64,000 nt of DNA, taken from NCBI GenBank assembly GCA_013151275.1, contig JAADIP010000158.1, positions 1,622 through 65,621 on the forward strand, written 5' to 3'. Source of the stretch: Calditrichota bacterium (lineage in GTDB: Bacteria; Calditrichota; Calditrichia; Calditrichales; Calditrichaceae). How positions within the stretch are numbered: position 1 is the first letter of the stretch; each line of letters starts with the position of its first letter. A program made the position numbers and the translations under genes. The notes below the pieces were generated by a model. The model made no database searches and was not told where the DNA came from. It saw only the letters and a program-made list of their open reading frames with translations. This document shows positions 1 through 64,000 of this stretch, in pieces.

Positions 1-891
1 TTTTAATTGTTTTTTTAACGATGTCAAATCGCGAAATTTGATTTCATCTCTTAATCGTTTTTTGAAGAATACTGTTATGGTTTTATCATAAATATCTTCG
101 CTAAAATCGTGGATGTGCACTTCGATACTTCTGGTAGTCGAATGATTGAAAGTGGGACGATAGCCGATATTAAGCATTCCCTTAAACAACTTATTGTCCA
201 CTTCCACATCCACGGCATAAACGCCATTCATAGGAATCAATTTTGCCGGCTCCGGCAATTTTAAATTCGCCGTCGGGAATTGCAGCTTTTTGCCCAGCAA
301 TCGACCGCGAATCACCTTTCCGCTTAAAAAATAGCGGTGTCCCAAAAGCTTTTCCGCTTCAGCCACGGCGCCTTTTAACAGCAGCTCTCTGATATGCGAG
401 CTCTTAATAATGTGCTCGCCCGTGGATAAAGGGTTAACCCGATACAACTCGAAATTCAATTCTTCGCTCAACTGCTTGAGACTTTCGTACGTGCCGCGGC
501 GATTTTTTCCGAACCCGTGATCATAGCCGATCACAAGAACCCGCATTTTCAGCTTTTTTAGTAAAATTTCCTTAACAAACCGTTCATAAGGCAGTTCGGA
601 TAATTTCCGGTCGAAATTTAGCACTCCGACCCAATCCAAATCAAACTTTTGTAAAAGTTTCAGTTTTTCGTCAAGGGTTGTCAACAACTTCACCCGTTCG
701 GAACCCAACAAAACCTGACGCGGATGGGGATCAAAGGTGATCAGCACGGAATGCAAATGCCTGTCCCGGGCTGATTTGATCAACTTTTCAATAATCAGCC
801 GATGTCCGCGATGGATTCCGTCAAAGGTTCCTATCGTAACCGCACAAGGTTGATCCGTTTTAAAGTTTTCCAATCCCCTGATTATTTTCAT
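1..891 (-). CDS. ribF: Bifunctional riboflavin kinase/FAD synthetase, 3' end runs off the window
   Basis: Not in the ORF track; translated by hand from ATG at 891 (ATGA overlap with truB stop): MKIIRGLENFKTDQPCAVTIGTFDGIHRGH (HxGH motif), open to position 1; position after truB is typical. Confidence 0.93.
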   Translation of the reverse strand, partial: MKIIRGLENFKTDQPCAVTIGTFDGIHRGHRLIIEKLIKSARDRHLHSVLITFDPHPRQVLLGSERVKLLTTLDEKLKLLQKFDLDWVGVLNFDRKLSELPYERFVKEILLKKLKMRVLVIGYDHGFGKNRRGTYESLKQLSEELNFELYRVNPLSTGEHIIKSSHIRELLLKGAVAEAEKLLGHRYFLSGKVIRGRLLGKKLQFPTANLKLPEPAKLIPMNGVYAVDVEVDNKLFKGMLNIGYRPTFNHSTTRSIEVHIHDFSEDIYDKTITVFFKKRLRDEIKFRDLTSLKKQLK

Positions 892-1607
892 TGTAAACGC
901 TTTACTTTGGTTTTCCAGTAATCGACGAATTCATTAATATCAAAACTATGATCAACCGAATACGATCCGATCTGCACTCGTTCCAGCTCAAAAAGGTGCC
1001 CGCCCACGCCCAATCGTTGTCCCAAATCGTGCGCGTAGGAACGGATGTAAGTGCCCTTGGAAACGAGCAGGTCTAATTTCAGAAACGGCGAATTCCACGA
1101 TAATACTTCCGCTTTGTGAATTTTCACCCGCACGGCTTTCCGTTCCACCTGTTTACCTTTTCTCGCCAGCTTGTAAAGGGGCGTGCCGTTGACCTTTTTT
1201 GCCGAAAACATGGGCGGCATCTGTAAAATTTCGCCTTTCATTTCTTCAACCGCCAAAATCACCCGTTCTTTATCAAGCGAATCCGTTTTCTCTTTGCGCA
1301 CAATCTCTCCGGTAACATCGTAAGTGTCCGTTTCCACCCCTAATTGAATTACAGCCCGATACCGCTTGTCCAGATTCATAAACTGCTGCAACTGCTTTGT
1401 TGCCCTGCCCACGCCGATAATCAGCAAACCCGTGGCAAAGGGGTCTAATGTTCCCGCATGCCCTACTTTTTTTATTTTCAAAGCGTGGCGAATTTTATTC
1501 ACCACATCAAACGATGTCCAGCCCTTCGGCTTATTTATCAAAACCACAAAAGCATCCGAAGGCAATTCATCCGGCAATGCTTCATTCTTTTTTAGAATCG
1601 GAATCAT
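888..1607 (-). CDS. truB: tRNA pseudouridine(55) synthase
   Basis: INKPKGWTSFDVV and KVGHAGTLDPFATG motifs, VSKGTYIRS; follows rbfA. Confidence 0.97.
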   Translation of the reverse strand: MIPILKKNEALPDELPSDAFVVLINKPKGWTSFDVVNKIRHALKIKKVGHAGTLDPFATGLLIIGVGRATKQLQQFMNLDKRYRAVIQLGVETDTYDVTGEIVRKEKTDSLDKERVILAVEEMKGEILQMPPMFSAKKVNGTPLYKLARKGKQVERKAVRVKIHKAEVLSWNSPFLKLDLLVSKGTYIRSYAHDLGQRLGVGGHLFELERVQIGSYSVDHSFDINEFVDYWKTKVKRLQ

Positions 1608-1947
1608 TCTTTAGGTTTTTTAGTAACGAATTTATGTGCTCCGCGTAATCCAAAGTTTCGTCGTAAAAAAAGCGCAATTCCGGCAGCCAGCGCGAGGTAA
1701 TGTACGGTTTGATCTCATTCCGGATGAATGATTTAGATCGTTCCAGCACCTGCTGCGTTTTTTCTTTTTGCCTTTCATCTCCCAAAACGGTGTAATAAAT
1801 CGACGCAACCCGCAGATCCGGCGATACTTTTACGCCGGTCAGAGTAATCATTCCCTTGTTCGGGTCTTTCAATTTAAACTCGATCACTTCGCTGACCACC
1901 CGCTTCAGCAAGTCGGCATATTTTTTAACTCTTCGTCCTTCAGCCAT
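1582..1947 (-). CDS. rbfA: 30S ribosome-binding factor A
   Basis: ITLTGVKVSPDLRVASIYY and PELRFFYD motifs; infB-rbfA-truB synteny. Confidence 0.95.
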   Translation of the reverse strand: MAEGRRVKKYADLLKRVVSEVIEFKLKDPNKGMITLTGVKVSPDLRVASIYYTVLGDERQKEKTQQVLERSKSFIRNEIKPYITSRWLPELRFFYDETLDYAEHINSLLKNLKNDSDSKKE

Positions 1948-1950
1948 AGT

Positions 1951-2232
1951 TTACAAATACTCAAAATTATAATGAACAATTTCGAACCCGTAATCGGAAT
2001 CCAACATTTTAAACAGTTTTTGCAAGGTCTCTTCGGTTATTTTACGATTGACTCCGACCATGGCAAAAGCCAACTTGGATCGCTGCCACTTATCCTGATA
2101 TTCGACTTCCGCAACCGAGATATTGAATTTATTTCGGGTGCGATCTTTTATCCGTTTCACAATTCCGCGTTTCTCTTTTAAAGAACCGCTGGTTGGAACC
2201 AAAATTTCCACTTCCAATAAGGCAACTACCAT
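1951..2232 (-). CDS. DUF503 (YlxP-like) family protein
   Basis: SLKEKRGIVKRIKDRTRNKFNISVAEVEYQDKWQRS signature; usual position between infB and rbfA. Confidence 0.88.
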   Translation of the reverse strand: MVVALLEVEILVPTSGSLKEKRGIVKRIKDRTRNKFNISVAEVEYQDKWQRSKLAFAMVGVNRKITEETLQKLFKMLDSDYGFEIVHYNFEYL

Positions 2233-2234
2233 TT

Positions 2235-5015
2235 TCAGACTAATTTACGTTTGACCTCAATCAATTCGTAGGCTTCGATAATATCGCCCACCTTAAGGTC
2301 ATTAAAGTTTTCGATTTGAATTCCGCATTCGAACCCGCTGGCGACCTCGCGCACGTCTTCTTTGAATCGTTTTAAAGAAGCGATTTTACCGGAATAGACT
2401 TCCACGTCGTCGCGCACGACGCGAATTTTTGCGTTGCGCGGAATTTTTCCCGATAAAACATAACATCCCGCGATAGTTCCGATGCGGGAAATTTTAAATG
2501 TATCGCGAACTTCCGCCCTACCCAATATATTTTCATCGAAAGTGGGCTTGAGCATTCCTTCCATCGCCATCTTTATATCGTCAATGGCGTCGTAAATAAC
2601 CTTGTAGGTCCGGATATCGACGACTTCTTTTTCAGCCAGCTCTTTTGCTTTGATATTGGCGCGCACATTAAATCCGATGATAACCGCGCCCGAAGCGGAA
2701 GCCAGAAGCACATCCGATTCGGTTATGGGACCAACCGCCTTACGAACCACGTTAATTTTTACTTCGTCTGTGTTCAGGTTGATCAGGGCGTCGGAAATCG
2801 CCTCCGCCGAACCGTCAACATCGGCTTTGATAATCACAGGCAAATCATGTATTTCTCCGTGGGCAATCCGTTCCGAAATCTGCTGTAAAGTCATCATCTT
2901 GACTTGTTTAACTTCCTGCTCGCGACGGAGCTGCTGGCGTTTAAGGCTCAGTTCTCTGGCTGCTTTTTCGTCCTTCATCACCACAAACCGGTCGCCCGCC
3001 TGAGGTATTCCTTCAAAGCCGAGAACAACCGCGGGTTTGGAAGGTCCCAGCGATTCTATTTTTTCGCCGCGTTCGTTTAATAACGCCCTTACTCTTCCGT
3101 AATGATGACCGGCGACAAAATGATCGCCCACTCTTAAGGTTCCGTCCTGAATCAGCACCGTGGCGATAGGTCCTTTGCCTTTATCCAGTTTAGCTTCAAT
3201 AACCACGCCCACGGCTCTGCGTGTGGGATTGGCTTTCAGATCGAGCATTTCGGCTTCCAACAGCACTTTTTCGAGCAGCTCGGGAATACCCTGTCCGGTT
3301 TTAGCCGAAATCTCTGCGCATTGATAGGTTCCGCCCCAGTCTTCCACCAAAATATTGCGTTCAGCCAATTGCTGTTTAATTCGTTCGGGATTTGCGCCGG
3401 GTTTATCGATTTTATTAATGGCAATCACCATGTGCACTCCGGCGGCTTTGGCATGATCGATGGCTTCGTCGGTTTGCGGCATTACGGCGTCATCGGCGGC
3501 GATGACCAAAATTACAATATCGGTAACCTGAGCGCCCCGGGCGCGCATGGCGGTAAACGCCTCGTGACCGGGCGTATCTAAAAACGTAATCGATTTGCCG
3601 TCGATTACAACCTCGTAAGCGCCGATGTGCTGCGTAATTCCGCCAGCTTCGCCGCCCACTATGTTACTTTTTCTCAAATAGTCCAGCAAAGAGGTTTTAC
3701 CGTGATCCACGTGTCCCATAATCGTAACTATCGGCGCGCGCGGAACAAGGTTTTCATCATCCATTTCCTCTTCTTCCTCTTCTTCGGACACAAATTCGGT
3801 GGCGTATTGCTCTTCCACTTTATACCCGTATTCTTCCGCTATCAGGGTGATTGTGTCGATGTCAAGGCGCTGGTTAATGGTAACCACCAAGCCCAATTCG
3901 AGGCATTTCATAATAATTTCCGAAACCGGCACATCCATTATATTGGACAATTCGTTGGCGGAAATAAATTCGGCTACACGGATGATTTTTTCGTCGCTTT
4001 CTTCAACGTTATCTTCTTTAACCTTTTTGCGTTTGGGTTTGCGACCTTTCGAATCCATTGAAGCAAGAGTCTTTTTAAGAGTCTCCTGCACCTCTTTCAT
4101 ATCGATCTGTGTTTTTTTCTTCTTTTTTCTTTTACGACCCGTCGATTTTGCCGGCACTTCTTCGCCTTCGTCACCGATATGGCGCAAATCGACTTTTTTA
4201 CCGCGCTTCCGTCCGCCTTTTTCTTTGCGGATCATTTCCAGAGCTTTACGGCGTTTTTTCTCTTTTTCTGAAAGACCGGCTTCTTCTTCGCGGGTTGTCT
4301 TCTTTTTACCTTTGAATTTTTTCTTCTTGTCGGTTTTCTTTTCTTCTTCGTCTTGGGGACGCTTTTTTTCCTGCGGTTTTACCGGCGCGGGTTTTTCTTT
4401 TCTCTCCGCCTCTGGTCTCGGTCTTTCCCTTTCCGCAGCAGGGACTTCTTTTTTCACAACGCCCTTCTTTTCTTCTCCCGGAATCTCTTTGGCTCCGATT
4501 TCCTGCGCAGCTTCTTTTTTGACGCTTACGGGTTCAGCCGTTTCCTGTTCTGCGGCAGGTTTAGCTCCTTCGTGTTTACGGGCAGGAATTTCCTGATCGG
4601 CTGGAAGTTCGGCTGCCTCGGCTTCGGCTTTAAGGGTAACCGGTTGTGTCTTTCGAACGTGACGTTTGGAACGGGGTTCCTTTTCGCCTTTGGAAATCGC
4701 TTCGGCGTCTTCTTCAATCGATTTTTTGAGCACATCCAGATAAGAAGGTTTTCCGTCTTCGGCTTTTGATTCATCGACGACTTCAACCGCTTCTTCTCTG
4801 CCTTCTTCACGAGCTCTGCGCGCCTTTAAAGCTTCGGCTTTTGCCTTATCCTGAGCAAATTTCTCGAGAATTTCGATATACACTTCTTCCGGCACCGAGG
4901 CGTTAGGACCCGACACTTTGATACTCTTCTTTTCCAAAAAACCGATAATCGTGTCGTGACCAAGATTCAGCTCTTTGCAAATTTTAAATATTTTGTATTT
5001 TTTTGCTACAGCCAT
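2235..5015 (-). CDS. infB: Translation initiation factor IF-2
   Basis: GHVDHGKTSLLD, DTPGHEAF, NKID GTPase motifs; long charged low-complexity N-terminus; IF2 C-terminal domains. Confidence 0.99.
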   Translation of the reverse strand: MAVAKKYKIFKICKELNLGHDTIIGFLEKKSIKVSGPNASVPEEVYIEILEKFAQDKAKAEALKARRAREEGREEAVEVVDESKAEDGKPSYLDVLKKSIEEDAEAISKGEKEPRSKRHVRKTQPVTLKAEAEAAELPADQEIPARKHEGAKPAAEQETAEPVSVKKEAAQEIGAKEIPGEEKKGVVKKEVPAAERERPRPEAERKEKPAPVKPQEKKRPQDEEEKKTDKKKKFKGKKKTTREEEAGLSEKEKKRRKALEMIRKEKGGRKRGKKVDLRHIGDEGEEVPAKSTGRKRKKKKKTQIDMKEVQETLKKTLASMDSKGRKPKRKKVKEDNVEESDEKIIRVAEFISANELSNIMDVPVSEIIMKCLELGLVVTINQRLDIDTITLIAEEYGYKVEEQYATEFVSEEEEEEEMDDENLVPRAPIVTIMGHVDHGKTSLLDYLRKSNIVGGEAGGITQHIGAYEVVIDGKSITFLDTPGHEAFTAMRARGAQVTDIVILVIAADDAVMPQTDEAIDHAKAAGVHMVIAINKIDKPGANPERIKQQLAERNILVEDWGGTYQCAEISAKTGQGIPELLEKVLLEAEMLDLKANPTRRAVGVVIEAKLDKGKGPIATVLIQDGTLRVGDHFVAGHHYGRVRALLNERGEKIESLGPSKPAVVLGFEGIPQAGDRFVVMKDEKAARELSLKRQQLRREQEVKQVKMMTLQQISERIAHGEIHDLPVIIKADVDGSAEAISDALINLNTDEVKINVVRKAVGPITESDVLLASASGAVIIGFNVRANIKAKELAEKEVVDIRTYKVIYDAIDDIKMAMEGMLKPTFDENILGRAEVRDTFKISRIGTIAGCYVLSGKIPRNAKIRVVRDDVEVYSGKIASLKRFKEDVREVASGFECGIQIENFNDLKVGDIIEAYELIEVKRKLV

Positions 5016-5057
5016 TTACTCTCCATTTTAGTATTGAATTCTGTTCAATACTTTAAT

Positions 5058-6338
5058 TTATTCTTCATTATCCTCAGATCCTTCGTCTCCGTCTTCTTCC
5101 TGCATATAACTCTGAGCGACCTGTAAAATTTTATCGGCTGATTTTTCGCCAATTCCCGATATTTTCACCAGATTTTCTTTTCCTTGTTCCAAAATTTCAT
5201 GCGCATAAAGGATATCGGCGTTGATCAATTTGCGTTTGATTCCTTCGGGAATGCCCGCCATGTCTTCCACCGAAACATATTCTTCGGTAGTGGTTTCTTT
5301 TTCATATTCCGATTCGCGCAGGGGCTCTATCTGATAACCGGTCAACTGGGACGCTAAACGTAAATTTTGTCCGCCCTTACCGATGGCTAACGAAATTTCG
5401 TCGTCGCGTATGATAGCCACCGCCATCTTTTCTTCCTGATTAACGATTACCTTAATCGGTTTTGCCGGAGTCAAAGCCCGGGAAATAAAAATTTCCGGCT
5501 CGCTCGAATAGTTAATGATATCTATTTTCTCGTTGTTCAGCTCGCGAACAATCGCCTGAATACGCACGCCTTTCATTCCCACGCAAGCGCCCACGGCGTC
5601 TATCCGGCGGTCGATCGATTCCACGGCAATTTTAGAGCGTTCGCCCGGTTCCCTCGCCACAGCCTTAACTTCAACAATACCGTCATAAATTTCGGGAACT
5701 TCCAATTCAAAAAGACGAATCAGGAATTGTTTATCCGCTCTGCTGACAATAATTTCCGGACCACGTCCTCTTTTCTCGTCGCGCACCTCTTTAATCAAAC
5801 AGCGAACGGTTTGACCGCGGCGCAGCATTTCGCTGGGAATCTTTTCGTTGCGCGGCAGAAAAACCTCTGTTTTATCCTGATTGATGTAAACGCCCCGGCT
5901 GTTGATCTGATGAATATCCCCGATGATAATTTCACCCAGACGGTTTTTGTATTCTTCAATAATGTGCTCGCGTTCAAAATCCCTGATTTTCTGAGCAAGG
6001 TTTTGCTTTGCCGAGGCAATGAGCCTTCTGCCGAACAGTTTGGGATCAATAACTTCAACGATCTCTTCGCCTAATTCGACATCGGGATCTATCTTTTTTG
6101 CAGATTCCAGATCTATTTCGCTGACCGGGTCTTCAACCTTTTCAACAACGGTTTTTTCCTGATAAATTTCGATATCGCCCTTATCAATATTCACAATCAC
6201 ATCAAAATTTTCAGTGGTTCCAAATCGCTTTTGGATCATGCCCAGAAATATATTCTCCAGAATATCGCGTAAATGATCCTTATCGATCCGCTTATCTTTG
6301 GCGATTTGGGTGATGGCTTCCATTATTTCAACATTCAT
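5058..6338 (-). CDS. nusA: Transcription termination/antitermination factor NusA
   Basis: S1 and KH domains (AREPGERSKIAV, VGACVGMKGVRIQ, LAIGKGGQN) plus C-terminal HhH. Confidence 0.98.
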   Translation of the reverse strand: MNVEIMEAITQIAKDKRIDKDHLRDILENIFLGMIQKRFGTTENFDVIVNIDKGDIEIYQEKTVVEKVEDPVSEIDLESAKKIDPDVELGEEIVEVIDPKLFGRRLIASAKQNLAQKIRDFEREHIIEEYKNRLGEIIIGDIHQINSRGVYINQDKTEVFLPRNEKIPSEMLRRGQTVRCLIKEVRDEKRGRGPEIIVSRADKQFLIRLFELEVPEIYDGIVEVKAVAREPGERSKIAVESIDRRIDAVGACVGMKGVRIQAIVRELNNEKIDIINYSSEPEIFISRALTPAKPIKVIVNQEEKMAVAIIRDDEISLAIGKGGQNLRLASQLTGYQIEPLRESEYEKETTTEEYVSVEDMAGIPEGIKRKLINADILYAHEILEQGKENLVKISGIGEKSADKILQVAQSYMQEEDGDEGSEDNEE

Positions 6339-6362
6339 ACTTGCCTCACTCCCTCCAAACTT

Positions 6363-6812
6363 TTACCACTGTACTTTAACTTTAGCTTGTTCAATGTCTC
6401 CACGTTTAATCTCCATAGTTCCACGTTTGGTTTCCAGAATAATCGTTTCCGCGTTAAAATCGGTTAATTTCCCCGTGACGCGCCATTCTTTTTCTTCGAT
6501 TCGATATTTTACAACCAAATGTCGCCCTACATTTTTTTTAAATTCCCAATCATATTTTAAGGGATGATCCAAGCCCGGCGACGAAACATCCAGGCGGTAA
6601 TTCATCCCAAAATCGTCATTCATATCCAATTCATCCTGAATCATCCGTGATAAGCGCGCGCATTCGTCCACGGTGATTCCGCGTTCATTATCCGCAAACA
6701 CCTGAAAAACAGGACTGTGAGAACCGCCCGAAACCCTTACTTCCAACAAATAAAATCCGTTATTTTCACAAATCGGACGAACAATCGCTTCCAGCTTTTC
6801 CCTCAGATCCAT
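6363..6812 (-). CDS. rimP: Ribosome maturation factor RimP
   Basis: ITVDECARLSR and YRLDVSSPGLDHPL motifs; upstream of nusA. The ORF-track TTG at 6824 overlaps a GGAG RBS, so ATG 6812 is the likelier start. Confidence 0.95.
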   Translation of the reverse strand: MDLREKLEAIVRPICENNGFYLLEVRVSGGSHSPVFQVFADNERGITVDECARLSRMIQDELDMNDDFGMNYRLDVSSPGLDHPLKYDWEFKKNVGRHLVVKYRIEEKEWRVTGKLTDFNAETIILETKRGTMEIKRGDIEQAKVKVQW

Positions 6813-6822
6813 TCCGAACTCC

Positions 6823-6855
6823 AAATAATAAAAAAGTGGGTTCCAGGACCCACTT
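6823..6855 (-). promoter_or_regulatory. Terminator-like hairpin (AAGTGGGT-cctgga-ACCCACTT plus T tract) immediately upstream of the rimP RBS; candidate attenuator
   Basis: Perfect 8-bp stem 6834-6855 followed on the minus strand by TTTTATTATT, ending at the RBS. Confidence 0.6.
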
Positions 6856-6978
6856 CAACCACCAAACAAATTATTAATTTAATTATATTAATTGAGTTTT
6901 GCAAATCTTAAATTATGCAATAACGTCAATCTTTTCCATCGGGTTCCGTCGTATTAACTCTGTCAAAACAACATTACA

Positions 6979-7923
6979 TTATACATCTTTTAAAAGCACA
7001 TAGTTCCTGAATCCGCCCAGGGGGCGTTTAAAGATTTTTTGTTCCAAAAATGTAATAAAACGATATTTTACGCGTTCGTGTTTGTGCGGCGCCCTGTTCG
7101 GATTTATTCTTCCGCTGTACTGCAATTTATGCTTCCAATCCATTTGCTTTATGCGTTCCTGCATTACCGCCGGATGGGTTTCTTTGAATTCGGCAAGGCG
7201 ATCCAACGGTCCGTAATCGAACTCTTTGGGCGCTTTTGAATAGTGTTCTTCGGCTTTTCGTCTTCCCCAGTGCACGCTGTCCAGCGCGCGCGATTTGTTT
7301 TGCATCATGTGCGGCGGACGAACCCACCCGTAATGGTAAATTTCCGCTTCCACCTTTGCCACTCTCAGTTTTCGCGTTCCGCCAGCCTGACGGGGATTGT
7401 CGTAATATTCAAAATAGCGAAACGACTGCGCGCTCTGCCACGAATGAATACTCGGATGATTGCGGATGATGCGTATTTCAAAAGGGTACCAGCCGTGACT
7501 GACATGATAGTGATCGTAATCGCCCCAAAAATGTTTGTAACGGAAGAGCAGCCCTTCCACCTGTTCATTATTCAGCAGCTCGGCGCAGCGTTTTTCGATA
7601 ACCGGCAAATATTTTTCGTGTACCACTTCGTCAGCCTGCAAGTAGAACAGCCAGTCGCCCGAGCACGATTGCTTGGCAATATCGGTCTGCAGGGCGTTGA
7701 TGATCCCTTTCTTAAAATATTTTTCTTCCCAAACAGTATCGATTATTTTTACTTTGGGATCGCCGATGGCGGCAATGGCTTCGCGCGTCCCGTCATCCGG
7801 GTCGCCCTGTCCCACGGCAACAACAAATTCATCGACAATCGGCAGAATTGACTTAATCGATTCGACAACCGGGTAATACAATTTAACGCCGTTGCGCACA
7901 AAACTAAAACCGCTGATTTTCAA
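6979..7923 (-). CDS. Glycosyltransferase family 2 protein
   Basis: GT-A N-terminus (ISGFSFVRN...SILPIVDEFVV...DDGT), WLFYLQADE DxD-like motif, IYHYGW. Confidence 0.85.
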   Translation of the reverse strand: MKISGFSFVRNGVKLYYPVVESIKSILPIVDEFVVAVGQGDPDDGTREAIAAIGDPKVKIIDTVWEEKYFKKGIINALQTDIAKQSCSGDWLFYLQADEVVHEKYLPVIEKRCAELLNNEQVEGLLFRYKHFWGDYDHYHVSHGWYPFEIRIIRNHPSIHSWQSAQSFRYFEYYDNPRQAGGTRKLRVAKVEAEIYHYGWVRPPHMMQNKSRALDSVHWGRRKAEEHYSKAPKEFDYGPLDRLAEFKETHPAVMQERIKQMDWKHKLQYSGRINPNRAPHKHERVKYRFITFLEQKIFKRPLGGFRNYVLLKDV

Positions 7924-8064
7924 TATTTAATCCTCAGAATAACAAACTTTGAAGTAACATACGAAAAATTTGCTTAATCTCATAAAAAACACGTTTTGGC
8001 ATTTAAGATGAACAAGAGATATTTTTTAAATGATGTTTTAAGAACCTGATTTTTCCCGAATTAC

Positions 8065-9258
8065 TCAATCATTAAATTTGATTTCGTGATAATCCATGAA
8101 CTTTTTTGCTTCGCTAAAAACATAAGGCAGAATTCGTTTAATCTCTTTTTGGATTTCGTCAAAGGTGACTTCAAAAAATTCCATGCCGTGACTAATCGGA
8201 TCCGCAATCGAAGGATTGGCTAATCTGGATCGGCGGTGCCACTCGCGTAAAAGAACGATTTTATCTTTAAATTGAGGATATTCTTCTCTGAGCGATTCGT
8301 AATGATTTACCGCCAGACAAATAATGAGATCGCTTTCCCGCATAATTTTATCGTCAACCGATCGGGCTTGATGGTGCGACAGATCGATGCCGTGCTTCTG
8401 AGCCACTTCAACCGCAAACGGATGCGCCGCGCCCGAAGCCATGGCAAGCGTACCCGCGGAGCTTACCTTGACGATGTCTTTAAAACGTGTTTTTGAGATG
8501 ATTTCTTCCAGAATTCCCATAGCCATCGGCGAGCGACAGATGTTTCCCGAGCAGATAAAAGTGACCTGAAAATATCTTTTGCGCGTTTTGAACGGAACAT
8601 CCGGCAGCCGCTTTTTAAGCTCGTCCAGAGCAACCGCTCCTTCGCGCAGAACAAGATAGGGTTTTTTGGTAAAATCGATAATCGTGGAGCCGCGGATATC
8701 CGGAACGGGTCCCGCGTCCAAAATCAGGTCGAGACGATCTCCGAACTGGGCGACAACCTCCTGAACATTCCGCGCGTTGGGATTTCCGGTGAGGTTTGCG
8801 CTGGTTGAAGTAACCGGGCTGCCGAGCGAAAGAACAAGCTGTTTGCACACCGGCAATTCCGCTACCCGGAAACCGACCTTTGCCTTTCCGCCGGCTTTTG
8901 TGAATCCGGAAGAAAGGTAGGTTAAGTTTTCTTTAAAACGGCTTTCCACAAGAACCGTAAATTTTCCGGGAAGTAATTTCCGGAAATGTTCGTATTGTTC
9001 TTTGGAAACAACTCCGAACAAATTCGTCAACTGTTCCAGCGAGGCTACCATTAAAGAAACGGGCATAAAAGGACCGCGTTGTTTAATCACAAACAACCGA
9101 TCCAGCGCCTTTTTATTGAAAACATCCACGCCCAGTCCGTAGAGGGTGTTTGTGGGATAGACAATAATCCCGCCCTGTTTAAGAACCTGAACGGCTCGTT
9201 TTATCGCCTTACGGCTCGGCTTATGGGGATCGATTTTATAATATTCCATTTTTCCCAA
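8065..9258 (-). CDS. Fusion: L-threonylcarbamoyladenylate synthase (TsaC/YrdC) + low-molecular-weight protein phosphatase
   Basis: N-half YPTNTLYGLG and STSANLTG (YrdC family); C-half FICSGNICRSPMA (CX5RS P-loop) and IADP general-acid motif; one continuous ORF. Confidence 0.9.
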   Translation of the reverse strand: MGKMEYYKIDPHKPSRKAIKRAVQVLKQGGIIVYPTNTLYGLGVDVFNKKALDRLFVIKQRGPFMPVSLMVASLEQLTNLFGVVSKEQYEHFRKLLPGKFTVLVESRFKENLTYLSSGFTKAGGKAKVGFRVAELPVCKQLVLSLGSPVTSTSANLTGNPNARNVQEVVAQFGDRLDLILDAGPVPDIRGSTIIDFTKKPYLVLREGAVALDELKKRLPDVPFKTRKRYFQVTFICSGNICRSPMAMGILEEIISKTRFKDIVKVSSAGTLAMASGAAHPFAVEVAQKHGIDLSHHQARSVDDKIMRESDLIICLAVNHYESLREEYPQFKDKIVLLREWHRRSRLANPSIADPISHGMEFFEVTFDEIQKEIKRILPYVFSEAKKFMDYHEIKFND

Positions 9259-9363
9259 ATCAAATAATTTGTTTTAAAACATCTGCGTTAAAAAATTTTA
9301 ACGTCCGGCAACCGCCACCATTATACTACGACTTTCTCTTTTTGTTGCCCGGTTATTGTTTTT

Positions 9364-10239
9364 TCAATTCCCGGGCTGCGTTTTCCAGCGGCGATGCACC
9401 CAAAACCATTGTTCCGGATATTTTCGCACCCATTTCTCCAAAGCGGCAGTATGGAGCTGGGTAATGGCAACCACTTTTTCCTGAAGCTTGCCGTTCAGTT
9501 CCGGAACAGTGATCTCTTCCATATAAACGTCAAACAGCGCATAATCGCGCCGGACCGGAATCAATAAAATGATTCTGGCGCCGGTTCGCAGATGCAGAAC
9601 AGCCGTGCCCACAGCCGTGGATGAAGGCAGCCCCAAAAAATCCACAAAAACGCCGCGTTTTCGGGCATCCTGATCAATCGCGATTGCCACGATTTTTTTG
9701 TCTTTTAATAATTTTGTCGCAACCTGCATGGCTTCGTAAGTATAAATAACCGTAAGACCATACCGGCAACGCATCTTATTAACAAAAGCATCAACTTTAA
9801 CGTTACTCTGCTTTTTCGCGATCGCCGCAATAGGAAGTTTCTGCAGGACAAAAGCCTGACCCATCCACTCAAAATTTCCGAAATGTCCCGCAACAAAAAT
9901 TATTCCGCGGTCTCTGTTTTTAACAGACTCCAGAAGTTCCCGATTTTTAATGCGCACCAATTTATCAGCCGTGCGTTCGTTTAAATGATGCATCTGCAGA
10001 AATTCCATCCACAAAAAGACAAAGTTCTTGTAAATCTCGTGCAGAAGAACGCTTTCCTGTTTTGGAAGTTTATCTCCATATACGCGATAAAGATTGTTTA
10101 GAATCACTTTTCGACGGTAACGCAGGATTTTCTCGATAATAAACGTCATAAAAAGAGCAAGACGTTTACCGGTTTTCAGCGAAATGCGACTGAAAATAAA
10201 AAAAAGCATCCGCACCAATATGTATTCAATATTTTTCAT
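9364..10239 (-). CDS. Lipid A biosynthesis acyltransferase (LpxL/HtrB family)
   Basis: GHFGNFEW, IAIDQD, VDFLG and PEQWFWVHRRWK motifs. Confidence 0.9.
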   Translation of the reverse strand: MKNIEYILVRMLFFIFSRISLKTGKRLALFMTFIIEKILRYRRKVILNNLYRVYGDKLPKQESVLLHEIYKNFVFLWMEFLQMHHLNERTADKLVRIKNRELLESVKNRDRGIIFVAGHFGNFEWMGQAFVLQKLPIAAIAKKQSNVKVDAFVNKMRCRYGLTVIYTYEAMQVATKLLKDKKIVAIAIDQDARKRGVFVDFLGLPSSTAVGTAVLHLRTGARIILLIPVRRDYALFDVYMEEITVPELNGKLQEKVVAITQLHTAALEKWVRKYPEQWFWVHRRWKTQPGN

Positions 10240-10358
10240 GGGCAGGAAATTAGTGAATTAGAATATTACAGGCAAATCCATAACTCTTTACGGTTGTAAA
10301 AAAGCGCCTGTTAACCCTAATATATTAGCACTAAAATCCTTATTTTTTTGGAAGAATT

Positions 10359-10514
10359 GGTTAATGGTTAAGGGTTAAGGGTGTAAGGGTTAAGCGGCTT
10401 CTTTAGCGTCTTGCCATGTCAAACCGTCTTCGCTGCTTTCCGCATTTTCCTTTTTCCTTTTTCTTTTGTCTTTTGTCTTTTGTCTTTTATCTTTTATCTT
10501 ACCCATCCCCCATC
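10359..10514 (+). repeat. Intergenic composite heptamer microsatellite: (GGTTAAG)-type array 10359-10393, eight TT(G/A/T)TCTT-like units 10445-10500, two CCCATC-type units
   Basis: Units counted directly: ttttcct ttttcct ttttctt ttgtctt x3 ttatctt x2; ggttaat ggttaag ggttaag ggtgtaag ggttaag. Confidence 0.85.
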
Positions 10515-10951
10515 ACGTCCTCGTCACTTGTTAATTTGCAACTATACTTCTCCGGATTATGGTTTAGCGTTTAACGTCAACAGGGTTCGTTTTTCGGCAG
10601 TAACCGATTAAAAACGGGAATTGACGCCCGTCACGGCAATCGCCGGGATACTTTTGGATATTTAAAAAGCTAAAGTTCTTCCGGACAATATCGATTAATT
10701 AATAAGTGTTGTTTAATTTATGAAGGAGACTTTGCAGCGCAAATTAAACTACCGTTTAATATTAGTTATTATCTTTTTAACTTTCGACTACTGATAATAA
10801 TAATACAAAGCGTTTATTTTGTGGCTCTTTTCTGGCTTTCGCTTTTTCTTAGAACGATACCCGGCAATCTGCGTTATTCTCAAAATTAATCCTTTAATAC
10901 GATTTTAAATTAAAATTGCATTTTATCAACCAAATAGGGGGAACGGTTACC

Positions 10952-13900
10952 ATGCGTCATTTTTTTTCTATTATCGTTATTTTTTTAACGGTTGGTTTTG
11001 CTTTTTCCCAAACCAACGTTTCCGGTACAATTGATACGGACAGCACCTGGGATGTCTCGGGAAGTCCATATATTGTCACCGGAACACTTACAATAAAATC
11101 GGGCGTTACCCTGACCGTGGAATCGGGAGTTGAGGTAAAGTTCAACTCGGGGGTTTATTTTTACGTTTACGGAAAATTGAACGCCAAGAGCGCCATTTTT
11201 ACATCAAACCAGGGATCTCCTCAACCCGGCGATTGGAATTACATACAAATTGGTTCATCGTCGTACGCGGGTGAAGCCAATTTCGAGAACAGCACTATTG
11301 AGTACGGCGGAACGGGATATACTAATTCAAACTACGGCATGATTCATGTTTACAACGGCACCGCAAATTTCACCGATTCCGATCTTTCAAATTCCAAGAA
11401 TTACGCCCTCTGGATTTATACGAACGGCAATGTGCAATTAACGAACACCAATATTTTCGGCTGCCGTTGGCCTATCGGATATAACGGAGCCGGTTCTCTT
11501 ATTTTCAACGGCACTAATAACCTGTCGGGAAACACACATGACGGGATTATTCTGCAATTTTACACTCAATACCGAACAATGGTTCTCGACACTATCAGCA
11601 TCCCCTACGTATTTAGTTATAATTTTACCATCAAATCCGGCTACACGATGACAATTGCTTCCGGTAATATCGTAAAGCTTAATAACGGAGTGAATATTTA
11701 CGTGGAAGGTGCGCTGATCGCAGAAGCCGGAGTCGGAGAAAAGATTATTTTTACCTCTTACAAAGACGACAACGCCGGCGGAGACACCAACGCCGACGGT
11801 ACGGCGACTTCACCCGCTTCCAAAAATTGGGGCGCGGTCCGTTTTCAGGACAGCAGCGATGACGCGGCGTGCGTATTGACAAGAGCCGAATTCAGATACG
11901 GCGGAGCCGGGAACATAGGGGCGGTTTCAACTTATGACGCCAGTCCCACCATAACGGAATGCGAATTCAACAACAATTATTACGGCGCCATGTTTAAGGG
12001 CGTTTCCAATCCCGTTTTTTCCGATAATACAATCGGCTCAAGCGATATGGTGCCTATTGCCATGTCTTTCGACGCCAATCCCGTATTCACAAATAACAGC
12101 TTTTCTTTTTCCGACAACGCTTATGACGCCATAGGCTTGCTCGGCGGAACCTTAGGCGCCGACGCGGATCTGCCTATCCGCAACGTAACCGGCATACCCA
12201 ACATTACTTACCTGTTGTTAGGCGATCTGACCGTTCCCGAAACGCTTACTTTGACCATTCACAAGGGGGTGGTCATTAAAGGCTATTCTAACTACCAAAA
12301 GATTAAAGTTCAGGGTAAATTACTCGCCGTAGGCGCCGTGGACAGCATGATCACCTTTACATCCGCAAAAGACGATAATCACGGCAATCCGAAAGACACC
12401 AACAAGGACGGCACCCAAACCACTCCGCAAATCGGAGATTGGGGGGGCATTGTTTTTGAAAGCACCAGCGATACCTCTTCTACCCTTGACTATTGCCGCA
12501 TTAAATACGCCCGAATGCCCGGAACCTACTACAGCGGTCAATATTACCAAAACGGAGCAGTGACAACCGTTAATGCCTCGCCGCGTATTAAAAACTCCGA
12601 AATCAAAGACGTCTATTACGGAATTATGGCTATTTTCTCTTCCAAACCGATCATTCAGAATAATTCGTTTATCAATACAAGTTATACGCCTATCGCCCTT
12701 TCTGTTTCGGCTGATCCGGTTTTTTCGGGAAATACGTTCACAAACACGCACTGGACAGCTTTGGGCATATTGGGCGAAAGCGTGGGAGCAAACGGCACCA
12801 TTAAACAACGAACCGTTGCCGGTTACAATAACATTACTTACATGCTCCTGGGAAACTTGACCGTCAATTCCGGCACGTATGTTACCGTTGATCCGGGCGT
12901 GGTCATTAAATTTAATTCCGGTGTTAATATTTATGTGGAAGGCGGATTTAAAGCCCTTGGGAATGTCGCCCAGGGAGATATTATTTTCACTTCTTTCAAG
13001 GACGACAATTACGGCAATCCCAACGATACAAACGGAGACGGTTCCGGCACGTCACCGGCTGCGGGCAACTGGGGTACAATTCAATTCAAAAGCACAAGCG
13101 ACGACGCTTTTTGCCATCTGGATAAAACACAAATCTTATTCGGCGGCTCAGCCAATAAAGGATTGATAACTTTTACGGACGCCAACAGCAGCGTGAGCAA
13201 TTCACTTCTTTCCAATTCGTACTCTTACGGATTGCGTTGCGAAGGGACATCCGAACCTTCCATTGATAATGTGGAAATTAAGAATTCGCGGCTCGATCCT
13301 ATCGCCATGTCTTTAAAATCGGATCCGGTTTTTAACGACATCACCTTCACCGGAAACGGAAGCAAGGGAATCCGGATTCTCGAAGGAACCCTTTCTTCCG
13401 ACGCCACATTAAATCAACGAAGTCTGGCGGGAATAAAGAATATCGCTTACATCGTCGAAAACCTGACGATCAGCTCCAATGCCACGCTTACAATTCAGCC
13501 CGGAGTTGTTATTAAAATCCTTAATTACTACAACAAAATTACGGTTCAGGGCGCGCTGGTCGCTAATGGCACGGTAGATCAAAAAATTATTTTTACATCC
13601 ATTAAAGACGATTCTTACGGAGGAGACACAAATACCGACGGAAACTCTTCCATTCCGCAAATGGGCGACTGGTGGAGCATCGAATTCACCGGTTCGAGCA
13701 ACAGCGCTTTAAATTCGCTGCAGTATTGCATTTTCCGTTACGGCGGAAGCGCTTACAGCAATAATAATTATAAACAATACGGCGTAATTCGTGTTTACGA
13801 CACCGCCGTAAACATTAAAAATTCTACGATTGAACTCTCAAATAGCAGCGCCGTCGGCGTTTTCGGAAGCGCAAATCCCACCATCCAGAATTGTGAAATG

Positions 13901-16240
13901 CTGAATATTAAATACACGCCCATTGTAATGAGTCTGTTTGCAAATCCGACGTTTATCAATAACTCCGCGTTAAACTCGGGCATTATGGCTTTAGGCGTGG
14001 TTCCGGAAAATTATTCGGTGAGCGCAACGGTGCCCATCCGCGATTTCGCGGGATATTCAAACATTACCTATCTCATGTATTCGCAATCAACCATTAATTC
14101 GGGCACCACCATTACCTTCCCGGCGGGATTGGTGTTCAAATTCAAATACAGCGGATTCAAGGTTGACGGCGCCGTGAAGGTCGCCGGCACAACCGCAGAA
14201 CCGGTTGTTTTTACGCATGAAGCCGACGATGATTACGGCAATCCCAAAGACACAAACGACAACGGCTCGGCTACCGTCCCGACAATAAACGCAAGTTATT
14301 ATCATTTTGATTTTTCCGATATCAGCGACGACGCCCTCTCGTCAATCAATCATGCAATTTTCCGTTTCCGAGTCGCCGGAATTAATCTGAATCAGGCTTC
14401 TCCCACCATCCGGAATTGTCTTTTTGATAATAATAACTGGGGAATAATTTTACGCGGAGTATCGGAACCCGTGGTTGAAAACAATACGTTTAACGATCTC
14501 AAGTACGCGCCGCTAATCATCTCTCTTGTTTCCTATCCGAGTTCGGCAAGCGGAAACATCATCTCGGGAACTTCTTATCGCGCAATCGGCGTGCTGCAGG
14601 AAGAATTGGTTCAGGACATTACGCTGCCAAAACGAAATTTCGGCGGCATTGACAATATTCCCTATTACTTTTCGGGCAATTACACCATCGGAACCAGCTC
14701 TATTCTTACTTTGGAACCGGGACTGGTTTTAAAATTTGCAAGCTACAAACGGCTTACTGTAAAAAAAGGTCTCATTGCAGAAGGCGGAGCAGCCGCGGAC
14801 AGCAACATTGTTTTTACTTCCATTTATGACGATTTTTACGGCGGCGATACCAACGCCGACAGTAACGCCACTTCTCCCGCCTGGAATACTAACGGATGGG
14901 ACGGGATTGTCTTCGAAGACGTCTCTTTGGACCCCTATTGCCGTTTGGATCACACGATCATCCAATACGCCGGTCGCTCGGGCAATTACGGAGCAATCGT
15001 CACAAAAAATGCCAGTCCTACCATCACCAATTCCCTTTTAACCAAAAACAGAACCGGTCTTATTGCCAACGGCGCTTCCAACCCGGTTATTAATTATTCG
15101 GATCTGTATGATAATTACGACTACGGAGTGAATAACGTAAATAAGTCGTTTGTTATCGACGCCCGCTGGAACTGGTGGGGAGACGATACGGGTCCGACCC
15201 ACGCAAGCAACCCCGGCGGAAAGGGACAGTCCGTAACCGACGCCGTGAATTTCGATCCTTACACAACTTCGGGCGCCGCTAATCCGGTGGCGGGCGACGT
15301 TAGTCTGAACGGTAAAATCCAAGCCTACGACGCTTCGTTGATTTTACAATTTGTGGTGGGAAGTATTTCCCTTAACCAGTTGCAGCAAAAGGTGGCGGAC
15401 GTCAGCGCCAACAATTCGGTAACATCCTACGACGCTTCGCTGATTCTGCAATACATCGTAAAATTAATTTCGGATTTTCCTTTGGAATTGCTTAAAGAAG
15501 GCGGCGGCGATAACAATCAAAGCCCGCTTGTCTTAAATCCGGTTTCGATGCGCAAAACCACGAGCACCGGACTGCGCGTCGCCTCGGTTGACGCCCAAAA
15601 CGGCGAAACAGTCTCAATTCCCTTAGACCTGATTTCCGCATCACCGCTCAATTCGTGGCAGGCGGTTCTCTCTTACGATCCGGCGCAGATGCAAATCCAA
15701 GGCGTGGAATCCGGCGAACTCGCCTCTCAAATGAGCTTTGCCTACCGGATAGACGCTCAGGAAGGAAAAATCTATCTTGCCATGGCTGGCGGTCAGGCTC
15801 TTGAAAAAAGCGGAACCGTCGCCTTGCTGAAGGTTAAAACCAATGATGATTTGAAGGGCAAACAAAGTACTGTTATCGGCGTTGAACAATTTTTGGTCGA
15901 TGAAATCGATAATACCGATCTCTCCGAAAACGGCGCGCTGACAATACAGGGACTGCCCGAACAATTTACTCTTGAGCAGAACTATCCGAATCCTTTCAAT
16001 CCCGTTACCACAATTAAATACCGGCTTCCCGAAGCCCAAAACATGGTTCGCCTGCAAATTTACAATATCCTCGGGCAATTGGTAAACACATTGGTCGAAA
16101 GACCTCAGGAAGCGGGATATTACGAACTTAAATGGAAAGGCACCGATCGATTCGGCAGAACAGTTCCCAGCGGACTTTATATTTACAAGTTAAAAACCGA
16201 CAAGTACGTAAAAATAAAAAGAATGCAGTTAATTCGATGA
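10952..16240 (+). CDS. Large secreted protein: repeated right-handed beta-helix modules + dockerin + cohesin + T9SS-type C-terminal sorting (FlgD-Ig-like) domain
   Basis: Signal peptide after ATG 10952 (GGGGGA RBS); six repeats with FTSxxDDxxGxxDTNxDG loops; ARWNWWG..GP cap; duplicated GDVSLNG..AYDASLILQ / ADVSANN..SYDASLILQ dockerin; cohesin-like segment; NYPNPFNP...GLYIYKL C-terminus. Confidence 0.82.
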   Translation: MRHFFSIIVIFLTVGFAFSQTNVSGTIDTDSTWDVSGSPYIVTGTLTIKSGVTLTVESGVEVKFNSGVYFYVYGKLNAKSAIFTSNQGSPQPGDWNYIQIGSSSYAGEANFENSTIEYGGTGYTNSNYGMIHVYNGTANFTDSDLSNSKNYALWIYTNGNVQLTNTNIFGCRWPIGYNGAGSLIFNGTNNLSGNTHDGIILQFYTQYRTMVLDTISIPYVFSYNFTIKSGYTMTIASGNIVKLNNGVNIYVEGALIAEAGVGEKIIFTSYKDDNAGGDTNADGTATSPASKNWGAVRFQDSSDDAACVLTRAEFRYGGAGNIGAVSTYDASPTITECEFNNNYYGAMFKGVSNPVFSDNTIGSSDMVPIAMSFDANPVFTNNSFSFSDNAYDAIGLLGGTLGADADLPIRNVTGIPNITYLLLGDLTVPETLTLTIHKGVVIKGYSNYQKIKVQGKLLAVGAVDSMITFTSAKDDNHGNPKDTNKDGTQTTPQIGDWGGIVFESTSDTSSTLDYCRIKYARMPGTYYSGQYYQNGAVTTVNASPRIKNSEIKDVYYGIMAIFSSKPIIQNNSFINTSYTPIALSVSADPVFSGNTFTNTHWTALGILGESVGANGTIKQRTVAGYNNITYMLLGNLTVNSGTYVTVDPGVVIKFNSGVNIYVEGGFKALGNVAQGDIIFTSFKDDNYGNPNDTNGDGSGTSPAAGNWGTIQFKSTSDDAFCHLDKTQILFGGSANKGLITFTDANSSVSNSLLSNSYSYGLRCEGTSEPSIDNVEIKNSRLDPIAMSLKSDPVFNDITFTGNGSKGIRILEGTLSSDATLNQRSLAGIKNIAYIVENLTISSNATLTIQPGVVIKILNYYNKITVQGALVANGTVDQKIIFTSIKDDSYGGDTNTDGNSSIPQMGDWWSIEFTGSSNSALNSLQYCIFRYGGSAYSNNNYKQYGVIRVYDTAVNIKNSTIELSNSSAVGVFGSANPTIQNCEMLNIKYTPIVMSLFANPTFINNSALNSGIMALGVVPENYSVSATVPIRDFAGYSNITYLMYSQSTINSGTTITFPAGLVFKFKYSGFKVDGAVKVAGTTAEPVVFTHEADDDYGNPKDTNDNGSATVPTINASYYHFDFSDISDDALSSINHAIFRFRVAGINLNQASPTIRNCLFDNNNWGIILRGVSEPVVENNTFNDLKYAPLIISLVSYPSSASGNIISGTSYRAIGVLQEELVQDITLPKRNFGGIDNIPYYFSGNYTIGTSSILTLEPGLVLKFASYKRLTVKKGLIAEGGAAADSNIVFTSIYDDFYGGDTNADSNATSPAWNTNGWDGIVFEDVSLDPYCRLDHTIIQYAGRSGNYGAIVTKNASPTITNSLLTKNRTGLIANGASNPVINYSDLYDNYDYGVNNVNKSFVIDARWNWWGDDTGPTHASNPGGKGQSVTDAVNFDPYTTSGAANPVAGDVSLNGKIQAYDASLILQFVVGSISLNQLQQKVADVSANNSVTSYDASLILQYIVKLISDFPLELLKEGGGDNNQSPLVLNPVSMRKTTSTGLRVASVDAQNGETVSIPLDLISASPLNSWQAVLSYDPAQMQIQGVESGELASQMSFAYRIDAQEGKIYLAMAGGQALEKSGTVALLKVKTNDDLKGKQSTVIGVEQFLVDEIDNTDLSENGALTIQGLPEQFTLEQNYPNPFNPVTTIKYRLPEAQNMVRLQIYNILGQLVNTLVERPQEAGYYELKWKGTDRFGRTVPSGLYIYKLKTDKYVKIKRMQLIR

Positions 16241-16288
16241 ATCTGAAATTGTGATAAAGTCATGCTGATATAAAAAAGGATAAGAACC

Positions 16289-18595
16289 ATGAAATTACAT
16301 AAAACATGGATTTTAATTTTAACTCTTTTGTTAGAATTAACAGCCGCTCAGGCGGCGAAAATCCGACTATCCATTCCGGATTCTTCGGGCGTTATGGGTA
16401 CAACGATTTCAATTCCGGTTCGCGTCGAAGATGATTTAACCGGGCAGGATGTCTTTTCGTACCAACTGCAAATATCTTACAACCAGAACATCCTGTTGCT
16501 GGATAATGTGATCATCAATAACACATTGACCAACCAGTGGGGATACATGGAATTCAACGTACCCGCGAACAATCAGGTGTTGATTTCCGCAGCGGGAGAC
16601 GTTCCCTTAACGGGAAAAGGCATTCTTGTTTTTCTGAAATTCGAAATTATCAGAGTCGGGGGAGTCAACATCTCTTTTTCCGACACATTGCACACTTTTT
16701 TTAATCAGGGAAAGCCTTCTCTCGAATTTAAGGCGGGCTATTTTAACGCCGTTTCCCCGCCAAAAATCACGGTATCTCCGAACAGCGGCGTTTTGATTCC
16801 CGGCGAACAAAAACAATTTTACGTGAGCGGCGGGCAGTCGCCTTATCAATGGTCAACCTCCGACCCCGCGATCGCCACCATTGACGCTAACGGATTATTG
16901 ACCGGCGTTTCACCGGGCAACATTCGCGTTTACGCCCAAGATTCCGAAGGAATAATCGACAGTACGGATCAATGGGTCGAAATTCGTCCGTTCCGGATAT
17001 TTCTTAAGGACAGCTCCATTTATCAGGGACAGACTCTTAAACTACCGGTTTATGTAAGCGATTTGACGGATGCGGAAGTTACTTCGGGAAATTTCAAAAT
17101 AACTTTTTATCAGAAGGCTTTTAAAGCGGTAGATGTCACCACAAAAGGCACGCTTCTGGAAGATGCGGATTCCCGTTCTTTTAACGCTTACGCCGGCGCT
17201 CTGGAATTCGCCTTTGCTTCCGCAGCGCCCTTAAGCGGTTCAGGAATACTTTGCTATATCGAACTGGAAAGCGCGGCGACCTACTCCGGCGGCGTCACCA
17301 TCGGTTTTGCCGAAGTTATATTTAACGAAGACATTCAACCGGCGACCGCTTCGGGCTACTTTTCCGTTTTGAAACCCGCGGCAATCACGATTTCTCCGGT
17401 GAACGCTCAGTTGTTCACGGGACAAACCAGGCAGTTTACAGCCAGCGGAGGAACGCCTCCTTACCAGTGGTCTGTTTCTTCACCGCAAACCGCCCAAATT
17501 GACGCCGACGGATTACTGACCGCTTTGCACAGCGGCGAAGTCCGCGTTCTGGTGACCGATGCCGTCGGAGCGAAGGGACAGACAAATCCCATAAAAATAT
17601 ATGACTGTCAGGTGGTTTTTCCGGACACTTCGGGCATGCAAGCCTCTTATTTTGAATATGTCATTCATTTACGTCAATTTTCCGTCATAGAACCGGTTTA
17701 TTCGTTTCAGCTTTCGGTAACAATCGATACCCTCGCCTTAAAATTTAAAGATATCAGAACCTCGGGCACTTTGGCAAATAGCTGGAGCGTCTCTTCCAAT
17801 TTGGACCGTAAAAATCTGATCATCGCCGCCGCGGGAACCGACCCGATTACCGGCAACGGAGATTTACTGCGCATTCGTTTTTACATTACAAACCGCGTAA
17901 GTATCGGTCACTACGCCAATTTGACCCTGCAAAGCTTTTCGTTTAACGAAGGCTACCCGCTGCCGTTGACCGATAACGGCTTTGTTAAAGTGGTCGAGCC
18001 GACCGAACCGCCCGCTTCCGCGCCTCAGCTCATTTCTCCGGCGGACGGGCAAACAGGCGTTTCGAACTCGCCGACCTTTTACTGGCACAGCGTGTTGTAC
18101 GCACAAAACTACCAATTGCAGGTTTCCAAAAACGCCGATCTTTCGGCGGCTGTTTTCGACCTGAACACAATTATCGACACCAGCTTCACGGTCAGCGGTC
18201 TCGATGCAAACACAACATATTACTGGAGGGTAAAAGCGTTAAATGCAGCCGGCAACAGCGCCTGGTCCGAAGTGTGGAGTTTTTCGACCCTGAGTACGGG
18301 ACTTGATGAGCCCGGAAGCGCCGACGCGCCCACGGAATATCGTCTTGATCAGAACTACCCTAACCCCTTCAATTCCGGCACGGTTATTACATTTTCGCTG
18401 CCGGAGCCGACTCATGTTCAACTTTTGATTTATGACGTTACGGGTAAACTGATTTTTACTTTGCTTGAAAGGCGGCTTTCTTCCGGCGCTTACAATATTC
18501 ATTTTGACGGCGCCAATCTGCCGAGCGGTATCTATTTTTACCGCTTACGGACTCCCGGCTTCGAGCAGGTTAAGCGAATGTTTTTAATCAAGTAA
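16289..18595 (+). CDS. Secreted scaffoldin-like protein: cohesin-Big_2-cohesin-Big_2-cohesin-Fn3-T9SS-type CTD
   Basis: Signal peptide; three segments ending AAGDVPLTGKGILVFLKF / ASAAPLSGSGILCYIEL / AAAGTDPITGNGDLLRIRF (cohesin pattern); two ITxSP...F..SGG..PYQWS...A.IDA.GLLT Ig (Big_2) units; TTYYWRVKA Fn3; NYPNPFN CTD. Confidence 0.78.
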   Translation: MKLHKTWILILTLLLELTAAQAAKIRLSIPDSSGVMGTTISIPVRVEDDLTGQDVFSYQLQISYNQNILLLDNVIINNTLTNQWGYMEFNVPANNQVLISAAGDVPLTGKGILVFLKFEIIRVGGVNISFSDTLHTFFNQGKPSLEFKAGYFNAVSPPKITVSPNSGVLIPGEQKQFYVSGGQSPYQWSTSDPAIATIDANGLLTGVSPGNIRVYAQDSEGIIDSTDQWVEIRPFRIFLKDSSIYQGQTLKLPVYVSDLTDAEVTSGNFKITFYQKAFKAVDVTTKGTLLEDADSRSFNAYAGALEFAFASAAPLSGSGILCYIELESAATYSGGVTIGFAEVIFNEDIQPATASGYFSVLKPAAITISPVNAQLFTGQTRQFTASGGTPPYQWSVSSPQTAQIDADGLLTALHSGEVRVLVTDAVGAKGQTNPIKIYDCQVVFPDTSGMQASYFEYVIHLRQFSVIEPVYSFQLSVTIDTLALKFKDIRTSGTLANSWSVSSNLDRKNLIIAAAGTDPITGNGDLLRIRFYITNRVSIGHYANLTLQSFSFNEGYPLPLTDNGFVKVVEPTEPPASAPQLISPADGQTGVSNSPTFYWHSVLYAQNYQLQVSKNADLSAAVFDLNTIIDTSFTVSGLDANTTYYWRVKALNAAGNSAWSEVWSFSTLSTGLDEPGSADAPTEYRLDQNYPNPFNSGTVITFSLPEPTHVQLLIYDVTGKLIFTLLERRLSSGAYNIHFDGANLPSGIYFYRLRTPGFEQVKRMFLIK

Positions 18596-18655
18596 AAGCT
18601 TATTAAAAGTCAAAACAGGAAGTTTAACTATTTTTAAGTTAAGGAGGAGTACATC

Positions 18656-21600
18656 ATGAGATCTACTCATCTGTATGTAACTGTTTTAATCTTTTTAATT
18701 TTCACGAATCTCTTGTTTTCGCAGGCGGAATCCACATTAGCCGGAGGTCCGTGGACTTCGCCCTCAACCTGGAAAGACGGAGTTGTGCCCAACGCTTCGG
18801 ATTTTATTGTCATTAAGGGTCCCGTGACTCTTGACGTAATTACCAACGCCGGAGATCTTCGAATTGAAGCCGGAGGATCGCTTAAACCCGAAGTAATTAC
18901 TTCTGCCACCACCTATCATTTATATGTTACCAAAGACGTCACCAATTACGGCACTTTGGACGGCTACAATCTGGATTTGCATGTGGGAGGCAACCTGTAC
19001 AATAACGGCACCTGGACAACGGGTTACATCATGCTCGAAGACACATCGTCTCATTACATTACGGCTTACCCGGGTTCAAAATTCTCGCCCTCGGAAATCA
19101 AGGCGGACAGCGCGACTCTCCGCTCATCGGGCAACGTTTATCTGGACAGCGTTAAGGTATGGGTCAAGAATTTTTACCTGGGGAATAACGATCCGGTCTT
19201 TCCATCCGACACCCTTTATCTGACCCATCATTCCGTTTTAAGGGTTGACAATTTTTACGGCAACGGGAATACTATTTATTTGCAGAACGTATCCTATTTG
19301 TATTCCGCGGTTACCGGCGGAACAACTCCGTTATTCAAGGACGTCCGCCTGAAAGGTGACGTGGAGATAGGCGCCAATCTGAACTTTAGCGGCGACATTT
19401 TTAACGACGGAATCATGTTCCCGCGTTTTTACAATTTTAATCCTACTTTAAAAATCAACGGCAATTTCACGAACAACGGAGAGATAAAAGCAAACGAGTG
19501 GGGAGATAAACCGTACTTTGAAATCAGCGGCAATCTGACAAATAACGGAACATGGGATTCGCATCAGATTAAATTAACGGGACATTTGCAACACCTGCTT
19601 ATTACCGACGGGAGCAAAACTTTTTCTCCCGAATATTTCATATCCGACAGCTCCGCCGTTATTTCCGGATCGGATATTCGGTTTGACGACTCCAGGGTTC
19701 AGGTAAGAAAATTCACCCTCCAAAGCGGAAATAACCTTTACTTAAACACCGGTTCCTACCTGAAAACGGACGAATTCACCGGCAACGGTAATTTTATCCA
19801 ATTGTTAGATAATTCGTATTTGCATTCGGCTTTTTCCTCGGGTAAAAGCCCGGTTTACAACAATGTTTCTCTTAAAGGACAGGTGGCTATCGGAGCAAAC
19901 GTGATTTTTACGGGCAATATTTTCCTGCAGGGTAGCATGTTCTCCCGCTTTTACAACTCCAGCCCAACCGTTACGATTAACGGAAATTTTGTGAACAACG
20001 GCGAAATCAAGGAAAATTCCTCGGCGGACAAGCTGTTTTTTAATATCGCCGGAAATATTACCAACAACGGCGACTGGAGCTCAAATCAACTAAAACTGAC
20101 GGGAGACACGCAATATCTTACCACCGACACCAGCAAAACATTCTCGCCTTACTATTTTACCACCGACAGCGCCACGGTAATCTCGAATTCCGATATCCGC
20201 TTTGACGCCTGCAAAGTTCAGGTAAAAAAATTCATTCTCCAGAACAAAAACAACCTCTACTTAAATTCCGGCGCAAAACTTCAAACGGACGAGTTCATCG
20301 GTAACGGCAACTTTATCCGCTTATCGGGCAATTCATATCTTTTTTCCGGTTTTTCTTCCGGAACAACCGGAAACTACCAAAACATCACCCTTAAGGGTCA
20401 GGTCGGTATCGGCGCAAACGTGAATTTTACGGGCGATATTTATCTGCAGGGAACCATGTACTCACAATTTTACAATTCCAGCCCCACCGTTACAATTGAC
20501 GGAAATTTTGTAAACAACGGCGAAATCAAGGAAAATAGCTCGGCGGACAAGCTGTTTTTTAATATCAGCGGAAATATTACCAACAACGGCAACTGGAGCT
20601 CAAATCAACTTAAACTGACGGGAGACACGCAATATCTTACCACCGACACCAGTAAAATTTTCTCGCCCTACTATTTTACCACCGACAGCGCCACGGTAAT
20701 CTCGAATTCCGATATCCGCTTTGACGCCTGCAAAGTTCAGGTAAAAAAATTCATCCTCCAGAACAAAAACAACCTCTACTTAAATTCCGGCGCAAAACTT
20801 CAAACGGACGAATTTTCCGGCAACAACAATTTTATTCTGCTGTCCGGTAATTCCTATCTTTTCTCCGCTTTTACCTCAGGCGGCACCCCCAATTACAGCG
20901 ACGTTAAACTTAAAGGCGACGTGGGAATCGGATCGACGATGAACTTTTCGGGCGATGTCTTTTTAGAAGGAACAATGTATCCTCAGTTTTACAACTCAAG
21001 TCCCACAATAGTAATTTTCGGCACATTTCAGAACAGCGGCGAAATAAAAGCGAATACGTCCGGAGACAAATTGTCCCTCGACATCAAAGACAATTTCGAA
21101 AACGCCGGTAAATGCGAAGTTTATCAACTGTCTTTTTCGGGTATGGATGATCAGCATTTCAGCATTAAAGATTCGTCCTCTTCGGTTAAAAATGTCCGGT
21201 TTTCAGCGATGCGCTCCGGGAATACTTACCAATGGTTAAAAGACGGGGCTCCTCTCGTCAGCAGCGGAAATGTCAGCGGCGTCACCAGTTACACGCTGAA
21301 ATTCAAGTCGGTTACTCCAAATGATTTCGGCGTTTACAAATGCAAAATCGACTCCAACGGCACAATCCTTTATTCGAGAGAAATTACCGTAAATAACGTT
21401 ATTACCGCTATCGACGACGCCCAGGCAAAAGGCGGAAACAAGGGCAGAGGCGGAGACTCCCAATATCCCGAAAAATTCGCGCTCTATCAGAACTATCCCA
21501 ATCCGTTCAATCCGACAACTACCCTGAAGATCGACCTTCCCGAAAGAGCGCACGTGATTCTGCGTATTTACGACTATTCCGGTCGAATGGTCAAAGAATT

Positions 21601-21757
21601 GGCGAACGGCTGGCTTATGCCCGGAACGCATCTGATTAAATTCGACGGAAACAAACTTGCCAGCGGCGCTTATTTTTACCGGATTCAAGCCAAACCAGTG
21701 TCCTCGGAAGCCGGCGCGGTTTACACGGAAACGAAAAAGATGATTCTGCTTAAATAA
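18656..21757 (+). CDS. Secreted protein with ~173-aa tandem repeats, Ig domain and T9SS-type CTD
   Basis: AGGAGG RBS, signal peptide, GPWTSPSTWKDGVVP N-terminal motif, about 4 repeats (NGNFxNNGEIK...ISGNITNNGxW), YQWLKDG...DFGVYKC Ig domain, NYPNPFNP CTD. Confidence 0.78.
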   Translation: MRSTHLYVTVLIFLIFTNLLFSQAESTLAGGPWTSPSTWKDGVVPNASDFIVIKGPVTLDVITNAGDLRIEAGGSLKPEVITSATTYHLYVTKDVTNYGTLDGYNLDLHVGGNLYNNGTWTTGYIMLEDTSSHYITAYPGSKFSPSEIKADSATLRSSGNVYLDSVKVWVKNFYLGNNDPVFPSDTLYLTHHSVLRVDNFYGNGNTIYLQNVSYLYSAVTGGTTPLFKDVRLKGDVEIGANLNFSGDIFNDGIMFPRFYNFNPTLKINGNFTNNGEIKANEWGDKPYFEISGNLTNNGTWDSHQIKLTGHLQHLLITDGSKTFSPEYFISDSSAVISGSDIRFDDSRVQVRKFTLQSGNNLYLNTGSYLKTDEFTGNGNFIQLLDNSYLHSAFSSGKSPVYNNVSLKGQVAIGANVIFTGNIFLQGSMFSRFYNSSPTVTINGNFVNNGEIKENSSADKLFFNIAGNITNNGDWSSNQLKLTGDTQYLTTDTSKTFSPYYFTTDSATVISNSDIRFDACKVQVKKFILQNKNNLYLNSGAKLQTDEFIGNGNFIRLSGNSYLFSGFSSGTTGNYQNITLKGQVGIGANVNFTGDIYLQGTMYSQFYNSSPTVTIDGNFVNNGEIKENSSADKLFFNISGNITNNGNWSSNQLKLTGDTQYLTTDTSKIFSPYYFTTDSATVISNSDIRFDACKVQVKKFILQNKNNLYLNSGAKLQTDEFSGNNNFILLSGNSYLFSAFTSGGTPNYSDVKLKGDVGIGSTMNFSGDVFLEGTMYPQFYNSSPTIVIFGTFQNSGEIKANTSGDKLSLDIKDNFENAGKCEVYQLSFSGMDDQHFSIKDSSSSVKNVRFSAMRSGNTYQWLKDGAPLVSSGNVSGVTSYTLKFKSVTPNDFGVYKCKIDSNGTILYSREITVNNVITAIDDAQAKGGNKGRGGDSQYPEKFALYQNYPNPFNPTTTLKIDLPERAHVILRIYDYSGRMVKELANGWLMPGTHLIKFDGNKLASGAYFYRIQAKPVSSEAGAVYTETKKMILLK
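19961..20860 (+). repeat. Near-identical in-frame direct repeat, period 519 nt (copies about 19961-20341 and 20480-20860)
   Basis: GGGAGACACG at 20101 and 20620; one stretch of about 85 nt is identical between the copies. Confidence 0.93.
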
Positions 21758-21763
21758 ACGGTT

Positions 21764-21817
21764 TAAGAGTTCGCTCCCGGGGCTCCGTTTTCGCCGGACC
21801 CCGGGCGGCTGCTCTTA
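21764..21817 (+). terminator. GC-rich stem-loop downstream of the three-gene secreted cluster (no U tract)
   Basis: TAAGAG...CCCGGGG(C)TCCG-loop-CGGACCCCGGG...CTCTTA. Confidence 0.5.
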
Positions 21818-22012
21818 CGATAATATGCCGATTCGATCCGGACACCCTTTAAATTTTTTACCCCGAAGTTTGAACAGAATAAAAATGATAACCGGCGTCC
21901 TGAACCCCATGTCAGATTCTCCGTTTTTTTAATAGATAAATTTGCTTTAAATTTGTATCTTTCACTTTGCCTTTGATTATTTTACACAATTCAGTAAAAT
22001 CAACAGTTACGG

Positions 22013-22933
22013 ATGGTTACTAAAATGATTTTCAGACTAATCTTAATTTTCTCACTGATTTTTTTCCTCTTTAATTGCCAGATCGACCGTCAGGCTGCGT
22101 CCGGAGCAAACGGCAGCAACCCAAACGCAACATTTAAATCGTTTGCCGTTCAGAACCCGGAGCTTGACGAAGTTTCGGGAATGGTTGCCAGCCGTCAGTA
22201 TCCGGGAATATTATGGGTTCACAATGACAGCGGCGACAAAGCCCGCATTTTCGCCCTGACCTCCGCGGGACAGACCGTGGGCGAAGTTTTACTTAATTCG
22301 GTCAAGGCTGAAGACTGGGAAGATATCACCCTGGGACCGGGCGCGGAAAAGTCGGCTGATTACATCTACATTGCAGATATCGGAGACAATCGCGCCGTTC
22401 GGGACGTTAAAACGATTTATCGTATTAAGGAACCGGATGTCAACCTGCTAAAAACCCGCAAAACGCTGACCGTTGATGAATTCGATCGGATTCGTTTCCG
22501 TTTTCCCGACGGTTCAAGGGATGCGGAAACCTTAATGTCCGATCCGAAAACCGGAGATCTTTACATAGTTTCAAAACGCGAATCCAGAGTGGGATTATAT
22601 GTATTGCCTTTTCCGCAAGACACTTCGCGGATCACGGAAGCAAAATTCCTGATCCGTCTCCCCATCACTCAGGTAACGGGGGGCGATATTTCTCCTTCGG
22701 GGAAAAATATTCTTCTCAAAAATTATCTGCAGATATTCTACTGGGAGCGTCCGGATCAAAAATCGGTTTCGGAGTCCATGCAAAATTTCCCTTCCTTTTT
22801 ACCCTACAACGAAGAGCCGCAGGGCGAAGCTATATGTTTTTCCGCAGATGAAGACGGTTATTTCACCTTAAGCGAAAAATCCGACAGCAGGAAGATTTTT
22901 CTCTATTTTTATCCTTCGGGTTTTCCGAAATAA
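22013..22933 (+). CDS. Hypothetical lipoprotein, probable beta-propeller (phytase-like/SdiA-regulated-like)
   Basis: Lipobox-like FLFNC; ELDEVSGMVAS..WVHNDSG, DWEDI, YIADIGDN, DAETL, TGGDIS, QGEAICF repeats. Confidence 0.6.
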   Translation: MVTKMIFRLILIFSLIFFLFNCQIDRQAASGANGSNPNATFKSFAVQNPELDEVSGMVASRQYPGILWVHNDSGDKARIFALTSAGQTVGEVLLNSVKAEDWEDITLGPGAEKSADYIYIADIGDNRAVRDVKTIYRIKEPDVNLLKTRKTLTVDEFDRIRFRFPDGSRDAETLMSDPKTGDLYIVSKRESRVGLYVLPFPQDTSRITEAKFLIRLPITQVTGGDISPSGKNILLKNYLQIFYWERPDQKSVSESMQNFPSFLPYNEEPQGEAICFSADEDGYFTLSEKSDSRKIFLYFYPSGFPK

Positions 22934-22943
22934 AAACCGAAGA

Positions 22944-22985
22944 GATTGATAATTGATGATTGATGATTTATGATTTGCGATTGAT
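22944..22985 (+). repeat. Six-unit heptamer array (GATTGAT consensus) just after a stop codon
   Basis: gattgat aattgat gattgat gatttat gatttgc gattgat. Confidence 0.8.
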
Positions 22986-23044
22986 AAAAAATAGGTAGCA
23001 GGCAGAAAACAGGAAGACGGTGTCGGGAATAACGGAAGTTCTTC

Positions 23045-23158
23045 TTTTTGATTTTTAGCGCTTAAAACAGGAGAATTTTTTTCAGTTGCAATTTTAAATT
23101 CAATTTAATCTCTGCGCGCTTTGTGACTCCTTTGTGTGCATTGTGGTTATTATTTCCC
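23045..23158 (+). repeat. Dispersed intergenic repeat copy (TTTTGATTTTTAGCGCTTAAAA...CTTTGTG..CTTTGTG..TGTGGTTATTATT)
   Basis: Colinear similarity to 29462-29574; first module also at 29593-29660 and, inverted, in 33870-33925 and 34093-34148. Confidence 0.75.
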
Positions 23159-23297
23159 GCGGAGAGCGCCACAGGAATTATCGTTCGGATCACAAGAGAA
23201 AAAGAAATACTCTTCCCGATTTAAGTTAAGGAATCTTTGATTTATTTTTTACGTAAGGGGAAATATGATCGCCTGATTACAAAGAGGAGATAAGACC

Positions 23298-24350
23298 TTG
23301 GACTCCGATTCAAAAAAAGAAAAATTTTTCAATTCGTTTAAACGCGAATACAGGGAAATCAAGAAATTCTATTTAAGCGAGGCTCAGAAGAAAAAACTGC
23401 AGAAAATGCTTTTTCTGCGCCGCTTTTTTGTCTTCAACTTTTTGATATTAAAAGCATTGTACTTAAAACTGCAGAGTACGCGCAGAATCATCTTTTTGCT
23501 GGCTATTTTCTTTCTATTTCAAGCCGATATCTCCTTTACCTATCAAACGTATTCTTACCATTTGCAGCTCCGCTTTTTGTCCGCGGTTCTGCTCCTGTTT
23601 TTACTTCTTTTGGAATTAAAAGATAAATTATTAATCCGCGATGAAATTCTTGCAGCCCGGGCTATTCAAAGCGCGCTCAGTCCCGAGGTACAGCCGAAAA
23701 TCCCGGGATTTGATACTTACCTGTTTTGTCAGCCGGTTAACGAAGTCGGCGGCGACCTGGTCGATTGTATTGCCCTGCCCGATCAATCACACATAATTGC
23801 GCTTGCCGATATTTCGGGGAAAGGGCTGCCCGCCGCGTTATTAATGTCCAAGCTTCAGGGATTCATTCACGCTTTTGCCCGCGATACCCCCTTCGCGAAT
23901 ATGATGGATGTTCTTAATACCAAATTCTACCACACCATTCCCCGGCAATCTTTTGCTTCGCTGATTCTGATTCGTCTTACGGTTGATAATCCGCAAATAC
24001 AAATTCTGAACGCCGGACATCTTCCGCCGCTGCTGGTCACAAAATCGGGAATCGTTTCCCTGAACAAAGGCGGACTGGCTATCGGACTGAGACCCGAAAA
24101 CTCCTATTCTGTTCAGTCTGTTCTGCTGAATCCCGCAGACATTTTTATTGCCTATTCGGACGGTTTAACCGAAGCGTTTGACGACAAAGGAGAGCAATTC
24201 GGCGAAGAACGCTTGATGCAAACGCTTAAAGAGAACCGGTCGCTTACGGCAAACAGGATTGCTGAACGCATTTTGAAAGAGGTAGGCAGTTTTTCGGATG
24301 AGCAATATTTAAAAGACGATCTTTCGCTTATTGTCATCAAAAAGAAATGA
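23298..24350 (+). CDS. Membrane-anchored PP2C/SpoIIE (RsbU-like) phosphatase
   Basis: TTG start after AGGAG; N-terminal hydrophobic helices; EVGGDLVD, LADISGKGLPAALLM, NAGHLPP, YSDGLTEA, DDLS motifs. Confidence 0.9.
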   Translation: MDSDSKKEKFFNSFKREYREIKKFYLSEAQKKKLQKMLFLRRFFVFNFLILKALYLKLQSTRRIIFLLAIFFLFQADISFTYQTYSYHLQLRFLSAVLLLFLLLLELKDKLLIRDEILAARAIQSALSPEVQPKIPGFDTYLFCQPVNEVGGDLVDCIALPDQSHIIALADISGKGLPAALLMSKLQGFIHAFARDTPFANMMDVLNTKFYHTIPRQSFASLILIRLTVDNPQIQILNAGHLPPLLVTKSGIVSLNKGGLAIGLRPENSYSVQSVLLNPADIFIAYSDGLTEAFDDKGEQFGEERLMQTLKENRSLTANRIAERILKEVGSFSDEQYLKDDLSLIVIKKK

Positions 24351-24518
24351 TTTTCCGACTAACGGCGTCGGTAATTCACCCCTTGGCTTTGTAATCCGAA
24401 AATTAATGAACCTTTCCGGTCGGCGTAAAACCGGATTCAGACCGGTTTCTCCCGTTCCGAGGCTGTAGCCGACGATTAATAATCGTCGCGCAAAATCGCT
24501 TTTATTAAGAACGATTAT

Positions 24519-26729
24519 TTATCTTACAAATTCCAAAGCATCCAGAACTATCCCCGGCGTAAGGATTTCCGGTAGAATTTTCGGCTGTTCTCCGTTTCTG
24601 CCGGAATAAAGAACATACAGCGGAACGCTCATTCTACCGTAACGAGCCAGGGCTTGCGTTATTACCGGATCACGTTTGGTCCAGTCAGCCTTTAAAGGGA
24701 TTATTCCCAATTCCCTGAATTTTTGCGCCACCTTCTGCGAAGAAAGGGCAACCTGTTCGTTAACCTGACAAGAGACACACCATTTCGCCGTAAAATCGAT
24801 AAACACCGGATTTCCTTCTTTTAACAATTGATTCAAAAGTTCATCCGAATAAGGCTGCCAGTCAATACCCCCCGCGTTAACCGATTCGGACGGATTGGTA
24901 ATGAAATGGTGGTATTTGACAAGAGTGTAACCGTTGCTGAATAACAGAATAATCAACGCCAAGACCCACGCCGTGATGCGTGTTTTTTGAGGCATGGCGA
25001 GGTTCCCCCAGCGTCCGTAAACCCAGCCTGCCATGGCTGTAAACATGAGATCGAACAGCACAATAATAACCACCAGAGTACCGACCTGCTGACTTAAAAC
25101 CCACAACAGCCAGATAACCGTGGCTATTAACAAAAAACCCATGAATTGTTTTAAAGATTCCATCCAGCGACCGGGTTTGGGAACGAATTTCAACAAAGCG
25201 GGAACGGAAGTGAGAAGAGCAAAAGGGAACGCCATTCCGAGCCCTAAAAAGGTAAAAATTACGAGCGAAATCAACGGCGGTTGGGTTAAGGCAAATCCCA
25301 GCGCGCCGCCCATAAACGGGGCTGTGCACGGCGTGGCGACGACAGTAGCCACAACGCCGTCCATAAACGAGCCGGTCCAGCCGCCGGATTTTCCCGCCCG
25401 ACCGCCGACCGCTGTTAACGAAGTTCCTATTTCAAACACACCGAACATGCTCAAACCCAAAAGGAACATAAAAGCCGAAATAATAATCAGAAAAGTCGGC
25501 GATTGTAATTGAAAGCCCCAGCCCAATTGTTCGCCGCCCGCTTTCAGAATCAAAAGAACAATGGCAAGCGCCCAGAAGGTCAACAACACGCCTGCCGTAA
25601 ATACAATTCCGTGTTTCCACGGTTTGGTGTGCTCGTCCTGAGCCTGTTTTACAAAACGCATGATTTTAATGGAGAGTACGGGAAGAACGCAAGGCATCAA
25701 ATTTAGAATCATTCCGCCCAAAAAAGAAAACAATATTGCCAGCCAGATGCTCGAAATCCCTGAAGTTGAGGGCGTCGCAGGCAATTCTTCGGAAATGGGC
25801 ACGCGGATTTCGGCTCCCTTCTCCGATCCGCTTCCGCGCCAGCCCGGCTCCGCCACCAGCACGCCTTTCAAAGTATCCACAGGATTTTCCGACTGCGGCG
25901 AACGTTTTAATTCTATTAAATAACTTCTTCCTTTCTTTTTGAAAGGCTGCTTTGCCTCGTACTCAAGAACACCCTGCTGATAGGGGAAAAAATACAGTTC
26001 TTCTAAATTTCCCTTAAACCATTCCGGCGGCGTCAATTGCAAAAGATAGGTATGATCGGTGCTTATGGAGCTTATCTGCCAATCGCTGAGAGTGTGAGGA
26101 ATGCGGAAACGCGCCTGCGAAAACAGTTGAGAGTAACGCTCATCCACTTCGGGCGGCGCGTCTTTAACCGGAAGTCTAATCTCCAGCTCCTTTTCGCCCG
26201 GCATACAGGATTCTCGACATTCCAGCCAGCTTACATGAACCTTAATAAGTAATTCGCTGCCCGGCTTTACGGACTTATCGATTGTAATCGGCACAAGAAA
26301 ATACTGCGCCCCGCTGTATCCGAAAGAAATAATATCCGCGGCGTCAAGCACTTCGGGATAGGGCCATTGAACCTCGCCGGCTTTTACGCCTTCCGGTAAG
26401 TTAAAGGTGAAAACCGTTTCCATTCCGGTCTCGCCGTAATTCCGCCAGTAAATATGCCAGCCATCGGTCGAGTTCAACTCGACGGCTAACCATATTGTTT
26501 CTCCGGGAGCCGCCCATTTAGCCTCGGAATATATCGCGGTTTTAATATGCGAAGGTTGATTAAAAGACAATTGAGCATGAAGCGGAGAATTCAAACCCGC
26601 AAAGAAAAATAGGATGATCAAAAAAGATGAAAGTAAATTTCCCGAATGACTTCCCCTGGAAAAGCGAAGGAGTGTCCTGCTCATACAAAATTCCTTTCTA
26701 TATTCATTGAAAGATTTTGTTCCTGACAT
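24519..26729 (-). CDS. dsbD: Thiol:disulfide interchange protein DsbD family (DsbD-N + TM + thioredoxin)
   Basis: WHIYWRNYGETG and WLECRESC N-domain; LNLMPCVLPVLSIK and ATPCTAPFMG TM cysteines; FTAKWCVSC thioredoxin. Alternative start ATG 26684. Confidence 0.88.
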   Translation of the reverse strand: MSGTKSFNEYRKEFCMSRTLLRFSRGSHSGNLLSSFLIILFFFAGLNSPLHAQLSFNQPSHIKTAIYSEAKWAAPGETIWLAVELNSTDGWHIYWRNYGETGMETVFTFNLPEGVKAGEVQWPYPEVLDAADIISFGYSGAQYFLVPITIDKSVKPGSELLIKVHVSWLECRESCMPGEKELEIRLPVKDAPPEVDERYSQLFSQARFRIPHTLSDWQISSISTDHTYLLQLTPPEWFKGNLEELYFFPYQQGVLEYEAKQPFKKKGRSYLIELKRSPQSENPVDTLKGVLVAEPGWRGSGSEKGAEIRVPISEELPATPSTSGISSIWLAILFSFLGGMILNLMPCVLPVLSIKIMRFVKQAQDEHTKPWKHGIVFTAGVLLTFWALAIVLLILKAGGEQLGWGFQLQSPTFLIIISAFMFLLGLSMFGVFEIGTSLTAVGGRAGKSGGWTGSFMDGVVATVVATPCTAPFMGGALGFALTQPPLISLVIFTFLGLGMAFPFALLTSVPALLKFVPKPGRWMESLKQFMGFLLIATVIWLLWVLSQQVGTLVVIIVLFDLMFTAMAGWVYGRWGNLAMPQKTRITAWVLALIILLFSNGYTLVKYHHFITNPSESVNAGGIDWQPYSDELLNQLLKEGNPVFIDFTAKWCVSCQVNEQVALSSQKVAQKFRELGIIPLKADWTKRDPVITQALARYGRMSVPLYVLYSGRNGEQPKILPEILTPGIVLDALEFVR

Positions 26730-26843
26730 ACAGAATGAAACACAAGTTAAAAAATTTTAACTTAAAATTAAAGTTGAGCTGCTTCGTCAATATTTTAACG
26801 CAAAAATCCTTTCTTTTTTGGGCAGAATTTGTTAAACGTTAAA

Positions 26844-26998
26844 GGGTTAAGGGTTAAGGGTTAAGGGTGTAAGCGGCTTCTCCGGTCGCTGGTAACTGGT
26901 TACTCGTCACTTTGTTACTATGTTACTTTGTCACTTTGTAACTCATTACGCGTCACGCATCACGCATTACGTCTTTCCGCTAACCAATAACCATTAAC
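26844..26998 (+). repeat. Intergenic composite microsatellite: (GGGTTAA)3GGG G-tract array then 7/8-mer units ending in AC
   Basis: GGG at 26844, 26851, 26858, 26865; then tggtaac tggttac tcgtcac tttgttac tatgttac tttgtcac tttgtaac tcattac gcgtcac gcatcac gcattac ... caataac cattaac. Confidence 0.88.
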
Positions 26999-27234
26999 AG
27001 CTTTTCTCCCGCATGGCACCGGTTTGCCCGGATTATGTTTTTCAGAACGCCGACCCTGTTGCTTTTGATCCAACTAAATATTTTTTGATGTTAATCCCCG
27101 CCCTTCGGGACAGCAAGTTAAATAATTATTCGTTTTCGGATTTTCAGCGGATTCCGAAAAAGCGCGTCAATAAAAATAATTTCATCGGATTAAGTTTTTA
27201 AATATCTTTGCTCTTTTATTCGGAGACTTAATGC

Positions 27235-37200: not shown

Positions 37201-38744
37201 GTTTCGGCAATAAATACATAATCCGCTTTTATCGACCGGGCGATATTGGTCGCCAGGGATTTCAAAACCTCATGAGTCGTGACCCCGGTTACTTTTTTAT
37301 TGATGGAATTGACCGCCTGTTCTATTTTTCTGTTTTCTTCTTCGATTTCAATAATGTGCAGAGCAAAAGCTATATCCGCAGCCAGCTCAAACAGAATTTC
37401 CTCTTCCTCCGTTGACAAATTAAAGGTTTTATCCAGTCCCACACAAAGCACGCCCATTGTTCTTTCCTGATATTGCAGCGGCGCTACCAAAGCGCGGGTA
37501 GTATTTTCTTTATTTTTCGCTTGAACAGAGGCGGCGGAATCGTCAACGGGATGTAAAATACTGATCAAACAGTCCCGCGAATTCATCGCTTTTGAAATAC
37601 AGGATTTAACAAATTCGTTTTTCCGCTGCGTTTTCTTGTTAGAAAATCCCGCCTGATAAAATTCTTCGGTTTCCCCGTCCTGATTTAATCTGGCGATCCA
37701 GGCGTATTTAAAATCTCCCGATCGAACAAGTAATCGACAAATTTTCGTCAGCAGCGTCGCCTCGTTTTTCTCACGCACAATCAATTGGTTGATGGTTCTG
37801 ATGGTCAAAAGAATTCTGTTCACGTGCTCCGTTTGCCGGAGATATTTTTGCCTTTCGGTAATATCCGTTATGTAGCCTTCAAGAAATTCGATTTTGCCTT
37901 CGTCGTTTAATATGCCTCTGCCCTCTTCCCAAATCCATTTAACCTTTCCGTCCTTTGTAAAAACACGATAGACGGATTTAAAGGGTTTGCGTTTTTTAAG
38001 CGCATTCCGAATCGTTTCAAGTTCCCTGTTTCGGTCTTCGGGATGGATGAGATCGCCGTAGGAGACTGTCTTATTGTCGATTAAGTCCTCGGGATCGTAG
38101 CCGGTTACTTTTTTTATGCCGCGGCTGACAAACTTCATCGTTCTGTTCTTGTCATTCAAACAGCGATAGACCATTCCGGACAAATTATCAGTTAAAGCGG
38201 AGATTTGACGATCTTTGATTTTTGGCGTCTTATCTTTAATTAAGCGATTATTGTTATCGGAATGTTCGAAAGAGCGTTCCGGAATTTTTTTAAGAGCGGG
38301 CTTTAAATCTTCCAACAGATTTTGCACGGCGCGAACGGCGGAATCGTCGTTTAAGCACAACAATAAAAACGCCTGCCCGTTTTTGAATTCCAAAGGTAAG
38401 ATTAAAATTTTAGCCGTGTTTTGCGGAACATCGCCAGAAACAAAAGGCGCTAATCCGGAGAATTCTTCCGGAGTAAAAATTCCGGAAGAGGCGTCATTCG
38501 AAAAAAGCGACTTTAAAAAAGAATAGGTCGATTTAGCCTCTTTAGTAAAATTTCCGTGAACACTCTGATAAAATTTTCCGGATTCATCTTCACGAAGAAT
38601 GATTTTACAATCGGCGATCGGAGGCAATTCGTTTAACACCGCACAAATCCGGTCTAATTTTCGGGTAAGCGTAATTTCATCGATAAGAATTTTAAGTATT
38701 TTGTTTTCGATTTTCAGGAATATTGGGTCAGTCGGCTTTTTCAT
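34206..38744 (-). CDS. Cytoplasmic hybrid histidine kinase (GAF, 5 PAS, HisKA, HATPase, REC)
   Basis: Five PAS/PAC units; LAGGIAHDFNNIL H-box; LMNLCTNA, DTGEGM, FTTKGVGKGTGLGL; C-terminal ILLVDDE...LITDLTMP receiver; no TM segment seen. Confidence 0.94.
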   Translation of the reverse strand: MKKPTDPIFLKIENKILKILIDEITLTRKLDRICAVLNELPPIADCKIILREDESGKFYQSVHGNFTKEAKSTYSFLKSLFSNDASSGIFTPEEFSGLAPFVSGDVPQNTAKILILPLEFKNGQAFLLLCLNDDSAVRAVQNLLEDLKPALKKIPERSFEHSDNNNRLIKDKTPKIKDRQISALTDNLSGMVYRCLNDKNRTMKFVSRGIKKVTGYDPEDLIDNKTVSYGDLIHPEDRNRELETIRNALKKRKPFKSVYRVFTKDGKVKWIWEEGRGILNDEGKIEFLEGYITDITERQKYLRQTEHVNRILLTIRTINQLIVREKNEATLLTKICRLLVRSGDFKYAWIARLNQDGETEEFYQAGFSNKKTQRKNEFVKSCISKAMNSRDCLISILHPVDDSAASVQAKNKENTTRALVAPLQYQERTMGVLCVGLDKTFNLSTEEEEILFELAADIAFALHIIEIEEENRKIEQAVNSINKKVTGVTTHEVLKSLATNIARSIKADYVFIAETVNEKEESAKIVACYGDGKIAENDEYALKGTPCENVVKQKTRVYPEKTAELFAGDNLLKTLNIEGYIGTPLRKPDGSVIGILVALSRSKIKNATLKRNVLEIFAHRVGVELQRFKMEEQLKESEYRYRTIFENSPFGIYRSTLDGRVIIANPALIKMLGFDSLEDLKKRDIDREGYYHKKNRLEFIERVMSTDEFIVHESVWRKKDGSPIPVREKARAVKDSAGNLLYFEGTVEDITEQKEKEEQILYQNQLLAAAQDAILATDLNFRITYWNNSAEKLYGWKAEEVLGKRIDEIVKMRMTQEERLRIRKIATEKGFWRGEVIQFNRQGEELVIDMSIGLMHDSEGKPAAIVGINRDISEKRKFEEALKASEASYRGLFNSVKEAIYIQAEDGSFLDVNEGAEKMYGYPRSYFIGKTPVDVAAPGKNDMNKVLEHFRKALQGEPQQFEFWGRRSNGEIFPKNVRLYKGQYFGQNVVIALAQDITEQKRVEERLRELTDAIEQSPVSVIITDLEGKIEYVNPKFTQVSGYEYSEVIGEKPNILKSGLMPQKVYEEIWSTISSGKVWQGELLNKRKDGTLFWEYARISAIKNEKGEIQHYLAIKEDITERKKLEEEKELLQKQLHQNQRLETIGTLAGGIAHDFNNILTPILGYAEIIKMSVVEDPKLQDNANQIIKAALRARDLIRQVLTFSRQIDHQPKPVYLQHIVTEAYNLLRASIPSTIILEKSIDKSCPPVMADPAQMHQVLMNLCTNAYQAMEKNGGQLSITLQQIVVDEITAKHHPGLNEQPYVRLSVSDTGEGMEPRVMERIFEPFFTTKGVGKGTGLGLSVVHGIVKNCGGEIIVYSEKGKGTVFHVYLPVADVRQIEEAKEKVPMPKGEENILLVDDEPSVLELEKQMLSYFGYKVTTVLDSTKVLAKLRKNPDKYQLLITDLTMPNMTGLQLSQLIRRHFPDLPIILITGYGQQLTEDLQKNFGIRSVLMKPVVAAELAKAVRKVLDN

Positions 38745-38754
38745 GGCATTTAAC

Positions 38755-39645
38755 CTATTCTATTTTAACAACTTGCAATTCATCAACAAGCATGGAAGAA
38801 GGAACTATACCGCCTGAAAACATCCAGACTACTATTGTGCTGTCTTCGGGACAATAAAGCGAATCAGCACTCTGATAAAACTTCCAGTTATTATCAGCCA
38901 CATAAATACTATATCGACCATTTTGATTGAAATTTTTAATAAAAAACCGGATATTGCCCCCTGATGATAAGTTTTTAGCCCATCCCTGCAAGCGATAGTA
39001 CCCCTCTTTGCGGTTTTTAAGTTGCAGCTCTCCATGGGGAACAACACAACCTCCGGAAACCATCACGGAATGTTTCCCGCCGCCGGGAAAAGTTTCATCA
39101 AATAAACTCAGCGAGGCGTAACCCTTCCATGGCGTCAGATCTTCAGGAATTTCAAATGAAGTGTAATAAACGGCATTTTTATCACGACCGATAATTCCCT
39201 TTTCACGGAAGGGAAAAAATTTTTGAGGGCAGACCTTTAATTCAAATTCGCCCGTAAAATCCCGAATCTCAATCTGCAAATACTTCGGAAGATAATCGAA
39301 AAAATACGACGTAATCCATCCTTTGTCGTTTGTTTGAAAATCGATTAATCTTTTAATAAACGCTTCGGAATCCGGATCCAGTATCGAAAAACGAATACTA
39401 CCTTCCCGCCAATTTTTCAGGTAATAACCCACGGCTATCGAATCGCAGTCAAACGACAAAGAATCCGTACGCAACATTTGTACTTTTTTATCGGCTTTTA
39501 AAGTGAATTGGTAAAAGTTATTCTGGTTTTTAACAGGTTGTGTTTGGCTGTCCTCGGTTAATGTCAGAGGGTTTGAATCTCTTGAACAAGAAAAAAATAA
39601 TCCCGCAAAAAAAACGCCTGCCATAAACAGATAAATTTTCATCAT
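38755..39645 (-). CDS. Hypothetical lipoprotein, possible C-terminal carbohydrate-binding (jelly-roll) domain
   Basis: Lipobox-like GLFFSC; C-terminal SFE...W...YRLQGWAK...VDELQV pattern resembles CBM-like domains (inference). Confidence 0.55.
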   Translation of the reverse strand: MMKIYLFMAGVFFAGLFFSCSRDSNPLTLTEDSQTQPVKNQNNFYQFTLKADKKVQMLRTDSLSFDCDSIAVGYYLKNWREGSIRFSILDPDSEAFIKRLIDFQTNDKGWITSYFFDYLPKYLQIEIRDFTGEFELKVCPQKFFPFREKGIIGRDKNAVYYTSFEIPEDLTPWKGYASLSLFDETFPGGGKHSVMVSGGCVVPHGELQLKNRKEGYYRLQGWAKNLSSGGNIRFFIKNFNQNGRYSIYVADNNWKFYQSADSLYCPEDSTIVVWMFSGGIVPSSMLVDELQVVKIE

Positions 39646-39862
39646 AGGTTCTGTCTTTTTCTTTCAACCCGTAATTTGAACATATTTAAAGGCAAGAAAA
39701 TCATCTTATATCACAAATTCTAATAATTCTAATATTCAGACGGTACAATGGCAGTATCGATTTACGACAAAAACCGACATCCGTGTTTTAAACTAATTTG
39801 CATAAGTAAATTTTACTATTTAAATTAAAAGTTTTGAATTTGAACAAAGAGGAGAAGAATAA

Positions 39863-40060
39863 ATGGCTTACGTATGCGAAATCTGTGGAAAACGACCGAT
39901 GGTTGGAAATCATGTCAGCCATGCTCACAATAAAACGAAACGTCGTTTCTTGCCAAATTTGCAAAAAGTTCGCGTCCAGACTCCGAGCGGCGTAAAACGT
40001 ATGCGGGTTTGCACAAGCTGCATTCAGGCTAACAAAATTCAGAAACCAAGTTTAGCTTAA
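39863..40060 (+). CDS. rpmB: 50S ribosomal protein L28 (zinc-ribbon CxxC form)
   Basis: [26 protein letters not shown]...CTSC; AGGAG RBS. Confidence 0.97.
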
Positions 40061-40086
40061 AGCCGGCGACATGCCGGTTTTTTTTT
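40061..40086 (+). terminator. Rho-independent terminator of rpmB
   Basis: AGCCGGC-gacat-GCCGGTT followed by a T run. Confidence 0.85.
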
Positions 40087-40112
40087 ATTCTCCCCTCCCA
40101 AACATTCTTTAT

Positions 40113-40481
40113 TTAGATAATTGCCAACACTCCGAACAATAATAACAATAATGAAACCAAAAAATAAAGCGTGCTTAAAGGTTCAACAATTTGCGGCACT
40201 CCCGAATGTCTGTGAACAAACCTGAGTTGGGAAAGACCGAACCAGACGCCCAATCCGCCCAACGCTAAATTCAGGAAGCCGGAGTAGGGATAAGATAACA
40301 GGTTACAAACAAAGATTACCGGAGAAATAACAAAAAAGGTGACGCTTAAAACGCGTTTCCAGCGCTTTCTTCTGCGGGCAATTGTCAGCTTGTATTTGAT
40401 ATTTGTTATCCAGATGAAATTAAGGAGGTTAATAATAATAATTAACCCTATGGTCATTTCCCATCTTCCAAATCCAAACAC
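40113..40481 (-). CDS. Small hypothetical membrane protein
   Basis: GTG start after AGGAG; 3-4 hydrophobic segments with a basic RRRKRWKR loop. Confidence 0.6.
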   Translation of the reverse strand: MFGFGRWEMTIGLIIIINLLNFIWITNIKYKLTIARRRKRWKRVLSVTFFVISPVIFVCNLLSYPYSGFLNLALGGLGVWFGLSQLRFVHRHSGVPQIVEPLSTLYFLVSLLLLLFGVLAII

Positions 40482-40542
40482 ATTGCTCTCCTGTTTTTAG
40501 AAAAAACACGTAAAACTTAAAAAGATGACCGCATAAAAAGTA

Positions 40543-41349
40543 TCAATAGCGAAAATGCTTCATCTGTTCGCCTTTTTCGCCAATTTCCGTCATGGCTTCG
40601 ATACCGATTTGAAGATGCAATTCAGTGTATTTTTGCGTAACATATTGATCGGATTCTTCCGTTTTAATTCCTTCGGGGGTCATCGGTAGATCGCTGACCA
40701 ACAGCAGGGCGCCGCGGGAGATGGCATTGGCATGACCGACGATAAAAATGGTCGCCGTTTCCATATCAATGGCAATGGCGGAAATTTTCCGCAGGTAGCT
40801 TTTAAAGCTTTCGTCCCATTCCCACACTCTTCGGTTGGTGGTGTAAACAACGCCCGTGCGATATTCCTGATTGTGACCGACGATTTTATTAGAAACAAAT
40901 TTATGCAATTTAAAAGAAGGCAATGCGGGAACTTCGGGGGGAAAATAATCATTGCTGGTACCCTCGCCGCGAATGGCGGCTATCGGCAAAATAAAATGAC
41001 CGATTTCCGTCGAATGCTTCAAGCCTCCGCATTTGCCCAAAAAGAGCACTCCTTCCGGCTTTCGCGCCGACAGCAAATCCATCAGAGTGGCGGCATTAGG
41101 CGAACCCATTCCGAAATTGATTATGGTCAGTCCGCCGGAATTGGTAGCCGTTTGCATGGGACGCCCCTCGCCCTTAACATCACATTTGAAACGCTCTGCA
41201 AACATGCTAATATAATAGCTGAAGTTGGTTATTAAAATATAATCACCGAATTCGTCGATTTGAGTACCGGTATAGCGCGGCAGCCACAACTTAGCCAGTT
41301 CGTATTTCGAGATGCTGTTTAAATGTTTGTTGGAAGGTAGAGAAATCAT
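40543..41349 (-). CDS. amn: AMP nucleosidase (short Bacteroidetes-type, PNP/UDP phosphorylase fold)
   Basis: WLPRYTG, INFGMGSPNAAT, FLGKCGGLK, IRGEGTSNDYFP, IDMETAT motifs. Confidence 0.9.
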   Translation of the reverse strand: MISLPSNKHLNSISKYELAKLWLPRYTGTQIDEFGDYILITNFSYYISMFAERFKCDVKGEGRPMQTATNSGGLTIINFGMGSPNAATLMDLLSARKPEGVLFLGKCGGLKHSTEIGHFILPIAAIRGEGTSNDYFPPEVPALPSFKLHKFVSNKIVGHNQEYRTGVVYTTNRRVWEWDESFKSYLRKISAIAIDMETATIFIVGHANAISRGALLLVSDLPMTPEGIKTEESDQYVTQKYTELHLQIGIEAMTEIGEKGEQMKHFRY

Positions 41350-41908
41350 AACGATAATACCACATTAGTATGTTTTACTTTTCATAAATGTACGAATCAA
41401 ATTTGATTTCATCAAACTAAATATGAAATTTGTTTAGCCCAAATTCATTTTCCGAAAAAGAATCTCATTCATTAAAATTTTTTTATTTCTGTTTTAGGCG
41501 AATATTTGCATAATCGGCGCCGTTCTTTTCTTTTACGAGCACCGGCGGGGACGAGGGGATCTTTAATTTCCCGATTAATAAGACTTTGCATCCTTTCGTT
41601 TTTAAGCGTCCATCTTTGATGTTTTATCGGTTAAACCGTTAATAAAACGATTCTTCAATTATTATTTTGTTTCAAACATGTTTTATATTATTTTTTTACC
41701 GCTTTTGCGTAATCAGCGTTATTGTTATTTCCGCGCCGCGTAAAAGGTTGTTTTGCGAAAGCAGCGGTCGCGGACATAAGCGCAGTAAGAAATCCCGTAG
41801 CTTCAACGGCAAATAAGAAATTCGGGTTTGCCTGTTGAAATGAAGGAGAAAAACAACTTCCGTAAAACTTAATCATTTTTCAGACAAAGAACAAAACAGG
41901 AATTTAAA

Positions 41909-43759
41909 ATGAAACGACTTCTCACGATTTTATTTTTTGTTGCATTGATTTTAACCGGGTGTCAAAAACAAGATCGCTTTCGTTTTGCCTGGTTATCCGA
42001 CACTCATGTTTCAACCGCTTCTTCCGGGGCAAAAGATCTGCGGTTAGCGGTAAAGGATATCAACCGCTTGCGAAACATCGATTTTGTAATTGTAAGCGGC
42101 GACATCACAGAGACCAATACCGGGAATAATCTGTTCAGGGCAAAACAAATTCTTGATTCGCTGAATATGCCTTATTACATCATACCCGGCAATCACGACA
42201 GTAAATGGACGGACTCGGATCTTGAGAATTTTAAAACCTATTGGGGCGACGATAAATTTAATTTTGACTACGGAGACTTTAAATTCATCGGATTACATCA
42301 GGGACCGGAATTGCGCATGGCGGACGGTCATTTTGCTCCGCACGATTTACGATGGTTGAAACGATTTTTACGGACTCTTAAAAACCCGCGGCAGCCTCTG
42401 ATTTTTGTCACCCATTATCCCCTTTCTCCGCCCTTTACCATCGATAATTATGACGTTTTTATGGATATTATCAAAAACTATCGCGTTGTGATGCTTTTGA
42501 ACGGACACGGTCACCGCAACCGCAGAGGATCGGCTTACGGCATTCCGCAAATTATGGGGCGTTCTTCTTTGAGAGCGTCAAATGAAAGGGGCGGCTACAA
42601 CATTGTGGAATATCAGAACAACCAATTTACGTTTTACGAACGAATCACCGGAAACGCCACCATGCCTTCGTGGACAAACGTTGTATTATACCCGGAACCC
42701 GTTGTAATCGACAGTTTAATCATTCGTCCCGATTTCAGTATTAACAATCAATTCCCCGCAGTTTCAAGAGTCTGGGAATTCAATGCAGATAATTTGATTA
42801 CCGCCTCGCCCTCGGTTTTCGGCGGAAGAGTTTTTATCGGCGACGTTAAGGGAATAATGCATTGCCTGAATTTGGAGGACGGAAGAGAGCTGTGGACTTT
42901 CAGGAGCGGGAGCGGAATTTACGCCAAAGCCGCGGCGCAGAGTAAGAGTCTGGTTTTTACCAGCGCCGACAGCAACATTTACTGTTTGAATCCGGAAAAC
43001 GGGGAATTGCTCTGGAAACACAAAACAGACAAACCGGAATTAGCCGTGCCTGTTGTTAACGGAGATACTGTTTTTGTCGGCGGAAGCGATCATAAATTCC
43101 GCGCATTAAACTTAACCGACGGAACCGTTTTCTGGGAATACGAGCCGATTAACGGATATGTGGAAACAAAGCCCTTATTGTTCAAGGACAAAGTAATATT
43201 CGGCGCCTGGGACCAAACGCTTTACGCGCTCAATCGAAAAACAGGAACGCTTGCCTGGCAGTGGAAAGAAGGACGTCCGCATCTTTTTTACTCTCCGGCT
43301 GCCTGTTGGGCGGTGGCGGCGGATAAAAAAGTTTTTATCGTGGCGCCCGATCGTTTTATGACCGCCATTGACGACGCGACCGGGAAGACCATCTGGCGCA
43401 CTAATCTTTTCAAGGTTCGGGAGACCATCGGAATTTCGGAAGACGGCAGCAGGGTATATGCCAAATGTATGCGGGATACCGTTTTTGCGGTAAATACGCG
43501 AAAAAACGAGCCGTCTTATTTATGGGTCAGCGATTTTGATTTCGGGTATGATATTGCAAATTCCATGATTCGTGAAAAGGACGGTATCGCGTTCTTCGGC
43601 ACTAAAAACGGTTTGATTGTCGCGTTTGAGGGTAAAACGGGAAAATTACTCTGGAAACATAAAATCGGCAATACGCTGATTAATACATTACAGCCGTTGG
43701 AAGGGAATAAGGTATTGGTAAGCACCATGGACGGTCTTGTTGTTCTTTTGAGTTTTTAA
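41909..43759 (+). CDS. Metallophosphoesterase fused to PQQ-like beta-propeller repeats (lipoprotein)
   Basis: LILTGC lipobox; SDTH, GDITE, PGNHD, HYP, GHGH calcineurin-like motifs; repeated G...W PQQ-type blades. Confidence 0.88.
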   Translation: MKRLLTILFFVALILTGCQKQDRFRFAWLSDTHVSTASSGAKDLRLAVKDINRLRNIDFVIVSGDITETNTGNNLFRAKQILDSLNMPYYIIPGNHDSKWTDSDLENFKTYWGDDKFNFDYGDFKFIGLHQGPELRMADGHFAPHDLRWLKRFLRTLKNPRQPLIFVTHYPLSPPFTIDNYDVFMDIIKNYRVVMLLNGHGHRNRRGSAYGIPQIMGRSSLRASNERGGYNIVEYQNNQFTFYERITGNATMPSWTNVVLYPEPVVIDSLIIRPDFSINNQFPAVSRVWEFNADNLITASPSVFGGRVFIGDVKGIMHCLNLEDGRELWTFRSGSGIYAKAAAQSKSLVFTSADSNIYCLNPENGELLWKHKTDKPELAVPVVNGDTVFVGGSDHKFRALNLTDGTVFWEYEPINGYVETKPLLFKDKVIFGAWDQTLYALNRKTGTLAWQWKEGRPHLFYSPAACWAVAADKKVFIVAPDRFMTAIDDATGKTIWRTNLFKVRETIGISEDGSRVYAKCMRDTVFAVNTRKNEPSYLWVSDFDFGYDIANSMIREKDGIAFFGTKNGLIVAFEGKTGKLLWKHKIGNTLINTLQPLEGNKVLVSTMDGLVVLLSF

Positions 43760-44811
43760 AGCAATGCTTTTAAATCGCTGATGAAATTAGTCATCGGTCT
43801 CACATAATTTTTCATCCCGGGGTGCTGTTGGGCTCTTTTTAACCTTTGACTATTGTCCGGTAAGTACAAAATAGCGCGGTGACTTCCGATTTCGGTTATT
43901 TTATCGTCGGAAAGATCTTTATCAAAAGCAACAACATGCCACAGTTCTCTGATTTTGTGACGATTCAGTAAATCAATATCCGTTGTATAAGCTTGCTTCC
44001 AACGTTCTCTTAAAGTTCTTTTACATGAAATTCCTATAATCCATCCATCCTTTGTTCGAATCCATTTATCTATTTCCAAGCCGGTTGTAAAATGTTCAGG
44101 CGCCGCAGCGCTGGTAATACCGAAATAATCTAAAATTAAACTCGTAATGCCTTCAACACCTCGACCAGCCCTGCCTTTACGTTTTTGTCCCACTCTTCTT
44201 TCAAATTCCTGACAAAAAGCAGTCAGCACAATATCTTGTTCATCGTCCGTCAAAATATTATTTAATTCCTTCCTAAGCAGACTAAACGCTTTAACTATTT
44301 CGGTTCTTTCCGCCGCCATACAACCCTTTGATCCTATATCATCCAAAATACTTATAATATCAGCCAAACCATTTACGCCTTTTGTGTCTAATAAAGCTTT
44401 GGCTATTGATTCCACAAACAAATTATCGTCGCTTGGGATCTCTTTTAATGCCATATTGACCGGAATAATTATTTTTTCACACGTCAGGGCAAGAACTTCA
44501 AAATCTTTACTTTCAATGAGTCTTTCAAACAAATCGTCACATAAATTTTGCAGAGCATTATATCTTGCGGTTCCCTTTCTTTTCTTTTTTAAAAGAACAT
44601 TTTTAACGGTTTCTTTTAAAATTTTGAATCTCTGTTCTTCATTTTCTTTTTGAATTTCTCGTGAATTGATTAATGATTTAATTGATATTGCTAAATTCAT
44701 CATAGTATTTGAATCAGTCCCAATACCTCCATATTTATCGGTATTGATAAGCATCCTGGATATCCAATAAACATTTTCCCAGGGATTTTTAACAATTTTC
44801 TCGATTGACAT
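43756..44811 (-). CDS. Type II restriction endonuclease, EcoRII-C/PspGI/SsoII-like family
   Basis: KRKGRAGRGVE resembles EcoRII RKSRAGKSLE; EID plus SCKRTLRERW catalytic/recognition motif; adjacent to an MTase; AT-rich. Likely start ATG 44811 (ORF track 44832). Confidence 0.78.
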   Translation of the reverse strand: MSIEKIVKNPWENVYWISRMLINTDKYGGIGTDSNTMMNLAISIKSLINSREIQKENEEQRFKILKETVKNVLLKKKRKGTARYNALQNLCDDLFERLIESKDFEVLALTCEKIIIPVNMALKEIPSDDNLFVESIAKALLDTKGVNGLADIISILDDIGSKGCMAAERTEIVKAFSLLRKELNNILTDDEQDIVLTAFCQEFERRVGQKRKGRAGRGVEGITSLILDYFGITSAAAPEHFTTGLEIDKWIRTKDGWIIGISCKRTLRERWKQAYTTDIDLLNRHKIRELWHVVAFDKDLSDDKITEIGSHRAILYLPDNSQRLKRAQQHPGMKNYVRPMTNFISDLKALL

Positions 44812-44821
44812 CGCATACCCT

Positions 44822-45715
44822 TCAAGAATCATTTTTAATAAAATGAATTATATACTCGAAAGTTGTTCCCATAGTAATATAATTTGAGGGCCAGCCAAAA
44901 ATTCCGATTCGATTAACAATGTTTGTTCGATCCCAGATAATAATATTTCTAAATTTGAATCCTACCTTTTCCAGAGCTTCAATAATAGCTATGTGGATCG
45001 GAATTCGTTCGTTTTCCCACCACATATCGGCGACATTTATAACGCAATGACCCTTATCCCGCATTATGGGCAATAACTTTTCATAAATCTGAGCAATTTC
45101 ATGGGCATATTCTTTCAATTCCAGTGTGCCTAAATCTCGTTTGTCCTGGCTGTATTGTTCTATTTTATTGTATTGATCGTTTTTACGATATTCGCCGCGT
45201 CTGCTTTTATTTTTCCTTTTTCTGTTAAGAAGATTTGCATAAGGAGGCGAAGTAATTACCAGCTTAACCGTGTTTTCATCCAGGTATTCTTTAATATTCC
45301 TTGCGTCATCGTTTATTGCGATTTGGGTAGATTCGTCGAATACGGAATGCTGGGCTAAACGTTCGTTGCATAGGGCAATGTATTTTTCGTTCAGATCAAA
45401 ACCGACCGCGTTTCTGTTTAAATCTTTTGCCGCGACCAGAGTTGTTCCGCTGCCTACAAAGGGGTCTAATACCAATTCACCCTTATGCGTAAATAATTCG
45501 ATGCACTTTCTGGCAAGTGCTATGGGAAAGGTGGCAGGGTGAAGTTTTTTATCCCGAATATCACGTTTTTCATAATAAAATTGCCACACGCCGATCTGGC
45601 TTTTAATCCATTCTTTCGGCGTAAGACAATTGATATGGTTTTCGGGGCAATCACACGTGCGCTGGTACGGAATAACAAGCTTTTTATTCTTAGTTTCAGT
45701 GTTTAATTCTTCCAT
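44822..45715 (-). CDS. N4-cytosine (or N6-adenine) DNA methyltransferase
   Basis: HPATFP, VLDPFVGSGTT (motif I), ITSPPY (motif IV, SPPY typical of m4C), INVAD, IIWDR. Confidence 0.92.
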   Translation of the reverse strand: MEELNTETKNKKLVIPYQRTCDCPENHINCLTPKEWIKSQIGVWQFYYEKRDIRDKKLHPATFPIALARKCIELFTHKGELVLDPFVGSGTTLVAAKDLNRNAVGFDLNEKYIALCNERLAQHSVFDESTQIAINDDARNIKEYLDENTVKLVITSPPYANLLNRKRKNKSRRGEYRKNDQYNKIEQYSQDKRDLGTLELKEYAHEIAQIYEKLLPIMRDKGHCVINVADMWWENERIPIHIAIIEALEKVGFKFRNIIIWDRTNIVNRIGIFGWPSNYITMGTTFEYIIHFIKNDS

Positions 45716-45903
45716 AATCCTGTTTATCTACCTCTTTCAAAATTTATAGGGTTAATCTTTATGCCCAGCCGTCTTTTAAAACAAATTCTGTCTGACGGTA
45801 ATTATTTAATCTCAAACCTTAATATAAAAGTAAGCAAGGCAAAGCGCAAAATAATAAAGCATTCGACAAAAAACATTCTATTCAAAATCCACCGGAATCG
45901 TAT

Positions 45904-46668
45904 TCAGTATTTAAGCGGTTTGGGCTGAATGGGACCATCCATCTTGGCGTGCACAAATTGATAAACAATCGGATTATCGGTGGTGTGTAATTCTTCCACG
46001 GATCCTTCGAACATTATCATGCCCATGTGCAGCATTACAACGCGATCGGCTATTCGGCTGACGCTTTGCATATCGTGAGTCACAATAATGGAAGTGACGT
46101 TCAGGCGGTCGTTAAGTTCGTTAATCAAATGATCGATATTCGCCGCCATGATAGGATCAAGACCCGTTGTGGGTTCGTCATAGAGCACATATTTGGGATT
46201 CATTATGATTGCCCGCGCCAGAGCGACCCGTTTTTTCATTCCTCCGGACAATTCGGACGGCTTTAAATTTTCGATGCCCGGTAAACCGACCATTTCCAAC
46301 TTTTCAGCCACCTGTATCTTAATTTCTTTGGGCGACAAATCGGTGTGTTCCACTAAAGGAAGGGCTATGTTCTCGGCAACCGTCATGGAGTCGAATAAGG
46401 CTGAGCCCTGAAACAAAAAGCCAAATTGTTTTCGCAAATAGAAAAGATCTCTTTGGCTTACCTTTTTAATCGGAACCTGATCGACCAGGATATATCCCCT
46501 GTCGGGCTGCATTAAATTCAAAATATTTTTAAGCAATACGCTTTTACCGCATCCGCTCCGACCGATGATGACCAATTTTTCTCCGTCATAAACTTTTAAG
46601 TTCACATTACGGAGAACAATTTTTTCATCAAATGATTTTTTAAGATTTACGATTTCGATCATAGCCAA
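45904..46668 (-). CDS. mlaF: MlaF/Mkl-type ABC ATP-binding protein
   Basis: GRSGCGKS, FQGSALFDSMTVAENIA, LSGGMKKRVALARA, YDEPTTGLDP, VTHD. Confidence 0.9.
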   Translation of the reverse strand: MAMIEIVNLKKSFDEKIVLRNVNLKVYDGEKLVIIGRSGCGKSVLLKNILNLMQPDRGYILVDQVPIKKVSQRDLFYLRKQFGFLFQGSALFDSMTVAENIALPLVEHTDLSPKEIKIQVAEKLEMVGLPGIENLKPSELSGGMKKRVALARAIIMNPKYVLYDEPTTGLDPIMAANIDHLINELNDRLNVTSIIVTHDMQSVSRIADRVVMLHMGMIMFEGSVEELHTTDNPIVYQFVHAKMDGPIQPKPLKY

Positions 46669-46715
46669 TAATCCCGTTTTTATTTTGCTCGGTCATTCCG
46701 GAAAACACACACAAA

Positions 46716-47486
46716 TCAAAAGAGCAAAACGGACAACAGATAATCATTTAGTAATATCAAGGCGGAAGAAAGCACAAAAGCCCGAATAGTGGATTTCCCG
46801 ACGCCTTCCGCGCCGCCTTCCGTACCGAAACCCACATGACAGCCGATTATCGCGGTAACCCCTCCGAACACAAAGGCTTTAATCAACCCGGACATCACAT
46901 TCATTATCGTAAAAAACTCTTTGACGCTGCCGAAAAAAATCTCCGGCGAAAGACCAAGATTCAGATAGGCTACAAAATAAGCGCCCAAAAGTCCCACAAA
47001 ATCTGCAAATATCGTCAATATGGGAACCATGATAAAACCGGAAAGGATTCTCGGCATGGCTAAGTAGCGGAGCGGATCGATAGCCAGCGCTTCCAGGGCA
47101 TCGATTTGCTCGGTGACCTTCATCGTGCCGATTTCGGCTGCAATGGACGCCGAAACCCTTCCCGCCGCAACCAGAGCCGTTAAAACAGGTCCTAATTCGA
47201 TAAATATGGCGATACTTGTGGCTGCGCCGAGATAGTTAAAAGAGATGTAGCCTTCCAACTGATAGGCGGTTTGCACGGAAGCCACGGCGCCGGCAAACAC
47301 ACCCACAAAGATAACCAGCGGCAGAGAACGAACGCCGATTTCCAGCATTTGTTGAAAAACCAGACTGCGGTTTCGCCAGACTTCGGATAAATATTTGAAG
47401 ACGCGCCACACCATTATAAAAACAGCGCCGGCTTCCTGAAAGAAGCTGAGCGTTCGATAACCGATCGATTCGATAAATTTGATCAT
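46716..47486 (-). CDS. mlaE: MlaE-family ABC permease
   Basis: IELGPVLTAL..AGRVSASIAAEIGTMKVTEQIDALE, GGAEGVGKST; probable ATG 47486 one base after the upstream stop (ORF track TTG 47504). Confidence 0.92.
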   Translation of the reverse strand: MIKFIESIGYRTLSFFQEAGAVFIMVWRVFKYLSEVWRNRSLVFQQMLEIGVRSLPLVIFVGVFAGAVASVQTAYQLEGYISFNYLGAATSIAIFIELGPVLTALVAAGRVSASIAAEIGTMKVTEQIDALEALAIDPLRYLAMPRILSGFIMVPILTIFADFVGLLGAYFVAYLNLGLSPEIFFGSVKEFFTIMNVMSGLIKAFVFGGVTAIIGCHVGFGTEGGAEGVGKSTIRAFVLSSALILLNDYLLSVLLF

Positions 47487-47487
47487 C

Positions 47488-50400
47488 TCAAAAATCAACG
47501 CCAATTGAAATATAATGCATAGGCTTACTCGAGCTCACAAGGTCATAGCGCCAGGCAACATCGTATTTTAAAATGAATCCCAAAAAGCTAAGGAAAACCC
47601 GCGTTCCGACTCCGTAACCCATTACGATATCTTTTAATCTTCCTTTTTCCATGCCCTTAAAACCCTTTTCAAATCTGGAATCCCACGCCGTTCCGATATC
47701 CGTAAATATCACGCCTTTTATATTCCCGAGCCTCATGGGAGGAAATCCCAATTGCATGTAGGGGATAAACGGAAAGCGAAACTCTCCGTTAAAAAGGAAA
47801 ACGTTGTTTCCCGTTTTTTCGTAAAAACGCGCGCCCCGCAAAGGCGTAATAAATTCGGAAAAATACACGTCATAAATAGAGGTTAATCTTAAATCGCCGT
47901 TGAATTTGCGATTTAACCAATTGATTTCGCCTCCGAGAAAAAATTGCTGCGGATTTTTCCCCCGGCTTATTCCCGAATTTATCCGCAAACCTAATGAATA
48001 ATTATCGCTCAATTTAATGTACTTGCGCAAATCAACCAACAAAGTGGCAAATTCCGGACTGTTTTTGGTATAATGCGGACTGACCGTAAAACTAACCGAT
48101 CCCCTGAAACCGTCTCTCGGCGCAGTATCCGTGTAATACCACTCGGACGTATCGTGAACCAGCCGCAAACCGGGAAGAATACTCCGCACGTTTTGAGAAT
48201 AATTATTGATCAGCAGGTATTCCAGCGAAGAGTTCCACCAGTTCACATAAAAATCGACTCTCGTAAATTTGTTAAACGGTCTCGATGCTAAAAACCAGGC
48301 GCCGTAATTCCGATAGCGGATCAGTCCGTAATACCCCGAAAGATAGGTATTAGCGTAATGAAAAAGCGTAATTCCGTAATCCGTCCGGCGCGGAAGATAC
48401 CAGTATTGAAAATTGATGTAGCTGTTGCGCAAATCGAACACAAGGTTTGTTCCGAGAAAAATTTTGTGATTGCCGAGAACATCGCTGAAAGCAATGGCTG
48501 TGTATCCCTGAAATCCCCATAAGGTATTATAATAAGCCGCGCCGTTTACAATGTCCGGCGAAAATTTTACTTTGTAATTTCGGACTTTGTAATGACCGTC
48601 GTTGAATTTGTACTCTTTTTTGTTTAAGCGGACTTTAACCTTTTTCACCTGCGTACGCCTTGCCATATCCGCAAACACATATTTGCTGTAATCGGTGCTT
48701 AACGGAACCTTTACCTGTTTTTGCACTGAATCGGCTTTAACCAACGTTCTGCGCGGTAAACTTTTTTTCTTCTTTTCTTTTTCCAGTCTTTTGAAGAATA
48801 CGGTCTTTTCGAGCTGCACGGGACCCAGCTCCAGCGGATTTTTGATTAAATAGATATCCCAGCCGCCTTCCTCGAAAGAGGTAAAAACCAATTGCTTTCC
48901 GTCCTGATCCAACGACAACTGAAAGGCGCCGGTCAATAAATTTGTAACAGCCCAGCTACTATCCTTCTCCAAATCGTGACGGTAGATATTAAAAATTCCG
49001 TTCCGGTCGCTCACATAAAAAAGTGTTTTATTATCGGGCGCAAAGATAGGATCCGCTTCCCGGTAAGGCGTATCGGTAATCCGTTTCATTCCGGAGCCGT
49101 CTTTATTAACGATATAAATATCGTTGTTGCGAAAATTATGTTTTGAAATATCAAACTCTTTCGGAATGGAATCGGGATTCACATATTTGCCGCGGTCAGA
49201 GACAAACACAATCTTTTGCCCGTCGCTCGACCATTTGGGATAACCGTCCGAGAAAACATCGTCGGTGATTTTTTTCAGCGATTCATCTTTAACATTGAAA
49301 ATATAAATATCGCTTGCGCCGTCCATGTTTCCGATAAACGCAATTTCGTCGCCCGCCGGCGACCAGGTTGCGGAATAAATTCCGTCAAGATTAAACTTAT
49401 ATTGTTTAAAATCGTCTTTATCGAGATCGTAAATGTAAATCGCGTCCTGATCTCCCGCTTTAGCCGCAAGAACTATTTTCCTGCCGTCCGGCGACCAGCC
49501 CATCCCGGGAGTCAACCATTTCAATTCTTCAAAATTGGTGGAGGTCTCCCCTTTGATCAACCGTTTAATAATTTTATTTTCAATGACATCCATTAAATAG
49601 ATGGATTGCTTTCCGCCCCGATCGGACAAAAAGACCAGTTTATCGCCGCGCGGAGAAAGGGCGGGACTGCTGTTTAAAAAATTACGTTTCTTTTTATGAT
49701 CGGTTAATTGACGGGCAATATCGCTCGCTTCTTTGCGATCGGCAATATCGGGCCAATACTCCTTTCGCATCTGTTTTTGCCACTCTTCGGACAACTCTTT
49801 CAGATTAATCCCCAAAGCCGATTTAAAGGCGCCTTCAAAACGAAAGCTGCCCTTAATTTTATGCAATATTTCGCCCACCTTTTGCCGACCGTATTTTTCG
49901 GAGATATAACGAAAAAGACTTTGTCCGCCCTGATAAGCCAGATAATAACTCAGATATTCAATGGGCGGCAAATAGCCGGAAATAGTAGCGTCTCTTAAAA
50001 TCATATCCGCCCGGGTATCCCAACCCACCGAAAGAAACTCCGCCAAACCCTCGGCAAACCAGGTCGGCACGGGCACAACCTGTCCCGAAATTATGGACTG
50101 CAACGAACCGCCGTAAAGCATATCGTTCATCACCGCATGAACCAATTCATGATGAATTACGTGGCGGAATTGATCATACGAACCTTCATAAGGAATTACG
50201 ACCCTATTTTTGAACAGCTCGGTAACTCCGCCGACGCCTTCCGGCAGAAACTCCTCCACCACATTGGTTTGCTGAAAATCGTTGTGCGATTTATAAACAA
50301 TAATCACCACTCGCTTGGAAAGGTCGTAATTAAAATCCTGTTGCAACTGGACGTAAGATGTTTCCGCAATATTAGCCACAAAAGTAGCTATTTTATAACT

Positions 50401-50547
50401 TCCTTTATAAAAATAAACGTCGAAGTGCTCCGATTGTACATAATGCCAATCAAACTCTTTATACTGTACTTTGTTCTTCCCGAATTGAGCCCGCAGCGGA
50501 AGTGATGTCAACATTAAAATAAAAATTAATGGCATCAATTTACGCAT
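47488..50547 (-). CDS. Omp85/BamA-family outer membrane protein with N-terminal gluzincin peptidase (MA-like) and PD40/TolB-like beta-propeller
   Basis: Signal peptide QFGKNKVQY; HHELVH...WFAEGLAE; SPALSPRGD, WSPDG, WSPAG, WSSDG, FAPDN repeats; barrel end GYGVGTR...YISIGVDF. Confidence 0.85.
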   Translation of the reverse strand: MRKLMPLIFILMLTSLPLRAQFGKNKVQYKEFDWHYVQSEHFDVYFYKGSYKIATFVANIAETSYVQLQQDFNYDLSKRVVIIVYKSHNDFQQTNVVEEFLPEGVGGVTELFKNRVVIPYEGSYDQFRHVIHHELVHAVMNDMLYGGSLQSIISGQVVPVPTWFAEGLAEFLSVGWDTRADMILRDATISGYLPPIEYLSYYLAYQGGQSLFRYISEKYGRQKVGEILHKIKGSFRFEGAFKSALGINLKELSEEWQKQMRKEYWPDIADRKEASDIARQLTDHKKKRNFLNSSPALSPRGDKLVFLSDRGGKQSIYLMDVIENKIIKRLIKGETSTNFEELKWLTPGMGWSPDGRKIVLAAKAGDQDAIYIYDLDKDDFKQYKFNLDGIYSATWSPAGDEIAFIGNMDGASDIYIFNVKDESLKKITDDVFSDGYPKWSSDGQKIVFVSDRGKYVNPDSIPKEFDISKHNFRNNDIYIVNKDGSGMKRITDTPYREADPIFAPDNKTLFYVSDRNGIFNIYRHDLEKDSSWAVTNLLTGAFQLSLDQDGKQLVFTSFEEGGWDIYLIKNPLELGPVQLEKTVFFKRLEKEKKKKSLPRRTLVKADSVQKQVKVPLSTDYSKYVFADMARRTQVKKVKVRLNKKEYKFNDGHYKVRNYKVKFSPDIVNGAAYYNTLWGFQGYTAIAFSDVLGNHKIFLGTNLVFDLRNSYINFQYWYLPRRTDYGITLFHYANTYLSGYYGLIRYRNYGAWFLASRPFNKFTRVDFYVNWWNSSLEYLLINNYSQNVRSILPGLRLVHDTSEWYYTDTAPRDGFRGSVSFTVSPHYTKNSPEFATLLVDLRKYIKLSDNYSLGLRINSGISRGKNPQQFFLGGEINWLNRKFNGDLRLTSIYDVYFSEFITPLRGARFYEKTGNNVFLFNGEFRFPFIPYMQLGFPPMRLGNIKGVIFTDIGTAWDSRFEKGFKGMEKGRLKDIVMGYGVGTRVFLSFLGFILKYDVAWRYDLVSSSKPMHYISIGVDF

Positions 50548-50679
50548 AATTTGCCTCCAACTAAACCGTTAAATTCAAAGTAAAGATAATCTCGTCAACA
50601 TTCAAGACAAAAGTGATTTGAACATTTGATGTTTCACTGTTATATTAATCCCGCTTATTAATAACGAAAATAACGTAAG

Positions 50680-51057
50680 ATGAGTTCTGTGCAAAAATAT
50701 TTTAGATTTTTCATTATCGCGGCTCTTTTGTTTTCATTCGGCTGTCAAAAACAAGATAAAAACAATCTGATTGACAAAAAAACATTTGGCGCTTTAATTG
50801 CCGAGATGATGACTATTCAGTATCTGAAAATCGATAAAGAGGAAAAGACTCTTCTTGTCAAGAACTTGTTTTCCAAATATGGCGTTACCAAGGGAATGTT
50901 CATAAAAACACGGGATTATTATTCAAAGGACCCCGTGTATTGGGAAAAAATCTTTAAGATAGTTAAGCAAAAACTAAACGAAGAAACCGTTAAGGAGCGC
51001 AGAAAAACGGCAAACCGCCCGCTAAAAGAGGCGTTAAAAAAATACCCCGATAAATAA
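50680..51057 (+). CDS. DUF4296-like lipoprotein
   Basis: LFSFGC lipobox; LFSKYGVT...F.....YY..DP..W..I pattern. Confidence 0.65.
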   Translation: MSSVQKYFRFFIIAALLFSFGCQKQDKNNLIDKKTFGALIAEMMTIQYLKIDKEEKTLLVKNLFSKYGVTKGMFIKTRDYYSKDPVYWEKIFKIVKQKLNEETVKERRKTANRPLKEALKKYPDK

Positions 51058-51085
51058 CTTTGCAGAATATCCGAATCGGAAAGCT

Positions 51086-53086
51086 TTATTTTTTAGCCTT
51101 ATTCACGTTCTTGCTTACTAAAAAATCCGCCCAGATTATTGTCGCAAGCGCGGGATTAAAATCTTCGATACCCACGGGATTTAAGCGTTCGTTAAAATGC
51201 AGACCCTCCGGAATATAGCCGAGAATTCCCTCATTTACCAGATCGAAAAGAGGGGTGAAATAATTTTTCCATATTTTATCGATTTTATCCGCGTCGTCCG
51301 AATATTTCAGCAGCGCCTGCACATAAAAAATAATTGTCCAGGGCCATACGGCGCCGTTGTAAAAATCAAGTAATTCCGTTGTATCCGAATACTCGTTTTT
51401 CCGATATCCGCTGTCATAAATCGACTGGGAACGCAAACCATAAGGCGTGAGCAATTCTTCTTCGATTCGGGATAGAACCTTTTTGGCAAAAGCATCGTCG
51501 CACACGGAAAAGGGCAAACAAAGAGGAATAATCTGATTAAGTCTGAAATCCTCGTTAGCCGAATCGTGATTGATAAAATCATAAAAAATTATTTTTGATT
51601 TACTGACAAATTTTTTATTAAAACTTTCCCGCACTTTTTCCGCCAGTTGCCGATATTTTGCGGTAAGACGCCGCTTTTTTAATTTTGAACTGAAAAGTTC
51701 CAGAGTTTTTAAGGCGTTATACCAAAGGGCGTTTACTTCTAACAATTTTCCGTAACGATACACCTCATTATTTTCTTTTTTTAACGGGAACCACGAAACA
51801 TTAATCGAACGATCGCCCGCAAAAACAAGTCCGTCTTTTCCGGCATAAATATTAAACGTTGTTCCTTTTAAATAACAATCGACAATCGAGCGAAGTTTTT
51901 CGAATAACTGTCCTTCGATAAATTGCAAATCGCCGGTGATCTTGTAATACAAATAAATTACGTAAATCAGCCATAAGCCCAAATCCGCCTGATTGTACAC
52001 CGGTTTTTCATCTTTTACGGGATAATTGGTGGGAAGCAGCCCGGAATCGAGATAGTTGAGAATATTCAGAATTGTGTTCTTAAAATGCGCGTAATTTTTT
52101 GTCGTGTAAAGGATAGCGGCTAATTCGAGCAAAAAGTGAAGCAGGTTCTTCTGATTATTCATCTGGGAAACAGGGAATTCAAATTTATCTTCGCGAAAAA
52201 GGATGGATCGTTGCAACGATTTCCCTATTGGGGTTACCAAAGGATTACGGGTAGAATAATTGAACAAATTGAGATCGCGACGTTTGGTTTCCCGGTAAAA
52301 TTGTTCTTCAAAATCCAGTTTAAAATCGTCCAGAGAATCGGTGGCAACAAAAAGATCGAATTTTTCGTAAGGCTTTAATTCCACCTGAAAAAAGCCCGGG
52401 TTAAAAAGATCTTCTTTGCTCTGTCCGTATTTTTGAAAATCTTTAGCATAAATAAAGCTGTGATACCACAAAGAAGCCGTAATGAATTCGCCTTTGTCAA
52501 AATAAATGTACAATTCCGGCATTTCGGGTCGCGGCGCCCAGCGGACAAAAGAGTTGCCCAAATAGGTATCGGTGTTCAAACCCTGAATTTCGCGGTTTAA
52601 CAAATCGTTGAAGCGCACGGCAATAAAGGGTTTAATAACCAGAGTAACGGGGCGTCCCTGATTCATTAATTCGTAACGAACAAGTAAAATGTTTTGATGT
52701 TCCAAAAGAAACAATACTTTGCGGATACGACGGTCTTCGATTTTGTAAACAAAGGTGGGAAAAGGATTTAAAGAAAATTTCTCCTGATACTGATAACCGT
52801 GGGGATAAACGCTGTCCTTGTAGCGGTTAGTCGAAATTTCGAACAACCGGTTTTCAATAAAAATAGTCTCTTCAAATTTGGCAAGCGTTACAACTTTTCG
52901 GTCCAACGACGAATGAGGGACCACAAGTAATCCGTGTTCGCGGCGCAGATTCATTCCGGTTACACTTGAACTGGAATAGGCGCCGAGTGCATTTGATTCG
53001 AGCCATTCGTAACGTTGAAACTCATTGATATTATGCAACACATCCTTATGAAATTCCATAATCTTTCCTTCGTCTCCTGTTTTCAT
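51086..53086 (-). CDS. Glycogen debranching enzyme-like protein (GDE_N + amylo-alpha-1,6-glucosidase domain), catalytic motifs degenerate
   Basis: EWLESNALGAYSS, RREHGLL, GKLLEVNALWYNAL, LLTPYGLRS, YNGAVWPW conserved; canonical WGRD and TWMD segments not found. Confidence 0.8.
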   Translation of the reverse strand: MKTGDEGKIMEFHKDVLHNINEFQRYEWLESNALGAYSSSSVTGMNLRREHGLLVVPHSSLDRKVVTLAKFEETIFIENRLFEISTNRYKDSVYPHGYQYQEKFSLNPFPTFVYKIEDRRIRKVLFLLEHQNILLVRYELMNQGRPVTLVIKPFIAVRFNDLLNREIQGLNTDTYLGNSFVRWAPRPEMPELYIYFDKGEFITASLWYHSFIYAKDFQKYGQSKEDLFNPGFFQVELKPYEKFDLFVATDSLDDFKLDFEEQFYRETKRRDLNLFNYSTRNPLVTPIGKSLQRSILFREDKFEFPVSQMNNQKNLLHFLLELAAILYTTKNYAHFKNTILNILNYLDSGLLPTNYPVKDEKPVYNQADLGLWLIYVIYLYYKITGDLQFIEGQLFEKLRSIVDCYLKGTTFNIYAGKDGLVFAGDRSINVSWFPLKKENNEVYRYGKLLEVNALWYNALKTLELFSSKLKKRRLTAKYRQLAEKVRESFNKKFVSKSKIIFYDFINHDSANEDFRLNQIIPLCLPFSVCDDAFAKKVLSRIEEELLTPYGLRSQSIYDSGYRKNEYSDTTELLDFYNGAVWPWTIIFYVQALLKYSDDADKIDKIWKNYFTPLFDLVNEGILGYIPEGLHFNERLNPVGIEDFNPALATIIWADFLVSKNVNKAKK

Positions 53087-53157
53087 TGATTAAATACTAA
53101 CTTAAGTTTTGTGAAAAATAAATTAAAAATCGTGTTTCATGTCAAAGAAAAATTGTT

Positions 53158-54963
53158 TTATTGAGCTCCCTTTCTTTTAATTACGGCAATAAATGTTTCC
53201 CATAATAACCTGAGATAGCCCCTTAAACTGACAACTTCGCGGTACTCGCCCAACCTCTCCTGTTCCAAAGCCGATAAAGAAATCAACGCCGATTGAAAGC
53301 TGTCGTGAAGCGCCCTGTCTTCCGCCGTTAAATCCGATCGTCCTCTTGCCTGCCAGAAACCTGCTAAGCCCAATCGTCCCTGAAAACGGATTCTGGCTAC
53401 CTCCGACATATCGAGATTATCGCTCCTTAAACCCTCCGCCTGCAATATTTCCGCCTCTTGTTTCGGCAACGCCCAAATTCCCACCAGACTCAGATCGCCT
53501 TTTAACACATTGATTAAAAGCGGCAGTTCATCCAGACTTGTTCTTCTTAAAAATCTTCCTACCCGGGTTACCCGCGGATCATTCTCGATTTTCCGATAGG
53601 GTCCCGATTTGTACACATTTTTGTTTTCGGATTCGTTCAGACGATTATCGGCATTCTCGTACATTGTACGAAAAACATAATATTTTACCGATTCTTCTTT
53701 TATATATTGATAGTGATTTTTATCTTTAGATTCAAATTTAGGTCTTTTTAATCTTTCACTAACATAAAACACCGACCCGCGCGAATCCAATTTAATGAGA
53801 ATTGCAATAATTAAAAAGAGCGGTAAAAGCAAAATCAAACCGATCAGCGCGATTGTTTTGTCGATCAAACCGATAAGCAGACGATTTGCCTTAACCTTCA
53901 ACGGTTCTTTTAAATAGTCGCTGATAATAAAATTTTCTTCCACAAACGTGCCGAATAAATTTTTCAGTGAAATGTAGCAATTCTTAGCCACAATCGAATC
54001 TCTCAACTCCACCATTTTGCCGATATAGGTGTTATCCAAAATAATGCTTTGGGTTATCGTTGCGCCGCGATCTATTTTAACGTTGTTTCCTATTATCGCC
54101 GGACCGCGAACGGTAACTTCTTTGCCGATCTCGCAACGGTCGCCGATCAAAATCGGTCCGACGGCGTCCTCCTCAAAATTAGCCTTGATCCTGCAGCCCC
54201 GCCCGATGATAATATCGTCTTTAACGGGTCTCCCCTCGATCCATTCTTTAAAAATTCCCTGTTCCAGCAATTTCAAATTTAGTTTCCAGTAATAATGCAA
54301 AGAAGAGAGGGGTTCAAAAAAACCGTCGGTCTTAATCACATTAATATCGACATTTTTCCGAAGTAAAGCGGAGACCAGGTCTTGCGCTATCGAATTTATA
54401 TTTTTGTCGTCCAAAAAATCCAAAAGATCGGGTTCCAACAAATACAGCCCGGTTAAAAGCAGCGTCTGTTCATTTTCCCTCGATTTTTTAATCCGGTTTA
54501 TTTTCAGCAGCTTTTTGCTTTCCGGATCGTATTGAATTTCAAAATGATTTTTAATCGGATTAAATTCGGCGCAAACCAGCGAAAGCATTTTTTGGGAAGC
54601 CTTATGTTCGGCGACGGCTTTTTCCCAGTTCAAAAAGGTAAAAAAATCGGCGTCGCTAAAAATAAAAGGAGCGTCCAAAGAGCTGCGAATTTTTCGCAGA
54701 CAGCGGAAATCGCCGTATAATTCTTTTTCCAGAGAATACGAAATTTTTACGCCCAACCTTTTTCCGTCCTTAAAATACCGCTCAACCTGTTCCGGAAAAT
54801 TGTGCAGAATTATTTTAATATCTTCGATACCCGCCTTTTTGGCTTGAAGGATGTAATATTCGAGCATCGGACGATTTAACAAAGGCGCCATCGCTTTGGG
54901 AATTAACCGGGTAAGCGGATTCAGAGAGTGATCCACGCCTTTTACGAAAAAAACCGCTTTCAT
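53158..54963 (-). CDS. Fusion: degenerate NDP-sugar pyrophosphorylase-like domain + left-handed beta-helix + bacterial sugar (phosphoglycosyl) transferase domain
   Basis: [24 protein letters not shown]-terminus; hexapeptide repeats ([13 protein letters not shown]...); [20 protein letters not shown]...GDLSLVG. Confidence 0.82.
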
Positions 54964-55514
54964 CCGACATCCTTAAATGATTTTCTGACCTCGAGACAGT
55001 GTCTGTTTTTTTCGTCAAGGATGAACCGGGTTTCATCCATAAACTTCACAATGATCGAAAGTCCCATGCCCCCGGCTGAAATATGTTGAAGAATATCGTC
55101 GAGAGGCATATCTTTGACATTTTTTTTAAACCAGAGCTTTAAAGAACGTTCATTCTCCACATAACCTCTCAGCTCGCCGTCAAGCGTTGTTAAAATCAAA
55201 TGATCGGTGCCTATGAGTTTTTTGGGGTATGGCGGGTAATATCCGTTAATTTTCATTCCCTTCCCCTCATCCGGAAAACGGATTAAAAGCGAGGGTTTTT
55301 GCAGTTCAAAATAAATTGTTACCAACTGATCTTTTGATTTGGGCGTATGTTTTAAGATGTTGACAAACGCCTCATTTACCGTTGATCTCAATTGTCCGGA
55401 CAACAATTCGGGGTCTTTTACCTTGAAATGTTGAATGAGAATATCCACAAAATTCTCAACGGTCGCCAAATATTCCAGATCTGACGGCACGGACAAAATA
55501 ATTTGTTTTTGCAT
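54960..55514 (-). CDS. Anti-sigma factor / Ser kinase (RsbW-like, HATPase_c_2)
   Basis: VPSDLEYL, VNEAFVNILKH N-box, DEGKG G1, GGMGLSII G2; directly downstream of a STAS gene. Confidence 0.85.
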   Translation of the reverse strand: MQKQIILSVPSDLEYLATVENFVDILIQHFKVKDPELLSGQLRSTVNEAFVNILKHTPKSKDQLVTIYFELQKPSLLIRFPDEGKGMKINGYYPPYPKKLIGTDHLILTTLDGELRGYVENERSLKLWFKKNVKDMPLDDILQHISAGGMGLSIIVKFMDETRFILDEKNRHCLEVRKSFKDVG

Positions 55515-55518
55515 GATT

Positions 55519-55854
55519 TTAAAAACTGTTTATTGCGTCTTCCTGTTTATCAAAAATATCAAAAATCCGATAAAGTCTCGTTAATTCAAACATGGCGCGT
55601 ACCGGCGGCTGTAAACCGACGATCTTTAAATCTCCGTTGCGCATTGTCGCTTTTTTTAAGCCAGCCACCAGAGCGCCTAAAAACGAACTGTCCACAAATT
55701 CGCATTCGCTTAAATCCACCACCACATTTGAGGTTTGTTCGTCGATCTTTTTAAGGAGCTCTTCTTTAAGCTGTCCCGAAAATTCAACGGTCGCGCGCTT
55801 CTTGTGAATTTTCGCCACCAGTACCCCGTTTTTCAGATCAAATGAAAATTCCAT
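55519..55854 (-). CDS. STAS-domain anti-anti-sigma factor (RsbV/SpoIIAA-like)
   Basis: VVVDLSECEFVDSSFLGALV with the phospho-acceptor Ser; AGGAG RBS. Confidence 0.92.
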   Translation of the reverse strand: MEFSFDLKNGVLVAKIHKKRATVEFSGQLKEELLKKIDEQTSNVVVDLSECEFVDSSFLGALVAGLKKATMRNGDLKIVGLQPPVRAMFELTRLYRIFDIFDKQEDAINSF

Positions 55855-56099
55855 ATTTGCTCTCCTTTTATCTTATTATTTCGCTTGTCGTTAAAAATCT
55901 TTAACCTGCCGGGATTAAAAATTCCGTTGTTTCCTCATTATTTGCCTTTCCTCTATTTTTAAGAACGAAAGCAGGTTATTGGCGTTCCCCTTGCCGGGAA
56001 CGGAAAACCGACCGACCTTTTTTAAAGAGCAGGCTGCCTTTTTTCGCCCCCCAATAAAGGCGTCTTACTTTTTGCGGACTGCGCTGTTTAGACATCCGC

Positions 56100-57020
56100 T
56101 CATTGCGCTTGCCTAATTTTATCGATCATGGTCTTAAGATAGTACAACGGATTATCCGGTAAATCAATGTTAAAGACGGATTTGAATCTGCTTACGTCTG
56201 CCGTAAATTTTACAACCTCAACCGTTCTGGGAGGATCAACGACAATCTTATTTTTCGTTTTGGTTAATCTCATAATTTGTTCCGCCAGTTCAAAGAGCGT
56301 TGTTCCTTTTCCCGAACCGATATTTGTCGGACCGCCGGGCGCCTCGGTATTGTTCATGGATTCCATCAGCGCGGCAACGACTATTTCGATCGAAACAAAA
56401 TCGATGACCTGTTTGCCGCCGTAAATATGAATATCCCGATGCTTAAACACATTATTTAAAAAGATCGGAATAACCCGGTCGAAATCCCTTTCGCCGTAAA
56501 CATTAGCCAGCCGCAGAATTACAACTTCAAAGTCGTTCATGTTTTGAAAGACCTCGCAATACTTCTCTCCCGCCACCTTACTTGCGCCATAGATATTTTT
56601 TGAAGAGAGGGGGTGTTTTTCATCGACCGGCAGATATTGCGCTTCGCCGTAAGCTTCGCGGGAAGAAGTAAAAATAACCCTTTTTACTCCGGCGGCTTTG
56701 CACGCCTTTAGTACGTTGAATGTTCCGACCACATTTGTTTTAAACGAGTAATTAATATTCTGCACCGCGCCCATCACGTTCGATTGCGCAGCCAGATGAA
56801 AGACAATCTCACAGTCGCGGCAAGCGTCCCGAACCTGCTCGTAAAAACGGATATCTCTATTTAAAAATTCAATCTTTCCTTTTTTCAGATGATTTTTTAT
56901 GTTTTCGATTTTACCTCTGAACAAATTATCCAAAACGCGAACCGAATATCCTGCGCCGACTAAACGATCGACCAGATGGCTCCCGATAAATCCCGCTCCG
57001 CCCGTTACAAGAACCCGCAT
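56100..57020 (-). CDS. NAD-dependent epimerase/dehydratase (UDP-glucose 4-epimerase-like)
   Basis: GGAGFIGSH, FHLAA, TSS, YGASK, LRLANVYG motifs intact. Confidence 0.92.
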   Translation of the reverse strand: MRVLVTGGAGFIGSHLVDRLVGAGYSVRVLDNLFRGKIENIKNHLKKGKIEFLNRDIRFYEQVRDACRDCEIVFHLAAQSNVMGAVQNINYSFKTNVVGTFNVLKACKAAGVKRVIFTSSREAYGEAQYLPVDEKHPLSSKNIYGASKVAGEKYCEVFQNMNDFEVVILRLANVYGERDFDRVIPIFLNNVFKHRDIHIYGGKQVIDFVSIEIVVAALMESMNNTEAPGGPTNIGSGKGTTLFELAEQIMRLTKTKNKIVVDPPRTVEVVKFTADVSRFKSVFNIDLPDNPLYYLKTMIDKIRQAQ

Positions 57021-57556
57021 TTCCGCTCCTTAAGGTTTTTTGAGTTGAGTTATTTATCGTCTTTTTTTTAGATAAGATTAGCAAATTCAGGATTTTGAAA
57101 GCAGCGGAAAACAAATTGATCCGGCAACAGAAACCCCTGAAAAGATCAAGTATCAGGGCGTCTTACGCGTCGAATTATTCCGCTGCGCTTAGCGTTCGGC
57201 AAAAGGATAAATTCGGTTTAAGGGAATCGTCTGTTTTCAGAAATTCGATCTGCCGCAACCGGACAAAAATTAATCAACGCCCTTAAAAATTCCCCTGCCG
57301 ATTATCCGAATAATTAAAGTAAAAACGCAAATTTCGGCTTATTAAAACAAATTTTTAGCCGTCCGGCAACAAATATTTAAATTCTTCAAAAAACAATCAA
57401 AAATTTTTTTACTCTATTTTAATAATAAACAAACCTTTTGATAAAATACAAAAATATAGTGAATAATTTGCTTTGATTTTTTTAATGCTTTAAATTCAGA
57501 CCTTCGTTTTTTTTGGTAAAATCGTGTTGTGAATGTTACAGTAGAGGAAACGATTT

Positions 57557-57955
57557 ATGACGGGTTTTTACATTGCTTTGATTTTTTTCGTTACCGGCAT
57601 GTTTTTAGTTGCGGTAACATTATTATTTTCACGCTTACTTCAAACCAAAAAGCCTTCGCCCGATAAATATCTCACCTATGAGTGCGGTGAGTTACCTCAG
57701 GGAGGCGCCTGGATTCGCTTTAATAACCGCTTTTACATCATCGCTCTTATTTTTATCATCTTTGACGTGGAAATTGTCTTTATGTTTCCGTGGGCGGTTG
57801 TTTACGGCAAAATAGGTTTGCTCGCGTTTGTCGAGATGTTCATTTTTATTGTTGTTCTGTTGGTTGGTCTGGCTTATGTTTGGGCTAACGGCGACCTGCA
57901 ATGGGTTAAGCCTCGTCCGAAACTTGAGCATCTACCTAAAGCGAAAGGGAAATAA
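57557..57955 (+). CDS. nuoA: NADH-quinone oxidoreductase subunit A
   Basis: [29 protein letters not shown]. Confidence 0.96.
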
Positions 57956-57957
57956 TA

Positions 57958-58449
57958 ATGAGCGAGACTATAGATCCCGGTTTGAGAAATAACGTCTTAT
58001 TTACCACCATGGATAAACTGTTTTCCTGGGCGCGGCAGGGTTCTCCCTGGCCCATCACATTTGGTCTTGCCTGTTGCGCTATTGAGATGATGGCAACCGG
58101 CGCTTCCCGTTTTGATCTGGACAGATTGGGAATGTTTTTTCGCCCCAGTCCGCGGCAATCGGACATAATGATAGTTTCGGGAACGGTTACCATTAAAATG
58201 GCTCCCTTGCTCAGGCGTTTGTACAATCAGATGCCGGAACCCAAATATGTTATTTCGATGGGCAGTTGCTCCAACAGCGGCGGTCCTTACTGGCAGTACG
58301 GCTATCATGTTTTAAAAGGCGTCGATCAAATTGTTCCCGTGGATGTTTATGTGCCCGGCTGTCCGCCGCGCCCCGAAGCCTTGATCGACGGCATTCTGCA
58401 ATTAAAAGAAAAAATCAAGAACGAGCGTATTTTCTCCAAAAAAGGATAA
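57958..58449 (+). CDS. nuoB: NADH-quinone oxidoreductase subunit B
   Basis: [42 protein letters not shown]. Confidence 0.97.
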
Positions 58450-58453
58450 TACT

Positions 58454-58960
58454 ATGGAAGCCAAAGAAATTTATCAAAGACTAAAGGACGCTTTTCAGGA
58501 CGATATTTTGGAGTTTAATGCAGAGGTTTTGCAGCCCTTCATAAAAATATCTCCCGATAAGACGGAAGAAATTGCTCAGTTTTTACGTGATGAAGATGAT
58601 TTGGAATTCGACTATTTAATGTGCCTTTCCGGTTTGGATTTAGGCGAAAACCTCGGCGTTGTTTATCATCTCTATTCCATGAAATTTAATCATAAAATCG
58701 TTTTAAAGACCGAGGTCAGTAAAGAACAGCCAAACGTCAATTCCGTTGCGGATATATGGCGCACAGCCGATTGGCATGAGCGCGAAGCTTATGACTTATT
58801 GGGCATTAATTTTGTGAACCATCCCGATCTGCGCAGGATACTGCTTCCCGACGACTGGGAAGGTCACCCCTTGCGCAAAGATTATCAACCGCCAAAATCA
58901 TGGCACGGAATCCCTGTTACTTTAGCAAATGAGGAAGAACAAGATGGCGCAAACGAATAA
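58454..58960 (+). CDS. nuoC: NADH-quinone oxidoreductase subunit C
   Basis: WHEREAYDLLGINF..HPDLRRILLPDDWEGHPLRKDY. Confidence 0.96.
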   Translation: MEAKEIYQRLKDAFQDDILEFNAEVLQPFIKISPDKTEEIAQFLRDEDDLEFDYLMCLSGLDLGENLGVVYHLYSMKFNHKIVLKTEVSKEQPNVNSVADIWRTADWHEREAYDLLGINFVNHPDLRRILLPDDWEGHPLRKDYQPPKSWHGIPVTLANEEEQDGANE

Positions 58961-60110
58961 TTTTCCCGAAACGCGATTCGAGCTGGAAATTCCGGATCCT
59001 CTCAAAACGGACGAATTTATTTTAAATATGGGTCCGCAGCACCCCAGCACGCACGGCGTTTTAAGAGTGCTGTTAAAAACCGACGGCGAAATTGTCGAAA
59101 GCGCGACTCCTTACATCGGCTATCTGCACCGTACTTTTGAAAAGCACGCGGAGCGTATGACATGGCCTCAGGTTGTGCCTTATGTTGATCGTATGGACTA
59201 CCTGGCGTCAATGAATAATAGTCTGGGTTACGCTTTGGCGGTCGAAAAGATGATGGGTCTGGAGGTTAACGAGCGGGCTCAGTACTTACGAATCATTGTT
59301 TCCGAGCTTAATCGTATTGCCAGCCATCTGGTCTTTTTGGGAACTTACGGTCTGGACGTGGGAGCTTTTACTCCCTTTTTGTACGGCTTTCGCGAACGGG
59401 AGCGAATTATTGATCTGTTCGAAGAAATTTCCGGCGGACGTCTGCTGTACAATTACATCTGGATTGGCGGCGTCGCCTTTGACGCTCCGGACGGCTGGTT
59501 GGAGAAGGTCAATGAATTTTGCGATTATTTTGAACCTAAAATAAAAGAATACAACGACCTTCTTACGTTTAATAAAATTTTCATCGAACGCACAGCCAAT
59601 GTCGGCGTAATACCCGCCGATCTTGCCATTAATTACGGATTAAGCGGACCCACTCTGCGCGGTTCGGGCGTAAATTTTGATCTCCGCAAAAATGATCCGT
59701 ACTGCATTTATGACCGCTTTGATTTTAACGTGTGCATCGGTAAAGGCGAACAGGGAACGGTCGGCGATTCCTGGGATCGTTACTATGTTCGCATCGAAGA
59801 GATGGTTGAATCGGCAAAAATCATTCGTCAGGCTGTTAATCAAATTCCGGACGGGGACGCCAAAGAAACAGTTCCCAGAAATGTCAGAGTACCTGCCGGC
59901 GAAATTTATTTCAGAACGGAAACGCCGCGCGGCGAGCTGGGCTATTACATTGTTTCCGACGGCGGGAAAAATCCGGTTCGGGTAAAAGTAAGAGCTCCGG
60001 CTTTTTGTAATTTAAGCATCCTGCCGGCTGTGGCGCGCGGAACCATGGTTGCCGATCTTGTGGCAATTTTGGGAAGCCTTGATATCGTTCTTGGAGAAAT
60101 TGATCGCTAA
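58944..60110 (+). CDS. nuoD: NADH-quinone oxidoreductase subunit D
   Basis: NMGPQHPSTHGVLR, GYLHR, DRMDY, ETPRGE, LGSLDIVLGEIDR; probable ATG 58944 (ORF track 58929). Confidence 0.97.
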   Translation: MAQTNNFPETRFELEIPDPLKTDEFILNMGPQHPSTHGVLRVLLKTDGEIVESATPYIGYLHRTFEKHAERMTWPQVVPYVDRMDYLASMNNSLGYALAVEKMMGLEVNERAQYLRIIVSELNRIASHLVFLGTYGLDVGAFTPFLYGFRERERIIDLFEEISGGRLLYNYIWIGGVAFDAPDGWLEKVNEFCDYFEPKIKEYNDLLTFNKIFIERTANVGVIPADLAINYGLSGPTLRGSGVNFDLRKNDPYCIYDRFDFNVCIGKGEQGTVGDSWDRYYVRIEEMVESAKIIRQAVNQIPDGDAKETVPRNVRVPAGEIYFRTETPRGELGYYIVSDGGKNPVRVKVRAPAFCNLSILPAVARGTMVADLVAILGSLDIVLGEIDR

Positions 60111-60130
60111 CGAAATGATATGAGGAAGGT

Positions 60131-61186
60131 ATGGAACCAATTTTGAAACTTTTTACTGACCTGCTACCCGGTCTTTCGCAACTACCCTATTGGTTGCTGG
60201 CTACCCTGGCTGCTTTGATAGCCGCCCTGGTGCTTTTCGGATTTATCGCCGTCTTTGCGCTGTTTGCTATATGGCTGGAACGTAAAATTTCGGCGCACAT
60301 GCAAGACCGGCTGGGACCTATGGAAGTCGGCGGCTGGCACGGCTGGGCGCAGACCATTGCAGACACATTAAAACTCCTGATGAAAGAAGACATTATTCCG
60401 GAAAAAGCCGACCGCATTCTGTTCAAATTGGCGCCGATGATTGTTTTTTCGGTGTCCATCGCCAGTTTTGTGGTTTTGCCCTGGAGCCGGGACTTTATTC
60501 CCGCCGATCTGAACGTCGGTTTGCTTTACATTCTTTCCATTTCGTCATTGGCAGTCATCGGTATTTTGATGGGCGGCTGGGCGTCGAACAATAAATGGTC
60601 GCTTTACGGAGCGATGCGCTCTGTGGCTCAGATTGTTTCTTATGAAATTCCGATCAGCCTGTCTTTAATCACCGTTATTTTGATTACCGGAACCCTGAGC
60701 ATGCAGGGCATTGTTCAATCGCAGCAGGGAAATTTTTTATCATGGAATATTTTCCACTATTTCCCGTTTATGTTTGTTGCTTTTGTCATTTATTTTATCG
60801 CTTCCCTGGCTGAAGTTAACCGCACCCCCTTTGATCTGCCGGAAGCGGAATCGGAGCTTGTAGCCGGATTCCACACCGAATATTCGGGCATGCGGTTTGC
60901 CTTTTTCTTTTTAGCGGAATACGCCAACATGTTTATCGTTTCCGCCATCGCCGCCACCGCCTTTTTAGGAGGCTGGCTGCCGCCTTTTTCATTTCTCGAC
61001 TTTATTCCGGGACCTTTCTGGTTTTTCGGTAAGGCTCTGTTTTTGGTTTTTGTTCAGATGTGGTTGCGCTGGACTTTGCCGCGCTTACGCGTTGATCAAT
61101 TGATGTACACCTCGTGGAAGGTGTTAACTCCGTTCTCTTTTGTTCTGATTTTGATTGTAAGTTTCTGGCAATTGCTAACTCTGTAA
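60131..61186 (+). CDS. nuoH: NADH-quinone oxidoreductase subunit H
   Basis: ERKISAHMQDRLGP, KEDIIP, AEVNRTPFDLPEAESELVAGFHTEYSG, LPRLRVDQLM. Confidence 0.97.
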   Translation: MEPILKLFTDLLPGLSQLPYWLLATLAALIAALVLFGFIAVFALFAIWLERKISAHMQDRLGPMEVGGWHGWAQTIADTLKLLMKEDIIPEKADRILFKLAPMIVFSVSIASFVVLPWSRDFIPADLNVGLLYILSISSLAVIGILMGGWASNNKWSLYGAMRSVAQIVSYEIPISLSLITVILITGTLSMQGIVQSQQGNFLSWNIFHYFPFMFVAFVIYFIASLAEVNRTPFDLPEAESELVAGFHTEYSGMRFAFFFLAEYANMFIVSAIAATAFLGGWLPPFSFLDFIPGPFWFFGKALFLVFVQMWLRWTLPRLRVDQLMYTSWKVLTPFSFVLILIVSFWQLLTL

Positions 61187-61192
61187 TAAAGG

Positions 61193-61735
61193 ATGATTCC
61201 CATGAGAGAATATTTTAAGAATATATACGAAGCAATTGTGACAATTCTGATTGGAATGGGGGTTACCTTCAGGCATCTGTTTGTTCCCTCGGTTACGTTA
61301 CAATATCCGCACGAAAAGCTCAAACTCCCCGAACGATCCCGAATGAAGCTTTTTGTAAATATTGACGACTGCATCGGCTGTCGGCAATGCGAACGCGCCT
61401 GTCCAGTGGATTGTATTACGATAGATACCATTAAAGCAGGCAAGGACGAAGATTTAGGCGCGGCTTCAAACGGTCAAAAAAAGCGCTTCCATGTCACTAA
61501 ATTCGATATCGACATGTCTTTGTGCTGTTTCTGCAATCTGTGTACATTCCCCTGCCCTACCGAGTGTATTTACATGACGCCGGAGTTCGATTTTGCGACT
61601 TATGATCGCAATAATCTGATCTATCATTTTTCGAATTACACTCCGGAGCAGGTACAGGAATTGAAAGAACGGGAAGCACAGCAAAAAGCGGCTCTGGCAA
61701 ATGCCAAAACCGGAAAAAAGCCGGAGCAAAAGTAA
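61193..61735 (+). CDS. nuoI: NADH-quinone oxidoreductase subunit I
   Basis: TLQYP; two 4Fe-4S motifs CIGCRQCERACP and CCFCNLCTFPCP; probable start ATG 61202. Confidence 0.95.
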   Translation: MIPMREYFKNIYEAIVTILIGMGVTFRHLFVPSVTLQYPHEKLKLPERSRMKLFVNIDDCIGCRQCERACPVDCITIDTIKAGKDEDLGAASNGQKKRFHVTKFDIDMSLCCFCNLCTFPCPTECIYMTPEFDFATYDRNNLIYHFSNYTPEQVQELKEREAQQKAALANAKTGKKPEQK

Positions 61736-61799
61736 AATTTGTAAATTCGGAAAATCGATCTGTAGTCAAATAGATTAGAGAAAAGCGGAGAAAAATTGA

Positions 61800-62303
61800 A
61801 TGGAAATGCAGGAAGTTTTATTTTACGCTATTATGGCGTTTACGATTTTTTCTGCGGTCATCGTTGCTTTTGCTAACAAGCTCATCCATTCTGCGTTTGC
61901 CCTGCTGTTTACTTTTGTAGGATTTGCAGGACTTTATATTTATTTAAGCGCAGATTTTCTGGCTGTTACTCAGATTATCATCTATGTCGGAGGTATTCTG
62001 GTATTGATTTTATTCGGCGTATTGATGACGCAAGATATTTACGACGTAAAAGCCATAGCGGCTCACAATCCTTTGCTGCTAAGTTTGGGCGGCGGCGCTT
62101 TTACCGCCATTATTATAGCGGTTCTTATAAGTAAAAAACCATGGTTTACCTTGTTAAACAAGGAATTTGCACCTACTACCGCCACTATCGGCAAGTTGAT
62201 TTTGTATGAATATCTTTTACCTTTTGAAATTGCCTCAATTTTACTTTTGGGAGCTTTAATAGGAGCCGTTTATCTTGCACGTGCGGAGGACAAGGACAAA
62301 TGA
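61800..62303 (+). CDS. nuoJ: NADH-quinone oxidoreductase subunit J
   Basis: LSADFLAVTQIIIYVGGILVLILFGVL, YLLPFEIASILLL. Confidence 0.94.
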   Translation: MEMQEVLFYAIMAFTIFSAVIVAFANKLIHSAFALLFTFVGFAGLYIYLSADFLAVTQIIIYVGGILVLILFGVLMTQDIYDVKAIAAHNPLLLSLGGGAFTAIIIAVLISKKPWFTLLNKEFAPTTATIGKLILYEYLLPFEIASILLLGALIGAVYLARAEDKDK

Positions 62304-62605
62304 ATTCAATAATTCCTTATTTGATTGTCGGCGCTATTGTTTTTGTGCTTGGTATTTTTACCATTGTTTACAAAAAAAATGCCGTCGGAATTTTAATGGG
62401 CGTCGAGCTGGTGCTGAATTCGGTTAACATCAATTTTATTGCTTTCGCCAAATTTGTTGACACGGGCATCCACGGTCAGATTATCTCTATTTTTGTGATT
62501 ATTCTTGCGGCAGCCGAAGCGGCGATTGCTCTGGCTATTATTCTGAATATTTATCGCATGAAAGCCACTGTTGACGTGACACAATTGAATAAAATGAAAC
62601 ACTAA
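62300..62605 (+). CDS. nuoK: NADH-quinone oxidoreductase subunit K
   Basis: LMGVELVLNSVNINF, LAAAEAAIALAII. Confidence 0.95.
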   Translation: MNSIIPYLIVGAIVFVLGIFTIVYKKNAVGILMGVELVLNSVNINFIAFAKFVDTGIHGQIISIFVIILAAAEAAIALAIILNIYRMKATVDVTQLNKMKH

Positions 62606-62627
62606 TAAAGCGATTGCAGGAGAAAAT

Positions 62628-64000
62628 ATGATAACGCTTGCGCTTTATATCTGGTTACTGCCTCTACTGGCGTTCACAATTCAAATTTTTCTTGGTAAAC
62701 GACTACCCCGTAAGGGCGATTGGGTCTCGGTTTCTGCGATCGGAATCTCCTTTGCTCTCTCTTTAATTCTGTTTATTCGAATGTTATCGAATTACTCGCC
62801 GGACTTTCAGGTAACCGCCTCCGTGCCATGGATTAATATCGGACAGTTCAAAATCGATATGGGAATTTATATCGATAATTTTGCAATTGTCATGCTCATG
62901 GTTGTTACAACGGTTAGTTTTCTGGTTCACGTCTATTCCATCGGTTACATGGCGGGAGATCCCTTATACAACCGTTTTTTTGCCTACCTGTCGCTCTTTA
63001 GTTTTTCGATGCTGGGTCTGGTTTTGTTCGACAATTTATTCGGCATTTTTGTCATGTGGGAATTGGTGGGAATTTGTTCCTACCTGTTGATCGGCTATTA
63101 TTTTGAAAAAGATTCAGCCGCCAACGCCGGTAAAAAAGCGTTTATTACAAACCGCATCGGCGATTTCGGATTTTTATTGGGTCTGTTGGTTGTGTTTACA
63201 GCCATCGGAAGCTTTAACTTATCTGATGTTTATCAGGGCGTGGCTCAGGGAAAATTGAGCGGCGGTTTACTCACTGCTGCGGGAATTCTTTTGTTTTGTG
63301 GAGCTATAGGGAAGTCGGCTCAGTTTCCGTTGCACGTATGGCTGCCGGACGCCATGGAGGGCCCCACCCCTGTTAGCGCTTTAATACACGCCGCGACTAT
63401 GGTGGCAGCCGGCGTGTATCTTGTGGCTCGGATTTCGTTTATGCTTTCATTCGACGCCATGTTGGTGGTCGCTTATATCGGCGGTTTTACCGCGCTTTTT
63501 GCGGCAACCATTGCCATCACCCAAAACGATATCAAACGCGTGCTGGCTTATTCCACCATCAGTCAGCTTGGCTACATGATCATGGCTATGGGCGTGGGCG
63601 CTTATTCAGCCGGTTTTTTCCACCTGGTAACTCACGCCATGTTTAAAGCCGGTCTGTTCCTTGGTTCCGGTTCGGTAATCCATGCCATGCATCACGCCAT
63701 GGAAAAAACGAACGTTCACGAAGACCCCAATGATATCCGTTTGATGGGCGGCTTTAAAAACAAAATGCCGGCTACTTACATTACCTTTTTGGTCTTTACT
63801 CTGGCAATTTCCGGAATCCCCTTCTTCTCCGGATTTTTAAGCAAAGACGCAATTTTAGGCGGAACTCTTGCTTTTGCCATGAGTCAGTCTAATCCGGTTC
63901 ATTATTTGCTTCCTTTCTTTGGTTTTACGGCGGCTATTATTACCGCTTTTTACATGTTCCGAGTGGTCATCAAAACCTTTTACGGCGAACCTAAACGTCC
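62628..64000 (+). CDS. nuoL: NADH-quinone oxidoreductase subunit L, 3' end runs off the window
   Basis: Translated by hand from ATG 62628 (AGGAG RBS): ...YSIGYMAGDP.YNRFFAYLSLF, WELVGICSYLLIG, NRIGDFG, GKSAQFPLHVWLPDAMEGPTPVSALIHAATMV. Confidence 0.96.
   Translation, partial: MITLALYIWLLPLLAFTIQIFLGKRLPRKGDWVSVSAIGISFALSLILFIRMLSNYSPDFQVTASVPWINIGQFKIDMGIYIDNFAIVMLMVVTTVSFLVHVYSIGYMAGDPLYNRFFAYLSLFSFSMLGLVLFDNLFGIFVMWELVGICSYLLIGYYFEKDSAANAGKKAFITNRIGDFGFLLGLLVVFTAIGSFNLSDVYQGVAQGKLSGGLLTAAGILLFCGAIGKSAQFPLHVWLPDAMEGPTPVSALIHAATMVAAGVYLVARISFMLSFDAMLVVAYIGGFTALFAATIAITQNDIKRVLAYSTISQLGYMIMAMGVGAYSAGFFHLVTHAMFKAGLFLGSGSVIHAMHHAMEKTNVHEDPNDIRLMGGFKNKMPATYITFLVFTLAISGIPFFSGFLSKDAILGGTLAFAMSQSNPVHYLLPFFGFTAAIITAFYMFRVVIKTFYGEPKR

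What the first reader, a model, noticed from the sequence alone, without database searches (positions are those of the whole stretch)
15293..15950. Dockerin and cohesin in the same polypeptide: possible head-to-tail polymer
Seen: a duplicated dockerin-type motif (DVSLNGKIQAYDASLILQ / DVSANNSVTSYDASLILQ, also visible as a DNA repeat near 15326 and 15428) is followed by a short linker and a cohesin-like domain. Inference: each molecule could dock onto the cohesin of the next, forming chains nucleated by the neighbouring tri-cohesin protein, or the dockerin is masked in cis until CTD processing.
Basis: inference. Interest (0 to 1): 0.62.

Follow-up and report, generated by a model that had tools for sequence, protein, structure and literature searches.

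The report
Closed cohesin-dockerin surface-protein cassette
A giant secreted surface protein of an uncultured Calditrichota bacterium carries the genome's only dockerin "plug" next to a cohesin "socket". The next gene supplies three more sockets, so the two proteins probably snap together on the cell surface, but who binds whom is untested.

Summary
Gene A (10952-16240, 1762 aa) ends in a type-I-like dockerin, a 32-aa linker, a cohesin and a T9SS type-A sorting domain. Gene B, 48 nt downstream, has three cohesins.

What I added:
- The 100%-complete genome has exactly one dockerin and four cohesins, all in A and B. About 121 T9SS cargo ORFs exist, but only A has a dockerin. It is a closed set of partners, not a cellulosome that recruits enzymes.
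- A followed by B is a conserved cassette. I found 410 loci in species genomes from several FCB phyla. Of 76 loci with downstream DNA, 70 have a B with exactly three cohesins.
- The dockerin is the most conserved part of A, and both of its repeats are kept alike. A's own cohesin is the least conserved part. B's cohesins are better conserved.
- AlphaFold2 predicts a compact dockerin-cohesin unit (pTM 0.85-0.86) in two orthologues, with 27- and 9-residue linkers.

I could not resolve cis capping, head-to-tail chains or binding to B. The idea of self-recognising cohesin-dockerin proteins has precedent (R. bromii Amy4, A. fulgidus). Earlier notes of this scan describe similar T9SS cohesin-dockerin cassettes on other DNA. 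I class it as a new variant of a known kind, of moderate interest.

The parts
10952..16240 (+). Gene A: 1762-aa T9SS cargo protein. An upstream TTG at 10916 would give 1774 aa; residue numbers in this report use that 1774-aa frame.
   Evidence: ORF. The database record of the same protein is 1762 aa, which corresponds to the ATG at 10952 (P0005). Pfam and NCBIfam domains.
10952..11011 (+). Sec signal peptide (MRHFFSIIVIFLTVGFAFSQ)
   Evidence: Read directly from the translation. No predictor was run.
11012..15235 (+). Passenger: repeated right-handed beta-helix modules with acidic DDxxGGDTNxDG loops
   Evidence: Pfam Beta_helix, 2.5e-40, seven stretches, plus NosD. Mean majority-residue fraction 0.65 across 99 full-length homologues.
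15290..15475 (+). Type-I-like dockerin with two F-hand repeats. Ca-loop 1 is at 15296-15331 and Ca-loop 2 at 15398-15433.
   Evidence: Pfam PF00404: 29.0 to 36.4 bits against a cut-off of 22.9. Family model 109 bits. Residue table for both repeats. Best sequence match among solved structures is 4uyq_B, the ScaB dockerin, E 2.9e-5.
15324..15350 (+). DNA direct repeat, copy 1 (encodes YDASLILQ of dockerin repeat 1)
15426..15452 (+). DNA direct repeat, copy 2 (89% identical, 102 nt downstream)
15476..15571 (+). Linker between dockerin and cohesin; poorly conserved
   Evidence: pLDDT below 50 for model residues 81-94. Conservation 0.38. Linker length in the family is 9-27 aa.
15572..15955 (+). Cohesin A (type-I cohesin fold)
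   Evidence: Pfam PF00963: 44.9 to 51.6 bits against 24.1. AlphaFold2 pLDDT above 90. Foldseek 4dh2_A E 3e-13, with 2xdh also among the hits. By sequence, 2xdh_A E 1.1e-5.
15983..16237 (+). T9SS type-A C-terminal sorting domain of A
   Evidence: TIGR04183, 34.7 bits against 23. Genome-wide scan.
16289..18595 (+). Gene B: 768-aa protein with signal peptide, Coh-Big_2-Coh-Big_2-Coh-Fn3-CTD, and no catalytic domain
   Evidence: Pfam and NCBIfam. Conserved directly downstream of A in other genomes.
16364..16687 (+). Cohesin B1
   Evidence: C27:17985-18308, 30.8 bits..
17009..17287 (+). Cohesin B2
   Evidence: C27:18630-18908, 28.4 bits..
17651..17953 (+). Cohesin B3
   Evidence: C27:19272-19574, 21.1 bits alone, 51.2 with its neighbours. 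45 bits with the family model.
18356..18580 (+). T9SS type-A C-terminal sorting domain of B
   Evidence: TIGR04183, 41.8 bits..

Best explanation
Genes A and B form a self-contained plug-and-socket kit for building a protein assembly on the outer surface of a Gram-negative FCB bacterium.

Both proteins are exported by the Sec pathway and the type IX secretion system. Each carries a type-A CTD, which in studied T9SS cargo is cleaved and replaced by a lipopolysaccharide anchor (inferred here).

A is a beta-helix protein of about 190 kDa. The tail just before its CTD holds one Ca-binding, symmetric type-I-like dockerin and one cohesin. B is a non-catalytic stalk with three cohesins.

The genome has no other dockerin. 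The dockerin of A can therefore only engage cohesins of this cassette. I think it most likely plugs into the better-conserved cohesins of B, giving up to three A per B. A's own cohesin would then offer one more socket, either occupied in cis or used to add a further A head to tail.

The product would be a membrane-proximal, cross-linked cluster or short chain of beta-helix rods, not an enzyme-recruiting cellulosome.

Shown: the domains, the closed one-to-four census, the conserved A-B synteny, the conservation pattern, the presence of T9SS, and a predicted compact dockerin-cohesin unit. Inferred: any binding, its partner, the stoichiometry, and what the beta-helix passenger does.
For: - Domains score over the curated cut-offs.
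- The 100%-complete genome holds exactly one dockerin and four cohesins, all in A and B. Pfam models and family-specific models on six-frame translations agree.
- PorU (816 bits), SprA and 121 CTD-bearing ORFs are present, yet only A has a dockerin.
- Of 80 related loci, 76 have DNA downstream of A, and all 76 carry a cohesin gene there. Seventy have exactly three cohesins, one has four, one is split 1+2, and four are cut by a contig end. Four further contigs with unrelated flanks show the same gene order; cohesins are on record for B in three of them.
- 410 loci were confirmed among species genomes from Calditrichota, Bacteroidota, Ignavibacteriota, Kryptoniota, Cloacimonadota, Fidelibacterota and Balneolota.
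- The dockerin is the most conserved segment of A (0.75; 48% of columns at 0.9 or more). It keeps the same residues at positions 1, 3, 9-14, 17 and 18 in both repeats, the pattern of a working dual-mode dockerin.
- B's cohesins are more conserved than A's. Mean pairwise identity is 0.41, 0.40 and 0.34 against 0.30. Columns at 0.9 or more number 18, 11 and 11 against 4.
- AlphaFold2 gives a compact dockerin-cohesin didomain, pTM 0.86 and 0.85, in two orthologues.
- Five other genomes with the cassette have only 1-3 dockerins each. All lie in A-type proteins, in other proteins that also carry cohesins, or within about 2 kb of a cohesin gene, apart from one 557-aa frame in G064.
Against: - No binding has been measured.
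- The structure tool gives no coordinates. I do not know whether the predicted dockerin-cohesin packing uses the canonical 8-3-6-5 face.
- A single-chain model cannot tell cis from trans.
- Sockets outnumber plugs four to one per gene copy. Either many cohesins stay empty, or A is made in excess, or the cohesins have other ligands.
- Both proteins carry their own anchor signal, so tethering alone does not explain the need for a dockerin.
- Covariation between the dockerin and each of the four cohesins did not single out a partner.
- Seven of eight other genomes of the same genus lack the cassette, including a complete one-contig genome. It is dispensable.
Confidence: 0.55

Rival explanations
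1. Head-to-tail polymer. The dockerin of one A molecule binds the cohesin of the next. This gives linear chains that start on the three cohesins of B. Short linkers would disfavour cis pairing, as in diabodies.
For: - A has one plug and one socket per chain.
- AlphaFold2 finds the dockerin and A's own cohesin compatible.
- Many orthologues have linkers of only 9-11 residues.
- Both dockerin repeats are conserved alike.
- There is precedent in Amy4 of R. bromii, whose cohesin binds its own dockerin (PMC4611034).
Against: - A's cohesin is the least conserved part of the protein while the dockerin is nearly invariant.
- AlphaFold2 still gives a compact monomer with a 9-residue linker, and all five models agree.
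- I have no data on oligomeric state.
Confidence: 0.2
2. Cis-locked didomain. The dockerin is permanently packed on its own cohesin as a rigid Ca-stabilised stalk before the CTD. B's cohesins then bind something else, or nothing.
For: - pTM is 0.85-0.86 in two orthologues.
- With the 9-residue linker, all five models agree and the linker has pLDDT of about 70-80.
- Dockerin and cohesin A co-occur in every orthologue seen.
Against: - It leaves unexplained why a tri-cohesin gene always follows.
- It leaves unexplained why both symmetric binding faces of the dockerin are conserved.
- A cis-bound cohesin would be expected to be as conserved as its dockerin, and it is not.
Confidence: 0.15
3. No cohesin-dockerin binding at all. 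The modules are only structural spacers, a Ca-binding helical module and beta-sandwiches, of the kind often found before T9SS CTDs.
For: - Non-cellulosomal cohesin-like and dockerin-like modules with no shown binding are widespread. This is established knowledge; the survey by Peer et al. 2009 was not held in the library.
- Sockets outnumber plugs.
Against: - The only dockerin and the only cohesins of the genome lie together, and this holds across phyla.
- The canonical recognition positions of the dockerin are nearly invariant.
Confidence: 0.1

Closest known systems
Ruminococcus bromii Amy4 (amylosome)
   Same: One polypeptide carries both a cohesin and a dockerin. Its cohesin binds its own dockerin, which was read as a route to multimers. 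The same dockerin also binds a cell-surface scaffoldin, Sca2 (PMC4611034).
   Different: Amy4 is a GH13 enzyme in a Gram-positive bacterium with 26 dockerin proteins and sortase anchoring. Here there is no recognisable catalytic domain, a single dockerin in the genome, a Gram-negative host and T9SS CTD anchoring.
Archaeoglobus fulgidus non-cellulosomal cohesin-dockerin protein (cohesin structure 2XDH)
   Same: It is non-cellulosomal. PMC4611034 cites this system among cohesin-dockerin pairs that presumably multimerise; that one protein carries both modules is my own recollection. 2xdh_A is the best sequence match among solved structures for cohesin A, E 1.1e-5, and it is also a Foldseek hit.
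   Different: It is archaeal, with no T9SS and no conserved tri-cohesin partner gene. Sequence identity is low, about 19% by Foldseek.
Adaptor scaffoldins of cellulosomes (for example Acetivibrio cellulolyticus ScaB, R. flavefaciens ScaA/ScaC)
   Same: Cohesin(s) and a dockerin sit in one chain and link one layer of an assembly to the next. The best solved match for this dockerin is the ScaB dockerin 4uyq_B, E 2.9e-5.
   Different: Adaptors bridge many dockerin-bearing enzymes to anchoring scaffoldins. Here no enzymes carry dockerins.
Putative T9SS-anchored cellulosome-like complex of Ca. Stygibacter, Cloacimonadota (PMC8542988)
   Same: It is an FCB bacterium with a scaffoldin-like multi-cohesin protein that carries a T9SS CTD.
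   Different: There, several enzymes (GH18, GH57, peptidases) carry dockerins, and the scaffoldin has CBMs and many cohesins. Here the system is closed, with one dockerin on a beta-helix protein and no CBM.

Membership tests
Dockerin type I (Pfam PF00404) | Score over the curated gathering cut-off | tested here: met
   29.0 bits in the whole protein, 31.7 in the tail alone and 36.4 in the genome scan, against 22.9.
Dockerin type I (Pfam PF00404) | Two tandem segments of about 22 residues, each a 12-residue Ca-binding loop (acidic or polar residues at positions 1, 3, 5, 9, 12) followed by a helix | tested here: met
   Repeat 1: D1 100%, S3 100%, N5 97%, Q9 92%, D12 100%. Repeat 2: D1 96%, S3 97%, T9 77%, D12 100%. 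Counted over 171 unique family sequences. Departures from the textbook motif: Ser instead of Asn/Asp at position 3, and position 5 of repeat 2 is variable. The AlphaFold2 model has the expected helices.
Dockerin type I (Pfam PF00404) | Ca2+-dependent folding and binding to a cognate cohesin | not testable with these tools
   Needs biochemistry. AlphaFold2 only shows a confident packing against cohesin A.
Cohesin (Pfam PF00963) | Score over the curated cut-off, and a nine-stranded beta-sandwich fold like solved cohesins | tested here: met
   44.9 to 51.6 bits against 24.1. Foldseek places type-I cohesins at the top: 4dh2_A E 3e-13, 3ul4_A target-normalised TM 0.79, and also 1ohz_A and 2xdh.
Cellulosome (enzyme-recruiting cohesin-dockerin system) | Several dockerin-bearing enzymes that dock onto a multi-cohesin scaffoldin | tested here: not met
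   There is one dockerin in the whole genome, on a protein with no recognised catalytic domain. None of the other T9SS cargo ORFs, about 120, has one.
Cellulosome (enzyme-recruiting cohesin-dockerin system) | Scaffoldin with a carbohydrate-binding module and SLH or sortase anchoring | tested here: not met
   B has Big_2, fn3 and a T9SS CTD, but no CBM, SLH or sortase signal in Pfam or NCBIfam.
T9SS type-A cargo | C-terminal TIGR04183 domain over its cut-off, plus T9SS machinery in the genome | tested here: met
   A scores 34.7 bits and B 41.8 bits, against 23. PorU scores 816 bits against 420, and SprA is over its cut-off.
T9SS type-A cargo | CTD cleavage and attachment to anionic LPS on the cell surface | not testable with these tools
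   Inferred from studied T9SS cargo. Some type-A cargo is released instead of anchored.
Self-recognising cohesin-dockerin proteins (Amy4-like) | Cohesin and dockerin in one polypeptide | tested here: met
   Every orthologue seen has both.
Self-recognising cohesin-dockerin proteins (Amy4-like) | The protein's own cohesin binds its own dockerin | tested here: inconclusive
   AlphaFold2 gives pTM 0.86 and 0.85 for the didomain of two orthologues. No coordinates are returned, there is no trans model, and covariation is uninformative.

The most novel reading that the evidence does not exclude
The A-B cassette builds a defined supramolecular surface structure found across the FCB group. B would be a three-armed root. 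Chains of beta-helix rods would grow from it by head-to-tail, domain-swapped cohesin-dockerin links. This would be a non-enzymatic surface polymer or lattice, assembled outside the outer membrane by cellulosome-type modules and anchored through the T9SS.
Probability: 0.18. Interest if true: 0.75.

Novelty: new variant of a known kind. Interest (0 to 1): 0.5.

Why it matters
Cohesin-dockerin pairs are known mainly as the glue of Gram-positive cellulosomes. Their many non-cellulosomal occurrences have almost no assigned function.

This cassette is a minimal natural case: one plug, four sockets, no enzymes. It is conserved across several FCB phyla and tied to the type IX secretion system. That makes a clean binding matrix of one dockerin against four cohesins directly testable.

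If binding is confirmed, it would show how Gram-negative bacteria use these modules to organise large surface proteins. It could also supply a new orthogonal cohesin-dockerin pair for protein engineering.

If the dockerin binds nothing, it would be a useful negative example for annotation pipelines that call such loci "cellulosome-like".

Tried and rejected
- **Covariation.** I computed APC-corrected mutual information between variable dockerin columns and the columns of cohesins A, B1, B2 and B3 over 69 paired loci. Top scores were alike for all four (0.25-0.35). The dockerin varies too little and the set is too small, so this did not discriminate.
- **Contacts from the models.** The structure tool returns only pLDDT, pTM and secondary structure, and no model file reaches the Python box. 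The interface could not be inspected. Foldseek works chain by chain and matched only the cohesin part, query-normalised TM about 0.5.
- **Stop-codon read-through fusion.** A and B lie in the same frame. I considered a Doc-CohA-CTD-B fusion to let AlphaFold2 choose between cohesins. I dropped it because the answer could not be read without coordinates.
- **Hidden dockerins.** Six-frame search with Pfam and family models down to E=10 found no further dockerin or cohesin.
- **Promoter and terminator scan.** Counts did not differ from shuffles, and no terminator lies between A and B. This is weak support for co-transcription only.
- **Horizontal transfer.** GC content is only slightly raised, 0.46-0.48 against about 0.43. 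In the tree the Calditrichota pair sits on a long branch among Cloacimonadota, Fidelibacterota and Bacteroidales. The origin stays unresolved.
- **Cellulosome reading.** Rejected: no dockerin-bearing enzymes and no CBM.
- **Literature.** No paper in the held library describes this family. Peer et al. 2009 was not held.
Full report
**Observation.** The window has a 1774-aa ORF at 10916-16240. The likely start is the ATG at 10952, which gives 1762 aa and matches the length of the database record.

Its tail reads GDVSLNGKIQAYDASLILQ ... ADVSANNSVTSYDASLILQ, then a linker, then a beta-rich domain, then QNYPNPFNP. Pfam places Dockerin_1 at aa 1459-1514 (29.0 bits against a cut-off of 22.9) and Cohesin at aa 1553-1666 (44.9 against 24.1). 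NCBIfam places a T9SS type-A sorting domain at aa 1690-1769.

It is the internal duplication of the dockerin.

The next gene (16289-18595, 768 aa) is Coh-Big_2-Coh-Big_2-Coh-Fn3-CTD.

**Fold.** I ran AlphaFold2 on aa 1450-1686 with 27 family sequences. It gave mean pLDDT 89.2, three dockerin helices and a nine-strand sandwich. Foldseek ranks type-I cohesins first: 4dh2_A E 3e-13, 3ul4_A with target-normalised TM 0.79, and also 1ohz_A and the A. fulgidus cohesin 2xdh. By sequence, the best solved relatives are 2xdh_A for the cohesin and the ScaB dockerin 4uyq_B for the dockerin.

**A closed system.** The window lies in a 4.46-Mb assembly rated 100% complete. Its nearest public relative is a Calditrichota MAG, 93% identical over the didomain.

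The Pfam models find exactly one dockerin and four cohesins in the whole genome, all in these two genes. Models built from the family's own dockerin and cohesin, searched with all filters off against every six-frame ORF, find the same five domains and nothing else down to E=10.

The genome has PorU (816 bits), SprA and 121 ORFs with a type-A CTD. T9SS export is therefore heavily used, but only this one cargo has a dockerin. That excludes a cellulosome-like enzyme-recruiting role. The dockerin's possible cohesin partners are its own cohesin and the neighbour's three.

**A conserved cassette.**
- A search with the tail found more than 2000 proteins, most of 1750-1900 aa, with the same beta-helix, dockerin, cohesin and CTD layout.
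- A scan of one genome per prokaryote species confirmed 410 loci. Submitter labels cover Calditrichota, Kryptoniota, Bacteroidota (Bacteroidales, Chitinophagaceae, Lentimicrobiaceae, Paludibacter), Ignavibacteriota, Cloacimonadota, Neomarinimicrobiota and Balneolaceae.
- Of the 80 loci fetched, 76 have DNA downstream of gene A, and all 76 carry a cohesin gene there. In 70 it has exactly three cohesins. In one it has four, in one it is split 1+2, and in four it is cut by the contig end.
- Cloacimonadota insert a small one-cohesin CTD gene between A and B. Some other lineages add one after B.
- The flanking genes differ from locus to locus. The third gene in this window (18656-21757) is not part of the conserved unit.
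- Five other genomes with the cassette hold only 1-3 dockerins each. All but one lie in a protein that also has cohesins or within about 2 kb of a cohesin gene; the exception is a 557-aa frame in G064.
- Among close relatives the cassette is patchy. Two of nine genomes of the genus have it. A complete one-contig congener lacks it.

**Conservation pattern.** Across 99 full-length homologues the dockerin is the most conserved segment. Its mean majority-residue fraction is 0.75, and 48% of its columns are at 0.9 or more. The linker (0.38) and cohesin A (0.42, with 4% of columns at 0.9 or more) are the least conserved. The beta-helix passenger scores 0.65.

Over 171 unique sequences both dockerin repeats keep D1, S3, Q/T9, A10, Y/F11, D12, A13, S14, L17 and K/Q18. 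Positions 10, 11, 17 and 18 are the recognition positions in type-I dockerins (established knowledge). Their symmetry is the signature of dual-mode binding.

Across 69 loci the B cohesins are more conserved than cohesin A. Mean pairwise identity is 0.41, 0.40 and 0.34 against 0.30. Columns at 0.9 or more number 18, 11 and 11 against 4. The B cohesins share motifs of their own (PDTS, GTL, FNEGxP). Cohesin A has YDP and FLANExDxT. A near-invariant plug argues for a conserved socket, and the B cohesins fit that better than cohesin A.

**Cis or trans.** The didomain model has pTM 0.86 although 14 linker residues are below pLDDT 50. By my arithmetic the cohesin alone could give only about 0.55. The dockerin is therefore placed with confidence relative to the cohesin.

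As a check I modelled the orthologue with the shortest linker, a Paludibacter MAG with 9 residues (the family range is 9-27), using 77 sequences. It gave pTM 0.85, and all five models reached pLDDT 86-88. A compact dockerin-cohesin unit is thus a family-wide prediction.

This shows compatibility of the dockerin with its own cohesin. A single-chain prediction cannot separate intramolecular capping from head-to-tail pairing. The tool returns no coordinates, so I cannot say whether the canonical face is used. Covariation did not help.

**Most likely mechanism.** A and B are exported and, by analogy with studied type-A cargo, fixed to the outer membrane.
- The dockerin of A then engages cohesins of the cassette. 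I put 0.55 on some such assembly.
- Within that, binding to B (up to three A per B) is the leading option, on the conservation evidence. A's own cohesin would act as an extra socket.
- A pure head-to-tail polymer gets 0.2, a cis-locked rigid stalk 0.15, and no binding at all 0.1.
- Because both proteins carry their own anchor signal, the likely purpose is lateral clustering or cross-linking of the beta-helix rods rather than mere tethering. This last point is inference.

**Comparison with known systems.** A cohesin and a dockerin in one chain with self-recognition is documented for Amy4 of R. bromii. There it was read as a route to multimers, and A. fulgidus was cited as another case (PMC4611034). 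Adaptor scaffoldins also combine the two modules. A T9SS-anchored scaffoldin with dockerin-bearing enzymes was inferred for a Cloacimonadota genus (PMC8542988).

What differs here is the closed one-to-four set of partners, the absence of any enzyme or CBM, the fixed tri-cohesin partner gene, and the spread across FCB phyla. I found no paper on this family in the held library.

Earlier notes of this scan describe related T9SS cohesin-dockerin and beta-helix cassettes on other DNA, so the theme recurs within the scan. I did not test those notes.

**Verdict.** This is a new variant of a known kind, of moderate interest.

Noticed in passing
window 18656-21757 (+): The third co-oriented T9SS cargo gene encodes 1033 aa: long internal repeats, an Ig domain and a CTD, with no Pfam family for the repeats. 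It is not conserved next to the A-B pair in other genomes.
   Followed up: partly
G061:C55:6685-9165 (genome of locus L016): A single 1609-aa frame alternates cohesin-dockerin-cohesin-cohesin-dockerin-cohesin by Pfam. It is a more extreme plug-and-socket protein in another genome that carries the cassette.
   Followed up: no
L003:76-2397 (G027, same order as the window's genome): A 773-aa protein has a dockerin, two Pfam cohesin stretches and a T9SS CTD, but no beta-helix passenger. G048, G052 and G054 have similar 600-800-aa frames. The dockerin-cohesin-CTD tail therefore occurs on other passengers.
   Followed up: partly
window 16238-16291: Genes A and B are in the same reading frame. Sixteen codons lie between the stop of A and the start of B, and two of them are also stops (one TGA and one TAA), so three stops in all separate the two reading frames. 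No terminator-like hairpin lies between the genes.
   Followed up: no
window 10916-15235 (gene A passenger): The beta-helix region is unusually well conserved across phyla for a surface protein (majority-residue fraction 0.65). It carries six acidic DDxxGGDTNxDG loops. Its function is unknown and no solved structure matches it by sequence.
   Followed up: partly
window 8065-9258 (-): One 397-aa ORF joins a YrdC/TsaC-like N-terminal half to a C-terminal half with a CSGNICRS low-molecular-weight phosphatase motif. I saw this in the translation only.
   Followed up: no
L020:2-3346: In a Neomarinimicrobiota MAG the orthologue of A is split by a stop or frameshift exactly between the dockerin and the cohesin. 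This may be a pseudogene, an assembly error or a natural split.
   Followed up: no

Follow-up and report, generated by a model that had tools for sequence, protein, structure and literature searches.

A possible sigma-less partner-switching triad for glycan priming beside degenerate glyco-enzymes in a Calditrichota genome

Results

In the 64,000-nucleotide stretch of Calditrichota DNA analyzed here (the window), a free STAS protein, an RsbW-like kinase, and a membrane fusion of an NTP-transferase (NTase), a left-handed beta-helix (LbH), and a monotopic PGT appear, on balance, to form a sigma-less partner-switching triad that gates glycan priming. An earlier note on this DNA had proposed a STAS/kinase switch that lacks a sigma factor and is tied to glycan enzymes, and this proposal is supported by the domain assignments, the intact motifs of the switch proteins, and the adjacency of STAS and fusion. 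We only infer that the proteins contact one another, which way control runs, and whether the PGT half is catalytically competent.

The five co-oriented ORFs, encoding an epimerase, STAS, the kinase, the fusion, and a GDE-like protein, all lie on the minus strand (Table 1), and both the ORFs and the Pfam matches agree with the gene set originally described. The spacings given for it also hold, with a 4-nt gap between STAS and kinase, an ATGA overlap of the kinase stop codon with the fusion start codon, read in the sequence, and a 71-nt gap between the fusion and the GDE-like gene. The true start of the GDE-like protein may be M10, which would lengthen the latter gap to 98 nt. The spacer between epimerase and STAS is probably the start of a STAS-kinase-fusion transcription unit; no Rfam match was found in it, and promoter and terminator scans of it stayed at chance level. 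The epimerase had been called intact, and its translation indeed contains GxxGxxG (GGAGFIGSH) and YxxxK (YGASK); it reaches no NCBIfam equivalog cut-off, and it is syntenic in G008, G012, G002, G006, G004, G001, G022, G017, G015, G020, and G009. Among the neighbors checked, namely nuoA/B/C/D (by their translations), DUF4296, and peptidase-PD40-Omp85, there is no sigma factor, as had been stated.

Table 1. Positions of the locus features and of one PP2C gene within the window
Feature	Position	Strand	Details
NAD-dependent sugar epimerase/dehydratase	56100..57020	-	306 aa; PF01370 171.8 bits
Spacer epimerase/STAS	55855..56099	-	245 nt, sequence read
Single-domain STAS protein	55519..55854	-	111 aa; PF01740 54.5 bits; TIGR00377/TIGR02886 matches
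RsbW/SpoIIAB-like serine kinase (HATPase_c_2)	54960..55514	-	184 aa; PF13581 36.8 bits
Whole fusion (PF00483 + LbH + PF02397)	53158..54963	-	ORF and Pfam matches
Fusion residues 1-240, pseudo-NTase	54244..54963	-	PF00483 54.7 bits
Fusion residues 241-345, left-handed beta-helix (hexapeptide)	53929..54243	-	PF25084, PF00132, PF24894 matches
Fusion residues 346-601, re-entrant helix and monotopic PGT	53161..53928	-	PF02397 118.9 bits
GDE_N + GDE_C protein	51086..53086	-	666 aa; PF12439 and PF06202, about 200 bits each
SpoIIE/PP2C phosphatase	23298..24350	+	350 aa; PF07228 142 bits

The two switch proteins retain the motifs on which such a switch would depend. The phosphorylatable residue of the STAS protein is Ser56 (within D55-S56-S57; encoded at 55687-55689), presumably the same position number as the phosphoserine of RsbV, and this motif is conserved in all 24 orthologues aligned (16 + 8, from Calditrichota, Ignavibacteria, and Chloroflexota), where it is, as DSS/DST, near-invariant along with the C-terminal half. 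The kinase boxes are intact in an alignment of 11 orthologues and paralogues (N box NEAFVNILKH, G1 DEGKG, G2 GGMGLS), and the interval between G1 and G2 holds an insert of roughly 55 aa with a PPYP motif. Against the RsbW model the kinase scores 27 bits (cut-off 145), and the equivalog cut-offs of RsbW and SpoIIAB are not reached. A paralogous kinase on C111 is found in 24 of the 26 genomes of the family, at 48-81% identity.

No cognate PP2C/SpoIIE phosphatase is encoded at the five-gene locus of the window. There are eight SpoIIE genes in the source genome, including the PP2C at 23298 that had been put forward as a possible partner; it shows no specific link to the module, with full-length orthologues in at least 10 module-free genomes and none in the module-bearing G007, and none of the three PP2C candidates profiled across genomes tracks the distribution of the module. 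Eight of the nine Ignavibacteria-type loci have a REC-PP2C gene within the operon or next to it. The closest STAS paralogue in the source genome is flanked by a GAF-PP2C gene and a GH13 sucrose-phosphorylase-like gene.

Pairwise dN/dS between the source genome (G000) and a 95%-identical relative (G008), a check that the earlier note had called for, places every domain under purifying selection (0.03-0.16), and the NTase, PGT, and GDE-like domains are therefore not decaying. The values are 0.14 for the NTase, 0.10 for the PGT, 0.07 for the kinase, and 0.03-0.05 for the GDE-like protein, with a range of 0.04-0.14 over STAS, kinase, and fusion domains; within the fusion, constraint is strongest on the LbH domain (0.038).

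Both Pfam matches of the fusion exceed their cut-offs (21.2 bits for PF00483 and 27 for PF02397), and its AF2 model is confident, with a pLDDT of 84. The window NTase retains none of the five canonical motifs (the G-x-G-x-R signature, GTAGA, the metal-binding GD, EKP, and DIG): GxGxR gives way to a 13-residue stretch (letters not shown) and then GDFRC, GD has become DA, FGVV..EKP is gone, and DIG has become EPL. The domain is modeled with a pLDDT of about 90 and matches 8x7s with a Foldseek TM of 0.79, and the top Foldseek matches of the NTase-LbH unit (8x7s, VTC1/GMPPB, GMPPA, AGPase, and eIF2B) bear out the suggested likeness to a fold shared by GMPPA/GMPPB, AGPase, and eIF2B gamma/epsilon. 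All five motifs are present in 24 of the 71 fusion-family members, and the degenerate group requires at least six label changes on the family tree, that is, recurrent loss. The idea of a conserved pseudoenzyme-like domain stands, but canonical motifs in orthologues had been named as evidence against it, and orthologues in the wider family do keep them, which makes the motif loss lineage-specific. Identity over this N-domain is only 36-44% within one genus.

The PGT half differs from the NTase in this respect. Of the three domains that had been described as full-length and catalytically dead, the NTase and the GDE-like domain fit that description, but the PGT does not, as its Asp-Glu dyad remains: in an alignment that includes WbaP 8t53 and further chains, D478-E479 falls on the WbaP DE, and the pair is invariant in 71/71 members. 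A re-entrant membrane helix (355-393; helix-break-helix in AF2) and the motifs NDPRVT, KLDSxG, and GxWQxxGRS are also retained, and there are three family-specific inserts. However, V431 stands at the Lys of WbaP KFRSM, a Lys found in only 28/71 members, and the PRP nucleotide-binding motif is replaced by IWALP, with PRP in only 3/71 members, all of them outgroup. We take Lys59 of PglC to correspond to the Lys of this KFR(T/S)M motif, partly by spacing. That residue is catalytically essential in PglC (PMC10541605). A Lys three residues upstream of this position occurs in 33/43 V-type members vs 2/28 K-type members, and this co-variation points to a remodeled rather than a dead site. Wzx/Wzy-type operons require a priming PGT, and the fusion is the sole Bac_transf gene in the Wzx/Wzy EPS operons of Ignavibacteria. 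On this evidence, and given the retained dyad, the fusion is probably a priming enzyme that is active, at least conditionally, and not a dead domain. For the window fusion itself, which keeps the dyad, a PGT half that is still catalytic is slightly more likely than not.

The GDE-like protein (GDE_C 201 bits, GDE_N 198 bits; AF2 pLDDT 90), judged by its residues, belongs to a degenerate subfamily without the general-acid Asp or the WGRD motif. TWMD has become SWFP, in which Asp434Pro removes the general acid (Asp in 115/139 homologues), equivalent to hsGDE D1261 and CgGDE D1241, and WGRD has become LLHF (R316L, D317H; Arg in 136/139 and Asp in 126/139 homologues). The Asp of WGRD, as CgGDE D1078 and ScGDE D1086, coordinates the leaving glucose (PMC12219210, PMC4837477). 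The general base, hsGDE E1502 and CgGDE E1492 (PMC12219210, PMC4837477), is retained as Glu627, which is near-invariant in alignment A2 and aligns to human E1502 in a profile alignment to 8zeq. With both aspartates lost, strong constraint, and a confident fold, the protein has the pseudoenzyme-like character originally ascribed to it. No signal peptide is evident on reading its N-terminus, and distant members of the degenerate subfamily have no STAS neighbor.

STAS lies directly upstream of the fusion in 16 of the 16 Calditrichota and Ignavibacteria loci read. The Ignavibacteria-type loci with STAS-(kinase)-fusion order (L013, L014, L017-L020, and L125-L127) have the operon order REC-PP2C, GT2, STAS, (kinase), fusion, RmlA/C, UDPG-DH, OEP, Wzz, GTs, Wzx, and no second Bac_transf gene is found near the fusion. 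Two of these operons have a glycogen phosphorylase within the EPS cluster of the module. Chloroflexota loci also bring together fusion, STAS, PP2C, and kinase, and the PGT halves of these relatives are plainly dead (DE to DL or HR) and adjoin a live small PGT.

Within the Calditrichota family, the five genes do not behave as the conserved unit that the earlier note had envisaged: epimerase, STAS, and the GDE-like gene form a constant core (15/15 loci read; GDE-like gene in 26/26 genomes), whereas the kinase is present in 11/26 genomes and the fusion in 7/26. STAS is fully conserved although the fusion is missing from 19/26 genomes and the kinase from 15/26, and it adjoins the pseudo-GDE in 15/15 loci even where kinase and fusion are absent. 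The STAS-(kinase)-fusion order is retained in G008, G007, G012, G013, G002, and G006, and the loss is graded, from the full set through a decayed PGT half (G002, where decay is under way and the NTase-LbH ORF is still open) and the kinase only (G004, G001, G014, G005) to neither (G022, G017, G015, G020, G009); the kinase and fusion ORFs are intact in G000, G008, G007, G012, and G013. As the whole region from nuoA to Omp85 is syntenic, adjacency within the family is by itself weak evidence. The family locus is not within an EPS cluster; the main EPS cluster of the source genome is on another contig (C218), where the gene for a STAS-domain protein comes next after the canonical PGT (232 bits). 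The module in this family is a trimmed, eroding version in which kinase and fusion are optional. Since the core is constant while these two genes are not, STAS must have at least one further partner in the family, and the pseudo-GDE and the near-universal paralogous kinase are candidates.

Discussion

In the mechanism that we propose, the membrane-anchored NTase-LbH-PGT would occupy the place of the sigma factor in the rsbV-rsbW-sigB and spoIIAA-AB-AC order. The RsbW-like kinase would phosphorylate STAS at Ser56 and a PP2C encoded away from the window locus would dephosphorylate it, the Ignavibacteria counterpart being the REC-PP2C of the same operon. The phospho-state of STAS would then decide whether the fusion starts a polyprenyl-phosphate-linked glycan, and this could occur by two routes, with free STAS docking directly on the fusion in one and drawing the kinase away from it in the other. 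A kinase that alternates between STAS and a target is supported by gene order and co-occurrence. The pseudo-NTase/LbH half, presumably no longer making an NDP-sugar in the window lineage, may serve as a cytoplasmic docking or ligand-sensing platform.

It is less likely, although conceivable, that both halves of the fusion are dead and that this double pseudoenzyme acts only as a membrane scaffold or as a regulator of another PGT that is live (here the canonical PGT on C218); it would then be the output of the STAS switch rather than the enzyme under control. V431 and the family-wide lack of PRP fit such a role, as do the dead PGT halves beside a live small PGT in Chloroflexota, the open NTase-LbH frame left in G002, and the STAS-domain gene that follows the canonical PGT of the source genome. 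However, a dyad kept by every member, together with most other PGT motifs, would be unusual for a pure scaffold, and both the position of the fusion as the only Bac_transf gene in Ignavibacteria operons and the co-varying upstream Lys argue against it. An unlikely reading is that kinase and fusion contribute little to function, as remnants of an ancestral EPS operon that are being lost, and that the STAS protein works with partners elsewhere (the C111 kinase and widely conserved PP2Cs), in which case local gene order would say little about present function. The graded loss, the divergence of the N-domain within a genus, and the widespread paralogous kinase are consistent with erosion of this kind, but the low dN/dS of the kinase and fusion domains, the intact ORFs in five genomes, and the preserved translational coupling are not.

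In the model of the earlier note, which we regard as improbable, the pseudo-NTase and pseudo-GDE would sense sugar nucleotides or alpha-glucans and act as inputs or outputs of the STAS/kinase switch; such a circuit would connect carbon storage with envelope glycan synthesis. Both domains are constrained and confidently folded without catalytic residues, STAS and pseudo-GDE adjoin in every family locus read, and the NTase-LbH fold matches the GMPPA and eIF2B regulators; the sucrose-phosphorylase-like neighbor of the STAS paralogue and the glycogen phosphorylase of two Ignavibacteria clusters point in the same direction. Against this, distant degenerate GDE members have no STAS neighbor, and the functionally unrelated-looking flanks (nuoA and Omp85-like) are equally syntenic, so STAS and GDE may be neighbors through inherited gene order. 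Moreover, the NTase is canonical in most fusion-family members, so a dead NTase sensor cannot be how the family works in general. A more elaborate scheme, which we consider a long shot, makes STAS a hub at which the pseudo-NTase/LbH reads nucleotide-sugar supply and the pseudo-GDE reads alpha-glucan reserves, with the kinase swapping between STAS and fusion as RsbW does between RsbV and sigma-B. If this were true, NTase-LbH-PGT proteins would make up a class, so far undescribed, of non-sigma proteins that partner switching targets directly in the FCB group, and carbon storage would be coupled to exopolysaccharide synthesis at its first committed step.

The partner-switching triad can be set beside several known systems. 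Bacillus subtilis RsbV-RsbW-SigB and SpoIIAA-SpoIIAB-SigF are arranged in the order STAS-kinase-sigma factor, and the window shares with them the STAS-kinase-target order, coupled or overlapping genes, the D-S-S/T motif, and the N, G1, and G2 boxes. Unlike in these two systems, the third gene encodes a membrane glycan enzyme fusion and the kinase carries a 55-aa insert. The NTase-LbH half resembles GMPPA, GlgD, and eIF2B gamma/epsilon in its two-domain fold, degenerate signature, and conserved length, but those proteins are soluble hetero-oligomer subunits with a live paralogue, whereas the window domain shares its polypeptide with a membrane PGT and has lost its motifs in a lineage-specific manner. 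The GDE-like protein shares the GDE_N beta-sandwich, the GDE_C (alpha/alpha)6 barrel, and the general-base Glu with eukaryotic GH133 GDE and the 'archaeal-type GDE' (TIGR01561; PDB 7vma), and differs from GH133 GDE in having Pro for the TWMD Asp and Leu-His for the WGRD Arg-Asp and in scoring 294 against TIGR01561, below the cut-off of 364. The PGT half has the Bac_transf core, re-entrant helix, and Asp-Glu dyad of BiPGT and PglC/WbaP, and, as in BiPGT, it is fused to a sugar-pathway domain; unlike PglC/WbaP, it has Val at the Lys59-equivalent and IWALP for PRP. The BiPGT partners listed are acetyltransferases or glycosyltransferases (PMC11626204), and we found no description of an NTase-LbH fusion.

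Control of glycan assembly by small phospho-signaling proteins has precedents. In Myxococcus xanthus, EpsW activates the initiating PGT EpsZ by direct contact (PMC12802240), which likewise pairs a small phospho-signaling protein with an initiating PGT, although EpsW is a response regulator and EpsZ a large WbaP-type PGT. In Vibrio fischeri, the phospho-state of the STAS protein SypA, set by SypE (kinase-REC-PP2C), gates Syp polysaccharide through a non-sigma target (PMC4517449, PMC10120452). As with SypA, a free single-domain STAS is encoded inside the EPS locus in Ignavibacteria; unlike SypE, a single protein with both kinase and phosphatase parts, the kinase here is small, separate, and marked by the PPYP insert, and its constant neighbor is the NTase-LbH-PGT fusion. 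In Anabaena sp. PCC 7120, phosphorylation of the STAS domain of All4160, of which XssP of Synechocystis is a homologue (PMC13555669), controls the Hep polysaccharide via HenR and Alr3423 (Harada, Matsuoka & Ehira 2026; PMC13555669, bioRxiv 10.64898/2026.04.08.717354), and we read the glycosyltransferase of All4160 as PGT-type. We propose that, as in that system, STAS, an RsbW-type kinase, and, in Ignavibacteria, REC-SpoIIE control an EPS enzyme post-translationally and free of a sigma factor. However, the STAS of All4160 is fused in cis to its glycosyltransferase, whereas the window STAS is separate and the N-terminus of the enzyme is NTase-LbH; the window locus also differs in having no phosphatase and a PGT-like domain without the Lys59-equivalent or PRP. 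By analogy, the window triad is best read as a trans-acting variant of All4160/HenR/Alr3423 and SypA/SypE.

RESULTS

Domain assignment with Pfam and NCBIfam recovered all five ORFs at 51086-57020 on the minus strand, bearing out the co-oriented layout that the earlier note had read from the sequence (Table). The spacing was also as claimed, with a 4-nt gap between STAS and kinase, an ATGA overlap between the kinase and the fusion of NTP-transferase (NTase), left-handed beta-helix (LbH) and phosphoglycosyl transferase (PGT), and a 71-nt gap before the GDE-like gene; the epimerase-STAS spacer is 245 nt. Likewise, none of the neighbors checked encodes a sigma factor; these were the nuo genes, identified from their translations, a gene for a peptidase-PD40-Omp85 protein, and one for a DUF4296 lipoprotein. 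Scanning the locus for promoters, terminators, and Rfam families gave nothing exceeding chance, and no public sequencing run among those searched matched this stretch. The GDE-like ORF may start at its second ATG (M10), 27 nt further downstream, because none of its homologs aligns before residue 10 and a GGAG resembling a Shine-Dalgarno site lies ahead of M10.

Table. Genes of the locus and related features, with dN/dS (Nei-Gojobori, window genome against G008)
Feature	Position	Strand	Length and signatures	dN/dS
Epimerase/dehydratase, extended SDR	within 51086-57020	minus	306 aa; PF01370, 172 bits; GGAGFIGSH, YGASK	0.155
STAS, single-domain	within 51086-57020	minus	111 aa; PF01740, 54.5 bits; D55-S56-S57	0.055
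HATPase_c_2 kinase	54960-55514	minus	184 aa; 36.8 bits; weak RsbW/SpoIIAB matches	0.071
Fusion, NTP_transferase + LbH + Bac_transf		minus	601 aa; 54.7 bits (NTP_transferase), 118.9 bits (Bac_transf)	NTase 0.141; LbH 0.038; PGT 0.098
KFRTM site of fusion	53671-53685	minus	residues 427-431	
GDE_N + GDE_C protein	ORF from 53086	minus	666 aa; about 200 bits per domain	GDE_N 0.031; GDE_C 0.053
GGAG and second ATG of GDE-like ORF	53059-53086 (M10 at 53059)	minus		
Broken fusion, family genome G002	L101, G002:C30, about 8924-10410	minus		
Kinase paralog, contig C111	L115:1443-2000			
GAF-SpoIIE/STAS/GH13 genes, contig C21	L116:461-4723			
Wza/Wzc/GT/Wzx cluster, contig C218	L114:179-13470			
Kinase-like proteins, Ignavibacteria	L017:2985-3500; L013:7419-8000			
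Glycogen phosphorylase, Ignavibacteria	L013:11249-13723; L127:9169-11661			
Chloroflexota MAG locus	L021:6816-14157			

The degenerate domains are under purifying constraint. Between the window genome and the 95%-identical G008, the only relative for which dN/dS was usable, as dS is saturated beyond it, values for all genes and domains fall between 0.031 and 0.155; none is a decaying pseudogene, including the NTase, GDE_N, and GDE_C domains. The earlier note had considered three enzyme domains of the last two genes apparently dead, and this holds for the NTase and the GDE-like protein but not for the PGT half.

In an alignment of 71 full-length fusion-family members, the canonical NTase motifs form the consensus (AAGxGSRL, GTAGA, SGDG, FGVV..FQEKP, and W.DIGS). 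The window NTase has none of the five; the counterpart of FGVV..FQEKP is absent and EPLS replaces W.DIGS. On the ML tree of these members, 24 retain all five motifs, the window clade (P0001-P0004) is the long-branched sister of a canonical clade, and the degenerate group requires at least six label changes, so the motif losses recur. AF2 predicts an intact fold over residues 1-345 (pLDDT about 90), and Foldseek matched NTase-LbH to 8x7s (TM 0.79), VTC1/GMPPB, GMPPA, ST0452, AGPase, and eIF2B gamma/epsilon.

The PGT domain aligns with WbaP (8t53 and others) over the catalytic core and retains D478-E479, the NDPRVT loop, KLDSxG, and GxWQxxGRS, with the DE dyad invariant in 71/71 members. In this alignment, Val431 occupies the Lys position of KFR(T/S)M, which, by its spacing, would correspond to Lys59 of PglC. 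IWALP stands in place of PRP, which only 3 outgroup sequences among the 71 members keep. PglC Lys59 has been termed catalytically essential (PMC10541605), and PRP a "nucleotide-binding motif" of PGTs (PMC10186338). Loss of the Lys is accompanied by a Lys three residues upstream, found in 33/43 Val-type versus 2/28 Lys-type sequences, and also co-varies with a Tyr replacing Lys/Arg after the Met. Because of the upstream Lys, the Val-type active site looks remodeled rather than dead, perhaps with the catalytic Lys shifted to a new position. We lean slightly toward the window's PGT half being active.

For the GDE-like protein, the window sequence was aligned with 139 homologs from the best 150 matches of a 1.8-billion-protein search. 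GYPWFxDWGRD reads VSQMNNQKNLLH (R316L, D317H) and TWMD reads SWFP (D434P). A single-sequence PDB search with this protein gave no match; a 31-sequence profile brought the motifs into alignment with human GDE, in which residue counting equates the TWMD Asp with D1261 and the conserved Glu627 with E1502. These two are the catalytic residues of human GDE and correspond to D1241 and E1492 of CgGDE, whose D1078 is the WGRD Asp; single mutations of D1241, E1492, or D1078 abolish CgGDE glucosidase activity, and activity of human D1261A/E1502A is greatly reduced (PMC12219210, PMC4837477). Set against these sites, the window protein has lost the acid and the substrate-binding Asp and kept the base Glu627. 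Among the 139 homologs, roughly 12 clusters (at 50% identity) form a subfamily sharing these losses. In all seven sequences aligned from the bacterial family, SW(I/F/M)P replaces TWMD. The model (pLDDT 90, pTM 0.90) comprises a beta-sandwich and an (alpha/alpha)6 barrel. The gene is single-copy in 26/26 genomes of the bacterial family compared; in this Calditrichota family, pseudo-GDE belongs to the core genes and invariably adjoins STAS, and it is a second conserved pseudoenzyme beside the pseudo-NTase.

Conservation of all five genes as a unit was not found. Epimerase, STAS, and the GDE-like gene occupy one common site in every family locus read, while the locus kinase is present in 11/26 and the fusion in 7/26 family genomes, so a single obligate operon-level unit is rejected. 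The full set occurs in G000 (the window's own genome), G008, G007, G012, and G013; G004, G001, G014, and G005 have the kinase without the fusion; and G022, G017, G015, G020, and G009 have neither. The order STAS-kinase-fusion is kept in G008, G007, G012, G013, G002, and G006. In G002, stop codons and a deletion of about 350 nt (remnant 'LIKLESRRTIL') break the PGT half and the pseudo-NTase-LbH ORF is still open over 347 codons; as its sequence reads, this is domain loss caught in progress. No fusion remnants were found in the kinase-GDE or STAS-GDE gaps of relatives. A class-level search found the fusion in only 7/86 genomes, and a profile search of genome contigs with the fusion alignment returned mostly ordinary PGTs and only 8 full-length loci. 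The module in this family is trimmed and eroding. Throughout this graded series, STAS is nearly unchanged, including DSS, with or without kinase and fusion, and it evidently serves an additional role linked to the universal epimerase-STAS-pseudo-GDE core.

The RsbW-like kinase belongs to a subfamily with an insert of about 55 aa between the G1 and G2 boxes, carrying a conserved PPYP..L.G....TLDG. The C111 paralog, adjoining a HisKA histidine kinase and present in 24/26 family genomes, shares the PPYP insert and could act on STAS in genomes that lack the locus kinase. The window's own genome has 9 STAS and 8 SpoIIE genes. The PP2C at 23298, offered previously as one possibility, is ruled out by a phylogenetic profile that does not track the module, and a REC-PAS-GAF-PP2C (C53) and a GAF-PP2C (C21) were set aside, as their near-universality in the family, whatever the module state, makes their profiles uninformative; none of the three follows the module's distribution. 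On C21, a GAF-SpoIIE phosphatase is followed by a 114-aa STAS, the closest paralog of the window STAS (31%), and a GH13 protein resembling sucrose phosphorylase, whose RLDAV/TETN/DSHD triad seems intact, making this a second STAS gene adjoining an alpha-glucan or sucrose enzyme in this genome. The genome's one canonical PGT (232 bits) heads the C218 cluster and is followed by a 268-aa STAS-domain protein; the cluster continues with Wza, a Wzc-like protein, two FemAB-like proteins, an aminotransferase, GT2, and Wzx.

Beyond the family, Ignavibacteria-type contigs carry the fusion within exopolysaccharide operons. Typically, REC(-REC)-SpoIIE phosphatase, membrane GT2, STAS, and (in some) kinase precede it, and RmlA, RmlC, (glycogen phosphorylase), UDP-glucose dehydrogenase, OEP, Wzz/Wzc, GTs, and Wzx follow. 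In all 16 core-family loci read, STAS immediately precedes the fusion or is separated from it only by the kinase, and in 8/9 Ignavibacteria-type loci a REC-PP2C is no more than two genes away; the outgroup member P0075, which keeps PRP, has no STAS neighbor at its locus. In the three genomes searchable whole, no second Bac_transf gene was found near the fusion, and since the Wzx/Wzy pathway requires a priming PGT, this argues that the fusion would be catalytically competent in these operons. In some Ignavibacteria, a kinase-like protein without a recognizable G2 box sits between STAS and fusion (that of L017 has a deletion and no Pfam match, that of L013 reads EHYGLY), and these may be pseudokinases that only bind. 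In two operons with the STAS-kinase-fusion trio (L013 and L127), a glycogen phosphorylase (PF00343) stands between RmlC and UDP-glucose dehydrogenase, which suggests a supply of glucose-1-phosphate from glycogen.

In Chloroflexota, the order is small PGT, GT26-2xSTAS, fusion, STAS, PP2C, and kinase. The PGT half of these distant fusions is plainly dead (DE replaced by DL or HR; NDPR loop absent), and a canonical 251-aa PGT adjoins them. In the MAG locus L021, GT26 (WecG/TagA) is fused to two STAS domains, the small PGT is canonical, and the fusion's PGT is dead; one partner-switch set would thereby be wired to three different glycan-initiation proteins.

DISCUSSION

The coupled STAS-kinase-X genes follow the rsbV-rsbW-sigB order, with an NTase-LbH-PGT membrane protein in the place of X. 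With architecture, motif states, selection, and co-occurrence observed, and binding partners and the direction of control in the triad being what we infer, the most economical reading is that a partner switch with a trans-acting STAS would gate glycan priming at the post-translational level. The pseudo-NTase/LbH half is probably a docking or ligand-binding platform, as it is retained despite repeated loss of catalytic motifs, contains the most constrained segment of the fusion (LbH), and outlasts the PGT half in G002. The fusion family offers a natural series from fully canonical to fully degenerate NTase, useful for tracing the conversion of an enzyme domain into a regulator.

Bacterial control of the first, substrate-limited step of surface-polysaccharide synthesis has only recently begun to emerge (EpsW-EpsZ in 2025, All4160/HenR in 2026). 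Neither the fusion family nor its STAS link was described in the literature searched, which did not extend to the O'Toole 2021 PGT network. In Anabaena, Alr3423 phosphorylates the glycosyltransferase All4160 on its STAS domain, and the REC-SpoIIE phosphatase HenR reverses this, controlling the Hep polysaccharide (PMC13555669). Vibrio SypA/SypE provides a published frame for STAS-linked polysaccharide control (PMC4517449, PMC10120452), in which the target of SypA is still to be found, and Myxococcus EpsW-EpsZ is a third precedent (PMC12802240). The present locus, together with its relatives, suggests a third architecture, in which a free STAS and a small kinase accompany a priming enzyme with an NTase-LbH platform. 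This architecture is common in Ignavibacteria and also occurs in Calditrichota and Chloroflexota, and it provides a concrete, testable candidate for a partner-switch target other than a sigma factor. The system belongs to a recently established kind, from which it differs in that STAS is free rather than fused, an NTase-LbH-PGT fusion whose active site appears remodeled serves as the enzyme, and the NTase of the fusion family is degenerate in some lineages.

Follow-up and report, generated by a model that had tools for sequence, protein, structure and literature searches.

It is an open question how bacteria limit surface-polysaccharide synthesis at its first step, in which lipid carrier is consumed, and the first direct examples of control over this priming step, EpsW-EpsZ and the STAS-fused All4160, date only from 2025-2026. 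In Anabaena, an RsbW-type kinase phosphorylates All4160, a protein consisting of STAS and Bac_transf, and HenR, a REC-SpoIIE phosphatase, restores its activity (PMC13555669); STAS + Bac_transf fusions are described as rare outside cyanobacteria (Harada, Matsuoka and Ehira 2026, PMC13555669). In Myxococcus xanthus, a small signalling protein, EpsW, acts post-translationally on the initiating exopolysaccharide phosphoglycosyltransferase (PGT), EpsZ; EpsW consists of one response-regulator domain and is unrelated to STAS proteins in type, and the active site of EpsZ is canonical, with equivalents of K59, R88 and R111 (PMC12802240). These three residues orient the substrate in PglC, and the same source also defines the DX12P motif (PMC12802240); PRP is described as a nucleotide-binding motif (PMC10186338).

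The window analyzed here, a stretch of 64,000 nucleotides from a Calditrichota bacterium, contains a locus whose closest counterpart is the All4160/HenR/Alr3423 system (also XssP, All2285) of Anabaena sp. PCC 7120. There, an exopolysaccharide Bac_transf enzyme is combined with a STAS phospho-Ser, an RsbW-type kinase and a receiver-SpoIIE phosphatase, and the same three regulators are found around the present family. However, STAS is fused at the N-terminus of the PGT in All4160, whereas here STAS is a protein of its own (111 aa), the PGT N-terminus being instead an NTP-transferase (NTase) joined to a left-handed beta-helix (LbH); with STAS and Bac_transf on separate polypeptides, the fusion is thus not an All4160-type family member. 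Furthermore, All4160 is cyanobacterial, whereas the present family occurs outside cyanobacteria, in Calditrichota and Ignavibacteria among other lineages; compared to PglC, the present PGT has W for R111 and V for K59, and the locus in the window, unlike the All4160 system, is without a phosphatase.

The syp polysaccharide locus of Vibrio fischeri also combines a STAS-based phosphorylation switch, consisting of SypA (STAS) and SypE (kinase-REC-PP2C), with a Bac_transf-type priming transferase, SypR; unlike in the present family, kinase and phosphatase are fused in SypE and an NTase-LbH module is absent, and SypA is not known to have an established target. SypA and SypE are the subject of PMC10120452.

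The 601-aa protein encoded in the window (Table 1) is a member of a small, uncharacterised monotopic PGT subfamily, in which the NTase-LbH module is N-terminal, the PGT catalytic domain is C-terminal and a predicted re-entrant membrane helix lies between them. The initial annotation had proposed a three-part fusion (PF00483 + PF00132 + PF02397), and all three parts are matched in Pfam, namely NTP_transferase at residues 12-213 (54.7 bits, cut-off 21.2), Hexapep and LbH_EIF2B at residues 250-335, and Bac_transf (PF02397) at residues 366-556 (118.9 bits, curated cut-off 27), with E-values of 1e-14 to 1e-34, i.e. above chance. The motifs that it had quoted, the altered N-terminal loop, VFRTM, SLDELP and GIWA, are likewise all present in the translation. 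The same architecture was found in about 70 clusters, and the AlphaFold2 model of the fusion, built from an input alignment of 70 sequences, has a mean pLDDT of 88.9 and a pTM of 0.83. A full-text literature search for Bac_transf together with NTP_transferase returned one unrelated serotyping paper only, a 2021 survey of monoPGT fusions being outside its scope.

Table 1. Features of the fusion locus, with coordinates in the window.
Feature	Coordinates	Strand	Basis
NTase-LbH-PGT fusion gene P0001, 601 aa	53158..54963	-	ORF, Pfam architecture, dN/dS 0.10 vs G008 orthologue
NTase-like domain, residues 1-240, predicted catalytically dead	54244..54963	-	PF00483, 54.7 bits; motif losses; dN/dS 0.14
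Degenerate G-loop, residues 5-18	54910..54951	-	Translation; alignment with LAAGKGTRVRPIT (8x7s) and with ILAAGxGxRLxPLT in relatives
Left-handed beta-helix (hexapeptide) domain, residues 241-345	53929..54243	-	Hexapep, LbH_EIF2B and Hexapep_GlmU matches
Monotopic PGT domain, residues 346-601, W-variant subfamily	53161..53928	-	PF02397, 118.9 bits; PDB sequence and fold matches
Re-entrant membrane helix-break-helix, residues 355-393, D368-x12-P381	53785..53901	-	Predicted; model helices 355-378 and 380-393
V430 in YYVFRTM, PglC K59 equivalent	53674..53676	-	Alignment, translation
D478-E479 in SLDELP, catalytic Asp-Glu dyad (PglC D93-E94)	53527..53532	-	Alignment, translation
W497 in VGIWALP (canonical VGPRPL), PglC R111 equivalent	53473..53475	-	Alignment, translation
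RsbW-like GHKL serine kinase / anti-sigma-like protein, 184 aa	54960..55514	-	HATPase_c_2, 36.8 bits
Single-domain STAS protein, 111 aa, candidate phospho-Ser S56 in DSS	55519..55854	-	STAS, 54.5 bits
NAD-dependent sugar epimerase/dehydratase, 306 aa, upstream neighbour	56100..57020	-	Epimerase, 171.8 bits
GDE_N + GDE_C glycogen-debranching-type glycosidase, 666 aa, downstream neighbour	51086..53086	-	Pfam; dN/dS 0.04

The PGT half has the fold of Campylobacter PglC and Salmonella WbaP (PDB 8g1n, 8e37, 8t53; Foldseek E = 1.4e-8, TM 0.71-0.75 on PglC), which are its only PDB matches in sequence (phmmer, E = 1.2e-16 for WbaP and 6e-07 for PglC) and the only fold matches of its model (pLDDT 90). 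In common with these enzymes, it has DX12P in a predicted re-entrant helix, an Asp-Glu dyad, and equivalents of R88, R145 and D168; unlike them, it has V for K59, W for R111, and I and A for the two prolines of PRP, and the N-terminus, which in WbaP is a four-helix bundle with a nucleotide-binding domain, is here NTase-LbH. The role in phosphate binding that the initial annotation had given for the PglC lysine and the GPRP arginine is essentially right (PMC12802240, PMC10186338), and of the substrate-orienting K59, R88 and R111 the window's PGT keeps R88 only. Because K59 and R111 are replaced, this half was classed as a divergent subfamily and not as a canonical PglC/WbaP-type enzyme.

Among the 81 family members, the dyad is nearly invariant (Asp in 81, Glu in 80), as are the equivalents of R88 (R473 here; 81 of 81), R145 and D168 (80 of 81 each) and the Asp of DX12P (D368; 81 of 81), the Pro of this motif (P381) being kept in 76. 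The R111 site is W in 80 of the 81 and R in all five canonical-PRP fusions aligned, so that PRP reads [IVL]-W-[AG] in the subfamily (IWA in the window's protein), and the K59 site holds V in 50 members, K in 30 and F in one. The fusion's catalytic domain also has three insertions that are missing from the canonical-PRP fusions. Judging from this alignment, the W is a conserved subfamily trait, which reflects neither decay nor drift, and the claim that both ends of the protein are degenerate holds for the NTase end, where catalytic motifs are lost, but not for the PGT end, where W occupies the R111 site in 80/81 and V the K59 site in 50/81. The nucleotide pocket of the PGT, with W for R111 and V for K59, appears to be rebuilt, and the enzyme may therefore use another donor nucleotide than UDP-sugar PGTs do, or bind its donor nucleotide in another way. 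Both replacements are expected to harm donor binding in PglC-type enzymes, which counts against activity; however, an active enzyme with an altered donor site seems to fit better than a dead sensor, because the dyad, R88, R145 and D168 are kept and the fusion is the only PGT among 20 neighbouring genes scanned in two Ignavibacteria loci.

The GxGxR(L)xPLT G-loop holds the NTP and defines RmlA/GlmU-type nucleotidylyltransferases. In the window's protein, the second Gly of this loop is Asp and the Arg is Ser, compared to LAAGKGTRVRPIT in 8x7s; GxGxR is kept in 68 of the 81 relatives. Compared to canonical relatives such as P0012, GTAG has become GDFR, EKP has become IKK and W-x-D-x-G has become FEPL; the Mg-binding GD site reads SDAD and is ambiguous, and the Lys of the PK motif is retained. 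The closest solved structure is 8x7s/tlr0611 (phmmer E = 3.9e-25; Foldseek E = 3.5e-27), and the domain fold is still present in family members where Pfam detection fails. Thus, the module has the family fold, yet it was not classed as an active enzyme because GTAG, EKP, DxG and the G-loop are changed, and, with these catalytic motifs lost, nucleotide-sugar synthesis is in all likelihood gone from this half. All five NTase motifs are retained in only 29 of the 81 family members, at least one is missing in 52, and 36 keep one at most. The patterns of motif loss vary by clade, indicating repeated loss among the relatives: the G-loop degeneracy is confined to the Calditrichota clade and other clades are without other NTase motifs. 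In a FastTree tree of 52 rows, deep branches are weak and the root is arbitrary.

Compared to the orthologue in genome G008, dN/dS is 0.14 for the NTase domain, 0.04 for LbH (the lowest of the three domains) and 0.10 for the PGT domain, the genes adjoining the fusion ranging from 0.04 to 0.155 in the same comparison. Because the motifs are lost yet dN/dS is 0.14, the NTase half is predicted to be a pseudo-enzyme under purifying selection rather than junk, and, given motif loss in a conserved sequence, a binding or regulatory, non-catalytic role would be reasonable. Human GMPPA (PDB 7d72), eIF2B gamma/epsilon, GalF and GlgD, which were among the structure and sequence matches, have the NTase + LbH fold in common with the fusion and, like it, have lost the catalytic motifs while the domain is conserved. 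These proteins act as regulators; GMPPA-type proteins are soluble hetero-oligomer subunits, whereas the module of the fusion is covalently joined to a membrane enzyme. The module of the fusion would thus add to the instances in which the fold of a sugar-nucleotide enzyme has been reused for regulation.

A STAS gene lies directly upstream of the fusion gene in 24 of 24 loci, comprising 23 from Calditrichota and Ignavibacteria (STAS on the same strand) and one high-GC metagenome contig (L141); 13 of these loci also contain a gene for an RsbW-like kinase. Genes for GT2 and REC-REC-PP2C (SpoIIE) are present in the Ignavibacteria and metagenome loci, the high-GC lineage having the full cassette GT2-STAS-HATPase_c_2-fusion-REC-REC-SpoIIE, and the Ignavibacteria loci additionally hold Wzx-like, Wzc-like and rhamnose genes; a scan of 20 neighbouring genes in two loci taken as representative of Ignavibacteria (L114, L121) revealed no other PGT. 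No STAS or RsbW-like gene is located within 6 kb of two canonical-PRP fusions. In the window, the stop of the RsbW-like gene overlaps the fusion start by 4 nt, and the gene is syntenic in all five Calditrichota relatives with the fusion; the N-box (NEAFVNxxxH), the G1 box (DEGKG, matching DxGxG) and the G2 box (GGMGLS) of its product are all intact. The RsbW-like proteins have a YPPYP insert in common. The window's STAS protein is 53% identical to the STAS of an Ignavibacteria locus vs. at most 33% to the products of other STAS genes in its own genome, G000 (tblastn), and the Ser of DSS/DST is invariant among the 23 STAS proteins aligned. Of the clues to function, the strongest is this conserved partner-switching context (STAS, RsbW-like, PP2C), on which the initial annotation is silent.

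We consider it probable, on balance, that the fusion is an exopolysaccharide-initiating PGT under the control of a partner-switching-like module. The PGT half would start a surface-polysaccharide chain at the membrane, and the pseudo-NTase module would bind a ligand or dock regulators, in the manner of GMPPA, GalF, GlgD and eIF2B gamma/epsilon. The enzyme would be controlled by the products of the two co-transcribed genes, STAS and the RsbW-like kinase, joined in relatives by the REC-REC-PP2C phosphatase. Unphosphorylated STAS (Ser56) would either bind and activate the fusion or strip it of the RsbW-like protein; the enzyme would be turned off when the kinase phosphorylates STAS, and turned on again by the phosphatase. 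Since genes of such a switch lie beside the fusion in all 24 loci, the switch probably sets the priming step on or off. By analogy, its logic would be that of the fused STAS-PGT All4160, except that STAS is not part of the enzyme; that the switch has the fusion as its output is what we infer from gene linkage only, adjacency not being proof of interaction. If correct, this reading would mean that priming enzymes are under the control of a phosphorylation switch outside cyanobacteria as well, with STAS acting in trans.

Several observations count against parts of this scheme. The locus in the window contains no GT2, flippase or PP2C genes, and genome G000 has no clear orthologue of REC-REC-PP2C (best tblastn match 24% identity). 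Among the Ignavibacteria, the RsbW-like proteins of clade A are without the G1 Asp and the G2 box and the loci of clade B are without an adjacent kinase gene, which leaves the kinase step there in doubt. Elsewhere in the window's genome, a canonical PGT resides in a full polysaccharide locus. No fused relatives of the window's STAS were found, as no longer related protein turned up (weak evidence), and a Rosetta-stone link to the fusions of cyanobacteria is therefore lacking at the sequence level.

The canonical PGT and the missing GT2 and PP2C neighbours would also suit a double pseudo-enzyme, that is, a membrane-anchored scaffold or sensor of a nucleotide sugar and/or polyprenyl phosphate that partners the STAS/RsbW switch, and so would the replacement of the K59 and R111 equivalents together with the loss of the NTase motifs. 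Moreover, the NTase-LbH part outlives the PGT part in sister lineages: G002 has stops in the PGT half and keeps a 347-aa ORF corresponding to NTase-LbH, and the catalytic dyad has decayed from DE to DK in G013 and to EN in P0069. However, a scaffold would have little reason to keep the dyad, R88, R145, D168 and DX12P to the extent seen in the deeply diverged family (the dyad and the three other residues in 80-81 of 81), the PGT half evolves at a dN/dS of 0.10, and the W and V changes are also found in Ignavibacteria polysaccharide loci, where the fusion is the sole PGT among the 20 genes scanned. The membrane-anchored sensor proposed in the initial annotation is thus supported for the NTase half (motif loss, dN/dS 0.14) but not for the PGT half, where the equivalents of the dyad, R88, R145 and D168 are kept, and we regard the double pseudo-enzyme as rather unlikely.

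A proposal of similarly low probability is that the W-variant subfamily does not use UDP-sugars at all, the pocket formed by its conserved Trp and, in most members, by Val accepting a different donor, for instance a nucleotide sugar with a purine or deoxy-thymidine, or a phospho-donor without a nucleotide, with the pseudo-NTase-LbH module as the receptor through which the trans-acting STAS/RsbW-like pair would gate the enzyme. Should it hold, a previously unrecognised wiring of partner switching onto the first membrane glycan step, outside cyanobacteria, would follow. The subfamily also offers a natural experiment on K59 and R111, two positions that monotopic PGTs are believed to conserve.

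In another reading, the fusion is bifunctional, the NTase making an NDP-sugar (possibly non-UDP) that is channelled to the fused PGT with a matching pocket, and STAS is merely co-regulated. The nearest structures of the NTase half are those of active pyrophosphorylases (tlr0611, VTC1/GMPPB, ST0452), PRP, the motif altered here, is described as nucleotide-binding (PMC10186338), and 29 of the 81 relatives have all five NTase motifs, so that channelling may have been the original function, or may be what members of Ignavibacteria subclade A1 do. For the window's protein it is improbable: the Gly and Arg of the G-loop, GTAG, EKP and DxG are all lost. In addition, the motif-poor members (52/81 without at least one motif, 36/81 with one at most) all keep the W variant, which is therefore independent of an active NTase.

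The preferred reading, a PGT controlled by a partner switch, takes the adjacency of the switch genes as functional; the STAS/RsbW pair could instead control a sigma factor in the classical manner and be no more than co-expressed with the fusion. The RsbW-like protein does have the full kinase / anti-sigma architecture, and STAS and RsbW remain where the fusion is lost: the whole fusion gene is absent from G004, G005 and G001 although STAS and RsbW persist, and from G022 and G009, in which STAS is retained, so that STAS is not strictly dependent on the fusion as a partner. However, no sigma-factor gene is present in any locus scanned, the adjacency of STAS to the fusion is maintained in 24 loci of three lineages while other neighbours change, and there is a published precedent for STAS acting directly on a PGT (PMC13555669). 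We consider exclusive sigma-factor control decidedly unlikely.

Within Calditrichota, the fusion was detected in 7 of 86 genomes of the phylum, all from one family, and no convincing remnants of it were identified in the gaps of genomes without the fusion (best E = 0.017, in G009). The cassette in the window is a reduced version in a lineage that often loses the gene, with the copy itself under purifying selection. That this copy is a decaying remnant whose odd motifs are damage, as the patchy spread and the deletions, truncation and decayed copies of relatives might suggest, is highly improbable, given that the frame of 601 codons is intact, dN/dS compared to G008 (0.10 at dS 0.22) is like that of neighbouring genes, identity to the intact orthologues in G007 and G012, which keep all PGT motifs, is 53-69%, and the odd PGT motifs are common to 80 of the 81 family members. 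A pseudogene is disfavoured by dN/dS.

The scan for promoters and terminators gave fewer sites than in shuffled sequence and is therefore uninformative on the limits of the operon. The epimerase and glycosidase genes that flank the locus are both conserved in synteny in Calditrichota; a functional tie of the glycosidase (dN/dS 0.04) to the fusion is only a candidate. The epimerase was also considered as a dead enzyme, which is ruled out by its intact GxxGxxG and YxxxK motifs. In the same genome, there is a precedent for STAS next to a PGT: in the C218 polysaccharide locus, the canonical PGT gene is directly followed by a gene for a STAS-domain protein.

The three-domain architecture proposed in the initial annotation, a nucleotidyltransferase (NTase) followed by hexapeptide repeats and a phosphoglycosyl transferase (PGT), is borne out by Pfam matches to all three domains, and every motif string quoted there, VGIWALP included, is found in the translation. 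Against NCBIfam, the fusion scored only below threshold, its matches being WbaP/EPS sugar transferases and enzymes of the archaeal GlmU type and the long RmlA type. The full-length AlphaFold2 model, built from a 70-sequence alignment, is confident (pLDDT 88.9, pTM 0.83); its top structural match is tlr0611 (8x7s), a protein combining an NTase with a left-handed beta-helix (LbH), followed by VTC1, GMPPB/GMPPA, ST0452, ADP-glucose pyrophosphorylases and eIF2B epsilon/gamma. When residues 346-601 were modelled separately (pLDDT 90), PglC and WbaP were the sole matches in the PDB (for PglC, E 1.4e-8 and TM 0.71-0.75). The fusion model contains a helix-break-helix (355-378 and 380-393) whose break fits a D368-x12-P381 pattern; DX12P is the definition of the re-entrant membrane helix in monotopic PGTs (PMC12802240).

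Features of the fusion gene and protein and of the adjoining genes
Feature	Position	Strand	Details
Fusion ORF	53158..54963	minus	601 residues
NTP_transferase domain	residues 12-213		Pfam, 54.7 bits (cut-off 21.2)
Hexapeptide / LbH_EIF2B repeats	residues 250-335		Pfam
Bac_transf domain	residues 366-556		Pfam, 118.9 bits (cut-off 27)
RsbW-like HATPase_c_2 gene	54960-55514	minus	between STAS and fusion
STAS gene	55519-55854	minus	packed with kinase and fusion genes

Motif columns were read from an alignment of 86 fusion proteins, and the counts for the PGT half cover the 81 members of the subfamily (PglC numbering). The equivalent of R111 is Trp in 80/81 members, within a VG[IVL]W[AG]LP motif, and that of K59 is Val in 50, Lys in 30 and Phe in 1. 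K59, R88 and R111 are substrate-orienting residues conserved among monoPGTs (PMC12802240), and PRP is a conserved nucleotide-binding motif (PMC10186338). The Arg equivalent to R88, the Asp equivalent to D93 and the Asp of DX12P are present in all 81 members, and the equivalents of E94, R145 and D168 are conserved in 80/81 each; together with the near-invariant Trp, this conservation indicates that the apparent degeneracy of the PGT is a fixed, selected subfamily signature, the rest of the catalytic core being intact. Thus, the description of both ends as degenerate holds for the NTase half, which has lost its catalytic motifs, but not for the PGT half, which is probably still working with a rebuilt nucleotide pocket. 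Its fold and Asp-Glu dyad place the fusion in the monotopic PGT superfamily, yet it departs from that superfamily at K59 and R111 and is therefore a divergent subfamily. In 5 more distantly related NTase-LbH-PGT fusions, KFR[ST]M and VGPRPL are retained and the three insertions of the subfamily are absent. Among the 81 members, Val at the K59 site pairs by count with WALP (50 each) and Lys with WGLP (30 each), with at least one exception in the alignment (protein P0024); this match may reflect an active-site contact or merely two clades.

The NTase half shows the fold of sugar-1-phosphate NTases but not their catalytic motifs. Of five motifs scored (GxGxR, PK, GD, EKP and DxG), all are present in only 29/81 members, and 36/81 have one or none. 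The losses vary by clade: Calditrichota copies no longer have the G-loop, GTAG, EKP or DxG; Ignavibacteria clade B retains the G-loop but no longer has the PK Lys, Mg-binding Asp, EKP or DxG; and other small groups have lost different combinations. These clade-specific patterns, along with the low number of complete sets, indicate that NTase catalysis was given up repeatedly while the module was retained. GMPPA, GalF, GlgD and eIF2B gamma/epsilon, all of which are among the sequence or structure matches of the fusion, are comparable uses of the NTase-LbH fold. Another set of NTase-like + PGT fusions, 500-560 aa long (P0143, P0148-P0154, P0170 and P0179), has VGNRPLP, retains KFRTM and likewise shows degenerate G-loops. 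Pseudo-NTase modules on PGTs thus seem to extend beyond the W-variant subfamily.

Among 5.8 billion clusters searched, about 70 share the three-domain architecture (35-69% identity); the few with names belong to metagenome bins of Ignavibacteria or Bacteroidota and are annotated just as 'sugar transferase'. With the PGT half as a filter-free query, only 34 proteins were found at E <= 1e-30 among 1.84 billion representatives, which makes the subfamily a small one. Sumerlaeota, Bacteroidota and a KSB1-labelled bin are among the other lineages that contain members, all of which have an NTase/LbH-like N-terminus, in some cases so degenerate that Pfam misses it. The gene was found in 7/86 Calditrichota species genomes, all from one family, and in 18/301 genomes from the class of an Ignavibacteria bin. 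In a FastTree phylogeny with an arbitrary root and weak deeper branches, the Calditrichota copies form a separate, well-supported clade outside the Ignavibacteria clades.

In the window, the STAS and RsbW-like genes are separated by 4 nt, and the RsbW-like and fusion genes overlap by 4 nt. The STAS-RsbW-fusion order, flanked by the epimerase and the glycogen-debranching-type glycosidase (GDE), recurs in 5/5 Calditrichota relatives with the fusion gene. In Ignavibacteria, STAS lies directly upstream of the fusion in 18 loci, although in one of these (L119) the place is marked only by a gap of fitting size with no scored gene. The clade A cassette consists of REC-REC-SpoIIE, GT2, STAS, a ~190-aa HATPase_c_2-like protein and the fusion, followed by RmlB-like, RmlA, RmlC, UDP-glucose dehydrogenase, outer-membrane and Wzc-like proteins; clade B loci encode a Wzx-like flippase, histidine kinase, receiver, sigma-54 activator, GT2, STAS, the fusion and REC-REC-SpoIIE, with no RsbW-like gene beside STAS. 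No second PGT was found among 20 neighbours scanned in two representative Ignavibacteria loci (L114 and L121). For a third, high-GC lineage, the single contig obtained (L141) carries GT2, STAS, HATPase_c_2, a VWALP fusion, REC-REC-SpoIIE and a PMT_2-type transferase. The last, a GT-C fold membrane glycosyltransferase (L141:5469-7289, after the PP2C gene), could mean that the primed lipid-linked sugar is used at the outer face of the membrane. GT2 and PP2C genes are absent from the window's cassette, tblastn found no clear PP2C orthologue in the window's genome, and two canonical-PRP fusions (L078 and L091) lack any STAS or RsbW-like gene in the surrounding 6 kb.

With the STAS of an Ignavibacteria locus, the window's STAS shares 53% identity vs. 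at most 33% with other STAS genes of its own genome found by tblastn, so the cassette travels as a unit; a fused relative of this STAS was sought and none was found. The Ser of the STAS DSS/DST motif is invariant, the window's RsbW-like kinase has the N, G1 and G2 boxes, and an unusual YPPYP/PPFP-type insert is common to all RsbW-like proteins adjoining the fusion, across phyla. In the clade A homologues (L114-L120), which look like pseudokinases, the G1 Asp and the entire G2 box are missing, and a kinase role in Ignavibacteria appears doubtful.

By analogy, we infer that the fusion would act as the output enzyme of a partner-switching-like module, in which the pseudo-NTase-LbH module, the cytoplasmic N-terminus of the PGT, could provide a docking or ligand-sensing surface. 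A direct precedent comes from Anabaena, where the STAS + Bac_transf protein All4160 is switched off when STAS Ser74 is phosphorylated by the RsbW-type kinase Alr3423 and on via the receiver-SpoIIE phosphatase HenR; according to that study, STAS-PGT fusions hardly occur outside cyanobacteria (PMC13555669). These three kinds of regulatory component also lie around the PGT of the present family, but STAS is fused to the PGT there and is a separate protein beside the fusion here; because STAS is unfused, the fusion appears to resemble All4160/HenR in logic without being a member of that type. Against partner-switch control, STAS outlives loss of the fusion in relatives: three genomes (G004, G005 and G001) without the fusion gene retain the order epimerase-STAS-RsbW-gap-GDE, and in two others (G022 and G009) only epimerase-STAS-gap-GDE is left.

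The fusion gene is fragile within Calditrichota. In G002 (L015:6800-8400, G002:C30), a 347-aa NTase-LbH ORF precedes a PGT region with stop codons; the G013 copy (L014:5979-7766) has DE replaced by DK and D168 by G; and in P0069, DE is replaced by EN. The PGT half was the first to decay in these sister copies, the NTase-LbH part being open in 3/3. Because of this repeated decay, it is possible that the Calditrichota copies especially are double pseudo-enzymes, with neither half catalytic. The window's gene itself, dead NTase half included, is under purifying selection: compared with the 95%-identical orthologue in G008 (dS about 0.2), dN/dS is 0.14 for the NTase, 0.04 for the LbH and 0.10 for the PGT, and 0.04 to 0.155 for neighbouring genes. 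The GDE_N + GDE_C glycosidase (window 51086-53086), which always follows the Calditrichota cassette, fusion present or absent, is strongly constrained (dN/dS 0.04).

The window's genome contains a second, independent PGT-STAS adjacency, in a polysaccharide locus on contig C218 (31178-33162; L144:3178-5159), where a canonical 320-aa PGT is directly followed by a 268-aa STAS-domain protein. Further genes there encode Poly_export, a GNVR/Wzc-like protein, two GNAT-type proteins, DegT, a flippase and a GT2 that is 33% identical to the Ignavibacteria cassette GT2.
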